Of a DNA stretch of 64,000 bases, positions 1-64,000 are shown one piece after another. The position numbers and the translations under genes were made by a program. The stretch spans positions 1,568,001-1,632,000 of the forward strand of contig CAVXRD010000002.1 of the NCBI GenBank assembly GCA_963764165.1, written 5' to 3'. The DNA is from an uncultured Verrucomicrobiae bacterium. Its GTDB lineage: Bacteria > Verrucomicrobiota > Verrucomicrobiia > Limisphaerales > Palsa-1400. Every line of letters starts with the position of its first letter. Positions within the stretch are counted from its first letter, which is position 1. Below the pieces are notes generated by a model, which ran no database searches, was not told where the DNA came from, and saw only the letters and a list, made by a program, of their open reading frames with translations.

Positions 1-20
1 CAAAATTGCAAGCGGGAATA

Positions 21-188
21 TTTTAATTTGGAACGACCGAACTCAGGAAAAGAGATCGAAGTCAATTTCACGCGCGTCTTTAATCCGCGTTCACCACGGC
101 GTATTTGTCCCCTCAATTCACATTAATTCCCGTCGCTTGGAATGCGAATGCGGCCTCTTTTCCTGAGTTCGGCCGTTCCAGATTAAAA
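21..188. repeat. MITE-like element, family B (34-bp terminal inverted repeats)
   Basis: 21-54 TTTTAATTTGGAACGACCGAACTCAGGAAAAGAG is the reverse complement (2 mismatches) of 155-188. The same arms occur at 10424-10577 and 21052-21083. Confidence 0.8.
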
Positions 189-263
189 CCTTCCCCACCC
201 CAGCAGGCGTGTGCGGCGAGATTGCGGTTTGAACTTCCCCCGCCCTTGCCCTATAAACAACGT

Positions 264-1187
264 GTGTCCAATGACGCCAGCGGATCGGTCAACGCCAGCA
301 CGCGCTTTTGCGCGGTCTTTGGGCATCCAGTCAAGCATTCGGCCTCGCCAGCCATGCAGAACGCGGGGCTTGCCGCCCTCGGCCTCAATTGGCGCTATCT
401 GGCGTTCGATGTCCACCCGGATCACTTGCGGCCAGCCATTGAGGGTGCGCGGCGCATGGGATTCATCGGCCTCAATCTGACGGTGCCGCACAAATTGCTG
501 GCGCTCGACATGGTGGATGTGGTCGATGAACAGGCCAAATCCTGGGGTGCTGTCAATACCATCGTTTTCGAAACGCCCAACGCGGCCGGAAAATGGATTC
601 CGGTCGGCGCGAGGGATTCGCTGCCGGATGGCGAAGTGCGAAGCCGCGGCTTCAATACCGACGCCGATGCCATCGTCCAGGCGCTCAAAGAGGCATTCGA
701 CTTGACTGGCTTGCGCGGCAAGTCGGTGCTGGTGCTGGGCGCCGGCGGCGCGGGGCGGGCGGCGGCGCTGCGGCTGGCGCGCGAGAATTTGGAGGCGCTT
801 TGTTTGGTCAATCGCACGGAATCCAAGGTGGCGGAACTGGCGGCGGAGATTGCGAGGATTTCGCCGGGATTGCCCGTGTTTTCCGGTTATCCGCAAAGGA
901 CCGTGGACATCGTCATCAACGCCACGTCTCTTGGTCTCAGGGCGGGCGACGCGGCGCCGATTGACATGCAGTGGCTTCATGCGCACCGGCCTAAATTTGT
1001 GTATGACATGATTTACCGCCCAATGGAAACCGGCTTGTTGCGGGCCGGGCGCGATGCCGGTTGCAAGACGGCCAACGGCGCCGGGATGCTTCTCCACCAG
1101 GGGGCGCGCTCTCTGGAGCTGTGGACGGGGCGCCCCGCCCCGGTCGACGTGATGCGCGACGCGCTGCGAAAAAATCTCTACGGATGA
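264..1187 (+). CDS. aroE: Shikimate dehydrogenase
   Basis: Motifs GHPVKHSASP, NLTVPHK, GAVNT, FNTD, GAGGAG, NRT, INATSLG, YDMIY and GMLLHQG. GTG start chosen at 264 within ORF 105..1187. Confidence 0.95.
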   Translation: MSNDASGSVNASTRFCAVFGHPVKHSASPAMQNAGLAALGLNWRYLAFDVHPDHLRPAIEGARRMGFIGLNLTVPHKLLALDMVDVVDEQAKSWGAVNTIVFETPNAAGKWIPVGARDSLPDGEVRSRGFNTDADAIVQALKEAFDLTGLRGKSVLVLGAGGAGRAAALRLARENLEALCLVNRTESKVAELAAEIARISPGLPVFSGYPQRTVDIVINATSLGLRAGDAAPIDMQWLHAHRPKFVYDMIYRPMETGLLRAGRDAGCKTANGAGMLLHQGARSLELWTGRPAPVDVMRDALRKNLYG

Positions 1188-2317
1188 GCCACATCATCGA
1201 TCCCCAGGCGATGGCGCAGGTGCCGTTTCACTTTTGGACGCTGGTCTTTTTTGTGCTTGGCTGCACGGTGGGAAGTTTTCTCAATGTCTGCATTCACCGG
1301 ATGCCGCGCGGCGAAAGCATCGTGCACCCTCCTTCGCACTGTCCGCACTGCAATTACTCGATTCCATGGTATTTGAATATTCCGCTGGTGACGTGGCTTT
1401 ATCTCGGAGGGCGGTGCGCCAACTGCCGGGCGGAAATTTCAATGCGCTACTTCCTCGTCGAAGCCCTCACGGGCACAGTCTTCGCGCTTTGCTGGCTGAT
1501 GTTTGGCCCCCAATCGGCAGCGGTGGCCGGCGTGTATTGCGTGCTGCTGGCAGGGTTGATCGCGGCGACGTTTATTGACTTTGAGCACTTCATCATCCCG
1601 GACGAAATCACCATTGGCGGAATGGTGGTTGGGCTGCTGCTGGCGTTTTTTGTGCCGGGATCGCACATGAGTTTTCCAGGGTTCGTGCCGTTCACCGTGC
1701 CGGGGCCGTCGATGCGCGCCAGCGTGGTGGGAATGGTGGTGGGAGCGGGGATTGTGTATGCGATCCTGCGCCTGGGAAAATTGCTCTTCGGCCGTTACAA
1801 AATGAATTTTCCGCCCGGCAGCAAAATTCTCTTTACAGAGAGTTGCATCAAAACTCCCAGCGGCGACGTGCCTTACGACGAAGTTTTTTACCGTTCGTCA
1901 GACACAGTTCGAATCACAGCGGAACGCGTGGAAATGGTGGATCGCTGCTATCTGAAAGCGGAGATTCGCTTGCAGGAGAAATTGCTGAAAATTGGGGCGG
2001 ACACGTTCGAGCCGGAGAAGGTCTCTTGCCTTGAAGTCGTGACCGACCAGATGGTCCTGCCACGGGAAGCGATGGGCTTGGGTGACGTCAAGTTTATGGC
2101 GGCCATCGGAGCGTTTCTCGGCTGGCCGGCGGTGGTCTTTTCTTTGGCCATCAGCTCGGTGCTGGGATCGCTGGCCGGCGTGGGGCTGATCCTCATGCGC
2201 CGGCGCGAGTGGTCGGCGCGGATGCCCTACGGGCCTTACATCGCGGCGGCGGCGGTGATCTGGGTTTTTGGCGGGTATCGCTGGATGAAATATCTCGTCG
2301 CCGCGAATTTCCGGTAA
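1184..2317 (+). CDS. pilD: Prepilin peptidase / N-methyltransferase (peptidase A24)
   Basis: GSFLNVCIHRMP, CPHC/CANC Zn site, FIDFEHFIIPD, AMGLGDVKF, PYGPYI. ATGA overlap with the aroE stop. Carries an ~90-aa soluble insertion before GLGD. Confidence 0.9.
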   Translation: MSHIIDPQAMAQVPFHFWTLVFFVLGCTVGSFLNVCIHRMPRGESIVHPPSHCPHCNYSIPWYLNIPLVTWLYLGGRCANCRAEISMRYFLVEALTGTVFALCWLMFGPQSAAVAGVYCVLLAGLIAATFIDFEHFIIPDEITIGGMVVGLLLAFFVPGSHMSFPGFVPFTVPGPSMRASVVGMVVGAGIVYAILRLGKLLFGRYKMNFPPGSKILFTESCIKTPSGDVPYDEVFYRSSDTVRITAERVEMVDRCYLKAEIRLQEKLLKIGADTFEPEKVSCLEVVTDQMVLPREAMGLGDVKFMAAIGAFLGWPAVVFSLAISSVLGSLAGVGLILMRRREWSARMPYGPYIAAAAVIWVFGGYRWMKYLVAANFR

Positions 2318-2327
2318 CCGGCGCGGA

Positions 2328-3611
2328 ATGGAAAACAACACCCAGCGGCGCGCGCAACTCTGGGTGCCGAGCCTTTATTTTTCCTCCGGCGTTCCGTACG
2401 TCATCGTCATGATGGCCTCGGTGGTCATGTACACCAAGCTGGGCTTGTCAAAGACACAGATTTCCCTCTGCACGAGCTGGCTTTCCCTGCCGTGGGTGAT
2501 CAAGCCGATTTGGAGTCCGCTGATTGATTCGCGACGGACGAAGCGCGCCTGGATCGTCAGCATGCAGGTCTGCATTGCCAGCGGGCTGGCGCTGACAGCA
2601 TGGGCGATCACCGCCTCCCATTTTATCGCGTGGTCACTGGCCATGCTGATGCTAATGGCCTTTGCCTCCGCCACGCACGACATCGCGGCGGACGGGTTTT
2701 ACATGCTCAGCATGACGCAGCATCAGCAGGCCATGTGGGTGGGTTTGCGGAGCACCTTTTATCGAATGGCGACGGTGGCGGGGACCGGATTGCTGGTGAT
2801 GCTGGCTGGAAAATTGGAAGATCGGTTTCACGACGTTTCGAAGGCGTGGTCGATTTCGCTTTTTGCGGTGGCGGGCTTGTTTTTTGCGTTCACCCTCTGG
2901 CACGGCTTCATTTTGCCAAGGCCATCTGGCGACGGCCCGGTGGGCGCCGGGCGGAATCTCATGGGCGGATTTCTGGAGACATTTGATGAGTTCTTCCAGA
3001 AACCCGGACTGCCGATGGCGGTGGCGTTTATCCTGCTCTACCGATTTGATGAAGCGCAGGTGGGAAAAGTGTTGCAGCCATTTCTGCTTGACAAGCGGGA
3101 CCACGGCGGATTGGGATTGACGACGTTTCAAGTCGGCTACGTTTACGGCACAGTGGGCATTATTTCGCTCACCTGCGGAGGCATCGTGGGTGGCGTTGCG
3201 GCGGCCCGCTTCGGATTGAAGACGATGCTGCCGATCATGGCAGCCGTCATGTATTTGCCGAAGTCGGTCTTTTTGCTCCTGTCATGGAAGCAGCCCAAGA
3301 GCATTCCGCTGCTGTGCGGCGCGGTGGGATTTGAGCAATTTGGCTACGGGTTCGGGCTCACGGCCTTTCTACTTTACATGCTTTACTTCGCCGATGGCCC
3401 ACGCCGCACCGCGCACTACGCCATCTGCACCGGATTCATGGCGCTGGGGATGATGATCCCCGGCATGTGGAGCGGCTGGCTGGCGGATCATCTGGGCTAT
3501 CACAAATTTTTCGCATGGATTATTCTTTGCGCCATACCGGGGATGACCATGACACTCCTGCTCAAAGTCGATCCGCAATTTGGAAAGAAGAAAGTGGTGA
3601 GAAATGAATAG
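2328..3611 (+). CDS. AmpG-like MFS permease
   Basis: About 12 hydrophobic segments. LPWVIKPIWSPLID and ASATHDIAADG motifs typical of the AmpG family. Confidence 0.85.
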   Translation: MENNTQRRAQLWVPSLYFSSGVPYVIVMMASVVMYTKLGLSKTQISLCTSWLSLPWVIKPIWSPLIDSRRTKRAWIVSMQVCIASGLALTAWAITASHFIAWSLAMLMLMAFASATHDIAADGFYMLSMTQHQQAMWVGLRSTFYRMATVAGTGLLVMLAGKLEDRFHDVSKAWSISLFAVAGLFFAFTLWHGFILPRPSGDGPVGAGRNLMGGFLETFDEFFQKPGLPMAVAFILLYRFDEAQVGKVLQPFLLDKRDHGGLGLTTFQVGYVYGTVGIISLTCGGIVGGVAAARFGLKTMLPIMAAVMYLPKSVFLLLSWKQPKSIPLLCGAVGFEQFGYGFGLTAFLLYMLYFADGPRRTAHYAICTGFMALGMMIPGMWSGWLADHLGYHKFFAWIILCAIPGMTMTLLLKVDPQFGKKKVVRNE

Positions 3612-3701
3612 CACCGCAACCTCACAAATGAATTTTTTCGCAGCGTCTCCGCGAAAAGATAAACGTGGCAGGGCGAGGCTGCCAACGAACTGTCTTGTGG
3701 A

Positions 3702-3805
3702 GGTAGGGACGCCTCGCCGAGGCGTCCGGGGCGAGGCGTCGTTGAACGGTGCGGCCCACAAAAACTTTCACGCGCAACCGGGCGCCTCGGCGAGGCGTCC
3801 CTGCC
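3702..3805. repeat. REP doublet (REPIN-like), GTAG family
   Basis: GGTAGGGACGCCTCGCCGAGGCGTCC followed by an inverted copy ending CGTCCCTGCC. The reverse-complement homolog is at 36640-36740. Confidence 0.8.
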
Positions 3806-3892
3806 TCCAAAGGCGAAATTTGTTCGTCGGAACTTCTCACCGATTCGTTGGCTGGGGCCTCCTGCCGAGCCATTTGCCGAGATTGGTCGGCA

Positions 3893-4107
3893 GCATCCCG
3901 GCAGGGATGGAAGCTCGTAGCCGGTGGTTGAGCGAAGCGCATCCGGAAAAACGCCCAAAATCCTCGGGCATTCTGGAAGGATGCCAGCATGAACTGCGAT
4001 CCCGCCACGCGGCTGTCATCCCTGCCGGGATGAGTTATAATTATCGTTGCGTCTGGTGGTATCGCTTCGCTCAACCACCGGCTGCGAGCTGTGATGCCTC
4101 CGGCATC
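3893..4107. repeat. Nested inverted-repeat element (REP/BIME-like)
   Basis: AGCTCGTAGCCGGTGGTTGAGCGAAGCG (3912-3939) pairs with CGCTTCGCTCAACCACCGGCTGCGAGCT (4063-4090). CATCCCGGCAGGGATG pairs with CATCCCTGCCGGGATG. Confidence 0.7.
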
Positions 4108-4166
4108 TTTCGCGGAGGTCTTTTCCTGATTTCCTGATTTCCAGATATTTCCTTTATTTATTCCGC

Positions 4167-5750
4167 GTGGAAAATTTAACCCAGAATGTTCAGCACGATC
4201 TCGCGAAATTGGAGCGGGCGCCGCGCGATCTCGAGCGCTGGCAGCGCGCGCAGCAGCAGTTGCTCTCTGGTCGCGGCCCGGCCGCGCTTCCCGTTTATCG
4301 CGAATTGACGCACCGGTATCCCGCGATTCTCAATCTTTGGTTTGAGTTTGGAACGGCGGCGGCGGCGGATTTGGATTTTGAACTCGCGCTCAACGCCTTT
4401 GGCCGCGCGGAAATCCTTTCCGCAGGCAATCCCGCCACACTGGTCATGCTCGGCCAGCAGTTTCACCGGCTGCGGAAAATCGACCGCGCCCGCGCCTGTT
4501 ACGAACGCGCGGTGCAGGCCGATCCGTCGTCGACCCACGCGCGCTTGAGTCTGGCGGCGTGGCTGGAGCGCGAGCGGCGGATCGAGGAAGCGATCGCGCA
4601 AGTGGACGCGTCGCTGTCCCGCAATGCGAAGGATCCGTCGGCTTTGTATTATCGCGCGTTCCTGCTGCAGCGCGCGGGGCAAAACGCCGAGGCGGAAAAA
4701 ATCCTGCGCGATTTGATTCAAGGCGGCCTGTCCGATCCAGGCATTAAAATTTCCAGTCACCATTTGCTCGGCGTGACGCTGGATGAGCAAGGCCAATATG
4801 CCGAGGCGATGGAATGGCTGTTGAAAGCGAAGGCGCTGGTGCGCCAGCACAACAATGTTCTCGCGCTGGAGCAAAGTTACGACAAGGCGGTCCGCAATCG
4901 GCGGGGGCTGCTCGCAAAATTGGCCCCCGCCATGATCCAACGCTGGAAGGAAGAGGCCGCCAGGCTGCCTGGGAAACGCCCGATGGCGTTGCTGGCCGGC
5001 CATCCGCGCAGCGGCACAACGCTGCTGGAACAAATACTTGACGCGCATCCCGCCGTTCGCGCCTTCGATGAATCAGAGGCCTTTGTTTCCGAAATTGCCG
5101 ACAAACTTGCGCCAGCTCCCCCGGGTGCGCTGTTGACCGCGGAGGCGTTGAACGCGCTGCCAAATAATCGCCGCGAGGAATTGCGCCGCCGCTATTTCAA
5201 AAGCCTGTTCCGCGAGCTTGATGGCGAATTAAGCGCTGACCGGCTCCTGCTGGACAAAAATCCCGTGGCGACCGCCTCGCTCCACTTGTGGCTGCGGCTC
5301 TTTCCCGAATCGAAAATCATCATCGCGCTGCGCGACCCGCGCGATGTTGTTCTGAGCTGTTTTTTCCAGAACCTCGCCCTGACGCCGCTCAACGCGAATT
5401 TCCTGAGCCTCGACGGCGCTGTCAAACATTATTCCGACACGATGGATGTGTGGCTGCGCTTGCGGGAACTCGGCGGCTTTGAGTGGGTCGAGACACGCTA
5501 CGAAAATATCGTCGGCGGCACGGAAGCCGAAGGCCGCCGCGTGACGGAATTTCTTGGTTTGGCGTGGAACGAAGCGCAAATCGCCTCGCACGAATCCGCC
5601 CGCAAGAAACTCGTCTTCTCGCCCACTTACAGTGATGTTGCGCAGCCTGTCCATGGGCGGGCTGTTGGGCGGTGGCGGAATTATGCAGGCATGATGGAAG
5701 CGGTGGTGCCGAAGCTTGACGCCTTCGCTCGCTCCCTTGGCTACGAATAA
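4167..5750 (+). CDS. TPR-repeat sulfotransferase family protein
   Basis: N-terminal TPR-like helices. PAPS-binding motifs GHPRSGTTLL and LRDPRDVVLS. Confidence 0.9.
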   Translation: MENLTQNVQHDLAKLERAPRDLERWQRAQQQLLSGRGPAALPVYRELTHRYPAILNLWFEFGTAAAADLDFELALNAFGRAEILSAGNPATLVMLGQQFHRLRKIDRARACYERAVQADPSSTHARLSLAAWLERERRIEEAIAQVDASLSRNAKDPSALYYRAFLLQRAGQNAEAEKILRDLIQGGLSDPGIKISSHHLLGVTLDEQGQYAEAMEWLLKAKALVRQHNNVLALEQSYDKAVRNRRGLLAKLAPAMIQRWKEEAARLPGKRPMALLAGHPRSGTTLLEQILDAHPAVRAFDESEAFVSEIADKLAPAPPGALLTAEALNALPNNRREELRRRYFKSLFRELDGELSADRLLLDKNPVATASLHLWLRLFPESKIIIALRDPRDVVLSCFFQNLALTPLNANFLSLDGAVKHYSDTMDVWLRLRELGGFEWVETRYENIVGGTEAEGRRVTEFLGLAWNEAQIASHESARKKLVFSPTYSDVAQPVHGRAVGRWRNYAGMMEAVVPKLDAFARSLGYE

Positions 5751-5933
5751 TTTGCTTCGGAGTTTTCGGGGGGCGACCGACTGCTGGAAAAGAGAATGCA
5801 TTGAGTTTTTCCCAATCCCATCGGGAGACCTAAAAGACATATACGGCTTTTAGGACCTATGATTTACCATCAAACTTTGCATTTCAAACGACTGCGCCTT
5901 ATTGTGGCGGGATGTGGTAATCGCATTATTGTC

Positions 5934-8828
5934 ATGGCCAAGGAACTCATCAGGATTGGCGGCGCGCGCCAGCATAATCTCAAAAATCTCAGCCTGACCA
6001 TTCCGCGCGATAAATTGGTGGTCCTGACGGGATTGAGCGGATCGGGCAAGTCATCGCTCGCGTTTGACACGATTTACGCCGAGGGTCAGCGCAAATACGT
6101 CGAGTCGCTTTCGGCTTATGCGCGGCAGTTTCTCGATCAGATGGAGAAGCCGGATGTCGATTATATCGAGGGGCTTTCCCCCGCCATTGCCATTGAGCAA
6201 CGCGTTTCCGGCGCGAATCCGCGCTCGATCATCGCCACCACGACCGAAATTTACGATTACCTGCGCCTGCTCTTTGCGCACGTCGGGCAGCCGCATTGCC
6301 CTGAGAGCGGCGAGCCGATCAGCCGCCAGACCACCAGCGATATTGTTGATAATATTCTCAACCTGCCGGCGAAGACGCGGGTTGTTCTGCTGGCCCCGGT
6401 TGTCTCGAAGCAGAAGGGCGAGTTTCGCGATGTCATTGAACGGCTGGCGCGGGAGGGATTTGTCCGGGCGCGGGTCGATGGGGAGTTTGTGGAATTGAGC
6501 GCCAATGTCCGCGTCAAGCTGGATCCGAAACAGCGCCACACCATCGAAGCGGTGGTGGATCGGTTGGTCATCGACGACAAAGTCCGCGTGCGTCTTAGCG
6601 ATTCGGTGGAAACGGCGCTAAAGTGGGGCGACGGGCGGCTGGTTCTCTTGAAGCAATCCGGCGACTTGCCCGCAGGCACAAACGCCTGGGAGGAATCAAT
6701 GCATTCCAACCGCAATTTCAGCCCCGCCACCGGCCAAAGTTACGATCCGCCGACGCCGAAGCATTTTTCGTTTAATTCACCGCTGGGCGCGTGCTCCGTT
6801 TGCCACGGGCTGGGCCAGAAACTTGTATTTGACGAACATTTGATTGTGCCCGACCCGGAGAAATCGCTGGAAAAAGGCGCGGTGCTGCCGTGGCGCCGCG
6901 GGGCGAAGCGCCTGCTGGTTCATTACAAGTCGCTGCTGCGCGGCATGGCCCAGCATTATGGCTTGAGCGTGGAAACGCCGTGGAAGGATTTGCCGGCGGA
7001 TTTTCAAGAGAAGCTTTTGCGCGGCACCGGCGAGGAGGAAATCACGTTCACGTTTTTCCGCGCGGGCAAACCGACGCAGAATAAAAAAACGTTCGAGGGC
7101 ATCATTCCAAATTTGCAGCGCCTCTACGCGGAGAGCGAAAGCGAATTCACCAAGAATCGGCTGACCAGTTTCATGAACCCGCAGCCGTGCGACGCCTGCG
7201 GCGGAAAGCGGCTCAAACCGGAAATGCTCGCCGTCACCCTCGGGGCGTCGATTCCGGGAAGGCTGGTTCCCGGCCACTCGATCATGGATATTTGCGCGCT
7301 TTCCATCGAGCAGGCGGATGAATTTCTTGCGGGGCTTGCGCTGACGGAATTCCAGCAAAAAATTTCCGGCGAACTCATCAAGGAAATCCGCTCGCGCCTC
7401 GGCTTCCTGAAAAACGTCGGGCTCAATTACCTGACGCTGGACCGTGAAAGCGGCACGCTCAGCGGCGGCGAGGCGCAGCGCATCCGGCTGGCCACGCAGA
7501 TTGGGGCCGGGCTGGTAGGCGTGCTTTATATACTTGACGAACCGAGCATCGGATTGCACCAGCGCGATAACGACCGGCTGCTGGCTTCCCTCGAAGGGCT
7601 GCGGAATCTTGGCAATTCCGTCCTCGTGGTCGAGCACGATGAAGACACGATTCGCCGGGCCGATTACGTGCTTGATCTGGGCCCCGGCGCGGGAGTGCGC
7701 GGGGGCGAGTTGGTGGCGTCAGGAACCGTCGCGGACATCGAGGCGAATCCGCGTTCGCTCACCGGTCAATATCTCAAGGGGGAGTTGAAAATCGCCGTTC
7801 CCAAAACGCGCCTCAAGCCTTCGATGGCCTCTGGCTGGCTCGAAGTGATTGGCGCGACGGAGAACAATTTGAAAAACGTCGATGCGCGCATTCCGCTGGG
7901 CGCGTTCACCGTCGTGACTGGCGTTAGCGGATCTGGCAAGAGCACGTTGGTGGATGATATTTTGCGGCGCGCGCTGTTCCGAAAATTTTACGGCTCGAAA
8001 GAGCAGCCGGGAAAGCATCGCCAGATTCGCGGCTTCGAGTCGCTGGACAAAGTAATCGTCATTGACCAGACGCCGATTGGCCGGACGCCGCGGAGCAATC
8101 CCGCCACTTACACGGGGATGTTCAACCAGATTCGCGATCTGTTTGCGAAATTGCCCGCCGCGAAAATTCGCGGCTACGAGGCGGGCCGGTTCAGTTTCAA
8201 TGTCAAAGGCGGGCGCTGTGAGAAATGCCAGGGGGATGGCTTGATCAAAATTGAAATGCATTTTCTGCCGCCGATCTACGTCACTTGCGAAGCGTGCAAC
8301 GGCCGCCGCTACAATCGCGAAACGCTGGAGATCAATTACAAGGGGATGAACATCGCGGACGTGCTGGACATGACGGTGGACGAGGCCGTTACGTTCTTCC
8401 GCGCGGTGCCGAAAATTTACGATCCATGCCTGACCTTGGCGGAAGTGGGCTTGGGCTATGTGCGCCTCGGCCAATCCGGCACCACGTTGAGCGGGGGCGA
8501 GGCCCAGCGCATCAAGCTGGCCGCCGAGTTGAGCCGCAAAGCGACCGGCCACACGCTCTACATATTGGATGAGCCCACGACGGGCTTGCATTTTCACGAC
8601 GTGGCGAAACTTCTCGATGTCTTGTTCAAGCTGCGCAATTCCGGGAACACGCTGCTCATCATCGAGCACAATTTGGATGTCATCAAAACCGCCGATTGGG
8701 TGATCGACCTGGGGCCGGAAGGCGGCGCAGGCGGTGGGCGCATTGTGGCCGAGGGGCCGCCGGAAAAAATTGCCCGAACGCCGGAAAGCCATACCGGGCG
8801 ATACTTGAAGCCGTTGCTAACCGGATAA
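5934..8828 (+). CDS. uvrA: Excinuclease ABC subunit A
   Basis: GARQHNLKN start, two Walker A motifs ([16 protein letters not shown]), two LSGGEAQRI signatures and Zn fingers. Confidence 0.98.
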
Positions 8829-8830
8829 TC

Positions 8831-8860
8831 GGCCACAGATTGGCACAGACCAACGCAGAT
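8831..8860. repeat. Solo arm of the CACAGAT triple-repeat (GxxExxY-associated) family
   Basis: GGCCACAGAT TGGCACAGAC CAACGCAGAT immediately after the uvrA stop. Confidence 0.7.
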
Positions 8861-8973
8861 TTTCGGAAAGACATTCCTTTGATAGGCATTGGCCATTGAG
8901 CGCAAAAGCGGTGAGTTAAAACCATTTCCGTCATCTTGCATTGCTCCTCCCGTTGACGCATTCTTGATTGACT

Positions 8974-10356
8974 ATGAATGAAGAGTTTCGGACAGAATCC
9001 GATTCCATGGGGCCGATGCATGTTCCCGCCTCCGCCTATTACGGAGCACAGACTGCGCGCGCCGTTGAAAATTTTCCCATCAGCAATCTGCGCTTTTCGC
9101 GCCGGTTTATTCGGGCGCTCGGCCTGATCAAAAAGCACGCCGCGCTCACCAACAAGGATCTCGGCGGGCTCAAGCCGGACGCCGCCGCCGCCATCGTCAG
9201 CGCCGCCCAGGAAGTCGTTGATGGAAAATGGGACAGCCAGTTTGTCATCGATATTTTCCAGACGGGCTCAGGCACCTCGACCAACATGAACGCCAACGAG
9301 GTCATCGCCAATCGCGCCTGCGAATTGATGGGCGGCCAGCGCGGAGGAAAATTGATTCACCCGAACGACCACGTCAATCGCGGCCAATCGAGCAACGACG
9401 CCATCCCCACCGCCATTCATATTGCGGCGATGGAGGGCATCGAGCGCAGCCTGATTCCCGCATTGACGGAATTGCAGCAATCGCTGGAAAAGAAGGCCGC
9501 GGAATTTCATGAAGTGCTGAAGATCGGGCGCACCCATTTGCAGGACGCCACGCCGATTCGCCTCGGCCAGGAATTTGGCGGTTACGCCAGCCAGGTCTCG
9601 CACGGCATCGGGCGGCTTCGCGCCGCGCAAAAGAATCTCGGCGAACTCGCGCTGGGCGGAACGGCTGTCGGCACGGGAATCAACACGGATCCGACATTTG
9701 CGCGGCTCACAATTGAGCGCATCGCGGGCGAAACAGGCTTGAGCATTTGCGAAGCAACCAACCATTTCGAAGCGCAAGGCGGACGGGATGCGCTCGTGGA
9801 GATTTCAGGCGCGTTGAAAACCATCGCGGTCAGCTTGATCAAAATCGCCAACGACGTACGCTTCCTCGGCTCCGGCCCGCGGCTTGGTTTGGGCGAATTG
9901 AAATTGCCCTCGACCCAGCCCGGTTCGTCGATCATGCCCGGCAAAGTGAACCCCGTCATGTGCGAGATGCTGCTGCAGGTTTGCGCGCAAGTGCTCGGGG
10001 CGGATGCCGCGATTACGTTCGGCGGCAGCTTCGGCAATTTTGAATTGAACGTCATGATGCCCGTCATGGCGCACAATCTTCTGCAAGCCATCGAACTGCT
10101 TTCCACAGGAACGCAGGTTTTCGCCCGCCGCTGCATCAATGGCCTCGAAGCGGACCGCGAAAAGTGCAAGGCGAATCTGGAATTGAGCCTGTCGAACTGC
10201 ACCATCCTCGCTCCGGTGATCGGCTATGACAAGGCGGCGAAGATTGCCAAAGTCGCTTACGAATCGAACAAGACCATCCGCCAAGTCGCGCTGGAAATTT
10301 CCGGTTTGGACAAAGCGAAGCTGGACGAATTGCTCGATCCCGCCAAGCAGACTTGA
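8974..10356 (+). CDS. fumC: Class II fumarate hydratase
   Basis: RTESDSMG, YYGAQT, FQTGSGTSTNMNANEVI, GSSIMPGKVNP. Confidence 0.95.
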   Translation: MNEEFRTESDSMGPMHVPASAYYGAQTARAVENFPISNLRFSRRFIRALGLIKKHAALTNKDLGGLKPDAAAAIVSAAQEVVDGKWDSQFVIDIFQTGSGTSTNMNANEVIANRACELMGGQRGGKLIHPNDHVNRGQSSNDAIPTAIHIAAMEGIERSLIPALTELQQSLEKKAAEFHEVLKIGRTHLQDATPIRLGQEFGGYASQVSHGIGRLRAAQKNLGELALGGTAVGTGINTDPTFARLTIERIAGETGLSICEATNHFEAQGGRDALVEISGALKTIAVSLIKIANDVRFLGSGPRLGLGELKLPSTQPGSSIMPGKVNPVMCEMLLQVCAQVLGADAAITFGGSFGNFELNVMMPVMAHNLLQAIELLSTGTQVFARRCINGLEADREKCKANLELSLSNCTILAPVIGYDKAAKIAKVAYESNKTIRQVALEISGLDKAKLDELLDPAKQT

Positions 10357-10423
10357 TGGCGCGGAGGCGGAGTTTATAGACGATGTTGCTCCGGGGCGGC
10401 TGCGGCAAAAAAGAAAAGGTCTT

Positions 10424-10577
10424 AATCAGGAACGACCGGACGCAGGAAAAGAGGCGGACGTGCCAATCTTATGCCTTTTGTCTCGTTCCATGGCGGCGAC
10501 GAGTGGAATGCATCAAAAAACCCAGAGCGCGCACGATGAATTTAGATCTCCGTTCCTGAGTTCGGTCGTTCCTGATT
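10424..10577. repeat. MITE-like element, family B
   Basis: AATCAGGAACGACCGGACGCAGGAA and inverted TTCCTGAGTTCGGTCGTTCCTGATT (2 mismatches), between the convergent fumC and MOSC genes. Confidence 0.8.
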
Positions 10578-10611
10578 TATATTCTGAAGGGTTTTCCACA
10601 TCCTTAGCCGC

Positions 10612-11118
10612 TCACGCGCGGACTTGGGGCGGGATCACCGATGTTTCCAGAGGCCGGATTTCGTCGCCAATCTTGATTTTCCCGGATCGCACGACTTGCG
10701 CGAGAACGCCCTGGCGTCCAAGCGCCATCGCGGCTTGCAATCCTGGGGCGATCAAATCCATTTTCCGGCACGGCGTTCGAGGTTCGCAAAAATACAGCAC
10801 GGCCTCGCCCACCTTTACCTCGCGGCCCATAAGCGCCATGAGATCAATTCCCTTGGTTTCCATGTTGGAGCGCACCACCCCGGCGGGAATTCCTGGCAGC
10901 TTCAACGCCTGGACGTGTTCGGCAATTTGTTCTCGGGCGATGAGCGTCACTTGGCGCTTGCTCGGTTTCCCGTCGCGGCCTTTTTTTCCGAAGACGCGCG
11001 AATCTCCCTCCAAACCCTTCCCTTCCTCTGCGAAAACTTCTGCCACATCCACGAACGGTTCTCCTCCAACCGGTGGATGCAAATGCAAAGATTCAACACG
11101 TCCGATCTGACTTTTCAC
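10612..11118 (-). CDS. MOSC domain protein
   Basis: GLEGD, RQVTLI, RSNMET, PRTPCRKMD, GVLAQVVRSGKIKIGD. Confidence 0.85.
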   Translation of the reverse strand: MKSQIGRVESLHLHPPVGGEPFVDVAEVFAEEGKGLEGDSRVFGKKGRDGKPSKRQVTLIAREQIAEHVQALKLPGIPAGVVRSNMETKGIDLMALMGREVKVGEAVLYFCEPRTPCRKMDLIAPGLQAAMALGRQGVLAQVVRSGKIKIGDEIRPLETSVIPPQVRA

Positions 11119-11187
11119 GGCGGAAGAATAGCGCGCGGTGATTTGCGAATCGAATCATTTTGATGCCGCGAGGCGCCTGATGGCGTC

Positions 11188-11952
11188 TCACTTTTTCTTG
11201 CCGATATTTATCGCAATCGTTACGCCCGACCGTGGTTCGGGGATGGTGCAGGATTGCTTTCGATATCGTCGCCAGACCCAGCGAGCTGCTGCCTTAATGT
11301 TCGGAACACCCAAATCGTCCAGCGCGCAGGCAAGGTAGAGAACCCAAAACGCCAGCTTGATGTAATTCGAGTGGTACCATGAAATCCAATCACCAACACT
11401 CGAGGCGGCCGAAGCTCCCAAAAGGAAGATGGCCGCCTGCCGAACGATCGGAAGCGCGCAACCCAAAATCCAATCCCAAACCATGTGGAGAATCGAAAAA
11501 TCCGGGATAATGCCCATGAGGAGCGCCGCCACCCACGCGCCAATGGCGTTTCCGATAATGATTCTAAACCAATTTTCCCGCAGATTCTCCAGGATGCGGG
11601 CCGCCCGCTTGCCCACCGAAGCCTCGTGAGTCCGAAGATTGACCCAAAGCGAGTGCGCGAAAAACAGGGCAAATATGCAAATGAGCGGGCCGTTTCCTTC
11701 AATGCGCCACCACTCGTCGTGTGACGGCGAATGATCGCCTTTGGGATTTCCCCATCCACTAAAGCCGGGAGGGGCGGCCGGAATCATATTTCCGGCAAAG
11801 CCGCCCGCAATTCCCAGCGCGACATCGCCTAGGATATAAAATAGCAGGCCGCCGCCAAACGCCTCGAACGCGCTCTCAAAAATGACGCTGAACAGATCCC
11901 GCTTGGGCGCGGATTCCGAATTCGGCGGAGGCGTGCTGGTGGTTTCGGCCAT
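11188..11952 (-). CDS. Hypothetical integral membrane protein
   Basis: Long ORF with 4-5 hydrophobic segments and no recognised family. ATG start chosen at 11952. Confidence 0.65.
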   Translation of the reverse strand: MAETTSTPPPNSESAPKRDLFSVIFESAFEAFGGGLLFYILGDVALGIAGGFAGNMIPAAPPGFSGWGNPKGDHSPSHDEWWRIEGNGPLICIFALFFAHSLWVNLRTHEASVGKRAARILENLRENWFRIIIGNAIGAWVAALLMGIIPDFSILHMVWDWILGCALPIVRQAAIFLLGASAASSVGDWISWYHSNYIKLAFWVLYLACALDDLGVPNIKAAARWVWRRYRKQSCTIPEPRSGVTIAINIGKKK

Positions 11953-12060
11953 GACAAATCGCTGCCCGATGGTAGCCAATTTCCCCCGCCGGGCCATTAC
12001 AATTATGGAGACGTTTTCGAGCGGGGGACGATAAACCAGGCACTCGAAAACGGACTGGCA

Positions 12061-12209
12061 GCCGCAGATGGACCCAGGTCAGCGCGGATGAAAAGAAGTT
12101 CGAAAAAAGCGAAACCTAGGCGCCGGCACTTCATCAATTCAACGGGCCGCCATTTGCCAAAGCAAATCGTCCATCAAAAATTTGCGTTGATCTGCGCCCA
12201 TCTGCGGCG
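12061..12209. repeat. GxxExxY-derived miniature element (degenerate)
   Basis: Forward arm GCCGCAGATG... at 12061 and reverse arm TTTGCGTTGATCTGCGCCCATCTGCGGC at ~12181-12208. The interior TCATCAATT...GGCCGC resembles the GxxExxY 3' end. Confidence 0.6.
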
Positions 12210-12280
12210 TTTTGTCCGGGGGAGGATTAAAAAGGGTGGCGGATGCAGTCCCGCAGGCGGATCGCGGCGGCCGCGTCGCC

Positions 12281-14608
12281 TCACTTATTGGTGTGAACAT
12301 TATTTGTCGCTCCTGGCGGGGCGGGTTTCTCTGCGGCCTGCTCTTTTGCTTTCTCCTGTTCCTTCTCCCTTTCCTTTTCCCTCTCCCGCTCTTTCTCGGC
12401 GGCATCCCATGGAGCCGGTTTTCCGATGGGACCCCATTTTGTGTGCTTGGTCATTTCGTTGAGAAGGCCGACATCCCAAAGGGCCGCAAATATCCAGACC
12501 AGCAGTGCCACGACAATCAGCACCTTCGGCCAAATGGCGGACGCCTCCGCGTAATGATCGTGAATGTCCACCTTGGCCCCCGGCGGCAATTCGGCGATCT
12601 CCGTCAACCGGGTGCCGAACGGAACGTTGATGCGCGCCTTGCTGTTGATGGCCCAGCCGTTGGCGTCAAGTATAGGTCCCAGATTCCGGCGTCGCAATTT
12701 TACGAAGGCCAGCAGCATCGAGGGGCCGGAAATCAGGATCATGATTCCCATGACCAAAAATGGCAGCCGCCAGGCGGGAATTTTTTCAATAAAAGTCAGA
12801 AAGGCCGCCGCGGCCGCCGCGAGGCTTCCCACCGCAACGCTGATCAATGCGACCACGCTCGGATCAAATTTCGATTTGACGGGCGCCGCCCCTGCCGCGG
12901 GGGTGGCCGGATCGGCGGGCGCCGCGGCTGCCGCGGTTGGATTCTGCACCGCGGCGGCAATTGCTTGCGGCGCGGCGGCGTCGGCGGCGGCGGCGCGTTT
13001 CGTCACCTGTTCTTCTATCAGCCGCACAACTTTTTTATAAGGCGACCAGAAGGCTTCGCGCAAACTGATGGGGTTGGGAATGATCTTGGTGATCGTCGCG
13101 TCGTAATCACGCCCTTTGCGGTCGTAGAAAATTCCATTGCGGCCCACCATCAAATTCTGGTCGTCGCCCTGCGAAAACACCGCGACGATGCTCATTTTTT
13201 CAGGGCCGCCCTTCCGTGCGCAATCGGCGTAGGCCAGAAACGCGCCCGCCAATCCCGCCATCTGCGAGTGCCGGTCCGCGTTTTCGACTGTCAAGCAAAG
13301 ATGGCACGCGCGCTGGTCCAGATAGAGCACGCCGACTTGAAAAATCGCGGGGGCTTCGCCGGCGTAAAGATTCTTGAAGTTGACGAAGTTGATGAGCAGC
13401 AGATGCAGGTCGCGGATGTAACGGAGCAATTTCTCAATGTCCGATATCGCCCCCGCCTGCCGTTCGTAGGATTGGTCGACGGCGATCAGCTCGTCAATTT
13501 TGGCGCGGACAGATTCGTCCAGCAGCTCGCGAATGCGATCCTTGCCGAGTTTGGCGACCAGCGCGCCTTCCTGCTTGCTTCGCCAATCGCCGTATCCGCC
13601 GAGCTTGGCTTGCAAGACGGACCAATCCCCCTCCGTCAATAATAATCTGTCTCCCATCAGCGGCTTGATCGCGTCTTCGCGCAGAGCTGAGAGGGCGCTG
13701 GCGTAGGCGGGATTGACTGGGCCCTGCAGCGGCAGCGGCTTGTTTGCGGCAGGTTGGGCCAGCGGAAAACTGGCCAGGGCGGTGGCGTCGCTGTCAATCA
13801 CTCGTTCGGCCACCTCCGCATAATCCTCTTCTTCGCGTCCCACCCACGAAGCGGCTCGCGGATCAAAGGCCGTCCAGCGGCAGCGCGCAAAATAATCGTC
13901 GACCTTCGCCTTGATCGCCTTGACGGCGTCGGCGGCGTCTTCGGTCTTGTCAGCGAGCGGCAGGACGGCGGTGTCGTTTTCGGCCAGGCGATACCACGCG
14001 TCGTAGGCGGCGCACTCCACAAAAAAGGCGTCGCTGCGCTCCTGGTCAATCCCTGGCGCGCCTGAACGGTCCTTCGTCGTCCCCATGCAGCTGGCGATGT
14101 CTTGAATGACGGCGGTGATTCGGCTGTCCTCCGATGACTCGGGCACAATGACGCCATCGCCGTTGAAATACGTGGCGGCGAAAAGTTCCCCCGCATCGGC
14201 CGCTTCGTCGAGCAAAATGGATTCGGCTTCCGGCTTGCCAAGCTGGGCGAGGATGCGGCGGGCGCCCTCGAGAAGTTCAGCGCCCTCGGCGGTCGAATTG
14301 TTGATGGAGGCCAGCGCGAGCGTCTCGCCCCCCGCGATCAACAAGCCCGGATCGTTCAGCATCCCGCAGGCCCAATTCACCGCCGCGAGCAATTCCGGGG
14401 CGCGAATGCGCCCGTTGTGATCGGAGTCAATGAAGGCAGCCGTCTTGGCATCAAACTCGAGGCCGGTGAGCGGGCACGCCAGCGCCACCCACAGCTTCTG
14501 ATCCAACTGGCCCAGGTTTAATAGGTCGTCGCCGGTTTCCAGTTTAACCTGGTCAAACCCGCCCGCCTGAAAAAAACGCCACTGATGTCCTGGAACCTCG
14601 GTTGCCAC
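12281..14608 (-). CDS. Hypothetical membrane-anchored protein with EF-hand-like loop
   Basis: 775-aa ORF. DSDHNGRIRAPE fits the 12-residue EF-hand loop. Three C-terminal TM segments and a charged tail. Confidence 0.8.
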   Translation of the reverse strand: MATEVPGHQWRFFQAGGFDQVKLETGDDLLNLGQLDQKLWVALACPLTGLEFDAKTAAFIDSDHNGRIRAPELLAAVNWACGMLNDPGLLIAGGETLALASINNSTAEGAELLEGARRILAQLGKPEAESILLDEAADAGELFAATYFNGDGVIVPESSEDSRITAVIQDIASCMGTTKDRSGAPGIDQERSDAFFVECAAYDAWYRLAENDTAVLPLADKTEDAADAVKAIKAKVDDYFARCRWTAFDPRAASWVGREEEDYAEVAERVIDSDATALASFPLAQPAANKPLPLQGPVNPAYASALSALREDAIKPLMGDRLLLTEGDWSVLQAKLGGYGDWRSKQEGALVAKLGKDRIRELLDESVRAKIDELIAVDQSYERQAGAISDIEKLLRYIRDLHLLLINFVNFKNLYAGEAPAIFQVGVLYLDQRACHLCLTVENADRHSQMAGLAGAFLAYADCARKGGPEKMSIVAVFSQGDDQNLMVGRNGIFYDRKGRDYDATITKIIPNPISLREAFWSPYKKVVRLIEEQVTKRAAAADAAAPQAIAAAVQNPTAAAAAPADPATPAAGAAPVKSKFDPSVVALISVAVGSLAAAAAAFLTFIEKIPAWRLPFLVMGIMILISGPSMLLAFVKLRRRNLGPILDANGWAINSKARINVPFGTRLTEIAELPPGAKVDIHDHYAEASAIWPKVLIVVALLVWIFAALWDVGLLNEMTKHTKWGPIGKPAPWDAAEKEREREKEREKEQEKAKEQAAEKPAPPGATNNVHTNK

Positions 14609-14616
14609 TCCAAAAC

Positions 14617-15444
14617 CTAAAACTTATAGGCCAGCGCCGCAATGATTTTCAGGTCGTTGCGAAGCCTTCCGGCGGCAGGGTCGTTGACATAACTGTCGCG
14701 CACCACCGTCCGCAGGCTCAGCTTGTTGCCTTTGGTCAATCCAGCGTCAATGCCTGTCTCGAAATTCACGATATAGTTGCCAAAGTTGTCCACCTGCGGC
14801 AAATATTCAATTGTTTCCCACACTTTTGCGTGGGCGCTGAGGGTGTAATGGAACTGCTGGGCAATGCGCAGGGTGGCAAAACTCTCGGTCCTTCCATCAA
14901 GCTGTTCTTTAATGTAACCCGGCCCAACTTCCGCGCTCAGATCCACGATTTTATTAGTGACAAAAAAATAGCCGAGGCCGGGCGCAAGCGTCAGGCGGTA
15001 TTTGATGTCTGCGATGCCGTCGTGGAATCCGTCAATGCGGCCGAAACCGTAGAATCCATTTTCAAAAGTGCGATTATACTGCGCAAATCCGTGCAAAACC
15101 TCGGCCGTTTCCGTGTCCTTGGCCTCGTTGGGCTGCTTTGATTCGCCGTAGAGGCCGTCGGCTTCCAGAGTCAAAGCGTTCTTGAGCCATTTATGCTCGG
15201 TGGTGGCGCTGGCGGAGGCGAGCGTCGTGTCCGTGTTGCCGCGGGCGACCGTAATGCCAAATGCAATCGTGGTTTTCCATGAATTCGTCGGAGTGACGAC
15301 TGCCGGCACCTTTCCCAGCGCATTGGTGGAGGCCGTGTTGGTCGAAGTGGAGGCGGTGGTGCTGGTCTGGGCATGCGAGCAGGCGGCGCCGGCAATAAGA
15401 AGCATTGCGGCCGCCCATTGGGAGACTTTTGTTCTGTTGATCAT
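14617..15444 (-). CDS. DUF481-like outer-membrane beta-barrel protein
   Basis: Signal peptide, ARGNTDT motif, alternating beta-strand pattern and C-terminal LAYKF. Confidence 0.8.
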   Translation of the reverse strand: MINRTKVSQWAAAMLLIAGAACSHAQTSTTASTSTNTASTNALGKVPAVVTPTNSWKTTIAFGITVARGNTDTTLASASATTEHKWLKNALTLEADGLYGESKQPNEAKDTETAEVLHGFAQYNRTFENGFYGFGRIDGFHDGIADIKYRLTLAPGLGYFFVTNKIVDLSAEVGPGYIKEQLDGRTESFATLRIAQQFHYTLSAHAKVWETIEYLPQVDNFGNYIVNFETGIDAGLTKGNKLSLRTVVRDSYVNDPAAGRLRNDLKIIAALAYKF

Positions 15445-15712
15445 ATTAAGCATTGGCTGAACGCGCGAAAGCGGGCTGCCTCGCGTTATTCTTGACATCG
15501 GCCTCCGGCCAGAATTTCCTCAATTGCTGGCCCGGGCCGAGCACGATACGAATTCAAGAACGCACGGGACAAGCAGTTTATTCAACTTTTCTTGATGACG
15601 AATACGGACGCCGCTTTGGTTTCTTGCAAATTATATTCTTAGCGTCAAAAACACAAAGACGGAGCCCGCAAGCAGGCTCCGCCATCCAGCCATCGAAAAG
15701 GCAATGGCGCTT

Positions 15713-16120
15713 CTACGCCATGGCTTCCGCCAATTGCGGCTCTTTTGCGGCTTCCTTCATCATCGGACACTCGGCCATTAATTGCCGGACTTCGACTTTG
15801 ACGCCAAAGGGAAGACCCGGGCATTGCTGGGCGATTGCCACCGCCTCCTCCATGGCGCCGACAGTCAAGAGGAAATATCCGCCGATGGCTTCCTTGGACT
15901 CCGCAAACGGGCCATCCGCAATGACGCGTCCGCCCTTGCCGGAGATGACTTTGCCGCTGCATTCCAGAGGGCTGGCGCCGGCCACCTTGCCGTCCGCTGA
16001 CAACTGGCGAAACCACGCGCCCCAATCGGCGGCGACTTGCTGCGCCTGTTCGGGCGACACGGTTTTATACCAGTCTGTGCCGCGAAACAGGAGCATGAAT
16101 TCATTTCTTTCTGCGTTCAT
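15713..16120 (-). CDS. YciI/DGPF family protein
   Basis: DGPFAESKEAIGGYFLL ... VEVR motif. Confidence 0.9.
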   Translation of the reverse strand: MNAERNEFMLLFRGTDWYKTVSPEQAQQVAADWGAWFRQLSADGKVAGASPLECSGKVISGKGGRVIADGPFAESKEAIGGYFLLTVGAMEEAVAIAQQCPGLPFGVKVEVRQLMAECPMMKEAAKEPQLAEAMA

Positions 16121-16177
16121 ATTATTTGATGCCTTTCTGATTTTGTTTTTTGAGGTTGATCGTCTTCTGCATGCAAG

Positions 16178-16204
16178 AACGAATGGAAAGTTCGATTTGG
16201 GACA
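16178..16204 (-). promoter_or_regulatory. Putative ECF42-type promoter upstream of the DGPF gene
   Basis: Minus strand TGTCCC-N17-CGTT, matching the motif upstream of the VOC gene. Confidence 0.6.
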
Positions 16205-16220
16205 GCGATTTTATTATATT

Positions 16221-16610
16221 TTATTTTGCTTTCGGATTCATTTCCCAGAGCGCAAAGGTATTTTTCTCCGTATCCTGGCAGATGGCAAGATAGCCCATCC
16301 CCGGAACGGCGGTCTTCGGCTTGCAGATGGCGCCGCCAAGCTTTTGCACCTTGGCCATGAATTTCGTCACGGACGGGACGGCAACGTAGTTGGTAATGGT
16401 CTGCGTGGTGTGCATCCGTTTCATCAACCCGCCGTCGGGTGAAGCATCGTCTCCAGCGGTGTCAATGTGATGATACTCCTCCATATGCGGCAGCGGATTG
16501 ATCTCCCAGCCGAACAATTTTCCGTAAAACGCCTTGGCCCGCGCGGTGTCATCCGCCGGAATTTCAAACCAGACAATGCCATGTGCAGTCTTCTTCTTTG
16601 ATGCGCTCAT
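16221..16610 (-). CDS. VOC/glyoxalase family protein
   Basis: IVWFEIPADD..RAKAFY..LFGW and GYLAICQDTEKNTFALWE. Confidence 0.9.
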   Translation of the reverse strand: MSASKKKTAHGIVWFEIPADDTARAKAFYGKLFGWEINPLPHMEEYHHIDTAGDDASPDGGLMKRMHTTQTITNYVAVPSVTKFMAKVQKLGGAICKPKTAVPGMGYLAICQDTEKNTFALWEMNPKAK

Positions 16611-16655
16611 TCAGTTTTCTTTCGTTCTTTGTTTAATATCCCTGCCTATAAATAT

Positions 16656-16682
16656 GACGAACGGAAATCGCCAATTTGGACA
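16656..16682 (-). promoter_or_regulatory. Putative ECF42-type promoter upstream of the VOC gene
   Basis: Minus strand TGTCCA-N17-CGTC. Confidence 0.6.
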
Positions 16683-16756
16683 CCTTGCGAACAACTGTCC
16701 GCATCATCATGCAGACGTCTTCGTTAACTTGGCTCCCTCATGTCTAAAATCCTCGT

Positions 16757-18043
16757 TTAACCTGCCCCATGCTCCGCCGCCTCGCATTCCTTCAATCGTT
16801 GGGCGAGCAACATCTGCTCGGACTTCGTCGAAACCAGCTCCAACGCCCTGCGAAAATGCGCAATCGCGTCAGGCCAGTGTTTCAATTGCGATTCAAATTC
16901 GCCAAGAATCGTGTGGAACAGATAATACTCGCCAAGCGATTCGGCGCGGGCCATCGCGCGAATGGCCTCAAGCCCAGCTTGCGGCCCGTGAACTTCCGCC
17001 ACCGCCACCGCGCGATTCAGCGCGACAACAGGGGAGCCATCCATTTCCAATAGCCGGTCATACAGCGCTAGAATCTGCCGCCAATCCGTCGCGGCATAGT
17101 CTCGCGCCATGCAATGGCAGGCGGAAATGCCCGCCTGCAAATGATAGGCGCCGAGTTCCCCGCCGGCCGCCGAGCGCGCCAGATGCGCCATGCCGCCGGC
17201 AATCATGGTTTGATTCCAGCGCGAGCGATCCTGGTCGCGCAGGCGCAGCAGATTTCCCTTCGCATCGACCCGCGCCGCGGCGCGCGATCCATTGAGCAGC
17301 ATCAACGCCAGCAGCGCGTGGGTTCTGGGATGGCTGCCGGCGGGATGTTCCGCGAGCATCCCTGTCAATCGAATCGCCTCCGCGCAAACGTCATCGCGTA
17401 TCAACGCCTCGCCGCCCGATGCCTTGTAACCTTCGTTGAACATCAAATAGAGCGATTGCAAAACGGCGTCCAGCCGCTGGGTCAACTCAGCGCCGCTCGG
17501 GATTTCGAATCGGATATTGGCGTCGTGGATTTTCTGCTTGGCGCGAGTGAGGCGCTTGGCAATGGCGGCATCGGTGGTGAGAAAGGCATGCGCAATTTCC
17601 GTGACGCTGAAACCGCCAAGCGTTTTGAGCGCCAGCGCCACTTGCGCCTCGGGCGGAATCGCCGGATGGCAGCAGACAAACATCATGCGCAGGCGGTCGT
17701 CGGCAATTTCCTGCTCGCGCCCGGACATAATTCCGCCCGAAGGGCTTTCGCTCTCCACCAGCCTCGCAATTTCCGGCTCCTTTTCGCGGAACACTTTTTG
17801 GCGGCGAACGACGTCCAGCGCAAGGTTGCGCGCGACACGCATGAGCCACGCGGAAGGATTTTTGGGAACGCCATAAAACGGCCACGTCTGCAGCGCGCGG
17901 GCCAGCGCCTCCTGCACGACGTCCTCCGCCAGCGCGAGATGCTCGAGGCCAAAAATGCGCGTCAGCGTCGCAACCATTTTGGCCGACTCATGGCGGAAGA
18001 GATGTTCCACCACTTCAAATGTTTCAGATTTCTCGCTGCTCAT
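16757..18043 (-). CDS. ECF sigma factor with C-terminal TPR extension (ECF42-type)
   Basis: AEDVVQEA, DDRLRMMFVCCHP, LYLMFNEGY, YHLQAGI, SPVVALNRAVA. Adjacent DGPF gene. Confidence 0.9.
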   Translation of the reverse strand: MSSEKSETFEVVEHLFRHESAKMVATLTRIFGLEHLALAEDVVQEALARALQTWPFYGVPKNPSAWLMRVARNLALDVVRRQKVFREKEPEIARLVESESPSGGIMSGREQEIADDRLRMMFVCCHPAIPPEAQVALALKTLGGFSVTEIAHAFLTTDAAIAKRLTRAKQKIHDANIRFEIPSGAELTQRLDAVLQSLYLMFNEGYKASGGEALIRDDVCAEAIRLTGMLAEHPAGSHPRTHALLALMLLNGSRAAARVDAKGNLLRLRDQDRSRWNQTMIAGGMAHLARSAAGGELGAYHLQAGISACHCMARDYAATDWRQILALYDRLLEMDGSPVVALNRAVAVAEVHGPQAGLEAIRAMARAESLGEYYLFHTILGEFESQLKHWPDAIAHFRRALELVSTKSEQMLLAQRLKECEAAEHGAG

Positions 18044-18147
18044 GGAACCGATGGAATTTCACGCCAGAATTTCCTCAATGCCTTTAACGCATCAAACAAG
18101 TTAGGCAAATCAACATCAGAAAAACACGAGTAAAATAAAAATTTGAA

Positions 18148-18227
18148 GCCACAGATGCGCATGGATGACTCATGTTTTCGATGAGGGGAACCGGGGCGCC
18201 GAGAGATGACCCGCCTTTACTGTGGCT
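18148..18227. repeat. Degenerate CACAGAT-family element overlapping the obgE stop
   Basis: GCCACAGATGCGCACGGATG at 18148. The opposite arm CTGTGGCT at ~18220-18227 encodes the last obgE codons. Confidence 0.5.
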
Positions 18228-19388
18228 GTTCCGAAGTCTCGATGATCGTGCGAATGGACTTTTTGAAGAGCGCCAATCCTTCATCGAACGCGGCGGAAAT
18301 CGGCATGATTTTGACGCGGCGGATTTTCGTCTTGAAGCGCTTCAAATTTTTCTCAAACGACGGCTCGTCCATTTTGTTGGCCACCACCAGGCGCGGCTTG
18401 TCAAGCAGCGCGGGATCGTAAAGCTCCAGTTCCTTGAGCAACTGCCGATAGTCATCCTCGGCTTTGCGCCCATCTGTGCCCGCCATATCCAGCAGGATGA
18501 TGAGCAATTTGCAGCGCTCGATGTGGCGGAGAAATTGGTGGCCAAGCCCGTGATTCTCGTGCGCCCCCTCGATCAATCCCGGGACATCGCAAACGGTAAG
18601 GCGATAAAAATCCGGATATTCGACGATGCCAATCTGCGGCGTCAGCGTCGTGAAGGGATACGGCGCGACTTTCGGACGCGCCTTGGAAATGGCCGCCAGC
18701 AGCGTTGACTTTCCGGCATTCGGGTACCCGACCAAGCCGACTTGCGCAATGGTGCGAAGCTCGAAGCGGTAATTCCCTTCCGAGCCCGGTTCACCGGGCT
18801 GCGCGAAGCGCGGAGTTTGGCGCCGCGCCGTCGCAAAATTCCTGTTCCCCAATCCGCCGCGACCGCCCTTGCACAACACAAATTGCTGGCCGTCTTCCGT
18901 CAAATCCGCCACCAGCTCGCCCTTCATCATGGGCTGCGGCGCCTGCGGTTCCTCTTCTTCGAGATTAATTTCCGTGGCGCGCTCCAATCCGGCGGTGCGA
19001 ATGATCGGCCGCCGGTGGAGGCGGGAAGAATGCGCGGCGGCTCGTCATCGTCGTCGTCATCATCGCCCTCGGGAGCGGGCGGCGCAGTTACTTCCATGAG
19101 CCATACCAGCGTCCCGCACGGAACCTTTACGATCAAATCTTTGCCGGCGATGCCGTCCATCCCTTTTCCCTTGCCCTGTTCGCCATCTTCGGCAATGAGC
19201 CGGGGATTATAGAATTGGTTGACGAGATTGTTGAGATCGTCGTCAGCTTGGAGAATGACGCTGCCGCCACGCCCGCCGTTGCCGCCGCTCGGGCCACCCT
19301 TGGGCCGAAACGTCTCCCGAAGAAAAGCCACGGCTCCCTTGCCGCCGTGACCCGCCTTGGCATAAATTTTTACTTCATCAACAAACAT
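18217..19388 (-). CDS. obgE: GTPase ObgE/CgtA, split by a 1-bp frameshift near 19003-19014
   Basis: The N-part (FVDEVKI..AGHGG..GGPSGGNGGRGG) and C-part (GLVGYPNAGKST, YPFTTL, DVPGLIEGA, NKMD) are in different frames. Conserved order rplU-rpmA-obgE. Confidence 0.92.
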
Positions 19389-19403
19389 TCAATCGTTCCA
19401 AAA

Positions 19404-19429
19404 CGGCTCGGCAGGAGCCTCGCCCTACC
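19404..19429. repeat. Single GTAG-family REP-like palindrome
   Basis: Minus strand GGTAGGGCGAGGCTCCTGCCGAGCC. Related halves at ~3667-3680 and ~3859-3870. Confidence 0.55.
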
Positions 19430-19460
19430 GCGCCTCACCATTCCCCTCCATGCCGCAAAT

Positions 19461-19488
19461 AAAAAAGGCGAGGCCTTGCAACCTCGCC
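19461..19488 (-). terminator. Rho-independent terminator after rpmA
   Basis: Minus strand GGCGAGG-loop-CCTCGCC followed by TTTTTT. Confidence 0.7.
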
Positions 19489-19529
19489 AGCCCCCGCGCC
19501 CTTTATTCCCGGAGGAAAATTCTCACTAA

Positions 19530-19805
19530 CTAATTAGTGGCAGCTTTTGCTTCCGCTTGAGCTTCCGGCGTCACATTGACGCGGCGGCTCTGCTTGTCGA
19601 ACAGCACGCGGCCGTCGATAAGCGCAAAAAGTGTCCAATCGCGGCCGGTGCCGACATTGTGCCCGGCGATGAACTTGGAGCCGCGCTGGCGGACGAGGAT
19701 GCTGCCGGCGGTGACCAATTGCCCGCCAAATTCCTTGACGCCGAGGCGCTTGCTGACGCTGTCGCGTCCATTGCGAACGCTGCCTTGACCTTTCTTATGT
19801 GCCAT
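19530..19805 (-). CDS. rpmA: 50S ribosomal protein L27
   Basis: [24 protein letters not shown]. Confidence 0.98.
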
Positions 19806-19816
19806 AAAATCTGCTC

Positions 19817-20128
19817 TTAGAGTTTAATTTCCTTGATCTTGATCACCGACAATTCGGCGCGGGACCCGATCTTCTTGTGATAGCCCTTGCGGCGCTTCAT
19901 CTTGAACGCGACTTTCTTTTCGCCGCGAATATGTTCCACCACATCCGCTTCCACGGTGATCTTCGCGAGGGACGCGAGGTCCGACGTGAATTTGCCGTCG
20001 TTGGCGACGAGCAGCACACGTTGGAACGTGAAAGGCTTGCCCGCTTCCGCGGACACACGATCGACTTGGATCGTGTCACCCGCGGTGACGCGATACTGTT
20101 TGCTTCCGGTTTCGATTACAGCGTACAT
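19817..20128 (-). CDS. rplU: 50S ribosomal protein L21
   Basis: [14 protein letters not shown] ... [14 protein letters not shown]. Confidence 0.98.
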
Positions 20129-20366
20129 AAGACCAATTTCAAAAAAGGAGCGTTATTCACTCAAATTGCGCCCCTTATGTCAACCCTTTCTTCCACATTT
20201 TGCAGAACTTTCTTCACCAAACCCCATAAATATGCTGATAATCAACATATTACGCGCAATATAGCGTATTCCCGGAGATCCGCAACGGGAGTAATGTAAA
20301 GATTGGGTAAGGATTTCACCCCAAAAGAGCCGATGATCCCCTTACCCGGAACGGTGGAGATAGTTT

Positions 20367-20511
20367 GGGGAGCGCACGTCCCGCCTTGGCGGGATGCCGT
20401 GTTCCGCGCCCTCGCGGAATACATTTGGGCCGGCCCCATCAGTGCGATCCATTTGCCAAGGGCGACTGGCGGGGCGCCAGTCGTCCACACCCGAGGGCGG
20501 GTGTGCTCCCC
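20367..20511. repeat. Multi-hairpin REP-like element
   Basis: Termini GGGGAGCGCAC / GTGTGCTCCCC enclose four internal GC-rich hairpins. Confidence 0.65.
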
Positions 20512-20655
20512 GGAAATGAACCGCATCGCTCCGGCCTGGCCGGTCAAATAGTGCCATAACCTCAAAAATCTGGGTGCAATAATCGCGGTAAAAGCAGAGG
20601 GTGCAATAGGGTGCAATAGAGTGAAACGGTTTTTGCCCGGCGAGACCCGGTTGAA

Positions 20656-20687
20656 TGTTCCTCTGCGCACTCATCTTCTCTGCGCGA
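20656..20687. repeat. Dispersed 32-bp repeat, family C
   Basis: TGTTCCTCTGCGCACTCATCTTCTCTGCGCGA, with a copy (1 mismatch) at 39799-39830. Confidence 0.75.
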
Positions 20688-21155
20688 ACGTTCTTTTCCC
20701 TCTGGGGCGACTTCGTAACGGATTCCAATAGTCCGGGGATTAAGCTGCGTGTGTGCGCGGTAAGCGGCCTCGACGATCTGTGCGTGAATTCACTGGCTTT
20801 CATCGTGGCATTAAACGCAATCGCGCGCAGAGGTGCGGAGAACGCAGAGTTTCCTCGCCGAAATGAATCAAATTTGGCGCTGCTGCTCCACCGAAGTCGT
20901 TGAGGAACCCGGAAATTCCGTTGCTGTGGCCCCGATGACCTTCAATATGACCTTGCATATGCATCGTTACACTTTGGCACGGCTGGGGCTGGATGGAAAA
21001 CCTACCAGAGTGTTTTCGGCACGATTTTGGGAGGAAAAATGCGGTGAATTGAATCAGGAACGACCGAACGCAGGAAAAGAGGCCAATGGGGGACTTCAAC
21101 GCAAGGACGCCAAGTCGCAAGGGCACAGGAATTTGGCTGACTCTTGGGAAAGGAG

Positions 21156-21228
21156 CGCCGCGTGAGGGCACGCGGCCTACAGGGACACCGCCAATTCAAC
21201 ATTGTAGGCCGGGTACCCTTACCCGGCG
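21156..21228. repeat. REP doublet, GTAG family
   Basis: CGCCGCGTGAGGGCACGCGGCCTACA and inverted TGTAGGCCGGGTACCCTTACCCGGCG. Confidence 0.7.
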
Positions 21229-21280
21229 GTCGGATCGAGGGGGGCATGGGCAAAGCATTGAATATGACTATAATCTCCAA

Positions 21281-21376
21281 AAACCCGCTACACCCGCTAC
21301 ATCGTTGATTATCAACCAGATAAACCGCTACATGGGCGCTACAAACCCGCTACAAACCCGCTACAAACCCGCTACA
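21281..21376. repeat. Array of seven CGCTACA direct repeats
   Basis: Seven CGCTACA cores, the last three as perfect 11-bp tandem AACCCGCTACA. Internal palindrome GTTGATTATCAAC. Confidence 0.85.
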
Positions 21377-21606
21377 TTTCTTCCAAGAGGGTTACAATTG
21401 AATGAAACAATCTATTTTTCATGGCCCCTTCAGGCTGTCGTCGCGGATCCGTTGGCCACTATTCATTCCCCTGAAAACAGCGAGGAATCCCAACATTTAC
21501 TGCAACAAGAGTGCAACAGGTACCTGCAACACTTTCGGCTCCGCAGGTGACCGACGGGGCCAGCCGCCTGATCGTTCCCGCCGCCAATGTGGTGTCAAAT
21601 TCATGT

Positions 21607-24600
21607 CTATTTCCCGAAACGATGGGACAGTTTGTTTGTTTTGGGGGCTGGCTGATACTTGACGGAAAGCGCCTTGTCGCGCTCGCTTTGTGTCCCTCCT
21701 AATTTCTGGTAAGCCTCCGTTGCAAGACTCGCGGCAACGGCTCGTTGAAATTCCGGGTCATTCATAAACCGGGCGACTATCGCCTCATTTTGGTCCATGC
21801 GTTCGAGCATGAGTGTTTCAAGCAGGTTGCTGAATACGAGTGAGAACTTATCCGCCGGATTTGCCTTAGCCGCCTGCTGAAGGCGTGCGTCTCCAACCGC
21901 GATTGCGGTAATTTGATCGAAGAAGAACTGGTCGGCCTGATTAAAATCCGTCCCGAATCGGGAATTCAACAGGTCAATGAGGCGTGAGAGCGCAATTTTC
22001 TCCTCTCGCAAAAGACCGCTTCCTACCTCGCTCGGCCCATCCAATGGTTTGGAATATCCTTCCCTTAAATCAATCGACCCCTCGGCGATTTTCTGGAGTC
22101 GGTAGTATTCCAGTCTCACCTCCTCATCAAATTGGTAGGCGGTGCCACTCGTTCGCTTTGGCAGCTTGGGTGAAAGATGGCGGAGAAAAGTGTAGAGCCG
22201 TTCAAGGTCGGAATCCTGATAGGGAATGATCTGGCTTAGAAATGCGTAGAGATTGCGAAATGCCACCAGCTTCCCGCGCCACAGTTCCGCCTCTTCCTCA
22301 TCGGACTCCAACATTGCGGCAAAACGGTCCACGGACGGATCAAGGGCAGCATTCATGGCCTTGTGGTCGGAAATGCTCTGGCGTTCCTTCGGCTTGAAAT
22401 AAATCTCGCAAAACCTCAGAACTTCTTCGGTAAGATAAATGGCCGACGCATCCAATTCAGCTTTGATTTCGTATAGTCTGGCAGGTTCAACGTCCTCTCC
22501 CATCTGCGCGCCCTCATAAAACTGCTTGAACGCCTCCTGGATTTCCTGGCGGTCATTGACGAAATCCATAACGAACGTTTCCTCCTTGAGCGGATGAATT
22601 CGGTTCAGCCGGGATAGCGTCTGCACGGCCTGAATTCCTGTGAGCCGCTTGTCCAGGTACATCGTGTGCAATAAGGGCTGGTCGAAGCCGGTTTGATATT
22701 TTTCCGCCACCAGCAGAACCTGGTATTCGGTCGTTGAAAATTTCTCCGGCAGTTCCTTTTCTCGGATACCGCAATTCATCCCTTCCTCCGTGTAATTCTT
22801 GTCGGGGAATTTGTCATCAACGACGGTGCCGCTGAAAGCCACCAACGTCTTAATCGGATACCCTTTATCCTTTATATATTGGTCAAAGCTTTGCTTATAC
22901 CGCACCGCTTCCAGACGCGAACCGGTCACCACCATCGCCTTCGCGCGCCCGCCAATCTTATGCCGGGTCGCTCTATTGAAGTGTTCTACCATCACCTGAG
23001 TTTTTTGTGAGATGTTGACCGGGTGCAGTTTCATGAACCGGGCGAGCGCCTTTGCCGCCTTCTTGCGTTCCACGTTGGGATCGTCCTCACACGACTTGAG
23101 CAATTTGAAATACGCGGCGTAAGTCGTGTAATTCTTCAACACATCCATGATGAAGCCCTCCTCAATGGCCTGCCGCATTGTGTAGCGATGGAATGGCTTT
23201 CCATTTCGGCCAAAGACGGCCAGCGTCTTGTGTTTGGGCGTGGCGGTGAATGCGAAAAAGCTCAAATTCGCCTGCCTTCCACGCTTGGCCATGCTGCGGA
23301 AAAGCCCTTCGTAGCCCGCCAATCCTTCCTGTTCGGCCTGCGCTTTTGCCTTCGCCCGGAGTTCTTCGCCGCCCAAGACCTCCTTCAGATCGGTTGCCGT
23401 CTCGCCCGACTGCGAACTGTGAGCCTCGTCAATAATGACCGCACAACGCCGCGTGGGCAGGGCACCGGACGAATTCTCTCCGCGCTCTTCGGCCAGCTTG
23501 AGCAATTGCCGGGAGACGAACGGGAACTTCTGGAGGGTCGTGATGATGATCGGCACGCAATTCTCAAGTGCCTCGGCCAATTGCCGCGAGTTATTGTCCA
23601 CCTTTAGGACGACGCCTTGCTTGTGCTCAAATTGGTAAATGGTGTCCTGCAATTGTTGATCCAGCACCACGCGGTCCGTGACCACGATGACCGTGTCAAA
23701 AACACGCGCATCTCTGGCGTTGTGCAAGGACGCCAGCCGGTGCGCCAGCCAGGCGATGGTGTTGCTCTTGCCGCTCCCGGCCGAATGCTCGACCAGATAA
23801 TTGCATCCGGGCCCTTCGGTTTTGGCGGCGGACTCGATGCCGCGAACGGCTTGCAGTTGGTGATAGCGTGGGAACACCATCGTTTCCCGTTTGACTTTGC
23901 GTCCCTGATCGTCGCGCTTCTCCTCAATTTGCAAATGGATAAACCGCGCCAGCATGTCCAGCAGGCTGTCGCGCTGCAATGACTCCTCCCACAGATAGGC
24001 TGTGCGGTAATTTCTGCCTTGCGGGTCAGGTGGATTTCCTGCGGCGCCCTCTTGGCCTTTGTTGAAAGGCAGAAAATGAGTGGCCGTGCCCGCCAGCCGC
24101 GTCGTCATAAAAACCTGCTCTGTATCCGCGGCAAAATGGACCAGCGTGCGTTTCTTGAAATCAAAAATAAGCTCGCGCGGATCGCGGTCCCGCCGGTATT
24201 GGGCCATGGCGTCCTCAACCGTCTGGCCGGTGAGCGGATTCTTCAATTCGACCGTGGCCAGTGGAATTCCGTTCACACTTAATACAACGTCCAACGACTT
24301 CTCGTTGCGCGTTGAAAAACGAAGCTGGCGCGTGATAGCGACGCGGTTTTTCGCGTATCGTTCCTCCAATTCAGGGTTCAGGCCGTGCGCCGCCTTGAAG
24401 AACGCCACGCGCAACGTTTTGCCGTAGCATTTGAAACCGTGTCGCAAGGTGGCAAGACTGCCATAGGCATCCATCCATTTGCATAGGTCCGTCAGAATTT
24501 GTTCACCGGTTTTTGCACCGTGCAATGCCTCGAGTTTGCCCCACTCCTTTGGCTGCGTCTCGCGAATAAAGCCGAGCGCAACGTCGGGGAAAATCGCGCG

Positions 24601-24699
24601 TTCCCGGTCAAAGCCATCGCGGTTCACAAGAATAAAGCCTTGATCGAGCAAGTGACGCTCGATGGCGATCTCAAAGGCGATTTCGGCGATGCGGCTCAT
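21607..24699 (-). CDS. hsdR: Type I restriction endonuclease subunit R
   Basis: NGIPLATVELKN nuclease motif, HSAGSGKS, DEAH, FTATPK, KYQTGFDQP, QTLSRLNR. ATGA overlap with the HNH stop. Confidence 0.96.
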   Translation of the reverse strand: MSRIAEIAFEIAIERHLLDQGFILVNRDGFDRERAIFPDVALGFIRETQPKEWGKLEALHGAKTGEQILTDLCKWMDAYGSLATLRHGFKCYGKTLRVAFFKAAHGLNPELEERYAKNRVAITRQLRFSTRNEKSLDVVLSVNGIPLATVELKNPLTGQTVEDAMAQYRRDRDPRELIFDFKKRTLVHFAADTEQVFMTTRLAGTATHFLPFNKGQEGAAGNPPDPQGRNYRTAYLWEESLQRDSLLDMLARFIHLQIEEKRDDQGRKVKRETMVFPRYHQLQAVRGIESAAKTEGPGCNYLVEHSAGSGKSNTIAWLAHRLASLHNARDARVFDTVIVVTDRVVLDQQLQDTIYQFEHKQGVVLKVDNNSRQLAEALENCVPIIITTLQKFPFVSRQLLKLAEERGENSSGALPTRRCAVIIDEAHSSQSGETATDLKEVLGGEELRAKAKAQAEQEGLAGYEGLFRSMAKRGRQANLSFFAFTATPKHKTLAVFGRNGKPFHRYTMRQAIEEGFIMDVLKNYTTYAAYFKLLKSCEDDPNVERKKAAKALARFMKLHPVNISQKTQVMVEHFNRATRHKIGGRAKAMVVTGSRLEAVRYKQSFDQYIKDKGYPIKTLVAFSGTVVDDKFPDKNYTEEGMNCGIREKELPEKFSTTEYQVLLVAEKYQTGFDQPLLHTMYLDKRLTGIQAVQTLSRLNRIHPLKEETFVMDFVNDRQEIQEAFKQFYEGAQMGEDVEPARLYEIKAELDASAIYLTEEVLRFCEIYFKPKERQSISDHKAMNAALDPSVDRFAAMLESDEEEAELWRGKLVAFRNLYAFLSQIIPYQDSDLERLYTFLRHLSPKLPKRTSGTAYQFDEEVRLEYYRLQKIAEGSIDLREGYSKPLDGPSEVGSGLLREEKIALSRLIDLLNSRFGTDFNQADQFFFDQITAIAVGDARLQQAAKANPADKFSLVFSNLLETLMLERMDQNEAIVARFMNDPEFQRAVAASLATEAYQKLGGTQSERDKALSVKYQPAPKTNKLSHRFGK

Positions 24700-25330
24700 A
24701 CGCGAGCGAGACGCTTTCGCAGCCAATAAACCACGACCTGACAAAAGGGCGAAAGCTCATTCTCATCGGATTCACCATTCCAATCGCGCAACCACCTCTC
24801 CAAGGTAACGCGTTTAATCTCCCCTCGCTGGCGCAACGTGCGGAAAAAGCTATCCAGTGTGGCTTTGCGATTGTTTTTCAGAAAGGCGGTGTTGAGGTTC
24901 AGCACCGTCTCTAATTCACTGTTGAATGTCGCGTCATCGGATGCAATTCGACCGTCGCCTTCGTAACGGACGAAACCTTCCACCCTGTGCGCGGGTTCTG
25001 CCGGGTTCTTTGAAAGCAACGCGTTTCCCTTCTTGGTATCACAATGCTGCAGCTTGCTCGGCTGGCCCTCGCCGCCAAGACACGCGCCGAGCAGGTTGGA
25101 ATAGCGCAATTGCTCGCCGGGAAACTCAACTCGACTGTGCCAGTGTTCAATTTTCATTCCGTCCGCTGCCGGGCGAATTCGCGATAGGCAGTAACAGCAA
25201 AGACCGCGCTGCTCCTTTGCAAGTTGGTGGCGCAACGTGTCCTTGCCCCGTAGTTGTCATAATCCGCGTGAGCGGTGAGGCGGTGCTGGGTGAGACTTGC
25301 CGGTTCGGGTCCTTTGTGGATTGTCCTCAT
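24696..25330 (-). CDS. HNH endonuclease (TIGR02646/PtuB-like), with a 1-bp frameshift at ~25246-25249
   Basis: EQRGLCCYC, IEHWHSR, YSNLLGAC, HCDTKKG. N-terminus MRTIHKGPEPASL starts at 25330 (ATGA overlap with the ATPase) in another frame. Confidence 0.85.
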
Positions 25331-26616
25331 GCCGTGGATTCCAGAAAACTCATGAGCGACCGTGCCCGCGTGATTTCTGGATCGTCCGGGCCGATTTTTG
25401 CCTCCACCTTAGGCAGCAGGGTTCTTGCAGCCTCGAAATCTTCCCTGTCAATCAATCCAAACAGATTCCGCAGCAATTGTTCGACGGATTCATCTCGGGC
25501 CTTGGCGTCCATCAATTCTTCCAGGACACGGCTCGAATCAATTCCGAACGAACGCAGCGGTGTGGTCACCTGATCGCCATCCAATAGCCGCACTTCTTCC
25601 GGTGTCACTTCGCCGATGACCTGCGGTGAATGGGATGTGCAAACAAATTGGACGCTGGGAAAGGTTTCCTTCAAATCGGTGGCAATGCGCCTCTGCCACT
25701 TCGGGTGCAGATGCACGTCCAGTTCGTCAATCAACACCACGCCTGGCGAATTCCTAAGGACATACATGGGGTTATTCGCTCCCGGCTCCTCCGGTCCATA
25801 CGAATAGGAATTTAGCGCCACAGCCTTGATTGCGATATCGGCCACCATAGCGACCATCATGCGCTGGCCTGCACTCAAATTGTAAAATGGCTGCTCGAAC
25901 CTGCCGATTGAAAGAACAATTTCCTTCAAGTCGCTGTCATACCGTAAATTGTCCGCGTCGGGGATACATTGCAATACCGCGTGTTTGACTGCGCGATAGC
26001 CCGGTCGTTCCTCGCCGCGTTCATTTGTAGCTACAGCCTCGAACAAAAACCATTCGTTCAATTCATGGTCACGGATGGGTGTATCAAGACATTTGCGGTA
26101 AGGGTCAAACTGCTGGGGCTTGCGCTGACTGGTGCGCAAAGCGGGTCGTTTATTGGTTGCCGACCATGCGCGACCTGCGCCGTAGTAGGCCAGTACGGGC
26201 AACAGCGCTCGTTGATGCAATGCGGCCTGAACGGTATCATACACAGCTTTTTCTGCTTCCCTCGCCCCAGCGTTGATCGTGCGCGTTCCACCATCCCGAA
26301 TCATGCGCGTCCAACTCAAATTCTCTTTGCTGCCGATCTTTCCCTCCACGGTAATTTTGGTCGGCAATTGGGGACGAAAATAGGTCCGGTCCCCCGCGCG
26401 CACGGGCGTGAGCCTGATTTCCTCTTCCAGAATGTTGCGCCAGCCCGTCTTCGGTATGCCCTTGTGCCAGATGCCAAGCGCGACAGCCAGCGCATCTAGC
26501 AGACTCGTTTTTCCGGATCCGTTGTCACCCACCAATAACGTGAATTGACGGTGCAACTCAACGGTTGTTTTCTCGAACTTTTTAAAGTTCTCGATCGTCA
26601 GGCGGTCAATTCTCAT
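25327..26616 (-). CDS. ABC/AAA ATPase (PtuA-like)
   Basis: MRIDRLTIENFK, Walker A GDNGSGKT, YYGAGR, signature LSAGQR, Walker B VLIDELDVHLHPKWQ, TSHSP. Confidence 0.9.
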   Translation of the reverse strand: MRIDRLTIENFKKFEKTTVELHRQFTLLVGDNGSGKTSLLDALAVALGIWHKGIPKTGWRNILEEEIRLTPVRAGDRTYFRPQLPTKITVEGKIGSKENLSWTRMIRDGGTRTINAGAREAEKAVYDTVQAALHQRALLPVLAYYGAGRAWSATNKRPALRTSQRKPQQFDPYRKCLDTPIRDHELNEWFLFEAVATNERGEERPGYRAVKHAVLQCIPDADNLRYDSDLKEIVLSIGRFEQPFYNLSAGQRMMVAMVADIAIKAVALNSYSYGPEEPGANNPMYVLRNSPGVVLIDELDVHLHPKWQRRIATDLKETFPSVQFVCTSHSPQVIGEVTPEEVRLLDGDQVTTPLRSFGIDSSRVLEELMDAKARDESVEQLLRNLFGLIDREDFEAARTLLPKVEAKIGPDDPEITRARSLMSFLESTA

Positions 26617-27892
26617 GCGCTTCTCCACTCCTACCCGAGACTGCGGCAGATGGCACGGCGATTTTTCCGGTGACCGCCGCAGCAATGAGGGCGGCGCGGC
26701 GCTCTTTCAACAACCCGATTGTCCGCTCAGTGGCCGCGCGCAAGGCATCAATTTTGGCTGTTTGCGCCGTTATGTGGGCGACGATGGCGTGTTGCTCATT
26801 GAGCGGCGGCACGGGCAGCTTGATGGAGAGAAGGTTCTCGGAGTAGATTCGTAGGAATCCAGAAGCGCCCGTCCCAAGACCTTTTGATTCAGACCTGAAC
26901 ACTGCTTGCATAAGAGAGGTTCCGAATAGCTTTACGAAATATTCGCAATTTAACTCGACCAGTTTCCGGATCACTGTGTAGTCGGGACTGACCAAGCCGC
27001 GCTCAGGCGTGATAGAAACAAGTCCGCTTGAGGCCCGCATTTTGTTCACGACAATGTCGTCGCGCTCGGTAAGTTTGAACCCAATCAATTCTTCGGCACG
27101 AGTTTGCTTTTCGGATACGTCGTTATGGCGAATCAGACCAATATTCATTCGCAAGGAAAGCAGTTCCTCTTCACCAGAGGATGTTCGTTCATCAATTTCC
27201 CTGAAAAGCCACTTGGCCTTCTTGACCTCCCAATGCGCCGGAAGTTCACCAAGCCACGCGACGCCGGAATCGCGGAGAGGCGCGGCTGGATGAATGCCGC
27301 GCGTGACGGCGATTGTGATAAGGGCGCGGCGTTTTTCAGCCAGTAATTCCAGCCACCTTTCTTTGGCCGTTACTAATTGATCCAGCCGGGCAGTCTCCCG
27401 ATCCAAATACACCGCAATCGCCCGCTGTTCAGCAAGTGGCGGAAGCGCGATGGAAATATCGCCAAGATCAGAAGAGTTTATTGCCGGATAGCTGACGCCG
27501 ACCGAGCGAGTGACGACTTCACGGAGAAACCGCAACTCGCGCACAGCGTATTTACAAAAGTTGGCATCAAGTTCTCCTTTTCGCGGACGGACCACGGCGA
27601 AGCCCGTCGAGACAATCAGATTGTTCGGCGGATTCTCGATCGCGGCGATGGCCTGGAGGTAAGTGCGAACTGTCGAAATGATAATATCGCCGTGACGAAC
27701 AATTCGGCGTGCCCGGCTCGGTGCTGCTTCAAAGCGGTGGGCCGCGATTTGGTCAATACGACCGGAGGAATCCACGTTGCCAATGTCCACATATTGAAGC
27801 TCAAACTCGGGGTCGGTTTCTTCTGGCAACGCCTCATCGTTAATCGTCGCAGCATATTTGAGACGCCGCAGATTTGAAGAGGCGTTGCTCAT
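26606..27892 (-). CDS. hsdS: Type I RM specificity subunit S
   Basis: Two TRD-like halves with PPLAEQRAI / PPLNEQHAI, central DSGVAWLGELPAHWEV, and LIAAAVTGKI. Confidence 0.95.
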   Translation of the reverse strand: MSNASSNLRRLKYAATINDEALPEETDPEFELQYVDIGNVDSSGRIDQIAAHRFEAAPSRARRIVRHGDIIISTVRTYLQAIAAIENPPNNLIVSTGFAVVRPRKGELDANFCKYAVRELRFLREVVTRSVGVSYPAINSSDLGDISIALPPLAEQRAIAVYLDRETARLDQLVTAKERWLELLAEKRRALITIAVTRGIHPAAPLRDSGVAWLGELPAHWEVKKAKWLFREIDERTSSGEEELLSLRMNIGLIRHNDVSEKQTRAEELIGFKLTERDDIVVNKMRASSGLVSITPERGLVSPDYTVIRKLVELNCEYFVKLFGTSLMQAVFRSESKGLGTGASGFLRIYSENLLSIKLPVPPLNEQHAIVAHITAQTAKIDALRAATERTIGLLKERRAALIAAAVTGKIAVPSAAVSGRSGEAHEN

Positions 27893-30010
27893 GCCGTGAC
27901 CTCGGTAAGCAGGCGAAGAATCTCGGACTCCGCCTTTTTCAAATCGATGTCAATAACTGGCAGAGGGCGCGACGGCGTGTAGTCATAGAAGTGTCGATTG
28001 AAATTGATTTCGTATCCCACCTTGTCCTTGCTGCGGTCCATCCACGCATCCGGCACGTGCGGCAGGACTTCGCGGCGGAAATAATCGTCAATGTCTTGTT
28101 TGAGCGGAATGTTCTCGAAATCGCGCAACTCGCTGTCAATCACGTACCGAGTGAACATGCCGTCATGGTCTTCGTCGTAAAAGACGCCGTTGTTCCGCTC
28201 CTGGTCGAAATCATAATCCGAAGTCAATTCCGCAATCCAAACATCCTTTATGACCCGTTTGGCCTCCGGATCTTTGAGGATGAAGAAGCGCCGGAAGAGC
28301 TTTTCCGCGTCGCGCCCGAGCTCGTTGAGTTTCTCAAGATGCGGCGCGATCCTGGGTTCGACGGCGTTCCAATCCTTCCACGCAGCCCGCCCGAACTCGG
28401 CCAGGACGTCGGCGAACCACAAGCTCAACTCTTTCGGCGCGGCCACTTTTTCAGCATCTTTAGCGTGCGCTTCCGCGACGGCCTTGAGCCAGCCGTCTTC
28501 CTCAGCGGCGGCGAGTTCCAGCCGCAGGCGCAATGGGCGGTCGACAGTAACGCGGGTATAACCGAAATCTGCGTTGTCGAAAGTCTTTGTCTGCTCGTCT
28601 TTGCGGAAATTTCCATACAGACGCACGATGTCCGCGATTTGGTCAGGTTCGCCGTCCTTGCCTTCGCCGATTTTGCGGCGCTTGTCGCCGAGGCTGCGGC
28701 GCATGGGGACAAAAAGCTCCCGCGCATCCACCAGTTGAATTTTTCCTTTTCGGCGTTTTTCCTTCCGGTTGGTAACCATCCAGATATAAGTTCCGATGCC
28801 TGTGTTGTAAAACATCTGCTCCGGCAACGCGACGATGGCTTCCAGCCAGTCGTTTTCGATGATCCATTTGCGGATGTCGCTTTCACCGCTGCCCGCCCCG
28901 CCGGTGAAGAGCGGCGAGCCATTGAATACGATGGCAAGGCGCGAGCCATGTTTGTGCTGGTCTGGCTGCACCGGCTCAAATTTATTGACCATGTGTTGCA
29001 GGAAAAGCAGCGCGCCGTCATTCACGCGCGGCAGGCCGGCGCCAAAGCGGCCCGCGAAACCGAGCTTGTCGTGCTCGGCTTCAATTTCCCTGGCCTGCCG
29101 TTTCCAATCCACACCAAAGGGTGGATTGGCGAGAAGGAAGTCAAATTTGTTGTAAGGCGATTCCGTAAACTGATCCGCCGTGAAAATGTCGCCGAAACGG
29201 ATGTTGTCGCTCCCACCGTTTTGATCCACCTGCTTGATGAGCATGTCCGACGCCGCCGTGGCAAAAGCGCGTTTGTTGTAATCCTGGCCAAAAACATAGA
29301 GTCGCGCCTCCGGGTGATGTTCGCGAAGATAATTCTGTGCTTCAGCCAGCATTCCGCCTGTGCCGCAAGCGGGGTCGAGCAGTTTGCGCACGGTGCCGGG
29401 CGTCGCGAGCAGCTTGTCATCATTGATGAAAAGCAGATTCACCATGAGGCGGATGACCTCGCGCGGGGTAAAGTGGTCACCTGCAGTTTCGTTGGCCAGC
29501 TCGTTGAAACGGCGGATGAGGTTTTCAAAAAGCAGCCCCATTTCGAGATTGTCGAGAACGGTCTGGGTGCAAATCCGCATCACAGAATTTTGAGACGACC
29601 AAAAAAAGAATGTTCGCCTCGCGCATCTTTTCGATCTCGTTCTCAAATTCAAAAAACTCGAAGATCGTGCGGACATTTGCCGAAAAGCCTTTTATATAGC
29701 TGACAAGGTGTTTCTCGATGTTGTCTGGATCGCCCTTGAGCCGCTCAAATGTAAGCGGTGAGCGGTTATGAAATCGATTGCCCGCCGCGCGATTCAGGAA
29801 TTTATCGAGCGCGTCGTCGTTTAATTTGCCGCCTTTGCGCTTCTCGAATTCCCGCAGAACCTTTTCCTTTGTCGGCGCCAGCACGCAATCGAAGCGCCTG
29901 AGAACCGTCATAGGCAAAATCACACGCTCATACTGAGGCGGTCGATAGGGGCCGCGCAAAAGGTCCGCAATCTGCCAAATTAAGTTGGACAGGTCGTGAT
30001 GATTCGCCAT
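27889..30010 (-). CDS. hsdM: Type I RM methyltransferase subunit M, split by a 1-bp frameshift at ~29557
   Basis: N-part IWQIADLLRG..ILPMTVLRRFDCVL. C-part AGDHFTPREVI, DPACGTGGML, NPPF (amino-MTase motif IV, typically m6A) and KVGYEINF. Confidence 0.93.
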
Positions 30011-30098
30011 TGGCGCACCAGAATATGGGAGCCCAGCCCCCATTCCAACTCCAATTCTGCGTGTGTTTCAACAGGTGTTCGCCGCAAAGGCCAAATTT

Positions 30099-30127
30099 AT
30101 CTGCGTTGATCTGCGTGAATCTGCGGG
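30099..30127. repeat. Arm of the CACAGAT triple-repeat family
   Basis: ATCTGCGTTGATCTGCGTGAATCTGCGGG, just downstream of the M23 gene stop and upstream of hsdM. Confidence 0.7.
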
Positions 30128-30141
30128 CAATTCCTCGTCTA

Positions 30142-31143
30142 TTACTCCGTCAACAATTCCAACAAACTCAGCCCTTTGCTCGATAGCTGCCACCCCGGGC
30201 CGGAGCGGGTGACTAATCGGCGGCAGGGGTTTTTGGTGTATTCGGCTTCGTTGACGGAGAGCAATTGATACTTGGCGTAGCCTTTGAAGGAATTGATGCC
30301 GCGCGGGATGAGTTGGAACGGCAGCCCGTTGAAGTCGAGGGCGATTTCGTAGCCTTCCAGCGCCTCGCCGGGGGGCAGCGCGCCCTGCTTGACCAGCATC
30401 GGATAGCGGTGGAGCCAGGGGAAATTTTTTTGACGCACCAGCACGCGGCAAAGCTCCGTGCGATGCTGAATCCACGAAACCAAGTCAAATGGCGGGCCGG
30501 GTTGGTGTTCGGCCAGCAGGATGAGGCGCGGATCAAGGCCAACCAGGTTTTCGCCGTTGAACAAACCGTGGTCGTCGTGCTCGCCGGGGAAATGCCGCTT
30601 GAAGTAGGCGGTAAAATGGTCGCTGTAAAATAAATTCAGCTCAAAATGGACGTGGGCGCGGTCTTTCGTGATCGGCTGGCGGGTGTTGCTGGTGCGGCCC
30701 ATCGTCGCGATGCGTTCGCCGCTGTGAATTTGCTCGCCGATGCGGAGGCCGTTGCGCACTTCGGACAGGTGCGCGTAGAGGGAGAAAATCTCGATGCCTT
30801 CGATGCGGTGCATCAGCACGATGTATCGCCCGTAATTTGAAAGCGACGGCTTGTCGTTGATGTAGGCCACCACGCCATCCGCCGTGGCCAGGACGGGATC
30901 GATGGGTTCGCCCGCGCCATTGCGCTGGAGGCTGCGGATGTCCAATCCCTCGTGCATCTGCCATCCGTCGGAGCGGACGCAGCCGAAGGTGCCGGAAAGC
31001 CATGTCTTCCCGGGCGTCGGCGCAAAAGCACGATCCTCTCCTCCAAGCTCCAGAACGGCGTGATTAGCCGTCGGAAGCTGAAACGGCTGGGCCACCGCGC
31101 TGGAGGACAGCAGCAGCAGCCCGAGAAAAATCGGACGAATCAT
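30142..31143 (-). CDS. M23 family metallopeptidase, secreted
   Basis: Signal peptide, HEGLD, YAHL, HVHFE. Confidence 0.9.
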   Translation of the reverse strand: MIRPIFLGLLLLSSSAVAQPFQLPTANHAVLELGGEDRAFAPTPGKTWLSGTFGCVRSDGWQMHEGLDIRSLQRNGAGEPIDPVLATADGVVAYINDKPSLSNYGRYIVLMHRIEGIEIFSLYAHLSEVRNGLRIGEQIHSGERIATMGRTSNTRQPITKDRAHVHFELNLFYSDHFTAYFKRHFPGEHDDHGLFNGENLVGLDPRLILLAEHQPGPPFDLVSWIQHRTELCRVLVRQKNFPWLHRYPMLVKQGALPPGEALEGYEIALDFNGLPFQLIPRGINSFKGYAKYQLLSVNEAEYTKNPCRRLVTRSGPGWQLSSKGLSLLELLTE

Positions 31144-31808
31144 TTAAATGTTTCGAGCGATTTCTCGTAGGCGATGTCGTTTTTCAATCCGCGGACGATC
31201 CGGGCGGTTTCCTCGCGGGTGGCATCCGGGCTGAATCGAAACAAGCCACTTGTGTTCCGTTCCCGGATGAGCACGGCGGCCAGCCAGGCGGACTTCCGGG
31301 GCTGGCCGGGCTGGTCGACACCGGGATCGGCGGGCGGCAGCGGCTCTCGCATCTGCAGGGGCCCGCTGTCGTCATCGGCCGCGGCTTTCTTGGATTTCTT
31401 TGGCTGGTCCGGCGATTTGTAGCCGGCGGGAGGAAATTGCGAGTAAATGACAATGTGGCGACCCTTGTGGAGCGTCGTTACCATTTCCAGCGCCAGCGCG
31501 CCGTGATCGCTCAACCCTAGTTGAATGGCAAACCCGCCGTCCGGCCCCGGCTCATCCACCATCGCCACCTGGCGAATGTCCGCCTCGGTGAGAAACGGTT
31601 CGCTCTCGATGGTGTAAGGATAGTGCTGGCGGGTGACCAGGACATTGCCGGTGCCGGTTTTGTCTGATCGGTTGCCTTCCACGTAAAACCGGAGGGTCGA
31701 TTGCTCCTTTTTTGCGAAGTCGCTGGCCTTGTTCGCGCAGCCGGCGGCGGCTAAGAGTGGCAGCCAGGCCAGATAAATTAGGTTGAATGGGCGAAAATAA
31801 CTCTTCAT
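31140..31808 (-). CDS. Hypothetical lipoprotein
   Basis: Lipobox-like AAGC. Stop overlaps the M23 gene start. Confidence 0.7.
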   Translation of the reverse strand: MKSYFRPFNLIYLAWLPLLAAAGCANKASDFAKKEQSTLRFYVEGNRSDKTGTGNVLVTRQHYPYTIESEPFLTEADIRQVAMVDEPGPDGGFAIQLGLSDHGALALEMVTTLHKGRHIVIYSQFPPAGYKSPDQPKKSKKAAADDDSGPLQMREPLPPADPGVDQPGQPRKSAWLAAVLIRERNTSGLFRFSPDATREETARIVRGLKNDIAYEKSLETFK

Positions 31809-31854
31809 ATTCCTTTAACGGACAATTTAAAACAGTAGAGCAAATTAAAAATAT

Positions 31855-31962
31855 ATGGGCAAGCAATATAACAAGGGCGAAAAGAAAAGCCGCCGCGTCG
31901 CATACATCAAACGCAAAAAGGCCGCCTCGAAAAAGAAACCCGCCGCCACCGCGGCAGCCTGA
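31855..31962 (+). CDS. 35-aa small basic protein (absent from the ORF track)
   Basis: MGKQYNKGEKKSRRVAYIKRKKAASKKKPAATAAA*. A-rich upstream region and GC-rich third codon positions. Confidence 0.6.
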   Translation: MGKQYNKGEKKSRRVAYIKRKKAASKKKPAATAAA

Positions 31963-32029
31963 TCCGCATTTCGCTTCACGGCTCGTCGGCGGACCTGCCA
32001 AGGGGCGTTATCTTCGAAACGGTGTCTTG

Positions 32030-32166
32030 CCCTCTCGCCCCGCTTGCGGGGAGAGAGTTGGAGAGAGGGGAACTCGTAAATTAAATTGCCCGAACCACCG
32101 TGTTTATTGGCGTGCCACTGATTCTGCAATCTCGGCGCCCCCCTCCCCGCAGGCGGGGCGAGGGAA
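32030..32166. repeat. Inverted-repeat element (CTCCCCGC..GCGGGG type)
   Basis: CCCTCTCGCCCCGCTTGCGGGGAG (~32030) pairs with CTCCCCGCAGGCGGGGCGAGGG (~32143). Confidence 0.6.
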
Positions 32167-32225
32167 CAGAAACTTCCCATGCGAGGGCTGCTTTTGGGTC
32201 AGAGCGTCAGTAGTGCCAGCGCCAT

Positions 32226-33524
32226 TCACGGCTCGTCGGGGGCGTTGTCGTGGATTTGAAATTGGCGCGTGCTGTGGTTGGCGATTTGCAGTTTGCCGCG
32301 AATGATGTTGTCGGAAATAACCGCCCGGCGAACTTCCGCGCCCAAATCCACTTGCGCCCGGTTTTTCTGAAATTCGCAGCCGCGAATGAGGAGATTCCCG
32401 CCCGTCGCCTGCACCGCCGCGCGCCCCGTGCCGCCGTGATCCCAATCGCAAAAGGTGCAGTCTGAGAAGCCAACCGTCCCGCCGCCCGCAATTTTGGCGA
32501 TTTGATTGCACGGCCCCCAGAACGCACAATTGGAAAATCTCACCACGCCGCGATGCGACGAACCGACCTCCACCATCGTCGGGTCCGGGCCGTGGAAGGC
32601 GGTGAATTCGCCATTGGCAATCAGAATTCCGAAGGGAGCGGATTGCTCGACCTCGACGGCGGTGAAACAGTCGTCGGCCCCGATGCCGAGGAAGTTGCCG
32701 TTGCATTCGCCGCGCGGGGTGTGGATGAATTTGTAGCCGACTTTGTAGCCGAAGCAGAAGGTGTTGAGCACGTATTCCCAGTCGCTGCGCCCGAAAATAA
32801 AAGCCTCTCCGTTGGCGGCCTGCCATTTGTAAGCCGCCGCGCCTTCACCGCACCACCACGGATTGAAATGGATGTTTTCCAGGCGGCCAATGTCGTAAAT
32901 ATCCGCCACATAAATTCCGCGCCGCAGCGGCTGCCCTGAGATGTTGCGCAGCAAATGGCGTTCGCTGCCGGAGGTATCGATGCCGTTGTAGGGATTCAGC
33001 AATTCGACATCGAGCACCGCCGGATTCTTCCCGCTGGCGGCGATGGAGTAGGGATAGGGCTTGGGCTCGGCGTCCGCTTTCTGCTCGGGATAATAAATCA
33101 CGACGCCGCTTAGCGTGGTGTTGTCATTGAGCATGATGAAGGGCGGGCCGGATTCGTGGCCGGCATTTTCGGTGACAAGAAACGTGGTGCCGTCATGGGT
33201 TGGCTTATCGCGATCGCCATTTCTGAAACCAAGATGCGACGGCACAGATTTCCACAGACCTTGCAGAGCAACGCCGTTGGGAACACTCAGATGCCCCGCA
33301 AAAAAGAAATTCCCGCGCCCTGCCTCGACCGTTCCGCCACCCGCCTTTCCCGCCGCGTCGAGCGCCTTCTGGAAAGCAGAGGTGTCATCCGTTGCGCCAT
33401 CGCCTTTGGCGCCAAAATCACGGACTGCAAAGACATTATTGCTCTGCGCAACCACAGATACGCCGCAAAACATCAGCATCGCCACAGCCAACCACAAAAC
33501 CACTGCCAATCGAAAAGCGCTCAT
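32226..33524 (-). CDS. Secreted right-handed beta-helix protein (pectate lyase superfamily / GH55-like N-terminus)
   Basis: Signal peptide and VRDFGAKGDGATDDTSAFQKAL motif. Confidence 0.8.
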   Translation of the reverse strand: MSAFRLAVVLWLAVAMLMFCGVSVVAQSNNVFAVRDFGAKGDGATDDTSAFQKALDAAGKAGGGTVEAGRGNFFFAGHLSVPNGVALQGLWKSVPSHLGFRNGDRDKPTHDGTTFLVTENAGHESGPPFIMLNDNTTLSGVVIYYPEQKADAEPKPYPYSIAASGKNPAVLDVELLNPYNGIDTSGSERHLLRNISGQPLRRGIYVADIYDIGRLENIHFNPWWCGEGAAAYKWQAANGEAFIFGRSDWEYVLNTFCFGYKVGYKFIHTPRGECNGNFLGIGADDCFTAVEVEQSAPFGILIANGEFTAFHGPDPTMVEVGSSHRGVVRFSNCAFWGPCNQIAKIAGGGTVGFSDCTFCDWDHGGTGRAAVQATGGNLLIRGCEFQKNRAQVDLGAEVRRAVISDNIIRGKLQIANHSTRQFQIHDNAPDEP

Positions 33525-33541
33525 AAACTCAAATACGGTGA

Positions 33542-33673
33542 GCCACAGATTGACACAGATCAACACAGATTAAAAACCGGGAAACAAAACCGGTCAGCAT
33601 GACATCATCGGCGCTCGGGCTGTCAACCGAAATGCTTTTCAGGAATCTGTGTTGATCTGTGCCAATCTGTGGC
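33542..33673. mobile_element. Internally deleted miniature copy of the GxxExxY element
   Basis: Inverted triple repeats enclose CCGGTCAGCATGACATCATCGGCGC (like the gene 5' end, 33708-33733), fused to a stretch like the gene 3' end. Confidence 0.65.
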
Positions 33674-33689
33674 CTATTTAATTCGGCCA

Positions 33690-34058
33690 ATGAGCGACGA
33701 ACGGGATCCAGTTACGCACGACATCATTGGCGCGGCGTTTGAGGTTTATCGGGTGCTGGGGTATGGCTTTCTCGAAAAAGTTTATCAGCGAGCTTTGCAG
33801 GCGGAATTGGTGCTTCGAAAGCGCAACGCTGGATTGGAGCATCGGATTCCCGTTCAATACAAAGGCGCAGTTGTCGGCGATTATGTCGCCGACCTTTTGG
33901 TGGAGGGTTCTGTGCTTGTGGAATTGAAGGTTGCCCCCGAATATCAGATTGCGGACGAAGCGCAACTGCTCAACCAGTTGAAAGCCACCCGTCTCAAGAT
34001 CGGATTGCTCATCAATTTTGGCCGCTCCAAGGTCGAGTTCAAACGAATGGTCTTCTGA
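33690..34058 (+). CDS. GxxExxY family protein (PD-(D/E)XK-like)
   Basis: IIGAAFEV..LGYGFLEKVYQ, ADLLVE..VLVELK, QLLNQL..GLLINFG. Confidence 0.93.
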   Translation: MSDERDPVTHDIIGAAFEVYRVLGYGFLEKVYQRALQAELVLRKRNAGLEHRIPVQYKGAVVGDYVADLLVEGSVLVELKVAPEYQIADEAQLLNQLKATRLKIGLLINFGRSKVEFKRMVF

Positions 34059-34292
34059 AAAAATCTGTGTTGATCTATGTGAATCTGTGGCTGTTTTGCC
34101 CCAAGTTGCGAAATATTGAGAAATAATTCGCTTTGCGTCCGGGGCCGGGGCATATTGCCCAAGTTCGTTAGATGGCTTAGTTCGTTTCAAGTCTGGAGAA
34201 TTCTCAAGTGAACTTGGTTCTGTGATGATTCGAAACCCGATTGTCGGGGACTATTTGGAGCAAAGGGTTTGTCTTTTAGAACATCACATAAC

Positions 34293-34601
34293 ATGAGTAA
34301 TAATAAATTGTTCGTTGGAAATCTTTCCTTCAACACCACCCAAAACGATCTTCAAGACAAGTTTTCCGCCCACGGCACCGTGCAGGAAGTCAACTTGATG
34401 ATGGATCGCGAAACCGGCCGCCCCCGCGGCTTCGGCTTCATCACCATGAGCACCGACGCTGAAGGCCAGGCCGCCATCGACGCGCTCAACGGCCAGACCG
34501 TTGATGGCCGCGCCCTGACGGTTAATGTTGCCAAGCCGCGCGAAGAGCGCAGCGGTGGCGATCGCCGCCCCTACAGTGGTGCGGGCCGATCCAGCCGATA
34601 A
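34293..34601 (+). CDS. RRM RNA-binding protein
   Basis: RNP2 LFVGNL, RNP1 RGFGFITM and a G/R-rich tail. Confidence 0.95.
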
Positions 34602-34622
34602 TACTCGGTAGAATATTTCAGG

Positions 34623-34659
34623 CGAGGATTGGGTAAAACCATTCCTCGTTCTTTTTTTT
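34623..34659 (+). terminator. Rho-independent terminator after the RRM gene
   Basis: CGAGGA...TCCTCG stem followed by TTCTTTTTTTT. Confidence 0.7.
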
Positions 34660-34722
34660 CTGCTCGTGACCGGTTGGTTGCCGGAAACGGGCCATATTTT
34701 TAGCAGGTTACCGAAAAACAAC

Positions 34723-34947
34723 ATGACACAAGCAAAAGAGCAGCACATTGAAGTGGAAGGCGTGGTCGCGGTGGTCCTTCCCGGCACGATGTTCCGGGTT
34801 GAATTGTCGAACAAGCACATCGTGCTGGCGACGATTTGCGGCAAGATGCGCAAGCGCTGGGTGCGCCTGACCGTCGGCGACCGCGTGAAGCTGGAAATGT
34901 CGCCTTACGATTTGAACCGGGCGCGCATCACCTGGCGCCTCGGATAA
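34723..34947 (+). CDS. infA: Translation initiation factor IF-1
   Basis: [34 protein letters not shown]. Confidence 0.95.
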
Positions 34948-34970
34948 TCACGAAGGCCGTTGAGGCTGAG

Positions 34971-35113
34971 GCCGCAGATTGACGCAGATGAACGCAGATA
35001 AGAGGCCGAACCCAACTAACGTGGTTCGGTCACGCGCCGCCTCATTGGCCAGACGCGGGTTAAACAACCATTCTTTCAGAAACAATCTGCGTTGATCTGC
35101 GTCCCTCTGCGGC
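34971..35113. mobile_element. GxxExxY-derived miniature element
   Basis: GCCGCAGATTGACGCAGATGAACGCAGAT ... ATCTGCGTTGATCTGCGTCCCTCTGCGGC. Interior similar to 35789-35927. Confidence 0.65.
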
Positions 35114-35148
35114 TCTTTCCTCCCTCCGGAATTCTGCTATCTTGGAAG

Positions 35149-35781
35149 ATGCATTGTTTGATTAAGGAGTGGAGAACGGCCATCGTGTTTTTGACAGTAT
35201 GTTTGTGCGCCGGCTGTTCCAGCTTCACCTATTCTCCGGCTTATCCCGCATCCTATCCGCCATTGGCAAATCGGGCCGGCCTGGCCATTCAGCGGGGCAA
35301 AGATTTGCGCCCGCCGGACCGCATCACCCCAGGATGGTGCAAGCCCGCCGAGCCAATCGTCGCGCGCGCCCTGGCTGAAGAAGCGCGCCACGCGAATCTT
35401 TTTGAGCGCGTGAAAGTGCATCCCCGAGCCGCAAACCCCAACAAGTATCCGATTCTGGTCGAGTGTGACGTGATTAAATTCGATTGCGTGAACACAGCCA
35501 CCGTTTTCGAGAATATCGGACGGACCGTGCTGCAAGCGCAAGGGCTTCACGGCGCGCTCATCGCCGCCAGCATCCCCTCCGAATACACCTCCGAGATCGA
35601 GATCCGATTTCAAGTTCTGGACCCGGCGACTGGCCTCCCCAAATTCGCGAGGAACTACCGCGCCCAGCGCACAACGACCGCCAACGGATACCAGGGAAAA
35701 AAGCCCTTGATGCAACAAACCAGCGCCGCCTTGGAAGAAGTCATCGCCCAGTTCTTACGCGATCTGGCTAAGATGCCATAA
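35149..35781 (+). CDS. Hypothetical lipoprotein
   Basis: Signal peptide ending LCAGC. No recognised family. Confidence 0.7.
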   Translation: MHCLIKEWRTAIVFLTVCLCAGCSSFTYSPAYPASYPPLANRAGLAIQRGKDLRPPDRITPGWCKPAEPIVARALAEEARHANLFERVKVHPRAANPNKYPILVECDVIKFDCVNTATVFENIGRTVLQAQGLHGALIAASIPSEYTSEIEIRFQVLDPATGLPKFARNYRAQRTTTANGYQGKKPLMQQTSAALEEVIAQFLRDLAKMP

Positions 35782-35788
35782 CTCTTTT

Positions 35789-35927
35789 GCCGCAGATGGA
35801 CGCAGACTAAAAGCAATTCAGGCGGAACTCGACAAACACGGCTCGGACACACCCCGAGGTCTGGACAGACGCGTGTCAAACAATTATTCTTCAGAAAAAT
35901 CTGCGTTGATCTGCGTTAATCCGCGGC
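35789..35927. mobile_element. GxxExxY-derived miniature element
   Basis: Same inverted arms. Interior TCAAACAATTATTCTTCAGAAAAATCTG matches the gene end TCAAACGAATGGTCTTCTGAAAAAATCTG. Confidence 0.65.
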
Positions 35928-36557
35928 TAAACCCGGCCAGGAACGAGGATCGGAATCCGATAACACACGACCCCAGCGCTGCGGCTCTTGCACCCGCGCG
36001 GCGGCGGTTTTCCGTGGATCGATTTTATCCGCCAGCACATCTTCGATCACTTTTTCGGTCAGTTGCGACGGGTACCCAATCCACGCAATACGGCCTGCTT
36101 TGTTAATAATGACGGCGGTGGGGATGGTGTGGCCTTCGACTTTGCGCTTCCACCAGTGGCTCGCCATAAAACCATTTGTGTCCTGCGTCTTGTCATCCAT
36201 CGCGACGCGGTATGTCATCTTGCCGCCCATTTTTTTCACGAAAGGCTCCACGGCTTCGTCTTTGTCCCAGACGTTTTGGCCGATCACGATGACACCCTTG
36301 TCCTTGAATTTCTCCGCCAGCTCATTGAGATGCGGAATGGATACGAGGCAAGGTCCGCACCATGTGGCCCAGAATTCGACAATGTATACGTGGTCTGCAT
36401 CGAATTGCCGGACCGGCTCGCCTTGCACCCATTTGCCGACTTGGAGCGTGGGCGCGGGATCTCCGATGTTGAGCATCGCGCATTCCGCGCGCAGAGCAGC
36501 AAAGACCGTCATTCCGAGCAACAAAAAAATTCGATTTGAAAAAGGCAGATTTTTCAT
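35916..36557 (-). CDS. TlpA-like thiol:disulfide oxidoreductase
   Basis: Signal peptide, IGDPAP, EFWATWCGPC, IPT. The stop lies inside the miniature element. Confidence 0.9.
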   Translation of the reverse strand: MKNLPFSNRIFLLLGMTVFAALRAECAMLNIGDPAPTLQVGKWVQGEPVRQFDADHVYIVEFWATWCGPCLVSIPHLNELAEKFKDKGVIVIGQNVWDKDEAVEPFVKKMGGKMTYRVAMDDKTQDTNGFMASHWWKRKVEGHTIPTAVIINKAGRIAWIGYPSQLTEKVIEDVLADKIDPRKTAAARVQEPQRWGRVLSDSDPRSWPGLAAD

Positions 36558-36639
36558 TTCGTTTCCATTCAATGCCATCCGCCAAACTTCGTCAACCATT
36601 CAGAGGCGGGCTTTCAGGGCAGAGGCATCTTAATTCCAA

Positions 36640-36740
36640 GGCAGGGACGCCTCGCCGAGGCGCCCGGTTGCGCGGAAAGGTGCGAAGGGCTGCGGGAAAG
36701 CAGAGCCTCACCCCGGACGCCTCGGCGAGGCGTCCCTACC
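36640..36740. repeat. REP doublet (REPIN-like), GTAG family
   Basis: Reverse-complement homolog of 3702-3805. Confidence 0.8.
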
Positions 36741-36840
36741 AATCAACAAGCTTGGCGCTCGTTGATTTTCAATAGATTACAAGAATTAAGATGCGTCTGC
36801 GGTGGGCCGGCTTTAACGGACGGAGCATGATTGAATCGCG

Positions 36841-37398
36841 TCAGATTCCTGTTTCCATGCTTGCGGCGCTCACACCCGGCGGCACGACCCACCGCTGGCG
36901 GCGGGAGCGGCGTTTGACGGCGGGATGAACGACGCCGCGGACCGGTGCAACGGCATGCGCCGAGGGCGCAAGCTGCGGGGGGAAAACATTATGCGTCAGC
37001 CAAAAGTCGTGGATGGACCTGGCGATGCTCTCGAGTTTGCTGGCCTCGCTTGGCTTGGTTAGAAAGGCATTCGCTCCAAGCTTGTAGGCCGCCGAAATAT
37101 CCGTGCCCTCGGCAGAGGCGGACAGGATGATGACCGCGACCGATTCCAGGCGCTGCGAACGAATCCATTTCAGCACTTCAAGCCCCATTACCTGGGGCAA
37201 TTTCAAATCCAAGAGAATCACGCTCGGCAGCGGATGAGCCTCGCGATCCGCAAATTGGCCAGTGCCTTTCAGATAATCAATGGCCTCCTGGCCGTCTTCG
37301 GCGACGTGAATGGGATTCGTCACGCCGGCTTTTTTCAAGGCGTACTTGAGCAGGAAGACATCATTCGGGTCGTCTTCCACTTGGAGCAAACATTTCAT
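36841..37398 (-). CDS. Single-domain response regulator (Rcp1-like)
   Basis: VEDDPND, DGQEAIDYL, LLDLKLP, GANAFLTKP. Confidence 0.92.
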   Translation of the reverse strand: MKCLLQVEDDPNDVFLLKYALKKAGVTNPIHVAEDGQEAIDYLKGTGQFADREAHPLPSVILLDLKLPQVMGLEVLKWIRSQRLESVAVIILSASAEGTDISAAYKLGANAFLTKPSEASKLESIARSIHDFWLTHNVFPPQLAPSAHAVAPVRGVVHPAVKRRSRRQRWVVPPGVSAASMETGI

Positions 37399-37399
37399 A

Positions 37400-39052
37400 T
37401 TATCCTTTTTTCAACTGGATCCAAAACTTGCTGCCTTTGTCCGGCTCGGATTCAAGTCCAAGGGTTCCGCCCATCCGGTCCATCGCCTTTCGCACAATGG
37501 TCAAACCTATGCCAGTTCCCTCGTAATCCGCGGCGGAATGGATTCTTTCGAACAAACGGAATATCCGGTCGTGATTTTCGCGGGAGATGCCTATGCCATT
37601 GTCCGCGAACCACACGCGGATGCTGTCCTTTCCAATGGCTTCGGCTGAAATGCTGACCTGCGGCGCGGTCCCCGGCGAAACAAATTTCGAGCCGTTGCTT
37701 AACAAATTGGTGATGCATTGCGCGATAAGCGCGCCGTTTCCCATGACCGCAGGCAGCGTGCCTTTGATCTGGAAATCAGGCTTGATCAGCTGGCCATTGG
37801 GAAAAGTCTCGATGATGTCGCGGGTCAGACGGTCCAGGTCCACCCGCTCCACGGGGGGTTTCGCATGGATGATCCTTGCGTAGCTCAAAACATCCTGGAT
37901 CAGCCGGTCCAGGCGCACGGACGAGCGCATGATCTGCTGCAGGTAGCTGATTCCCTGGGCGTCCAGTTTGGACTTGTAGTCATCAATCAGGTAGGACGCG
38001 AAGCTTTGCATGGCCCGCAAAGGGGCGCGCATATCATGGGAGACGCTGTAGGAGAATGCTTCCAGCTCGCTGATCGTTTCACGGAGCTCCGAGGTCCGTT
38101 TGGTGACGACCTGCTCCAAATGGCGGGCGTGGCGCGCCACCACGTTCTTTGCGGCCAGCAAATCCCGCGCGGTCTGCTTGCGTTCGGTAATGTCCCGAAT
38201 ATTGCATTGAATGACTTTTCTTCCGTTCTCCTCGTAGAGGTTGCTGACGAATTCCACTTCATGGCGCTGGCCGGTCTTGTTTTTCAGCGGCAAGTTTTCG
38301 TAGCGGATGAAATGTTTTTTCTGCAGCGCCAGGAAGGCTTTCCGGCTGCTTTTTTCGTCCTTGACCAACCCAATCTCCCAAAGCTCCCTGCCCACCAGCT
38401 CCTTGTAGGAGTAACCCAATAATTCTGACATGAAGGGATTGGCATCGGTGATCTTTCGCGTTTCCGGATCCAGTATCAAGATTCCATCCCGCGCCGCCTC
38501 AAACAGACGCCGGTAGCGGATCTCAGTATTGGCGATTGCGATCTGCGCATTGCGCCGGTCGGTAATGTCCTCAATGAAAAGAAGAATGCATTGGAGATGG
38601 TCCAGTTGGTGGCCGCTCAGCAACATCGTGCGGGTTCCAATATGCTCGAACCGGTGAGTCACTTCGAAATTTTTGAAGATGCTCTTGCGGGGCAGAACCT
38701 CCTCCAACAGGACGCGCAAGGCCGGAATGTTCCATTGCCCATTGCCAAGCTCGTAGACTCGGCGGCCCAGCGTCAGCCGGGGCGATATTTTGAAACAGTC
38801 GCAGAAGGATCGGTTGGCGGTCCTGACTTCAAGGTTCGATTCAAGAACCAGCAGCGGTCCCGCTTCGTCGACGATGGCTTCCGCGTAGTTCCGTGTGGCA
38901 AGCAGCTCCATTTCCAGAGCGGATGTTTTGTCGAGCTTTCTTCCTGCACGAAGGGAAACGGCCGTGACGGGAGGCTTGGTTTTTGTCATCCCGGCCAAAG
39001 AAACACCGGCTTTCGAGTCGCGGGCTTTCGCAAGTTTGGCCTTCCTAGTCAT
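37400..39052 (-). CDS. Cytoplasmic PAS-PAS sensor histidine kinase
   Basis: Two PAS-like regions, H-box FSYSVSHDMRAPL, NLLSNGSKF, DNGIGI, GTGIGL. Start uncertain. Confidence 0.9.
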   Translation of the reverse strand: MTRKAKLAKARDSKAGVSLAGMTKTKPPVTAVSLRAGRKLDKTSALEMELLATRNYAEAIVDEAGPLLVLESNLEVRTANRSFCDCFKISPRLTLGRRVYELGNGQWNIPALRVLLEEVLPRKSIFKNFEVTHRFEHIGTRTMLLSGHQLDHLQCILLFIEDITDRRNAQIAIANTEIRYRRLFEAARDGILILDPETRKITDANPFMSELLGYSYKELVGRELWEIGLVKDEKSSRKAFLALQKKHFIRYENLPLKNKTGQRHEVEFVSNLYEENGRKVIQCNIRDITERKQTARDLLAAKNVVARHARHLEQVVTKRTSELRETISELEAFSYSVSHDMRAPLRAMQSFASYLIDDYKSKLDAQGISYLQQIMRSSVRLDRLIQDVLSYARIIHAKPPVERVDLDRLTRDIIETFPNGQLIKPDFQIKGTLPAVMGNGALIAQCITNLLSNGSKFVSPGTAPQVSISAEAIGKDSIRVWFADNGIGISRENHDRIFRLFERIHSAADYEGTGIGLTIVRKAMDRMGGTLGLESEPDKGSKFWIQLKKG

Positions 39053-39426
39053 GGGGATTTCGGGCCTGGAGCTCGGGCTGGAGGCCTCGGGGCTGTTTTC
39101 CAGTTCCGCCCGACGCCATACAACGCCACGGTTGATGTGTTTGAATTCATTTGGGTACCTCGCAAGATGCGAACCTCGCAATAAATCTACGGCGGCGGAG
39201 AAAGCGTCACCATCCGGTGTTTCCAGAATACGCCTTTTGCCCGGGGCGCAAGGTGGACATGCCGGCAAGGGCCGCGCAACACCCTCCTCGAATTGATGCC
39301 CGGAAAACACCTAATGGTGGGACGCGGCATTTGTCGTATAACTCTTGTTGAACCTCGGTCAATGTGCGGTTCAGGATTGTGCCGCCCGTGATCGTCAGTG
39401 TCTTTTGAGCCTTAATTTTGAAATTT

Positions 39427-39711
39427 ATGAAAAAAAACACCAGTGATCTGAGTAATGAATTCAGCGCCCTCGTCGAGGACGCGGACGCCCTGATGAGGGC
39501 CACGGCGGATGTGGCTGGAGAACGAGTTGGAGAAGCCCGCAAGCGGCTCGCCAACGCGTTGAACAGCGCCTGCGAAAAATCCCGGGCTGGGGTGAAGGCG
39601 GCCGATGACGCTGTGCGTGAAAATCCTTATCAAGCCATCGCCATCGGGGTCGGCGTTGGCGCTGTCATTGGATTCTTTTTGGCGCGCAAGTGGGCGGCAC
39701 GCCGCGATTGA
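39427..39711 (+). CDS. DUF883 (ElaB/YqjD/YgaM) family protein
   Basis: ADDAVRENPYQAIAIGVGVGAVIGFFL C-terminal anchor. Confidence 0.85.
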   Translation: MKKNTSDLSNEFSALVEDADALMRATADVAGERVGEARKRLANALNSACEKSRAGVKAADDAVRENPYQAIAIGVGVGAVIGFFLARKWAARRD

Positions 39712-39798
39712 TCGAGTTGCGCGACTGCCGGCGCGGATGGGGAATTTCGAACGCAATTACGGCTCTTCACTGTTTCAGTGAAGTGCGATTTGTTTTTG

Positions 39799-39830
39799 TG
39801 TTCCTCTGCGCACTCATCTTCTTTGCGCGA
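39799..39830. repeat. Dispersed 32-bp repeat, family C
   Basis: Copy of 20656-20687 with 1 mismatch. Confidence 0.75.
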
Positions 39831-40025
39831 GACAATTGACTCTCCTCGCCAAAAAAGAAATGACTCACCACCTGATACGAATAACACCTAATGGCAGCTA
39901 AGAGATCTTGGGCGCAAAGTCTGTCATGCCAACTAACGCAGTGCCGCAAATCGCCCAGCCAGCAAACGCGGCGGGTCATAAACAATGTCACACGACGCCT
40001 CAAAGCTGAATACACGCCTTTCAAT

Positions 40026-40229
40026 ATGAAACAAAATCAAGATCAGAAAAACACAAGTGAAGCCGCTGCCGCGGTCTCACCGGACGAAATAGCCAGGCAC
40101 GCTTACTTCGCCTACGTAAATGAAGGTTCGAGGCCTGGGCACGATGTGCAGCATTGGCTTCATGCCGAGGCAAAATTGCTCGCGGAGCGTGATCGCACGC
40201 GCATTCACGGGTTTCACAAAAACGGGTAA
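40026..40229 (+). CDS. DUF2934-like small protein
   Basis: EIARHAYFAYVNEG..G.DVQHWLHAE pattern. Confidence 0.75.
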   Translation: MKQNQDQKNTSEAAAAVSPDEIARHAYFAYVNEGSRPGHDVQHWLHAEAKLLAERDRTRIHGFHKNG

Positions 40230-40243
40230 ACGAAAACTAAATT

Positions 40244-40699
40244 ATGACTACACTCATTATTGACAGAGACTTGACCAAGCAGGCGCCCCACAGCCCGCGT
40301 GAGCGGCTCGCCGGCTTCGCCATCGCCAGCCGCGCCATTGACAAATGCCGCGCCAGCCTCGCCGGAAAACTGGGCGACTATCATTACGATTGCCCCCTGG
40401 ACAACATGCTCTTTGTTTTCAAAGGCATAAATGGCGCGCAGTTCAAGGCCGCGGTGCTGGCCTCGAAGAATTACGAGGATGTGGGCTCCTGGCTGCGCAC
40501 CAACGGCGAGCCGAAAACACCGAGTGAAATCCGAGAGTGGTCAGATCAAATGGAAGCAAGCAGTCCGATGGTGAATCCAGACCGCCGCGCCTCCTTTATT
40601 GAGAATTGCACCAAGCTCAAATTGAATCCTGAGACAAACACGACGTTCGATTGGCTCGAAGCCGACGATCGCCACAGCTTCCAGAGCATGCCGGCCTAA
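40244..40699 (+). CDS. DUF5069-like protein
   Basis: DLTKQAPHSPR, DKCRA..G.LGDYHYDCPLD, TFDWLEADD. Confidence 0.75.
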   Translation: MTTLIIDRDLTKQAPHSPRERLAGFAIASRAIDKCRASLAGKLGDYHYDCPLDNMLFVFKGINGAQFKAAVLASKNYEDVGSWLRTNGEPKTPSEIREWSDQMEASSPMVNPDRRASFIENCTKLKLNPETNTTFDWLEADDRHSFQSMPA

Positions 40700-40710
40700 C
40701 CATTCCTCTT

Positions 40711-40944
40711 ATGCCAACAAAGAACAAATCCGTGAATGCGCTCCTCGACAAGGCGGCGCTGGAATTGCACACTCCCGTCTTTCCCAAGACACTCCACCGG
40801 CTGCGGCTGGCTGTCGCGGCGGCATCGCAAAAGCCGGCCAAGCGTGAAAACACCTTTTCCAAATCCCGCGACACGCGGGAGGATCGCGGCGAACGCCAGA
40901 TGAAGACGGCCCACAGCGCGCGAACGCTGCCACACGGTCATTAG
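40711..40944 (+). CDS. Small basic hypothetical protein
   Basis: 77-aa ORF packed between co-directional genes with 11-bp gaps. Confidence 0.55.
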   Translation: MPTKNKSVNALLDKAALELHTPVFPKTLHRLRLAVAAASQKPAKRENTFSKSRDTREDRGERQMKTAHSARTLPHGH

Positions 40945-40955
40945 CCCCCTGCCCC

Positions 40956-41348
40956 ATGAAAACGAATCCACTCAAACAGGGCGTCCTCACATTGCATTCA
41001 GCCGGCGTCGGCTCAGTGACCCGCAAGATGGTGCGGGAGCGGGCGGCCGAATTGGCGATTTCCGACGGCCGCCCCGCGCAAGGGGCCACTAAATCCGATT
41101 GGGATCAGGCGAAGCGGGAACTCACCGGTCTGCCGGACGCGGATCCAAAGGAGTCCATGCTGGAATCCGCCGCCGAATCCGAGCGATGGGATCCCACGCC
41201 TGGTTCCACCGGGGGCAAAGTTCCCGCGGCTCCTGGCGAGGATGAGGACGAAGAGGGCCGGAGTGACAACGAGAATCTGGTGAACGAAGGAATCGAAGGC
41301 GCGAAACGTGATCAGGAGCGCCAATCCGCTGCTGGAGAAAAGGAATGA
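40956..41348 (+). CDS. Acidic hydrophilic hypothetical protein
   Basis: 130-aa ORF with VRERAAELA..DG...DWDQAKREL and an acidic tail. Confidence 0.7.
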   Translation: MKTNPLKQGVLTLHSAGVGSVTRKMVRERAAELAISDGRPAQGATKSDWDQAKRELTGLPDADPKESMLESAAESERWDPTPGSTGGKVPAAPGEDEDEEGRSDNENLVNEGIEGAKRDQERQSAAGEKE

Positions 41349-41631
41349 CTGGCTGGCAGAAAACATATCGTTCGAGCGACCGTTCCTGACCAAGGCTGAC
41401 GCAAAATTTCATGGTCTGCGGTCAAATCCGAAAACTGCTGTGGCCATGCCATTTGCAAGCCCTCGTGCGCCGCCGAACTTTCGAACGCCGCGAAGAGGTG
41501 CGAGTATTACCTAGTTGCGGCCAGTCTTACCTAGTCTCACCAAATCGCACCTGTTTTTTTGAAAAATGACGGGTTGGGAGTTAAGCTAAATTAAGGTTGG
41601 TTAAGGCAAATTAAGCCTGTTCTTTTGATTT

Positions 41632-43917
41632 ATGGAAACAGCTACCACAGCTATGCGCAAAGTCGCCTTTCTCGGCGATTATTTGCCCAGGAAATGCGGC
41701 ATTGCCACGTTCACGACGGATCTGCGCACAGCGGTGGCGGCGGAATTTCCCGATGTCCAATGCCTGGTGGTGCCGGTCAATGATTTCGTTGATGGTTACA
41801 ACTATCCGCCCGAAGTCAGGTTCGAGATATCCGAGCAGGATTTGCCTTCCTATTTGCGCGCGGCGGATTTTCTTAACATCACGGATGTGGATGTCGTCTG
41901 CATCGAGCATGAGTTCGGCATTTTTGGCGGGCCGGCCGGCAGCCATGTGCTGGCGCTGCTGCGCGAGCTGCAAATGCCCATCGTCACCACGCTGCACACC
42001 ATTCTGCGCGACCCGAACTCGGAGCAGCGGCGGGTCATGCGGGAGCTGACCCGGCTGTCAACGCGAGTTGTGGCCATGAGCGAGCGGGGATGCGAATTCC
42101 TGCGGGAGGTGTACCGGGTGCCGTCCGCGAAAATCGATCTTATTCCGCACGGCATTCCGGATATGCCGTTTGCCGATCCGAATTATTTCAAGGACGAATT
42201 CGGCGTGGCGGGCCGGCAAGTGCTGCTGACGTTCGGTTTGCTTTCGCCCAACAAAGGCATCGAGTACGCGCTGAGGGCGATGCCGGACATCATTCGGGGA
42301 TTTCCCAATGCCGTCTACATTGTCCTGGGCCAGACGCATCCCAATTTATTGCGCACGGAAGGCGAAGGATACCGGTTGAGCCTGGAACGGCTGGCCAAGG
42401 ATCTCGGCGTGCAGAAAAACGTCGTTTTCTTCAATCGCTTTGTCGAGCTGGAGGAATTGAAGCGGTTTATTGGCGCGGCGGATATTTATCTCACTCCGTA
42501 TTTGACAGAAGCGCAAATCACCTCCGGCACGCTGGCCCATGCCTTCGGGGCGGGCAACGCGGTGGTGTCCACGCCTTACTGGCACGCCGCGGAATTGTTG
42601 ACAGCCGAGCGCGGGAAGCTGGTGCCGTTTCGCGATCCCAGCGCCATCTCGGCGGCGGTGGTGGAGTTGCTGCGGGACGAGACGCTGCGCCATTCGATGC
42701 GCAAGAACGCCTACAAACTGGGGCGCGAGATGGTGTGGAGCAGCGTGGCGCGGCTCTACGTCCGCTCGTTCGAGCAGGCGCGGCGGGATCACAGTTTCGT
42801 CGGGCGAAAAACCTCGCCGATCAAGACTCTCGACGAGCAGCCGGGCCAATTGCCGGAATTGAAGATGGACCACCTGTTTCGCATGAGCGATTCGACGGGC
42901 ATCTTCCAGCACGCGAGTTTTACGGTGCCGAATTTTGCCGAAGGCTACTGCACGGATGATAACGCGCGCGCCCTGGTGCTGGCCTTGATGCTGCGGAACC
43001 TGGGGCACGAATCCGCTGAGCTTGCCGCGCACGCGGCCACTTACGCGGCGTTCCTCAACCACGCCTTCGACCGCCAGCGCGGGCGCTTCCGCAATTTCAT
43101 GAGCTTTGACCGGCGCTGGCTGGAGGACGTCGGGTCGGAGGATTGCCACGGACAGGCATTATGGGCGCTCGGATTGTGTGTGGCCCAATCTGGACATGAA
43201 AGTTTCCAATTGCTTGCGGCGCAGCTGTTTGAGCTGGCGCTGCCGGTGGCCGCTGAATTCTCCTCGCCGCGCGCGTGGGCTTACACGCTGATCGGCATTG
43301 AGGAGTATCTGCGGCGATTCGGCGGGGATCGCCGCGCCAACCAGATTCGCGAGACGCTGACCAAGCGCCTCATGCAGAGGTACGCCGACGCCGCCGGCCC
43401 CGAGTGGCAATGGTTTGAGGATGTCGTATCCTATGCCAATGCAAAACTTCCTCACGCGCTCATTCTCAGCGGCCGCTGCTTGAATGCCCCGGCTTTGCTG
43501 GAAACCGGCCTTAAGACGCTGCGCTGGCTGGTGCGGCTTCAGACCTCGCCGGCCAATGCGTTCCGTCCAGTTGGCTCGAATGGATTTTATCCCCGCGGCC
43601 AGGAGTGCCCGCAATTTGACCAGCAGCCCATCGAGGCGCAAGCCACCATCTCGGCCTGCATCGAAGCGTATCACGCGACCCACGACATGTTTTGGGTGGC
43701 GGAAGCGCGCCGGGCGTTCGAGTGGTTTCTCGGCCGCAACGATTTGGGCATGGCGCTTTACGACGCGGGGACCGGCGGCTGCCGCGACGGGCTGCACGTG
43801 GATCGGCTGAGCCAGAATCAAGGCGCCGAATCCACCCTGGCTTTTTTGCTCTCGCTTGCCGAAATGCAAGCGCTGCACAACACCCTCACCAGTTTCAAGG
43901 AACCGGTTGAGGAGTGA
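41632..43917 (+). CDS. GT4 glycosyltransferase fused to a putative (alpha/alpha)6 glycosidase-like domain
   Basis: YLPRKCGIATF, HEFGIFGG, FGLLSPNKGIE, TSGTL, STPY. C-terminal GYCTDDNARAL, FDQQPIE, NQGAEST. Confidence 0.88.
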   Translation: METATTAMRKVAFLGDYLPRKCGIATFTTDLRTAVAAEFPDVQCLVVPVNDFVDGYNYPPEVRFEISEQDLPSYLRAADFLNITDVDVVCIEHEFGIFGGPAGSHVLALLRELQMPIVTTLHTILRDPNSEQRRVMRELTRLSTRVVAMSERGCEFLREVYRVPSAKIDLIPHGIPDMPFADPNYFKDEFGVAGRQVLLTFGLLSPNKGIEYALRAMPDIIRGFPNAVYIVLGQTHPNLLRTEGEGYRLSLERLAKDLGVQKNVVFFNRFVELEELKRFIGAADIYLTPYLTEAQITSGTLAHAFGAGNAVVSTPYWHAAELLTAERGKLVPFRDPSAISAAVVELLRDETLRHSMRKNAYKLGREMVWSSVARLYVRSFEQARRDHSFVGRKTSPIKTLDEQPGQLPELKMDHLFRMSDSTGIFQHASFTVPNFAEGYCTDDNARALVLALMLRNLGHESAELAAHAATYAAFLNHAFDRQRGRFRNFMSFDRRWLEDVGSEDCHGQALWALGLCVAQSGHESFQLLAAQLFELALPVAAEFSSPRAWAYTLIGIEEYLRRFGGDRRANQIRETLTKRLMQRYADAAGPEWQWFEDVVSYANAKLPHALILSGRCLNAPALLETGLKTLRWLVRLQTSPANAFRPVGSNGFYPRGQECPQFDQQPIEAQATISACIEAYHATHDMFWVAEARRAFEWFLGRNDLGMALYDAGTGGCRDGLHVDRLSQNQGAESTLAFLLSLAEMQALHNTLTSFKEPVEE

Positions 43918-43969
43918 TTCCCTGGCGCTAATGATCGCCCGGCTCGGAAATGAACGGGGAAATATCTTC

Positions 43970-45487
43970 ATGCATAACAAACAGCATCACCAGTCGCTCC
44001 ACGCCAAGCGGATTGGCCCGTCCATCACGCCCAATCGCAACCGGGTGCTCATGCGCCCATTCCGCCCCAGCACAGACGACATCTCGCGGCGCATTGTCGG
44101 GCGCGTGATGGCTCTGCCGGAACCGGAGGTGGCGCCGCTGTTGGAGCACGTCATCAGCGAGTTCACCGGCCGGCACGAACAGGTGGAAAACTTCTTCCGC
44201 AAACGCTTTGACGAGGTCAGCATTTATCTCGAACTCGAGGCGCGGCCATCGCCCGAGCGCCAGATGCTCATCGGGGCCTACTTTACGCACGAGTATTCCC
44301 TTGAATCAGCGGCGCTGTTCAATCCTTCCATTGTGCCGCATCCGGACCAATCCGGATTATCCCGCGGCGCGATGCGTTTCATCCTGAGTTTGCGCGCCAC
44401 CGGCGAGGGGCACATTTCGTCCATTGTGTTTCGAACGGGGACCGTCAGCGCAGCCGACCGGATCGCGCTGGCGCCGACGCTGCCCTTTTCGACCGAGCCG
44501 GAGCGCGTGCCCAATGCCGCTTACGACAAGGGATTGTTCGCCCACAAATTGCAGGAGGCCGGGGTGCAGAACGATTTCTGCCGCCGTGTGCTTGACAAAC
44601 TTCACGAGGATTTCACCCTCAAGGAGCTGCGCGGCATTCTCGCGGCCTGCGGCTTGACTGCGGACACGACCGACGCCACGGCGACCCGCGCGGCGCGAGG
44701 CATTCTGCTGCTGGCGGAATCGAATTACGAAGTGGACTTCGCCCCCGGCATCGACGTGTCGCAGCGCGTTGTCTTCCCCTCTGCGCCCAGCCAGAGCAAC
44801 GGCATCGAGGATGCCCGTTTCGTCCGTTTCCAGAAAGACGATGGCAGCTTCACCTACTTCGCGACTTATACTGCCTACGACGGCAAAATCACGCTGCCGC
44901 AATTGCTGGAGACGCCGGATTTTGTCCATTTCAAATTCAGCACGCTCAATGGGCCCGCCGTTCAAAACAAGGGCATGGCCCTTTTTCCGCGCAAAATAAA
45001 TGGGAAGTTCGCCATGCTATCGCGCCAGGACGACGAGAATATTCTGCTGATGTTTTCGGACAACATCCATTTCTGGCAGGATCCCGTGCTGCTGATTGCT
45101 CCCGCGCAACCATGGGAATTCGTAAAAATGGGAAATTGCGGTTCACCCATTGAAACCGAGGCGGGCTGGCTGGTGTTGAGCCACGGCGTGGGCGCGATGA
45201 GGAAATATTGCCTGGGAGCGTTCCTGCTGGACAAGAATGACCCGTCGCGCGTGATTGGACGCCTGCGCGAACCGCTTCTTTCACCAAACGAGGCGGAAAG
45301 GGAGGGTTACGTTCCAAACGTCGTTTACACCTGCGGCGCCCTGCTGCACGGGCGCGAAGTCATCATCCCTTACGCCATGAGCGACTCCGCTTCCAGCTTC
45401 GCCAAGGTGCCGCTGGATGAATTGCTGACCGCGATGGAGCGCGGGGACGGCCTCGGGAATCCGCCAGCGCCCGCACTAACACCCTGA
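43970..45487 (+). CDS. GH130 family glycosidase/phosphorylase with N-terminal extension
   Basis: LFNPS, GIEDARFV, ATYTAYDG, NKGMALFP, GNCGSPI, EGYVPNVVY. Confidence 0.88.
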   Translation: MHNKQHHQSLHAKRIGPSITPNRNRVLMRPFRPSTDDISRRIVGRVMALPEPEVAPLLEHVISEFTGRHEQVENFFRKRFDEVSIYLELEARPSPERQMLIGAYFTHEYSLESAALFNPSIVPHPDQSGLSRGAMRFILSLRATGEGHISSIVFRTGTVSAADRIALAPTLPFSTEPERVPNAAYDKGLFAHKLQEAGVQNDFCRRVLDKLHEDFTLKELRGILAACGLTADTTDATATRAARGILLLAESNYEVDFAPGIDVSQRVVFPSAPSQSNGIEDARFVRFQKDDGSFTYFATYTAYDGKITLPQLLETPDFVHFKFSTLNGPAVQNKGMALFPRKINGKFAMLSRQDDENILLMFSDNIHFWQDPVLLIAPAQPWEFVKMGNCGSPIETEAGWLVLSHGVGAMRKYCLGAFLLDKNDPSRVIGRLREPLLSPNEAEREGYVPNVVYTCGALLHGREVIIPYAMSDSASSFAKVPLDELLTAMERGDGLGNPPAPALTP

Positions 45488-45492
45488 AACTA

Positions 45493-45579
45493 AACAGGAG
45501 AAAAACCGAGAGAACAGAGAAAAACGCCTTCTGGGCGACGATGATTTCTCGTCTCCGTGCCCTCGGCCTTCCTCCTGTT
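45493..45579. repeat. Inverted-repeat element (AACAGGAG...CTCCTGTT) just after the GH130 stop
   Basis: AACAGGAG..CCGAG..ACAGAGA pairs imperfectly with TCTCCGT..CTCGG..CTCCTGTT. Confidence 0.55.
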
Positions 45580-45690
45580 CAAATGTGTTTTAGCCCATCC
45601 GGAAGAATCGGGGGGTTGACCTCGTTGGCAGCCTCACGGGGCGAATTTCTGATTGAATCAAACCCATGTCTTTTGGCATGATGCAAACAA

Positions 45691-48600
45691 GTGGAGCACG
45701 CTTTCGCAGTTTTTAAATTTTGGAGAATTCAGTTTGTTCGAACGCTTCTGGTCTTGCTGCTCCTGGCAATCAACTCGAGCCTTCTCAAAGCTGAACGAGT
45801 CCTGGATTCCAATCCGGAGTTCATGGTGGAAAATTGGCTGGCCCCGGATGGAATCCCCGAGAATTCCGTCCTTTCGCTGGCCCAAACGCCCGATGGGTAC
45901 ATTTGGGTTGGCACCCAGGATGGGCTCCTTCGTTTCAATGGCGTGCAATTTGCCCAAGTCGCGCCGGAATCCGGCCTCGACCGCCTGGCCGGCATCATTG
46001 TCACCCTGAGCATCGATCTTCGCGGTCGTCTGTGGGCGGGAGCGGAACAAAGCATTGCCTACCTTGATCACGGAACATGGCATCCGGTTGTTGGGACGAA
46101 CCTGATCTACGGCCCGAACTTCAAAGTAAGATCGTTTGCAGAGGGTACCGGAGGCATAATGTATTGCGGGTCGTTTGATGGCCATGTCTACACCGCCAAA
46201 GACGACCTTTTGCAGCCCATGGCGATGCAGCCGCCTGGAACGACCAATAGCGGCGTTTTCTGCATCCGCGACGTCAAGGATGGCGGACTGTGGCTTGCCA
46301 ACCGGGGATTCGTTGGCCGATGGGATGGAACTGCCTGGAAGCGCTTCGACTCCTTCAACGGGGCGGCTCCTCCTCTCATTGCCGCCGCCGCGCGCTCGGG
46401 GGGCATCTGGGTTTTGGCGGGGCGCGCGCTGCAGCACTATCAAGCAGACGGCTCGATTATTTCCAACGCCGTTCCGTTGGTTTACGATTTTCGGCAAATG
46501 GCGGAGGACCCGTCTGGAACGGTATGGGTGGCGTCGGTGGCCAGCGGTGTCACACGGCTGATTCCCAATGGAACGAACTGGGTTTCCAAGACCCTTACTG
46601 CCACCAATGGATTGGTGCAAAATCCCGCATGGGCTTTGCTGTTCGATAAAGAGGGAAATGATTGGGTTGGGAGTGCCAGCGGCGGCCTTCAACGGCTGTC
46701 GAAACGCCAATTCATCAATATCGGGCAGCAACAGGGTTTGCCGGACAATCTCGTTCGCACCGTCGTCGAAACTTCACCCGGAAACATACTCGTCGGCACC
46801 CATGGCGGCGGCTTGGCCGTCATCACAAACGACAGAGTGACCTCCGTCCGCCGAGCCGAGCAGGGCGTTTCCGGGCGTTACGGCTGGAGCTTGCTGAAAG
46901 ACAAAAGCGGGCGCCTGTGGATTGGAACTTACCTTGGAGGCTTATTTGTCGAAGAGAATGGCGTGGAGCGCTCGGTGGAGCTGCCGCCGGCTTTGGGCTT
47001 GGTTGTCAACAGTTTGATGGAGGATTCGCGGGGGCGCATTTGGGTGGGGGCGCAGGGCGGGGTCGGATTTATCGAAACAAATGTGTTCCATGAATTGCCC
47101 CCGGAGACGGCTCGGTTTATCGACAACGCAAGCTGCATGGCGGACGATCCGCAGGCGCGCGCGGTTTGGATCGGCACCAGCGATCATGGGCTTTTCAAAC
47201 TGGTGGATGGCAAACATGAAAATCCAGAGCGGGTCGCGGGCTTGCCGACAGATCGCATCACCTGCCTCAAGGTCGGCAAGGACGGATGCATCTGGGCTGG
47301 TGTTTATAACAACGGCCTTGCTGCCATCGAGAACGGAAAGACGATTCTTTTTGGGCACGACCAGGGATTGCCCGCTTTGATCGTCGCTTCGATGATCGAC
47401 GATGGGCGCGGATTTTATTGGATGGGCACCGACCAGGGCATCATTCGAGCGGCGCAGGACGAACTGCTCAAGGTCCGCCGGGGGATCGAATCCATTGCCA
47501 CCTTTTCGCTCTTCAACCAGCGCGATGGAATTGGCTGGGGAAACTGCGGCGATGGGAATCAGCCGTCCGTCCTGCAAGCTTCCGACAAGCGTCTCTGGTT
47601 CGCCACCTTGAACGGCGTGGTCGTCGCCGATCCCACGAGAATTCAGCTCAACACAAATCCTCCTCCGCTCTTGATGGAGCGTGTGGCTTATCTGGATAGA
47701 GCGGGCCAGCCGCAGGAAATGGCGGGGCCGTTTGACCGGCAGTTTGAAATTCCCCCGGGATCCTCGGAGGTGGAACTTCATTTTGCCGTCCTGAGTTTCA
47801 CATCGCCGGAGAAGATGCGCATTTACTACAATTTGCAAAAGACCCGCGGCTACGGATTCTTCGAGCGCCAGCCCGCCAACACCAACTGGCTCGATCTGGG
47901 AAATCACCGGGAGCTGCTTTTTCACTCGCCGATGACGCCGGGGCCTTACCGGCTGCAGATCAAGGCCCGCAACAATGACGGTGTCTGGAATCAAACCGGG
48001 CTGATTCTGCAATTTTCGGTGGCGCCATTTTTCTGGCAGACCGCCTGGTTTCGCGTGATAGGTGGCGCGGGGATGCTGGCCGTCGGCGGGTTGGCAGCGT
48101 GGCAATTGGCCCGCCTGCGGTTTCAACGGCGGATCGCGCTGCTGGAAAATGAGCGCGCGCTCGAGCACGAAAAAGCGCGCCTGGCCAGCATCATGGAGGC
48201 GACCAGCGATTTGGTGGCTTTCGCCGACAGCGAGGGCCGGCTGCTGCACGTCAATGCCGCCGGGCGAAAGTTGCTCGGGTATGGGGCGAACGAGAATCTC
48301 AGCAAATCAAATTTAACATCGTTCTTCCCCGAATGGGCCGCCGAGCGGCTCACGAATGAAGCGGTTCCGGCGGCCCGCCAGCATGGAACATGGGAAGGCG
48401 AGACCGCGCTCCTTGGAAAAAACGGCCGCGAGATTCCCGTCTCGCAAGTCATGATCGCGCACAAAAACCCGGAAGGCCAAATCAGCTTCCTTTCCACCGT
48501 GGCGCGGGACATCACGGAACGCCGCCAGTCCGAACGGGAGAAGGACCGGTTGCTGGAGGAATTGCTGCAATCCCGGAAGCTGGAATCCGTGGGCCGGCTG

Positions 48601-49710
48601 GCTGGCGGCATCGCGCATGATTTCAATAACATGATGCAAGTCGTGCTCGGCAACGCGAGCCTCGCCCTCGAAATCTGCCCTCGCGGAGGCGAGCTGGAAG
48701 GCCACTTGAAAGAGATTGAGTCCTCGGCCAATCACTCCGCCGATTTAACCCGCCGCCTGCTCGCTTTTGCCCGCAAACAGAAAGTGCAGCCGCAGGTGCT
48801 CGATCTGAATGAAACCGTGGGGGGAATGCTGAAAGTGCTGCGGCGCTTGATCGGCGAGAACATCTCGCTTTCGTGGAAACCAGGGCAGAAACTGTGGCCG
48901 GTAACGATGGACCCGCTCCAGATCGACCAGATCATCACGAATCTCGTCGTCAACGGCCGCGACGCCATCGCTGGCGGAGGCTTCATTTCCATAGAGACCT
49001 CCAACATGGTCATGGCGGAAAACTCCATTGGCGCTTACGCGGACCGGGTGCCGGGCGAATTCGTTGTCCTGAGCGTGCGGGACACCGGCAAAGGCATGAC
49101 ACCGGATGTTGTCGAACATATTTTTGAACCGTTCTTCACCACCAAGGGCGTGGGCGAAGGCACCGGTCTTGGCCTTGCAACCGTATTTGGAATTGTCAAG
49201 CAAAACCACGGCTGGATCGAAGTGGAAACCATGCCGGACAAGGGTTCGACGTTCCAGGTCTTTTTGCCCCGGTCGCACACTGCGCCGGCGCCGGCGGCTC
49301 CATCCCAGCGCGCCGAGGCGGCTCTTCCGGCCGGACGCGAGACGATTCTTGTGGTGGAAGACGAGCCTTCCATTTTGGAGCTGAGCGCCTTTATTCTGCA
49401 GCGCTGCGGCTATACGGTGCTGTCGGCCGAGCACCCCGAGAAGGCCCTGCGCATCGCCTCTTCGGAAAAACATCACATCGATTTGTTGTTGACAGACGTG
49501 ATCATGCCGGGGATGAGCGGCAAAGAAATGTGGGACAAGCTGAAGGCCATGCGCCCGAGCCTGAAATGCATTTTCATGTCCGGCTACGACAAGAACATTT
49601 TCGGCGCCGCGGGCGTGCGTGATTCAGGAGTGCCCTTCCTGCAAAAGCCCTTCACTCATCGCCAGTTGGTGAATCTGGTCCGCGAGCAGCTCGACCGGAA
49701 AAGCTCATAG
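45691..49710 (+). CDS. Hybrid sensor kinase: periplasmic propeller + Y_Y_Y, TM, PAS, HisKA, HATPase, receiver
   Basis: Repeated D..G.(L/I)W.GT..GL units, ARNNDGVWN, LAGGIAHDFNN, FEPFFTTK..GTGLGL, LLTDVIMP. Confidence 0.93.
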   Translation: MEHAFAVFKFWRIQFVRTLLVLLLLAINSSLLKAERVLDSNPEFMVENWLAPDGIPENSVLSLAQTPDGYIWVGTQDGLLRFNGVQFAQVAPESGLDRLAGIIVTLSIDLRGRLWAGAEQSIAYLDHGTWHPVVGTNLIYGPNFKVRSFAEGTGGIMYCGSFDGHVYTAKDDLLQPMAMQPPGTTNSGVFCIRDVKDGGLWLANRGFVGRWDGTAWKRFDSFNGAAPPLIAAAARSGGIWVLAGRALQHYQADGSIISNAVPLVYDFRQMAEDPSGTVWVASVASGVTRLIPNGTNWVSKTLTATNGLVQNPAWALLFDKEGNDWVGSASGGLQRLSKRQFINIGQQQGLPDNLVRTVVETSPGNILVGTHGGGLAVITNDRVTSVRRAEQGVSGRYGWSLLKDKSGRLWIGTYLGGLFVEENGVERSVELPPALGLVVNSLMEDSRGRIWVGAQGGVGFIETNVFHELPPETARFIDNASCMADDPQARAVWIGTSDHGLFKLVDGKHENPERVAGLPTDRITCLKVGKDGCIWAGVYNNGLAAIENGKTILFGHDQGLPALIVASMIDDGRGFYWMGTDQGIIRAAQDELLKVRRGIESIATFSLFNQRDGIGWGNCGDGNQPSVLQASDKRLWFATLNGVVVADPTRIQLNTNPPPLLMERVAYLDRAGQPQEMAGPFDRQFEIPPGSSEVELHFAVLSFTSPEKMRIYYNLQKTRGYGFFERQPANTNWLDLGNHRELLFHSPMTPGPYRLQIKARNNDGVWNQTGLILQFSVAPFFWQTAWFRVIGGAGMLAVGGLAAWQLARLRFQRRIALLENERALEHEKARLASIMEATSDLVAFADSEGRLLHVNAAGRKLLGYGANENLSKSNLTSFFPEWAAERLTNEAVPAARQHGTWEGETALLGKNGREIPVSQVMIAHKNPEGQISFLSTVARDITERRQSEREKDRLLEELLQSRKLESVGRLAGGIAHDFNNMMQVVLGNASLALEICPRGGELEGHLKEIESSANHSADLTRRLLAFARKQKVQPQVLDLNETVGGMLKVLRRLIGENISLSWKPGQKLWPVTMDPLQIDQIITNLVVNGRDAIAGGGFISIETSNMVMAENSIGAYADRVPGEFVVLSVRDTGKGMTPDVVEHIFEPFFTTKGVGEGTGLGLATVFGIVKQNHGWIEVETMPDKGSTFQVFLPRSHTAPAPAAPSQRAEAALPAGRETILVVEDEPSILELSAFILQRCGYTVLSAEHPEKALRIASSEKHHIDLLLTDVIMPGMSGKEMWDKLKAMRPSLKCIFMSGYDKNIFGAAGVRDSGVPFLQKPFTHRQLVNLVREQLDRKSS

Positions 49711-49857
49711 CAAACCCCGCTGATGACAACCGCGGCTGGTTGTCCACAATCCGGATGACAACGGCTGGACATCTGGCGGAATTGCGCCGGAAACAGGAAT
49801 GGAAATTCAAATCCCCCCCGAGCTGGGGTGCATGCATGGGCTCGACAGAATCTCGCC

Positions 49858-51462
49858 CTACCGATCACTGTCTTCCCGGTAAATAGCGCAGCGGCCCAAG
49901 TTGCCGTATGGGTCCACCGCCGTGACTGCAACCTCGTCAGGAAGCTTTGCCGCAAGATCCTGCGCAAATGTCTCCGAACGTTTTTCCGCAGGGAGAATCG
50001 TGGTGGTCCAATGGCCGTCCCGCTCGATTTGCACCACCCATTGGCGCACGGTTCCGGTTCCTCTGGGCTGCCAGTCCAATTTCAAAAACCCATGTTCCAC
50101 GCGGCCGAGAAGCGCCGGCTGCGGAATCGTTTCACTGAAGGAAGGGCCGACCGCGGGAGCAAGCGCGCCGCGCTCGTTCAAGATGTGGCCAAGCAGCTCC
50201 ATTTCCGGGTTGCCATCGCGAAACAGCGGGCGCGAGTGCCAAAGAATCTGCCCGGAAATCCCCGCCTGCTGCTTTGTCAATCGAATTTGCCGCTCGAATT
50301 CGCGGGTTTCATCCGGGGTGTTCCGCCAGGCGCCGACCTGCATGCCCGCGAGCATGGTTTTGTGGCGCGGATTTTGCCCTGCCCACCACTGGAGCAAGAC
50401 AGGAAAACTTTGCGGCTTCGACTCAATCGGCCAATAAAGCTGCGGCGCGCAATAATCCACCCAGCCCTCGGCCAGCCATGTTCTTGCGTCGCAATAAATC
50501 TTTTCGTAGGAATCAAAGCCGGTGATCTGCGCGGGATATTTCGGCCGCCAGATTCCGAACGGGCTGACTCCAAATTTCACCCACGGTTTTTCGCGCTTGA
50601 TGGATTGATAAACCGATTTGACAAACTTGTTGACGTTTTCGCGCCGCCAGTCCGCCCGCAGCATTTTTCCGCCTTTGTCCAAGTACCGGCGCCATGGGCC
50701 GTCGTCGGGGAAGTCGATTTCCTTGTCGTCGGGCGTCTTTTCCGGATACGGGTAAAAATAATCGTCGAAATGAACGCCATCGATGTCGTAGCGCCGGACA
50801 ACATCCATCACCACGCTCAGCGAATATTCCTGCGTGCCTGGCTCGGCGGGATCCAGCCACAGGTATTTTCCGTAGGTGCGCACCAATTCGGGATGGCGGA
50901 TGCTGACGTGGCTGCTGGCAATCGGCGATTTGAGCTCGCGCAAGCGCGCACGGTAGGGATTGAACCACGCGTGCAGTTCAAGTCCGCGCTTGTGGGCCTC
51001 GGTCACCGCGAAAAGCAATGGATCATAATACGGCGAAGGAGGCCGCCCCATTTTGCCAGTCAAGTATTCGGACCACGGCTCGATTTTGGAATCGTAAAAC
51101 GCGTCGCAACTGGGCCGGACTTGCAACACGATGACATTCATGTTGGCCGCCGCCGCGTGATCCATGATGTTGAGCAATTCCTGCTTTTGCAGGCTGGGAT
51201 CAAGGACATTTTTGTTCGGCCAATCGATATTGGCGACGGTGGCCACCCACAGCCCGCGAAATTCCCGAGGCGGCGCGGGCGGCAAATCCGCCAGCTTTTT
51301 ATGCGCCACGCTGTGGTCGGAGGATTGCAAGCCTGGCTTGGATGGACTTGACGAGGTGGATTGGGACGAAGATGTGTCGGTCGATGTGGAGACAGAGGCG
51401 CAGCCGACCAGGCTGCATAACAGCACGGGCCATAGGTTGCTTTTCTTCGTCAGCTTCCGCAT
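49858..51462 (-). CDS. Glycoside hydrolase-like family 10 (DUF187/YddW-like) lipoprotein
   Basis: Lipobox LVGC, REFRGLWVATV, HAWFNPYR, DGVHFDDYFYP, PQLYW. Confidence 0.9.
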   Translation of the reverse strand: MRKLTKKSNLWPVLLCSLVGCASVSTSTDTSSSQSTSSSPSKPGLQSSDHSVAHKKLADLPPAPPREFRGLWVATVANIDWPNKNVLDPSLQKQELLNIMDHAAAANMNVIVLQVRPSCDAFYDSKIEPWSEYLTGKMGRPPSPYYDPLLFAVTEAHKRGLELHAWFNPYRARLRELKSPIASSHVSIRHPELVRTYGKYLWLDPAEPGTQEYSLSVVMDVVRRYDIDGVHFDDYFYPYPEKTPDDKEIDFPDDGPWRRYLDKGGKMLRADWRRENVNKFVKSVYQSIKREKPWVKFGVSPFGIWRPKYPAQITGFDSYEKIYCDARTWLAEGWVDYCAPQLYWPIESKPQSFPVLLQWWAGQNPRHKTMLAGMQVGAWRNTPDETREFERQIRLTKQQAGISGQILWHSRPLFRDGNPEMELLGHILNERGALAPAVGPSFSETIPQPALLGRVEHGFLKLDWQPRGTGTVRQWVVQIERDGHWTTTILPAEKRSETFAQDLAAKLPDEVAVTAVDPYGNLGRCAIYREDSDR

Positions 51463-51902
51463 CACGGATTGGCCAGAGACATACCGCACGCCCGCCGTGT
51501 TTGGAAGCTATTTTGGAAAAGACGTTGAGAATTGGAATCAGGAGCTTCCGGAAAGACAACCTGACGCCTACGCCAAATAAATGGCGCGGAAGAATCCGCC
51601 CGCTCCCTTCGGATTGAAGCAATAGGCCTTGGTTGTCGATGGGTGCGGACTGCGGTTCTTTTGCCTTCCGTTTGAACTATCCGGAATTTCCGGATAGTTG
51701 CCTCTCGCTGCAATTCTCCCTCTCGAAATACATTTTGAAGGTGCTCATTGATCGTTCGCACGTCCTGTTGGAACAGGCCAGCCATCTGCTTTTGCGACAG
51801 CCAAACCGTTTCATTTGCGAGTTTGACCTCAAGGCGCATTCGCCTGTCCTCGGTTTGGTAAAGAATGGTTTCAGACCCCGGCGCCGGACTCTGCTCGCTC
51901 AT
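51462..51902 (-). pseudogene. Truncated RhuM-family protein (N-terminal ~80 aa only)
   Basis: ILYQTED..LEV..ETVWLSQKQMA.LF..DVRTINEHL.N.F.EGEL..ATIRKFRIVQTEG, after which similarity stops (~51655). Confidence 0.7.
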
Positions 51903-51916
51903 GGAGAAATGTTCTA

Positions 51917-53017
51917 TTGATCTCTGTATAATATAGTGACAATATCACCAAAGCTCGGCTTGCTTCCAGAAGGCAGTGACCAATTTGGGTCTGCGCCGCA
52001 TCCGGCTCAGGGCCTTGCGCCCGCAATGACTCAACTTCGCCAGGTCGGCCGCGCAAAGATTGGGCAACTCGTGCTGCTTGAAGTAACCCCAGACATACTC
52101 GGTGGGATTGAGTTCGGGCGCATAGGCAGGCAGTCGTTCCACCCAGATTTTGCCTTTCAGTTGATCCACATAGTCCCGCACCAGCCGGCTGCGGTGGATG
52201 GGACCACCGTCCCAAATGACCAGAAGCTTGCCCGGGATGTGGCGTTGCAGATGTTTCAAGAATTCGATCACCTGCGGGCCTTTGATGGTGCCGGGGTAAA
52301 GCCGGAAGTAAAAGTTCCAGACCGTCACCCCGGCGATGATCGAAAGCTTTTTCCAGTTGAAGTCGAACTGCAATACCGGGGTCTGGCCGCGCGGCGCCCA
52401 AGTGCGAACCCGGTGCGGCTTCTGGCTCAATCCGCTCTCGTCGATGAAAACCACGATTCGCCTCTCGCGGAGGGCTTTTTTTTAAGCTGCGGCCAGCGCA
52501 CTTTGCGCCAGCGGGTGATCTCCCGCTCATGGCGCTGCCGAGCCTGGGTGGTGGGCCGCTGGCAGCTCCAACCCAGCTTTTGCAGAAGCCGGCAAACATG
52601 GTCCTCGTGGTATTGGACGCCCGTCAACCGTTGGATAACGGCGGCCACCCGCCGGGTGGTCCAAAGCTGGGTGCCAAAGTCATGGGCTTCGGGTCCCTGT
52701 TTGAGGGCCCGTTCCAACTGGCGGAAGTTCTCGTCGGTCAGGCGGGGCTTGCGCCCGGCTCGCCCAGCCTTTTTGAGAGAGGGCGCGCCATGGTCCTGCC
52801 AAGCCTTATGCCAGCGGCTGACCGATTGCCGGTGGACGCCAACTTGGCGGGCGACCTCGGCCTGGCTCAAGCCTCGGTCGAAAAGTTTGACGGCTTTCAT
52901 GCGCCGCCGTTCCAGTTGTGCAAACTGCGCCAAATCGCGTTTTACGCCTTTAGGATTTCCCATACCCAAAAATTAGCATAAAAACAATAATGTGTCACTA
53001 TATTATGCAGAGATCAA
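51917..53017 (-). mobile_element. IS630-family insertion sequence (~1.1 kb)
   Basis: 25-bp TIRs TTGATCTCTGTATAATATAGTGACA / TGTCACTATATTATGCAGAGATCAA (1 mismatch), flanked by TA at 51915-51916 and 53018-53019. Confidence 0.93.
51945..52963 (-). CDS. IS630 transposase (OrfA HTH + OrfB DDE joined by a -1 frameshift)
   Basis: OrfA HTH with WTTRRV..LGWS. OrfB FIDESG, IWDG..H, LPAYAPELNPTEYVW. Slippery A-run (A AAA AAG) at 52475-52483. Confidence 0.9.
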
Positions 53018-53089
53018 TAAATGGATACGAGGGTTGGGGCAATGGGAATCAGGCCAATGTCGCGGATCCGCCCCGTGGAGCGTCTCCCG

Positions 53090-54127
53090 TCATTTTCTTC
53101 GTTTTTCAAAGATTGTGAACAGGGCGGCTATGACGACGATCCCCAGCCCAAAATAGATCAGCGCCATGCGCCGTCCGCGTGTGGCGATGAGATAGGAGAA
53201 AAACGGACGGTGAAGTATGATAAAACGCCCGTGGTACAGGGTGGCTGCGTACAAGTCCGTGCGGGTCTCATACTCCAATTCTTGATGCCAATATCGAGGA
53301 GCCTCAAACAGTCGTTTTGGAAAAGATTCTCGCGAAAGGTGGAGCGAATGGATTTGAAATTCAAAATCAACATTGGAGAATTGCTCGGCGGGAGTCGCGT
53401 GATAGTAGGAGGTTATTTTTCTCGGGAAAAAGGGCGCGTCTCCGAACTCCGTGGAGGAGTTTGTGGGGTAGCCGGAATACAGGAAGGTATAATAGTCGGT
53501 TGACGTTGTCATGGCGCGCGTGGCATCGAGACGCGCGGCAAATCCGTTGCTGGCCCAAAGAGAGCCGCTCAATCGAAATCCCCTGCGATTGGTGAGGCAA
53601 AATGAATCTCCCGTCCACCGAATACTCCCAACGGGAATTTCCCACAATCCACCGCAAAGGATTCTGGAAAAAGTAATATCACGAGTTGATAACGACGCGC
53701 GGGCGGCTGAGGGCGGGGAGAGGCGGTTTGTCCACCACAGCCCCTGGTCTGGAGCGGTGAGGATGGGGCATGCCGGGGGCGTGGCGTCGTCCTTCCACCA
53801 TTCATAAGCAGCCCTTGTGACTCGCCAATAGACATTGTCATAGTATCCCGCAGCATCGCAAAAGTAGTCTTTGCTTCCCGCTTCGAACGCGGAGAAATCG
53901 GACGCCGTTGGAAACCTTTGGTGGACGAAAGCATTCGGCTGCCAAATTTCGTGGATACAAGACTTATCTCCCGAATGTTCGGAAATGAGATCAAGCGGCG
54001 TGGGATGTTCCAGGAATGCCTTGAACTGTTCAACAGCATTGGTGGTGGCCGACGCAGAACAGATGACTGCGGCGTTGAGACCTAGAACCAGCCGCCACGC
54101 CATCCGAATCGACCATAAGTCCGCCAT
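53090..54127 (-). CDS. Hypothetical exported/membrane-anchored protein
   Basis: Signal-like N-terminus and a C-terminal TM followed by KRRK. Confidence 0.65.
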   Translation of the reverse strand: MADLWSIRMAWRLVLGLNAAVICSASATTNAVEQFKAFLEHPTPLDLISEHSGDKSCIHEIWQPNAFVHQRFPTASDFSAFEAGSKDYFCDAAGYYDNVYWRVTRAAYEWWKDDATPPACPILTAPDQGLWWTNRLSPPSAARASLSTRDITFSRILCGGLWEIPVGSIRWTGDSFCLTNRRGFRLSGSLWASNGFAARLDATRAMTTSTDYYTFLYSGYPTNSSTEFGDAPFFPRKITSYYHATPAEQFSNVDFEFQIHSLHLSRESFPKRLFEAPRYWHQELEYETRTDLYAATLYHGRFIILHRPFFSYLIATRGRRMALIYFGLGIVVIAALFTIFEKRRK

Positions 54128-54129
54128 GA

Positions 54130-55107
54130 CTATTTTTCAATCGCGCTGAGGGCGACGTCGGCGCGGCGGCGCACTTCGGGCGCTTTATCCTGCAATGCCT
54201 CCCGCAGCGCGGGAATCGCGGCGGACGCAGCAGGGCCGATTTGCCCGAGATACGAACAGACGATGGCGCGGTCGGCGGCGTCGCCGTTGGTGAGCGAATG
54301 GATCAAGCACGAGACAAACGCGGCATTTGTATCGTTCATCATCAGCAAGTCGTGCGCGACGACGTGGGCCTGGGCGGAATCGCGCGCCGCGAACAGCACT
54401 TGCTCCAAGACGGGGAGCGAAGTATTTGTATGACTGGTCATTCTCCAAAGCACCCACGCCGCGTCATGCCGGATTTCCAAGTTGGTGGAGGTGTCGCACA
54501 GGGCTTTGACCTGGGGCGCGGCGCTGGCGGCCGCCGGTCCCATCTGCGCCAATCGCCGCCACGCCTCCGCCCCCACGAACGGATCCTCATCCGCCCCGGC
54601 CATGACCAAATACGGGAGTTGGTTTGTGCTCGGGCGGCTGTTCTTCAGAGCGTCCAAGACGGATTGACGGAGTGCCGAATCGGGCCTGGCCAGCAGAGGA
54701 TAGACATCGGCGATCAGAGCCGTGTTCGTGGCATGCTGGATCAGGATTACAGCCGCCATGCGGGAAAGCGCGGGATCTTCCGGCTTGGAAAGCCACCCTT
54801 GCGCAACGCTCGGCAGACGCTCGTAGAGGACGCGGTAGGCGCGGGAAAGCGGATCGGGATTGGCTAGCATCGCGTTCATCAGAAATGGCTCAGCGTTCGT
54901 TCCCATGGCATTAAACGCGGCGATGGCTTCAAGCTGCCTGCCCTCGGCCCCGACCACTTCGCCAATCCATGAACCGGTGGAGCGACCTTGGTAGTAGGCT
55001 TGCGGAACACGCCGATGCAGTCCGGCGGCAAGGATGCAGGCGCACACGGCGAGGAAGGCGGCCAAGCGAAGCTTGGAGAATCGGGGGCGCGGCACAACAT
55101 CCATCAA
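54130..55107 (-). CDS. HEAT-repeat protein with N-terminal TM
   Basis: YQGRS..WI motif and repeats such as LGQIGPAASAAIPALREALQD..VRR.A..AL. Confidence 0.8.
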   Translation of the reverse strand: MMDVVPRPRFSKLRLAAFLAVCACILAAGLHRRVPQAYYQGRSTGSWIGEVVGAEGRQLEAIAAFNAMGTNAEPFLMNAMLANPDPLSRAYRVLYERLPSVAQGWLSKPEDPALSRMAAVILIQHATNTALIADVYPLLARPDSALRQSVLDALKNSRPSTNQLPYLVMAGADEDPFVGAEAWRRLAQMGPAAASAAPQVKALCDTSTNLEIRHDAAWVLWRMTSHTNTSLPVLEQVLFAARDSAQAHVVAHDLLMMNDTNAAFVSCLIHSLTNGDAADRAIVCSYLGQIGPAASAAIPALREALQDKAPEVRRRADVALSAIEK

Positions 55108-55547
55108 TTCGGCGGCGGGGCGGGTTTCATGCGAAATGTTCCGTGGTCATATTTGCAGCGATAGCTGCATACGAACTCATCCGCGCCTGCTGTGCCATGA
55201 TAGCTGTAGACGCCTCCGGCCAGGGAGCCGAGATTTGCTTCGCCATCCAGATTGAGTTTTTCCCCCTCCCATTTGCCTTGGAGCGGAACGGCATACGCGA
55301 CTCGCAAAATCCCGCCGTAAACCGCGTGAAACGTTGCCCGATAGCCGCTCCCGTCCGCATGGTCGAGCAAGCAGCGAAGAGCGCCGTGATGGCCGTTGGC
55401 CTCGCTGCGCCATTCGCCCTGCCATCGGCCTTGGAGTCCGTTCCCGGCGCTGGGGGCGGGAGAGGGCTGCTTCCAGCGGCGTTTGAAATCAGCGCCGCTG
55501 TTGAAGAATGCGGCGAGAAGATGAGAAATTTTGCGAACGAGTCCCAC
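55104..55547 (-). CDS. Hypothetical protein
   Basis: G.WQGEWRSEANGHHGALRC...GG.YSY.G...YDHGTF.M. Overlaps the HEAT gene start. Start uncertain. Confidence 0.65.
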   Translation of the reverse strand: MGLVRKISHLLAAFFNSGADFKRRWKQPSPAPSAGNGLQGRWQGEWRSEANGHHGALRCLLDHADGSGYRATFHAVYGGILRVAYAVPLQGKWEGEKLNLDGEANLGSLAGGVYSYHGTAGADEFVCSYRCKYDHGTFRMKPAPPPN

Positions 55548-55610
55548 GTTGTCAATTTGGCCGCATCTTGGAAGCAGGTCAAATAGCACCCTCCTGAAAC
55601 CCGGGCGTAA

Positions 55611-56384
55611 TTACCAAAGCCCCTTGGAGTCGATGCCGGGAGAGGAAGCGGCGTTGGTCTGGAGCTGCGGCAATGAGCGCCACCGGACTGACATGTCGGA
55701 ATAACCGATGTTGCCGCCCACCGCGCCCAGCGTCACGCTGGTTGTCCCGGGAGGGCCGACAGTGAAAGAGGAACTCTTCATCATGGCCGCGCCTAATGGA
55801 GTGTGGGGAGCGACGCTCATTTGCGAAGGGAACGGGCTTGAATCGGGGCTGGTCGAAGTGGTCCAGTAATTCGCGTCAGCCAAGAGCTCATTGGTGCCGA
55901 GCGTCGGCAGTTTGACCTGATTGTCTTCCACGTCAGGCCCCTTGGTTGAAAAAGAACTGCTGCCAGCCAGATAGCTGTATCCAATGACAAAGCCAAATGC
56001 GGTTGTATGCTGCGCCACAGACCCTGGCCCATTGCCGAAGACGATGTTCGGACAATAGAAGACATTGGAATTTCCTCCCACATAGGTCAGAAGATTGGTG
56101 AAAGTCTCGTCAGACAGGATGATCGAGTGGTAATACCCCTTGGAATCCGCGGAATTGGGCATGAAGTTTTCGTTGTCATTCGCATACATCTGAATGACGC
56201 TGAGAAGCGTGCGTTCATTGCTCTTGCAAACGACGCGGCGGGTCCGTTCCTTGGCAGTCGACAACGCAGGAACCATGATGGTGGAGAGAATTCCCGTCAT
56301 CGTGATTACAACCAGCACCTCTACCAGCGTTAAACCGGCTGAAGTGGCTCGCTCGTGCCTTGCCCGCTCATGGCAAATGTGCAT
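55611..56384 (-). CDS. Prepilin-type N-terminal cleavage/methylation domain protein
   Basis: G|LTLVEVLVVI..P.L..AKE....CKSN...MYA.D and C-terminal GGNIGYSD.SV.W. Confidence 0.8.
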   Translation of the reverse strand: MHICHERARHERATSAGLTLVEVLVVITMTGILSTIMVPALSTAKERTRRVVCKSNERTLLSVIQMYANDNENFMPNSADSKGYYHSIILSDETFTNLLTYVGGNSNVFYCPNIVFGNGPGSVAQHTTAFGFVIGYSYLAGSSSFSTKGPDVEDNQVKLPTLGTNELLADANYWTTSTSPDSSPFPSQMSVAPHTPLGAAMMKSSSFTVGPPGTTSVTLGAVGGNIGYSDMSVRWRSLPQLQTNAASSPGIDSKGLW

Positions 56385-56571
56385 ACGTCGTCCGTCGTGT
56401 TTGGCTCGTCTGTCTCGCGAAATATGCAGAAATTGCGGACTCTTTGCAACAAATATTTTTGCCTCGGCCATGAAAGGGCGCAAACCTGTTTTTTGGCAGG
56501 GCGACGCCTCGCAGAGGCGAGCGGGGTGAGAATCCCCCGAAAAGGCTGGCCTGCGCCAAGGGAGGTTTGGC

Positions 56572-59500
56572 TTACGGCGCGGTAATACGGTAATAGCGAG
56601 CAGGATAATTCTCCCATTTCGCATCGCTGAACACCACGGAGCCGTTGGTGAGGGTGCAGGACAGAACGGGCAGCCATGTGGAATCAGCCAAATTTGTACT
56701 GGCTTCCACCACGATGGGAATATTTGCGGTGCCCGTGATGTTGAAACCAAACAGGTTCCCGTTTGCCCCAAAGGTGGTCCCGCCCGACTGCATCAGGGGA
56801 TTCCACCGCGACGCCGGAAGGCCTGCAAAGGTCGAACTCCAGCCGGTCCTTCCCGGGAGATAATAGGCAGTTGGGCTGTTTTGGCCAAACACAGCGCCAT
56901 TTGTGGCTGGCGCGTTGCCCGCAAAAAAAACTCCGGTCAAATTGTAACAACCATAAAACGCATCTGCCCCGATGCTGGTGATGCTGGCCGGGATCGTGAT
57001 GTTTGTCAGACTTTCGCACGCGTAGAACACGTAGGCGGGGAGCGCTGTCACGCTGCTTGGAATCGTTACGTTCTTCAACGCGTACATTTCCTCGAATGCG
57101 TAGGCCCCAATGCTGGTGACGCTCTCGGGAATGGTCAGGGTCGAAAGGCTTGCGCAGAGCCCGAAAGCGTACTGCCCGATCGAGGTGACGCTGTCAGGAA
57201 TTGCCACGGACGACAAATCGTAACAATCGTAAAACGCGTATGCTCCGATGGTGGTGACAGTGTTAGGAATGACGGCATTGGTCAAGCCCGAGGAGTAGGC
57301 AAAAAGATAACTTCCCAGCGTCGTCACACCGTTTGGAATGACGATCTCTCCCAAACTGGTGTTTTCAAACACGTAATTCCCAATTCCGGCAACGCTGGCA
57401 GGAATCGTGATCGTCTTGAGACTCTGGCAATCGTAGAACGCGCCGTCGCCAATATTCGTCACGCCGCTGGAAATCGCGACATTGGTCAGATATAAGCAAT
57501 AGCCAAACGCATAAGCTCCCAGATTTCGGACGCTGCCGGGAATTATTACCCGATAAAGGCTGTCGCAAGATTCAAAGGCGTCTTCGCCGATGCTTTGCAC
57601 GTTTGGGCCGATTGTGATGGGGAGTTCATTGCATTCATAGAATGCGTAGTCGCCAAAGTTTGTGACGCCGCTAAGGCTTCCCACATTCGTCAAGAAGGAG
57701 CATTCATAAAACGCTTGCGATCCAATGCTGGTGACACTGCCGGGGAAAGCGGCGCTGGCGAGACTCGTGCAAAGACAGAAGGTGGCGTTTCCAATCATCG
57801 GCAGATAGCCTCCCTCAAATGTCACTTTCGCAAGGCTCCCACATCCATAAAATGTCCCATTTCCCAGATTGTTCACACTGGCGGGAATGGTCATTCTGAC
57901 GAGGTTGGTGCAGGATGCAAAGGCGTCATCTCCGATGTTGGTAACGCTGGTTGGGATCGTGATGTTGGTAAGGACGGAGCCCGCGAACGCGTCTTCCGCG
58001 ATGCTCGTGACCCCGTAAGGGATGCTGAACGACGCCGCGTTGCTTCCTGTCGGAAATTGGATGAGTTCCGTCCCGCTATAATTGTACAACACGCCCTCGA
58101 CGCTGCTGTAGGCTGGGTTGTTTGGGGCGACATTTACCGCAGTCACCTCAACGAGTTCAAAAAACGCGTTTGTTCCAAGATTGGTGACACTGCCTGGAAT
58201 GGTGATCGTCGCCAGCGCGTCGCCGTCGAACGCGAAGTTTCCGATATACCCGATCCCGGCGCCGAGTGTTGCGTTGGTGAGCTGGCGGCAGTTGTCGAAC
58301 GCATAGTCTCCAACACACGTCACGCTGGCTGGAATAGTGATGTTGGTCAGAGCGCACCCCTCAAAGGCATTTGATCCGATGTTTATGGCGCCCGTTCCCA
58401 GCGAGAGGGCCGCCAGTTCGTAGCATTCGTAGAACGCAGAGTTCCCGATGTTCGTAACGCTGTTGGGGATCACCACGCCCTTAAGCCCTGAGCATTCGTA
58501 GAAGGCATAGTTGCCAATATTTGCCACATTCGTTCCAATGGTGACGTTGGTCAGCGCCGTGCCCACGAATGCGTAATCCCCGATATTGGTGATGCTGTTG
58601 GGAATTGCGATGCGGGACAGATCGTAACACCCGGAAAACGCATTGGATCCAATGTCATTGCAGCTTGCGCCAATCGAAATGTTGGTCAGATACATGCAGT
58701 TGGAGAAGGCAAGACCGAAGTTTGTGACACTGTCCGGAATTGCGACCGAGCGAAGCTGGCTTCCCGAGAACGCATAATCTCCAATGCTTGCGGCGTTCGC
58801 TCCCACCGTGATCTGCTTCAGTTGTCCGCAATGATAAAAAGCGTAGGGGCCGATATTGGCCACGCCGCCGGGAATTGAAACGTTGGTCAGCAAGTTGCAA
58901 TATTCGAACATGCCGGATCCAACGGACGCGGCGTTCGTGCTTAGTGTGGCAGACGAAAGATTCGAGCACCCGTAAAACAAATAGTTTCCTATGTTCGTGA
59001 CACTGTTTGGAATCGTTGAGTTGGTCAGCTTGGTGTCCGCGAAAGCATAATCTCCAATGCTGGCCACTCTGCCGCCAAGAGGGGCATTGACCAAATAATT
59101 ACAATCGTAAAACGCATAACCACCAATGCCGACGAGGCTGTTCGGGAATGCGACACTCTCGATCGAAGCCCCAGCGAATGCATAATTGCCGATATAACTG
59201 ACATTTGGCCCCATTGTGACGGTCTCTAACCGAGCACCGGCGAACGCGTAATCGCCGATATTGGTGACGCTGTTCGAAATGGCGTAAACATAGTTGAGTG
59301 GTCCGCCTTGGCATTGGATGAAAGTAGTCAGGCTCTGATTGAGCAGCGCGCCAGCCATGCTGGCGTAAGCGGGATTGTTGGAATCCACATTGATCGCCCT
59401 CAAATACGTGCAATAACCAAATGCGCCCGTGCCAATGTTTGTGACACCGGCGGGTATAACAATATTGGTCAGTCCGCTGTAGGCAAACGCCCAGCTGCCG

Positions 59501-60135
59501 ATGCTGGATACATTCGTTCCAATCGTGACATGGGCCAGGCCCAGGCAGAAATCGAATGCGTAATCCCCCACATTGGTAACGCTATCGGGGATTGCGATGA
59601 TGAGCAAGTAGACGGCACCCTGAAACGCGGCGGATCCGATGCTCGTCACGTTGTTGGAGATCGTATAATTTCCAATGCCTCCCGGGAATTGCAGAAGCGT
59701 GGTTTGCTGTTGATTGAACAAGACGCCCCCGGCGCTGGCGTAGGCTGGATTGCTGGCTTCCACGTTGATCGCCGACAGGTAGTAGCAGTCAGCAAAAGCT
59801 CCAATGCCGATGTTGGTGACGCCGGCCGGGATCGTCACGCTGGTCAGCCGGGACTCAAAAAACGCATAGGATCCAATGCTGGTGATGCTCTCGGGTATGC
59901 TGACGCCGCTTATCTCGGCGTTATAAAATGCATTGGTTCCTATCCCTGTCACAGGCAAGCCATTGATGGTTTCGGGAATCGTTACAGGAACCGAGCTGAA
60001 TCCAGTAAACCCGGTAATCGTGATCGCGCCGTTGTTGGTGATGTAGCTGAACGATTGCGCGCGAACCGATGCCGCAGTGGCCAGGCTGAGAGCACAGAGA
60101 CACAGTCGGACGGCGGAACTCATATTCATATTCAT
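56572..60135 (-). CDS. BspA-like leucine-rich repeat (LRR_5/TpLRR) surface protein
   Basis: Signal peptide and dozens of IP.SVT.IG..AF..C..L repeats. C-terminal FGFNITG..VVEASTNL..W..FSD..RYYR. Confidence 0.92.
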   Translation of the reverse strand: MNMNMSSAVRLCLCALSLATAASVRAQSFSYITNNGAITITGFTGFSSVPVTIPETINGLPVTGIGTNAFYNAEISGVSIPESITSIGSYAFFESRLTSVTIPAGVTNIGIGAFADCYYLSAINVEASNPAYASAGGVLFNQQQTTLLQFPGGIGNYTISNNVTSIGSAAFQGAVYLLIIAIPDSVTNVGDYAFDFCLGLAHVTIGTNVSSIGSWAFAYSGLTNIVIPAGVTNIGTGAFGYCTYLRAINVDSNNPAYASMAGALLNQSLTTFIQCQGGPLNYVYAISNSVTNIGDYAFAGARLETVTMGPNVSYIGNYAFAGASIESVAFPNSLVGIGGYAFYDCNYLVNAPLGGRVASIGDYAFADTKLTNSTIPNSVTNIGNYLFYGCSNLSSATLSTNAASVGSGMFEYCNLLTNVSIPGGVANIGPYAFYHCGQLKQITVGANAASIGDYAFSGSQLRSVAIPDSVTNFGLAFSNCMYLTNISIGASCNDIGSNAFSGCYDLSRIAIPNSITNIGDYAFVGTALTNVTIGTNVANIGNYAFYECSGLKGVVIPNSVTNIGNSAFYECYELAALSLGTGAINIGSNAFEGCALTNITIPASVTCVGDYAFDNCRQLTNATLGAGIGYIGNFAFDGDALATITIPGSVTNLGTNAFFELVEVTAVNVAPNNPAYSSVEGVLYNYSGTELIQFPTGSNAASFSIPYGVTSIAEDAFAGSVLTNITIPTSVTNIGDDAFASCTNLVRMTIPASVNNLGNGTFYGCGSLAKVTFEGGYLPMIGNATFCLCTSLASAAFPGSVTSIGSQAFYECSFLTNVGSLSGVTNFGDYAFYECNELPITIGPNVQSIGEDAFESCDSLYRVIIPGSVRNLGAYAFGYCLYLTNVAISSGVTNIGDGAFYDCQSLKTITIPASVAGIGNYVFENTSLGEIVIPNGVTTLGSYLFAYSSGLTNAVIPNTVTTIGAYAFYDCYDLSSVAIPDSVTSIGQYAFGLCASLSTLTIPESVTSIGAYAFEEMYALKNVTIPSSVTALPAYVFYACESLTNITIPASITSIGADAFYGCYNLTGVFFAGNAPATNGAVFGQNSPTAYYLPGRTGWSSTFAGLPASRWNPLMQSGGTTFGANGNLFGFNITGTANIPIVVEASTNLADSTWLPVLSCTLTNGSVVFSDAKWENYPARYYRITAP

Positions 60136-60254
60136 CTTCCTTCCCATTCAGGCAAATCCGCCTTCTCCCTTTCGGGCGGCGCTGGAGCGAACAAAGTTTC
60201 GCCCTTCGAGTTCTTTTATTGGATCGCGGAGAATTGGTTGCAAGAAAAATGAAA

Positions 60255-63200
60255 TTATTTTGAAGGAAGCAGGGACACCACCTCGGCCCGCAGACGCGCG
60301 GCGTCCTTGTCCCGCGGGGCATATTGCAAAGCGCGGCGGCTGAGGAAATCCGCCTCGGAGAAGCGGCAGGGATTATTGGTCTCGTCCACGGTGAGCCGGG
60401 CAATCTTGGCAAGCAGAAATCCATTGGTGGGGGCGGCGGCCAGCAGTTCGCGCAACTCCCCAAGCCGATCCTCGGCGGCCATCCGCTTGATGTAATCGCT
60501 CATCATCACATCGCTGCTCCACGAGATAGTTCGTGTGGATGGATCGCTCAAAAACCAGCGGGCCCAGCGGTTCCACGGATTTTCTCTGTCCGCGTCGCGC
60601 AACTGTTTGCGAAGAGCCAGAATTTCAGCGGCGGGTGTTAACAATTCCGTCCCGTTTTCCCGGTAACGTATACCCGCCACGCCTTCGGCCAAGGCGGGCA
60701 GCCAGCCTGGCGCGGGACCGGGCGGCTGCGTTTCATGCCAGACGGACACGTCGTCCATGGCGTGGGCCGAAACGAAAGTGCTCCAGTCTGGTGAGCCAAT
60801 AATGCGTGCCACCGGCAACGGATCGTTCATTGGCAGTCCCGTTCGAGCATCCCATCGCCGCGCATTCAGGACAGTTGACAAGGTCAGCAGTTGCCGGCCG
60901 TCGCTGGAAAACTCGACTGGGAACGCCCCTTCCCCATGAAGCATTGGCGCCCCGATGCGCGCACCGGTGACGGCATCCCACAAGAAAGCGTAACCTTTCA
61001 GATCGCCGGTCGCCAGAACCCTCCCGTCCGGGCTGGCCACAGCGGCGGTGACCGCGTCGCGATGGCGCAACGTGAGGCGCGGGGCGGCGGGCGCCGCCAG
61101 CGACCATATCCGGACGGTCGAATCCAGGGCGCGAGTCAAAATGGAGCGGCCATCGCGGCTGAAATCGGCCGCCACTCCCGGGCCGTCCAGAGGCAGGTCT
61201 GCCACCAGGGCGCCCGTATGCGCGTCCCACAGCCGGGCGTGAAGTTCGTAGCATCCAGTAAGAATCAGGCGTCCGTCCGGACTGTAAGCACCGCTGACCA
61301 GAACGTGCCCGAACCTCTCTGCGCTCGACGTGCAAGCCACCGGGCCGAGAGTGAATTTCCCGCTGCCCGGATCAATCTCAGCCCATTCATTGCCCGTGGT
61401 AACGAGAACAGCCGATCCATCCGGGCTGAATTGGAGGGCGCGCCACGCTTTGTCCACAGGTGGGTGGATAGCCGTGATTGAACCGCTGGAAAGATCCACC
61501 AGCGTCATATTTGTTCCTGCGCTGATGACAGCCCGTGTCCATGCGCTGTTGGTGATAAACGATTCCGCTCCACCGTCGATGGAATTTACAATCGTGCGTT
61601 TGACGGCAAGCGCCTTCGCATCCCAGACGCGGATGGCGCCTGATTGTTCAACCGTAAAGAATTCGTCGCGCCCCGGCCCCCACGAACACACAAAAGTGGA
61701 GCCGGGCGCACGCTTTCGCAGGGGCCATACTCGGCGTGGCCGGACATCCCATAATGCGGGGGCATCTCCGGGGCCTCCTGTTAACAAATACTGGCCCGTT
61801 TCATCAAATTGAATGACCGATAGAATGTCCTTATGGCGAATTGGCTCGATGACCTCCCTTCCCGAATGCACGTCCCAGATCTGCACGGTGGCGTCGCGAC
61901 CTCCTGTGGCCACCCGCTGGCCATCCGGGCTGAAAGCGCATGCCATGATATAGCCGGGGTGTCCGTTATACGCAAAAAGCTTTTGGCCGGTTTTCGCGTC
62001 AAAGAGATAAACGGGGGCATCTTCAGTCGCGACGGCAATGCGGGAGCTATCAGGGCTGAATGTGCCGCCCGAGATATTGGTCACCTCCAGGCGCGCGATA
62101 AGGCGGCCAGAAGGGAACTCCCAAAGTCCCGGAAAAGCCTTGTCTGGGAAAGTCATTATTCGCGTCGCATCTGGGCTAATCGCGGCAACGCCCACTTCAG
62201 CGGACTCATTCAGCGTGCATGCCAGTTTGAAGGCATTGGTTGCTTCCCAAATCTTGGCGGTGTGATCAGACGCGGCGGTAATTAAGTAACGGTTGCCCGG
62301 GGTGAACTGAAACCATTGGACGGCGTCATTATGCGCCCGCCATCGGACTTGGCGTCCTCCCGGCTTCCGATCGATTGCCGCCACATCGCCGTTGGTGAAT
62401 CCAACGACGAACAGCGACCCATCCGGACTTAGCTCCATCGCCTCCGACGCTCCCGGGAATGAATATGATGAAATGCGCCCACCCGCGTCGGCGTTCCACA
62501 CCACAACCTCTCCCGCTGAAGTCATGGCGATGGCAACTTTGCCATTGGTGCTGACGCTCTCTTGAAGAACGCCGTTGGAAAAGATAATCGGCGAACCCAG
62601 TGGCGTTCCAGTTTGCGCATTCCAGAAACGGAGGGTGTTGCGCATTCCCGCGACAACAACCCTGCTGGCATCTGGTGTCATCACCATCGAGTAAAGGCTC
62701 GATCCATCCTCAAAGGGCGCGGATGCGACTTGGGCCAGCGGATGATTCTCAAGCGCTGACCGCAGCCGCTCGCCCGCCGTGGAATCGGACAGATCGAGGC
62801 GCAGATTGGCGGCCAGGGTGGCCAGCGCTTCGTATGGTTTGCCTTTGCCGGACGCTTTGTCGATTTTGAACAGCTCTTCCGCCTGCAAGGCTTGAATGCG
62901 CATGGTGGTCTGAATCAGCGAGGCCCGGGCATGCTCGGCCCGCCGCCATTCCAGCGTCACTCCCACCGCCGCCGCCAGCATGATGATGGTCAGCAGGGCG
63001 CACAGCGCGGAAACCACCGGATTCCGGCGCGCCCGCATCATCTGCCGCTTCCGCCAGCTTGTTCGGCGCGCCTTGATCGGAAGTCCTTTGAGCCAAAGGC
63101 CAAGGTCCTCGGCCAGTTCCCTGGCGCTGTCATAGCGGTCAGCCGGAGCTTTGGCGAGGCACTTGAGGCAAATAATCTCCAATTCTTCCGGCACTTTGGG

Positions 63201-64000
63201 CTTTAATCGGCGTGGTGGGACTGGCTCAACGGAGGCCACGTTGGCCAAGAGCTGCGGAACGGAGTCTCCGGAGAAGGGCGCAGACCCTGCCAGGAGATAA
63301 TAAAGCACCGCTCCCAGCGAATAAATGTCCGACCGATTTGTCGGCGCGGACATGGTGCCGGCAAGCTGTTCAGGCGCGGTATACGCCGGTGTTCCCAGCA
63401 CTTGACCGGTGATTGTGAGAGGGTTCTGGTCGTCCAAACGCTTGGCGACGCCGAAGTCGGTCAGGAGCAGGCGGCCTCGCTCGTCCACCAGGACATTGGT
63501 CGGTTTGAGATCGCGATGGAATATGCCGCAGTCATGAACATGCTGCACTGTTTCCGCCACCACGCGCACGGTCTCCGCCGCTTTCTCCCACGATAGCGTT
63601 TCCGTGCCTCGAAAGTCGGCCAGCGTTTTTTTGCCCCGGATGAATTCCATGACAAAATAGGGCTGGCCGAAATACTCTCCCGTCCCATGCACCGGCACAA
63701 TGTGGGGATGCTGCAGGCTGGCCACGATTTTGGCCTCCTCCTGAAACCGGCGCAGGAATGCCTCGTCAGCAAACGGGCTGTGCAGAATGACCTTGATGGC
63801 CACCTCCCGCTTCAAGCTGATCTGCCGGGCGCGGTAAACGACGCCCATGCTGCCGCGGCTGATTTCCTCGCTTAATTCAAAATCGCCGAAGACGCGGATC
63901 GATCCCGGCGGCAGCGGGCTGTTGGTGGCCAGAATTTCCGGCGGAGGATCCAAATCCTGGGTGGTGGAATTGGCAGCCAGGCAACGGAGGCACAACCCCT
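60255..64000 (-). CDS. Hanks-type Ser/Thr protein kinase with TM and WD40 repeats (5' end outside the window)
   Basis: GSMGVVY, VAIK, HRDLKPTN, DFG, GTPAYTAPE, DIYSLG. Many FSPDG/WD repeats. Confidence 0.93.
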   Translation of the reverse strand, partial: GLCLRCLAANSTTQDLDPPPEILATNSPLPPGSIRVFGDFELSEEISRGSMGVVYRARQISLKREVAIKVILHSPFADEAFLRRFQEEAKIVASLQHPHIVPVHGTGEYFGQPYFVMEFIRGKKTLADFRGTETLSWEKAAETVRVVAETVQHVHDCGIFHRDLKPTNVLVDERGRLLLTDFGVAKRLDDQNPLTITGQVLGTPAYTAPEQLAGTMSAPTNRSDIYSLGAVLYYLLAGSAPFSGDSVPQLLANVASVEPVPPRRLKPKVPEELEIICLKCLAKAPADRYDSARELAEDLGLWLKGLPIKARRTSWRKRQMMRARRNPVVSALCALLTIIMLAAAVGVTLEWRRAEHARASLIQTTMRIQALQAEELFKIDKASGKGKPYEALATLAANLRLDLSDSTAGERLRSALENHPLAQVASAPFEDGSSLYSMVMTPDASRVVVAGMRNTLRFWNAQTGTPLGSPIIFSNGVLQESVSTNGKVAIAMTSAGEVVVWNADAGGRISSYSFPGASEAMELSPDGSLFVVGFTNGDVAAIDRKPGGRQVRWRAHNDAVQWFQFTPGNRYLITAASDHTAKIWEATNAFKLACTLNESAEVGVAAISPDATRIMTFPDKAFPGLWEFPSGRLIARLEVTNISGGTFSPDSSRIAVATEDAPVYLFDAKTGQKLFAYNGHPGYIMACAFSPDGQRVATGGRDATVQIWDVHSGREVIEPIRHKDILSVIQFDETGQYLLTGGPGDAPALWDVRPRRVWPLRKRAPGSTFVCSWGPGRDEFFTVEQSGAIRVWDAKALAVKRTIVNSIDGGAESFITNSAWTRAVISAGTNMTLVDLSSGSITAIHPPVDKAWRALQFSPDGSAVLVTTGNEWAEIDPGSGKFTLGPVACTSSAERFGHVLVSGAYSPDGRLILTGCYELHARLWDAHTGALVADLPLDGPGVAADFSRDGRSILTRALDSTVRIWSLAAPAAPRLTLRHRDAVTAAVASPDGRVLATGDLKGYAFLWDAVTGARIGAPMLHGEGAFPVEFSSDGRQLLTLSTVLNARRWDARTGLPMNDPLPVARIIGSPDWSTFVSAHAMDDVSVWHETQPPGPAPGWLPALAEGVAGIRYRENGTELLTPAAEILALRKQLRDADRENPWNRWARWFLSDPSTRTISWSSDVMMSDYIKRMAAEDRLGELRELLAAAPTNGFLLAKIARLTVDETNNPCRFSEADFLSRRALQYAPRDKDAARLRAEVVSLLPSK

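Follow-up and report, generated by a model that had tools for sequence, protein, structure and literature searches.

A GxxExxY gene and its periodic inverted repeat arms in a Verrucomicrobiae genome: a candidate nuclease-plus-repeat system

GxxExxY (PDDEXK_3) proteins constitute a very widespread family. The available part of a 2012 survey of PD-(D/E)XK proteins gives their function as 'Unknown' (PMC3424549), and a literature search by family names and identifiers found no function assigned to them. In the window, which is the whole stretch of 64,000 nucleotides analysed from an uncultured Verrucomicrobiae bacterium, such a gene is surrounded by periodic repeats and by short gene-less units with the same ends. 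The locus raises the question of whether the gene and the repeats belong together, and if so, what kind of system they form. Literature searches that included PDDEXK proteins with inverted repeats and mobile elements retrieved no description of such an association.

The gene, its product and the repeats in the window

The features of the window are as follows.

33690..34058, plus strand: GxxExxY / PDDEXK_3 gene, 122 aa, ATG at 33690, TGA at 34056-34058
34063..34091, no strand: right arm of the gene-bearing unit, from sequence and pattern scan
33542..33570, no strand: left arm of mini-unit 1, family A, GCCACAGAT-TGA-CACAGAT-CAA-CACAGAT, three heptads with a 10-bp period
33589..33614, plus strand: 5' coding remnant in mini-unit 1, approximately codons 9-17 (DRVTHDIIGA region)
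33622..33644, plus strand: 3' coding remnant in mini-unit 1, matching the consensus GTCAAaCnAAtGnCTTnTCAGAAA (last codons of the gene and stop)
33645..33673, no strand: right arm of mini-unit 1, 16 bp upstream of the gene ATG, in right-arm and not left-arm orientation
34971..35113, no strand: mini-unit 2, CGCAGAT subtype, 23 nt past the stop of an infA-like gene, with a 3' remnant and a borderline 5' remnant
35789..35927, no strand: mini-unit 3, CGCAGAT subtype, beginning 7 nt past the stop of the preceding gene, with the best 3' remnant (score 11)
12061..12209, no strand: degenerate but complete family-A unit
8831..8888, minus strand: solo family-A arm (8831-8860) with a 3' remnant, directly after the stop of a uvrA-like gene
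30099..30127, no strand: solo family-A arm
18148..18227, no strand: marginal candidate for a unit, very decayed; a single good heptad remains, and an end reads CTGTGGC

In profile searches, the product of the window ORF matches TIGR04256 with 124.9 bits (cut-off 35) and PF13366, its sole Pfam match, with 120 bits (cut-off 22). The G-x-x-E-x-x-Y motif is present, and G26, E29, and Y32 are invariant in 28 aligned sequences. Among the PD-(D/E)XK residues, D68 and E29 are invariant in the same 28 sequences, while E78 and K80 occur in at least 90%. The protein carries an intact PD-(D/E)XK nuclease motif and is a predicted nuclease. Its predicted structure (pLDDT 93.7) has the element order H-H-E-E-E-H-E-E, and the model possesses the alpha-beta-beta-beta-alpha-beta core fold of PD-(D/E)XK enzymes. 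The best solved neighbour of the model in Foldseek is Cas4 (4ic1, E 6.7e-5, TM 0.60), followed by LHK-Exo (lambda-exonuclease-like), MGME1, Hjc, and RecU. A PDB sequence search and PHROGs each returned 0 matches for the window protein, and the PADLOC defence-system models returned 0 families; the protein of gene B, another GxxExxY gene of the genome, gave a weak Cas4 match in the PADLOC search (E 0.002). Homodimer prediction gave no verdict (score 0.00).

The initial annotation had described a triple repeat following the ORF, and this repeat is found as ATCTGTGTTG-ATCTATGTGA-ATCTGTGGC at 34063-34091, with a 10-bp period and starting 4 nt past the gene stop. It had also described a unit at 33542-33673 with the same repeat as inverted termini, which corresponds to the arms at 33542-33570 and 33645-33673. 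The window gene lacks a correctly oriented left arm beside it, compared to the canonical 446-bp element described below. The two further units at 34971-35113 and 35789-35927 have the same termini and retain the 3' end of the gene as claimed, although the left arm of 35789-35927 is partly decayed, with only two good heptads. Among the more degenerate copies, 12061-12209 proved to be a complete unit and 8831 and 30099 solo arms, while 18148 is only marginal. The family arms consist of three direct heptads approximately one helical turn apart, and inversion exists only between the two arms. The window contains 20 matches to a two-heptad pattern (at most one mismatch), where 0.14 would be expected; no more than 2 appeared in any of 100 shuffles.

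Single-strand folding predicts strong hairpins formed by the arms, at -40.6 kcal/mol (z -9.3) and -46.3 kcal/mol (z -8.5). Rfam gave no match on the units, and the sole sub-threshold signal, for an L20 leader, falls outside them. Scans for promoters and terminators gave no signal linked to the element, and a terminator-like T run is absent. A 23S rRNA intervening sequence with an ORF was ruled out, since the units lie between protein-coding genes and not in an rRNA helix, and PF05635 (the four-helix-bundle IVS protein) has no match over the cut-off in the genome. A single public RNA run contained 0.05 of the words; the RRM-protein gene and a portion of the gene at 35916-36599 are all that its contigs, which come from a relative, span.

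Arm families in the genome, in relatives and in other phyla

The GxxExxY complement of the genome comprises three genes above the family cut-off and one fragment. The three proteins are 36-45% identical to one another, and each gene is flanked by its own periodic arm family, with 138-139, 68, and 121-130 arms, respectively. A fourth family (D), for which the genome has no intact gene, numbers 63-65 arms, including 28 exact ones. Arms lie within 600 bp at all four GxxExxY loci against a background of 0.061, and gene B is flanked by two full units. Since each of the three genes has its own arm family, the GxxExxY protein likely recognises its cognate arms. The expectation that no DDE or HUH enzyme accompanies the arms was borne out: the genome has 10 matches to PF01797 (Y1 transposase), none of which has arms within 600 bp. 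The genome also holds many other repeat families and transposases.

The units are intergenic: long open frames contain 6-42% of them but 80-84% of random segments, and many units lie within 30 bp of the stop of a converging open frame (15/41, 5/19, and 18/35). Different families share one intergenic gap 11 times, against 11.9 ± 3.0 expected.

Two of the arm families are restricted to the window genome among the 21 genomes searched. Four congeners could be compared, at 70-80% DNA identity and with the genes on different contigs, where synteny is too broken for clean empty sites at infA and uvrA; all 20 relatives are too distant (below about 97% identity) for exact filled and empty sites. Family C (121-130 arms here) and family D (63-65 arms here) have 0 arms in the congeners, whereas family A, with 138-139 arms here, is shared by two of the four congeners, which carry 56 and 59 arms, and has 0 in the remaining pair. 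In the congener with 59 family-A arms, neither of its two GxxExxY genes bears family-A arms, and a one-contig relative without any GxxExxY match carries 16 family-B arms; orphan arm families without a cognate gene thus exist.

The association of gene and repeat is not confined to this genome. Flanking inverted periodic arms were found at 26 of 29 loci in the window genome and its relatives (z at least 5), and at 58 of 80 loci from many phyla (z at least 6) compared to 5 of 74 distal controls. One congener has a complete 446-bp element in the interval that separates the RNase III gene from its neighbour; the element is filled by an ORF of the 122-aa type, with no known transposase between the arms. 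In canonical copies the ORF fills the inter-arm space to within 3-40 bp, and a relative's gene on G002:C85 follows a full unit. Among the loci from many phyla, the arm word GCCAC[A/G]GAT is retained at 44-80% protein identity. Arm similarity follows protein identity (Mantel r 0.60; none of 5000 permutations reached this value). On a 73-row tree, raw associations between residues and bases rise to a phi of 0.8, which comes from only 1-4 independent pairs.

Descent and age of the gene-less units

The interior of the unit at 33542-33673 had been read as remnants of both ends of the gene, and the two further units as keeping its final ~30 bp. Both remnants are present in 33542-33673, and elsewhere the 3' remnant holds while the 5' remnant mostly does not. 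The test for the 3' remnant compared the 32 nt inside each arm with the last codons of the gene; 27 of 138 family-A arms score above the 99th percentile of shuffles, a level that about 1.4 arms should pass by chance. Mini-unit 1 scores 15 against the 5' end of the window gene (null 99th percentile 14), and it resembles more closely the 5' end of a congener's 75%-identical gene (24 of 28 nt, score 18, null maximum 15). The 5' remnant of 34971-35113 is borderline at 15 against 14, and across all mini-units only 1-2 of 29 exceed the 99th percentile. As read from these alignments, the 3' remnant is a general feature, and a clear 5' remnant is confined to the unit adjoining the gene.

Other comparisons bear on the same descent. 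A naive local alignment of the mini interiors with whole gene regions, in a 3 x 3 family matrix, gave nothing above shuffles, and tblastn of the three proteins against all units was significant only for the pseudogene. This 5'-truncated pseudogene (C1:65126-65518) is still preceded by a left arm. Family D units keep N- and C-terminal coding remnants, of which the C-terminal one, in the interiors, amounts to the last 30-40 aa of a GxxExxY protein (E 2.9e-4 genome-wide; 2 matches in 5321 pieces against 0 in 13847 control pieces). Because the mini-units hold remnants of the coding ends of the gene, they point to descent from gene-bearing units and not to independent binding sites.

The arms are 82-87% identical, whereas the interiors reach only 0.57-0.61, barely above shuffled sequence (0.53-0.56), and only 4/28, 9/14, and 2/25 units fall into clusters of similar interiors. 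On sequence divergence, the copies are not a recent MITE burst. The autonomous/non-autonomous relationship proposed for the gene and its mini-units stands in sequence terms and generalises. Conserved arms around near-random interiors are better explained by old loci in which selection or conversion acts on the arms than by transposition that is still going on.

Comparison of filled and empty sites at orthologous loci, which had been proposed as a check, yielded no exact pair. Whole families are patchy among congeners. At the infA and uvrA sites the congeners are without the unit, but their neighbouring DNA also differs; the uvrA-like gene has no family-A arm after it in 4/4 congeners. Another congener has approximately 40 bp where the 446-bp element lies, with flanks that are not alignable base for base. 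The target-duplication scan found nothing beyond a palindromic GC (39/41) or TTAA (12/37), which is indistinguishable from the arm ends. When 97 flank pairs were joined and used to look for paralogous empty sites, one spanning match emerged, 77 nt at 79% identity, which is too weak to count as such a site; with only 1 of 97 pairs spanned, the copies are not segmental duplications.

A proposed system, its alternatives and its known counterparts

The reading preferred here, with a probability of about 0.5, is a nuclease-plus-cognate-repeat system in which the GxxExxY protein likely binds the heptad arms and would cut at or near them, and in which the units would be copied, moved, or homogenised. 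The gene lies in a unit bounded by inverted arms of three heptads each. Several protomers may line up next to one another along a single face of an arm, or the target may instead be the hairpin or cruciform stem that both arms can form. The PD-(D/E)XK site would then cleave at or near the arms, host repair or replication would duplicate or re-insert the unit, and gene-less units would be served in trans. The GxxExxY gene and its arm units would then be an apparently undescribed kind of selfish DNA.

The conservation of the arms where the interiors are near random, together with one gene copy per family and intergenic units that often lie within 30 bp of a converging stop, would also be consistent with a host-integrated system, for which the Ssn GIY-YIG nucleases are a precedent in the available text of PMC11893778. 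In such a system a sequence-specific nuclease or binding protein would act on repeats that are selected at their loci and no longer move; the arms could limit or direct recombination or incoming DNA, or structure intergenic DNA, and those flanking the gene could be a relic of mobile origin or serve autoregulation. This account is rather unlikely. With a fixed host function, one would not expect whole families to be present in some congeners and absent from others. Families also persist where no cognate gene exists, the coding remnants in the mini-units show descent from gene-bearing units, and the same arm word accompanies close relatives of the protein in many phyla. The coding-end remnants also weigh against independent REP-like repeats moved by another enzyme, with the GxxExxY genes as passengers or homing-type insertions in or beside them, as such remnants are not expected of a pre-existing target. 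That idea draws on the orphan families, on the many other repeat families and transposases including the 10 Y1 matches, and on the genes that lie beside complete hairpins (gene B, the window gene, and the G002:C85 gene). It is, however, quite improbable given that 0/10 Y1 genes have arms within 600 bp, that the arm word goes with the protein clade across phyla and arm similarity follows protein identity, and that the canonical ORF fills the inter-arm space to within 3-40 bp.

Strong predicted hairpins and units just past stop codons could further suggest an element acting at the RNA level. Base pairing between the transcribed arms would give a long stem, which might undergo processing as rRNA intervening sequences do, or might govern how the enclosed ORF and neighbouring messages are translated and how stable they are. 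A hairpin, however, follows automatically from any inverted repeat. Arm mismatches of the G-T and A-C types number 34 vs 33, 21 vs 14, and 11 vs 12, and without an excess of G-T there is no wobble signature; the units have no Rfam match and no terminator-like T run, and the direct repeats at helical spacing in the arms point to protein binding on DNA. An RNA-level role is therefore very improbable.

The proposed nuclease-plus-repeat system has counterparts in other enzyme classes. In P. fluorescens SBW25, three RAYTs are tied to three REPIN families, as the available part of PMC3337134 states. The REPIN/RAYT descriptions, in the portions available, share with the present system a single-copy small enzyme gene flanked by its own repeat type, the pairing of distinct genes with distinct families (PMC3337134, PMC3116915), and non-autonomous units of two inverted repeats and a spacer that are intergenic and form long-lived populations. 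In contrast, the enzyme here is PD-(D/E)XK and there an HUH/Y1 transposase, the arms here are three direct heptads whereas REP is a single imperfect palindrome, and pieces of the gene's coding sequence are retained in the mini-units here. The accessible text describes the inheritance of REPIN-RAYT systems as mostly vertical (PMC3116915; bioRxiv 10.1101/2022.05.22.493013). For the GxxExxY system, close relatives with the same arm word in many phyla suggest horizontal spread.

Ssn nucleases have hairpin repeats of their own, which flank them and are also dispersed; the enzymes cut at these repeats, with ssDNA-specific cutting demonstrated, and they modulate transformation (PMC11893778, available portion). 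Their NTS-ssnA-NTS arrangement (SRM) likewise has a small single-domain nuclease gene with inverted repeats on both sides and many genomic copies; many enzyme/repeat pairs exist that apparently co-evolve, and the authors remark on the IS-like architecture (same source and portion). Ssn is, however, a GIY-YIG enzyme whose hairpin repeat has an oriented upstream motif, whereas here a PD-(D/E)XK protein accompanies periodic heptad arrays. REPtrons and TIRtrons also box an enzyme gene by TIRs from moderately abundant repeat families, but their enzymes are tyrosine (Y1) transposases according to the available text (PMC3733652). DDE IS/MITE pairs share the gene-bearing and internally deleted gene-less units with common inverted termini and subterminal sequence; in contrast, there is no transposase of a known family here, the copies are not near-identical, and the full unit is only about 450-560 bp. 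PD-(D/E)XK nucleases do serve mobile DNA in TnsA of Tn7 (end cleavage) and I-Ssp6803I (homing). TnsA acts with the DDE partner TnsB, and the PD-(D/E)XK homing enzymes are intron-borne with one target. Neither TnsA nor the homing endonucleases are known to be paired with dispersed periodic arms.

After HUH/Y1 (RAYT) and GIY-YIG (Ssn), PD-(D/E)XK may be the third superfamily with the lifestyle of a small nuclease gene and its own repeats, in which the target can be read from the flanking heptads and units spread or are homogenised without DDE or HUH chemistry; we hold this tentatively, at slightly less than even odds. If it is true, the GxxExxY proteins would amount to a very large natural collection of miniature nucleases with sequence specificity. 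The family gains a concrete and testable partner in the heptad arrays around each gene, and as three cognate gene/repeat pairs and one orphan family are present in one genome, specificity can be cross-tested. If the protein cuts at the arms, it would add a third enzyme class to the repeat-propagating systems, would explain a large share of the intergenic repeats in Verrucomicrobiota, Planctomycetota, and other phyla, and may provide a source of small nucleases whose specificity is readable from the flanking DNA.

The GxxExxY gene and its flanking arms

The genome under study measures 7.0 Mb in 5 contigs. The open reading frame at 33690-34058 (+) encodes 122 aa and is a GxxExxY gene, as initially annotated; the protein scores 124.9 bits against TIGR04256 (GxxExxY) and 120 bits against PF13366 (PDDEXK_3), and the nearest named relative of the gene lies in a Verrucomicrobiota MAG. 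Across the protein and 27 aligned relatives, no change occurs at G26, E29, Y32, D68, N109, or F110, and E78 and K80 are almost invariant. The PD-(D/E)XK catalytic set is thus intact, and the protein is a predicted nuclease of this type. A PDB sequence search found zero matching chains. The AlphaFold2 model (pLDDT 93.7) has Cas4 SSO0001 as its top solved structural neighbour (E 6.7e-5, TM 0.60), followed by lambda-exonuclease-like enzymes, MGME1, Hjc, and RecU.

Four nt 3' of the stop codon lies an array of three heptads at a 10-bp period (34063-34091, ATCTGTG-TTG-ATCTATG-TGA-ATCTGTG-GC), here called an arm. Two inverted arms and their interior form a unit, and a unit without the gene is a mini. 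The window contains 20 copies of the two-heptad pattern, where 0.14 would be expected. The family-A features are:

33542-33673: unit, inverted arrays at both ends
34971-35113: unit, inverted arrays at both ends
35789-35927: unit, inverted arrays at both ends
12061-12209: unit, inverted arrays at both ends
8831: solo arm
30099: solo arm
18148: marginal candidate

The initial annotation had correctly described the first three as ending in inverted copies of the array 3' of the gene; among its further copies, 12061-12209 is a unit and 8831 and 30099 are solo arms, while 18148 stays marginal.

The canonical form is one gene between one left and one right arm, and the window gene departs from it. 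The right-type arm 16 bp 5' of its ATG belongs to a mini, and the order is left arm, remnant, right arm, gene, right arm. Surplus arms adjoining the gene are recurrent, since at three other GxxExxY loci (L126, L074, L070) the left arm in two or three tandem copies, or a whole hairpin, also adjoins the gene. Just outside the arms, many units of families A, B, and C show by eye weak additional palindromy (GGGAA ... TTCCC), for which position logos give only a weak signal. The segment 34527-34661, with the RRM-protein gene on one side and the infA-like gene on the other, matches the Rfam L20 leader at 24.7 bits, below the gathering score of 58.7.

Gene-to-family pairing and distribution

Three GxxExxY genes exceed the cut-off in this genome, and their proteins are 36-45% identical pairwise.

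Arm families of the genome under study, with pattern counts across 21 genomes (this genome and 20 relatives, including four congeners)
Family A: flanks the window gene; 139 arms (41 pairs, 57 solos); pattern 138 here, 56 and 59 in two congeners, 0 in the other two
Family B: gene at C2:709769 sandwiched by two complete hairpins; 68 arms (19 pairs, 30 solos); pattern 68 here, 50, 30, 2, and 0 in congeners, 16 in the one-contig relative G007
Family C: one arm pair encloses the gene at C2:1025025; 121 arms (37 pairs, 47 solos); pattern 130 here, 0 in four congeners, 1 weak match elsewhere
Family D: no intact GxxExxY gene found in this genome; 63 arms at <=5 mismatches; 26-nt pattern 65 here, 0 in congeners, 1 elsewhere

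The family-C gene unit spans 557 bp, and the stop codon falls within an arm. Two of these families also occur in the window:

30-179: family-C mini (arms TTAATCAGGAACGACCGAACTCAGGAA...)
10429-10572: family-C mini (same arms)
20657-20688: family-D arm (CGCGCAGAG-AAGATGAGT-GCGCAGAG)
39800-39831: family-D arm (same pattern)

The cognate gene of both family-C minis is C2:1025025-1025360, not the window gene. Arms lie within 600 bp of 4/4 GxxExxY loci, compared with a background of 0.061, and of 0/10 Y1-transposase matches. Abundant non-periodic repeats of this genome include a GGGACGCCTCGCCGAGGCGTCCC-based palindrome (top 12-mer count 408), a 40-nt repeat with core GTCTTCGACACAGCCGCGCTCCG (count 136), and a GCAATAGGGT tandem; none of these lies within 600 bp of any Y1 transposase or GxxExxY gene examined for the palindrome.

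The gene family is present in 16 of 20 relatives. Of 29 loci, 28 in relatives and one in the window, 26 are flanked by inverted periodic arms at z>=5, and repeats do accompany GxxExxY genes elsewhere. The arm words vary with protein clade (CACAGAT, ACAGGAT, CGCGAAA, CACGAAT, GCGAAGG, GCAGAG, CTTCGTT). Arm similarity follows protein identity (Mantel r 0.60; 0/5000 permutations as high), with most of the signal from close pairs and r = 0.15 below 60% identity. Across phyla, proteins with 44-80% identity to the window protein are encoded at 80 loci, in Verrucomicrobiota, Planctomycetota, Lentisphaerae, Acidobacteriota, Calditrichota, Chloroflexota, Bacteroidota, Nitrospinota, and others. Flanking inverted arms at z>=6 are found at 58/80 of them versus 5/74 distal controls, and almost all are built on GCCAC[A/G]GAT with a repeat spacing of 10-12 bp. 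Because the arms are non-coding yet conserved at 44-80% protein identity, they must, judging from sequence, be functional partners of the gene.

Family distribution across the 21 genomes is strongly patchy. In the congener that lacks GxxExxY genes altogether, families A, B, C, and D have 0, 2, 0, and 0 arms. Genes and arms do not always go together: congener G004 has 59 family-A arms and both its genes bear other arm types, and G007 contains 16 arms of family B and 4 of family A with no GxxExxY match at E<=1e-5. The G007 repeats appear to have outlived a resident gene or never to have had one. At locus L142 (G004:C6:192300-193250), two co-oriented genes are separated by almost nothing but a GxxExxY unit with GGCGCAAAAGGCACAAAA-type arms: 2 nt lie between the stop codon and the first arm, and 6 nt between the second arm and the next ATG.

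Coding remnants, decay and placement of the units

Naive local alignment of mini interiors with gene regions gave no similarity above background. When the 32 nt inside each family-A arm are compared, anchored at the arm, with the last codons of the gene (EFKRMVF-stop), 27 of the 138 arms score above the 99th percentile of shuffles (~1.4 expected by chance), which bears out the earlier claim that minis keep the 3' end of the gene. The claimed 5' remnant in unit 33542-33673 also holds, with 24/28 nt matching the 5' end of the gene of congener G003, itself 75% identical to the window gene (score 18, null maximum 15). The 5' match of unit 34971-35113 is borderline, and such remnants are not general (1-2 of 29 minis above the 99th percentile). 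Independent support for minis as deletion derivatives comes from a 5'-truncated pseudogene (C1:65126-65518) immediately after a family-A left arm, and from family D, whose interiors code for 30-40 residues from the C-terminus of a GxxExxY protein; some copies also code for the N-terminal IV.AAYRVH stretch. A purpose-built profile detects these family-D remnants at E 2.9e-4 genome-wide (209,386 six-frame pieces), and a restricted search matches 2/5321 pieces versus 0/13,847 control pieces. The interior adjoining the arm at 20657-20688 carries the N-terminal remnant IVEAAYRAHTQL.PGLLES. A lone C-terminal remnant of family-D type lies at C2:584466-584687 (E 0.0037 genome-wide) without recognisable arms.

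Units of families A, B, and C are intergenic: 20%, 42%, and 6% lie inside an open frame of at least 200 aa, compared with 80-84% of random segments, and many sit <=30 bp from a converging stop. Their flanks are unique (1 weak spanning match among 97 joined flank pairs). Between copies, arms are 87% (A), 82% (B), and 86% (C) identical, whereas interiors reach 57-61% versus 53-56% for shuffles; units in clusters with similar interiors number 4/28, 9/14, and 2/25. A recent MITE burst is ruled out by near-random interiors despite 82-87% identical arms. This looks like an old unit population with arms maintained through selection or conversion. A scan for target duplication gave only palindromic GC or TTAA, motifs indistinguishable from arm ends. 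In sequence terms, the IS/MITE relationship of the initial annotation is supported by the gene ends that minis keep.

In G003, a complete 446-bp family-A element (arm, 3 bp, ATG...TAG, 3 bp, arm) separates the RNase III gene from the next gene. The same pair is ~40 bp apart in congener G002, with flanks not alignable base for base to G003; the genome under study has the family-C mini 30-179 at the corresponding promoter-proximal spot, with a different upstream neighbour. All four congeners lack a unit 3' of infA and uvrA, but the downstream DNA differs there as well; no exactly matching pair of filled and empty sites was found.

Proposed mechanism and related systems

The mechanism we propose starts from direct observations, namely the architecture, gene-to-family pairing, arm conservation, and family dynamics. 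The GxxExxY protein would recognise the heptad arrays and cleave at or near the arms, after which arm-bounded units would be copied, moved, or homogenised through host repair. We give this reading, in which binding, cutting, and mobility are inferred, a probability of about one half. It resembles REPIN/RAYT and Ssn/SRM systems in working and differs in enzyme, as the protein is neither HUH/Y1 nor GIY-YIG. The three genes with their own families recall P. fluorescens SBW25, for which three single-copy RAYTs with one REPIN family each are described (PMC3337134).

A host-integrated system of Ssn type is possible though doubtful, and the conservation of arms at old loci speaks for it. That another enzyme moves the repeats, with the GxxExxY gene as passenger, is improbable, because minis carry coding remnants of the gene. 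An RNA-level role of the arms is very improbable, as arm mismatches lack the G-T excess of an RNA helix under selection.

In its entry for PF13366, a 2012 survey of PD-(D/E)XK enzymes gives the function of the family as unknown (PMC3424549), and searches of the main-text literature yielded no published account of a GxxExxY / PDDEXK_3 gene paired with inverted repeats; one paper names a GxxExxY domain, but solely as a neighbouring gene. The present genome adds three cognate gene/family pairs that coexist with one orphan family, two families restricted to its lineage, coding remnants at both mini ends, and conserved arms set against decayed interiors.
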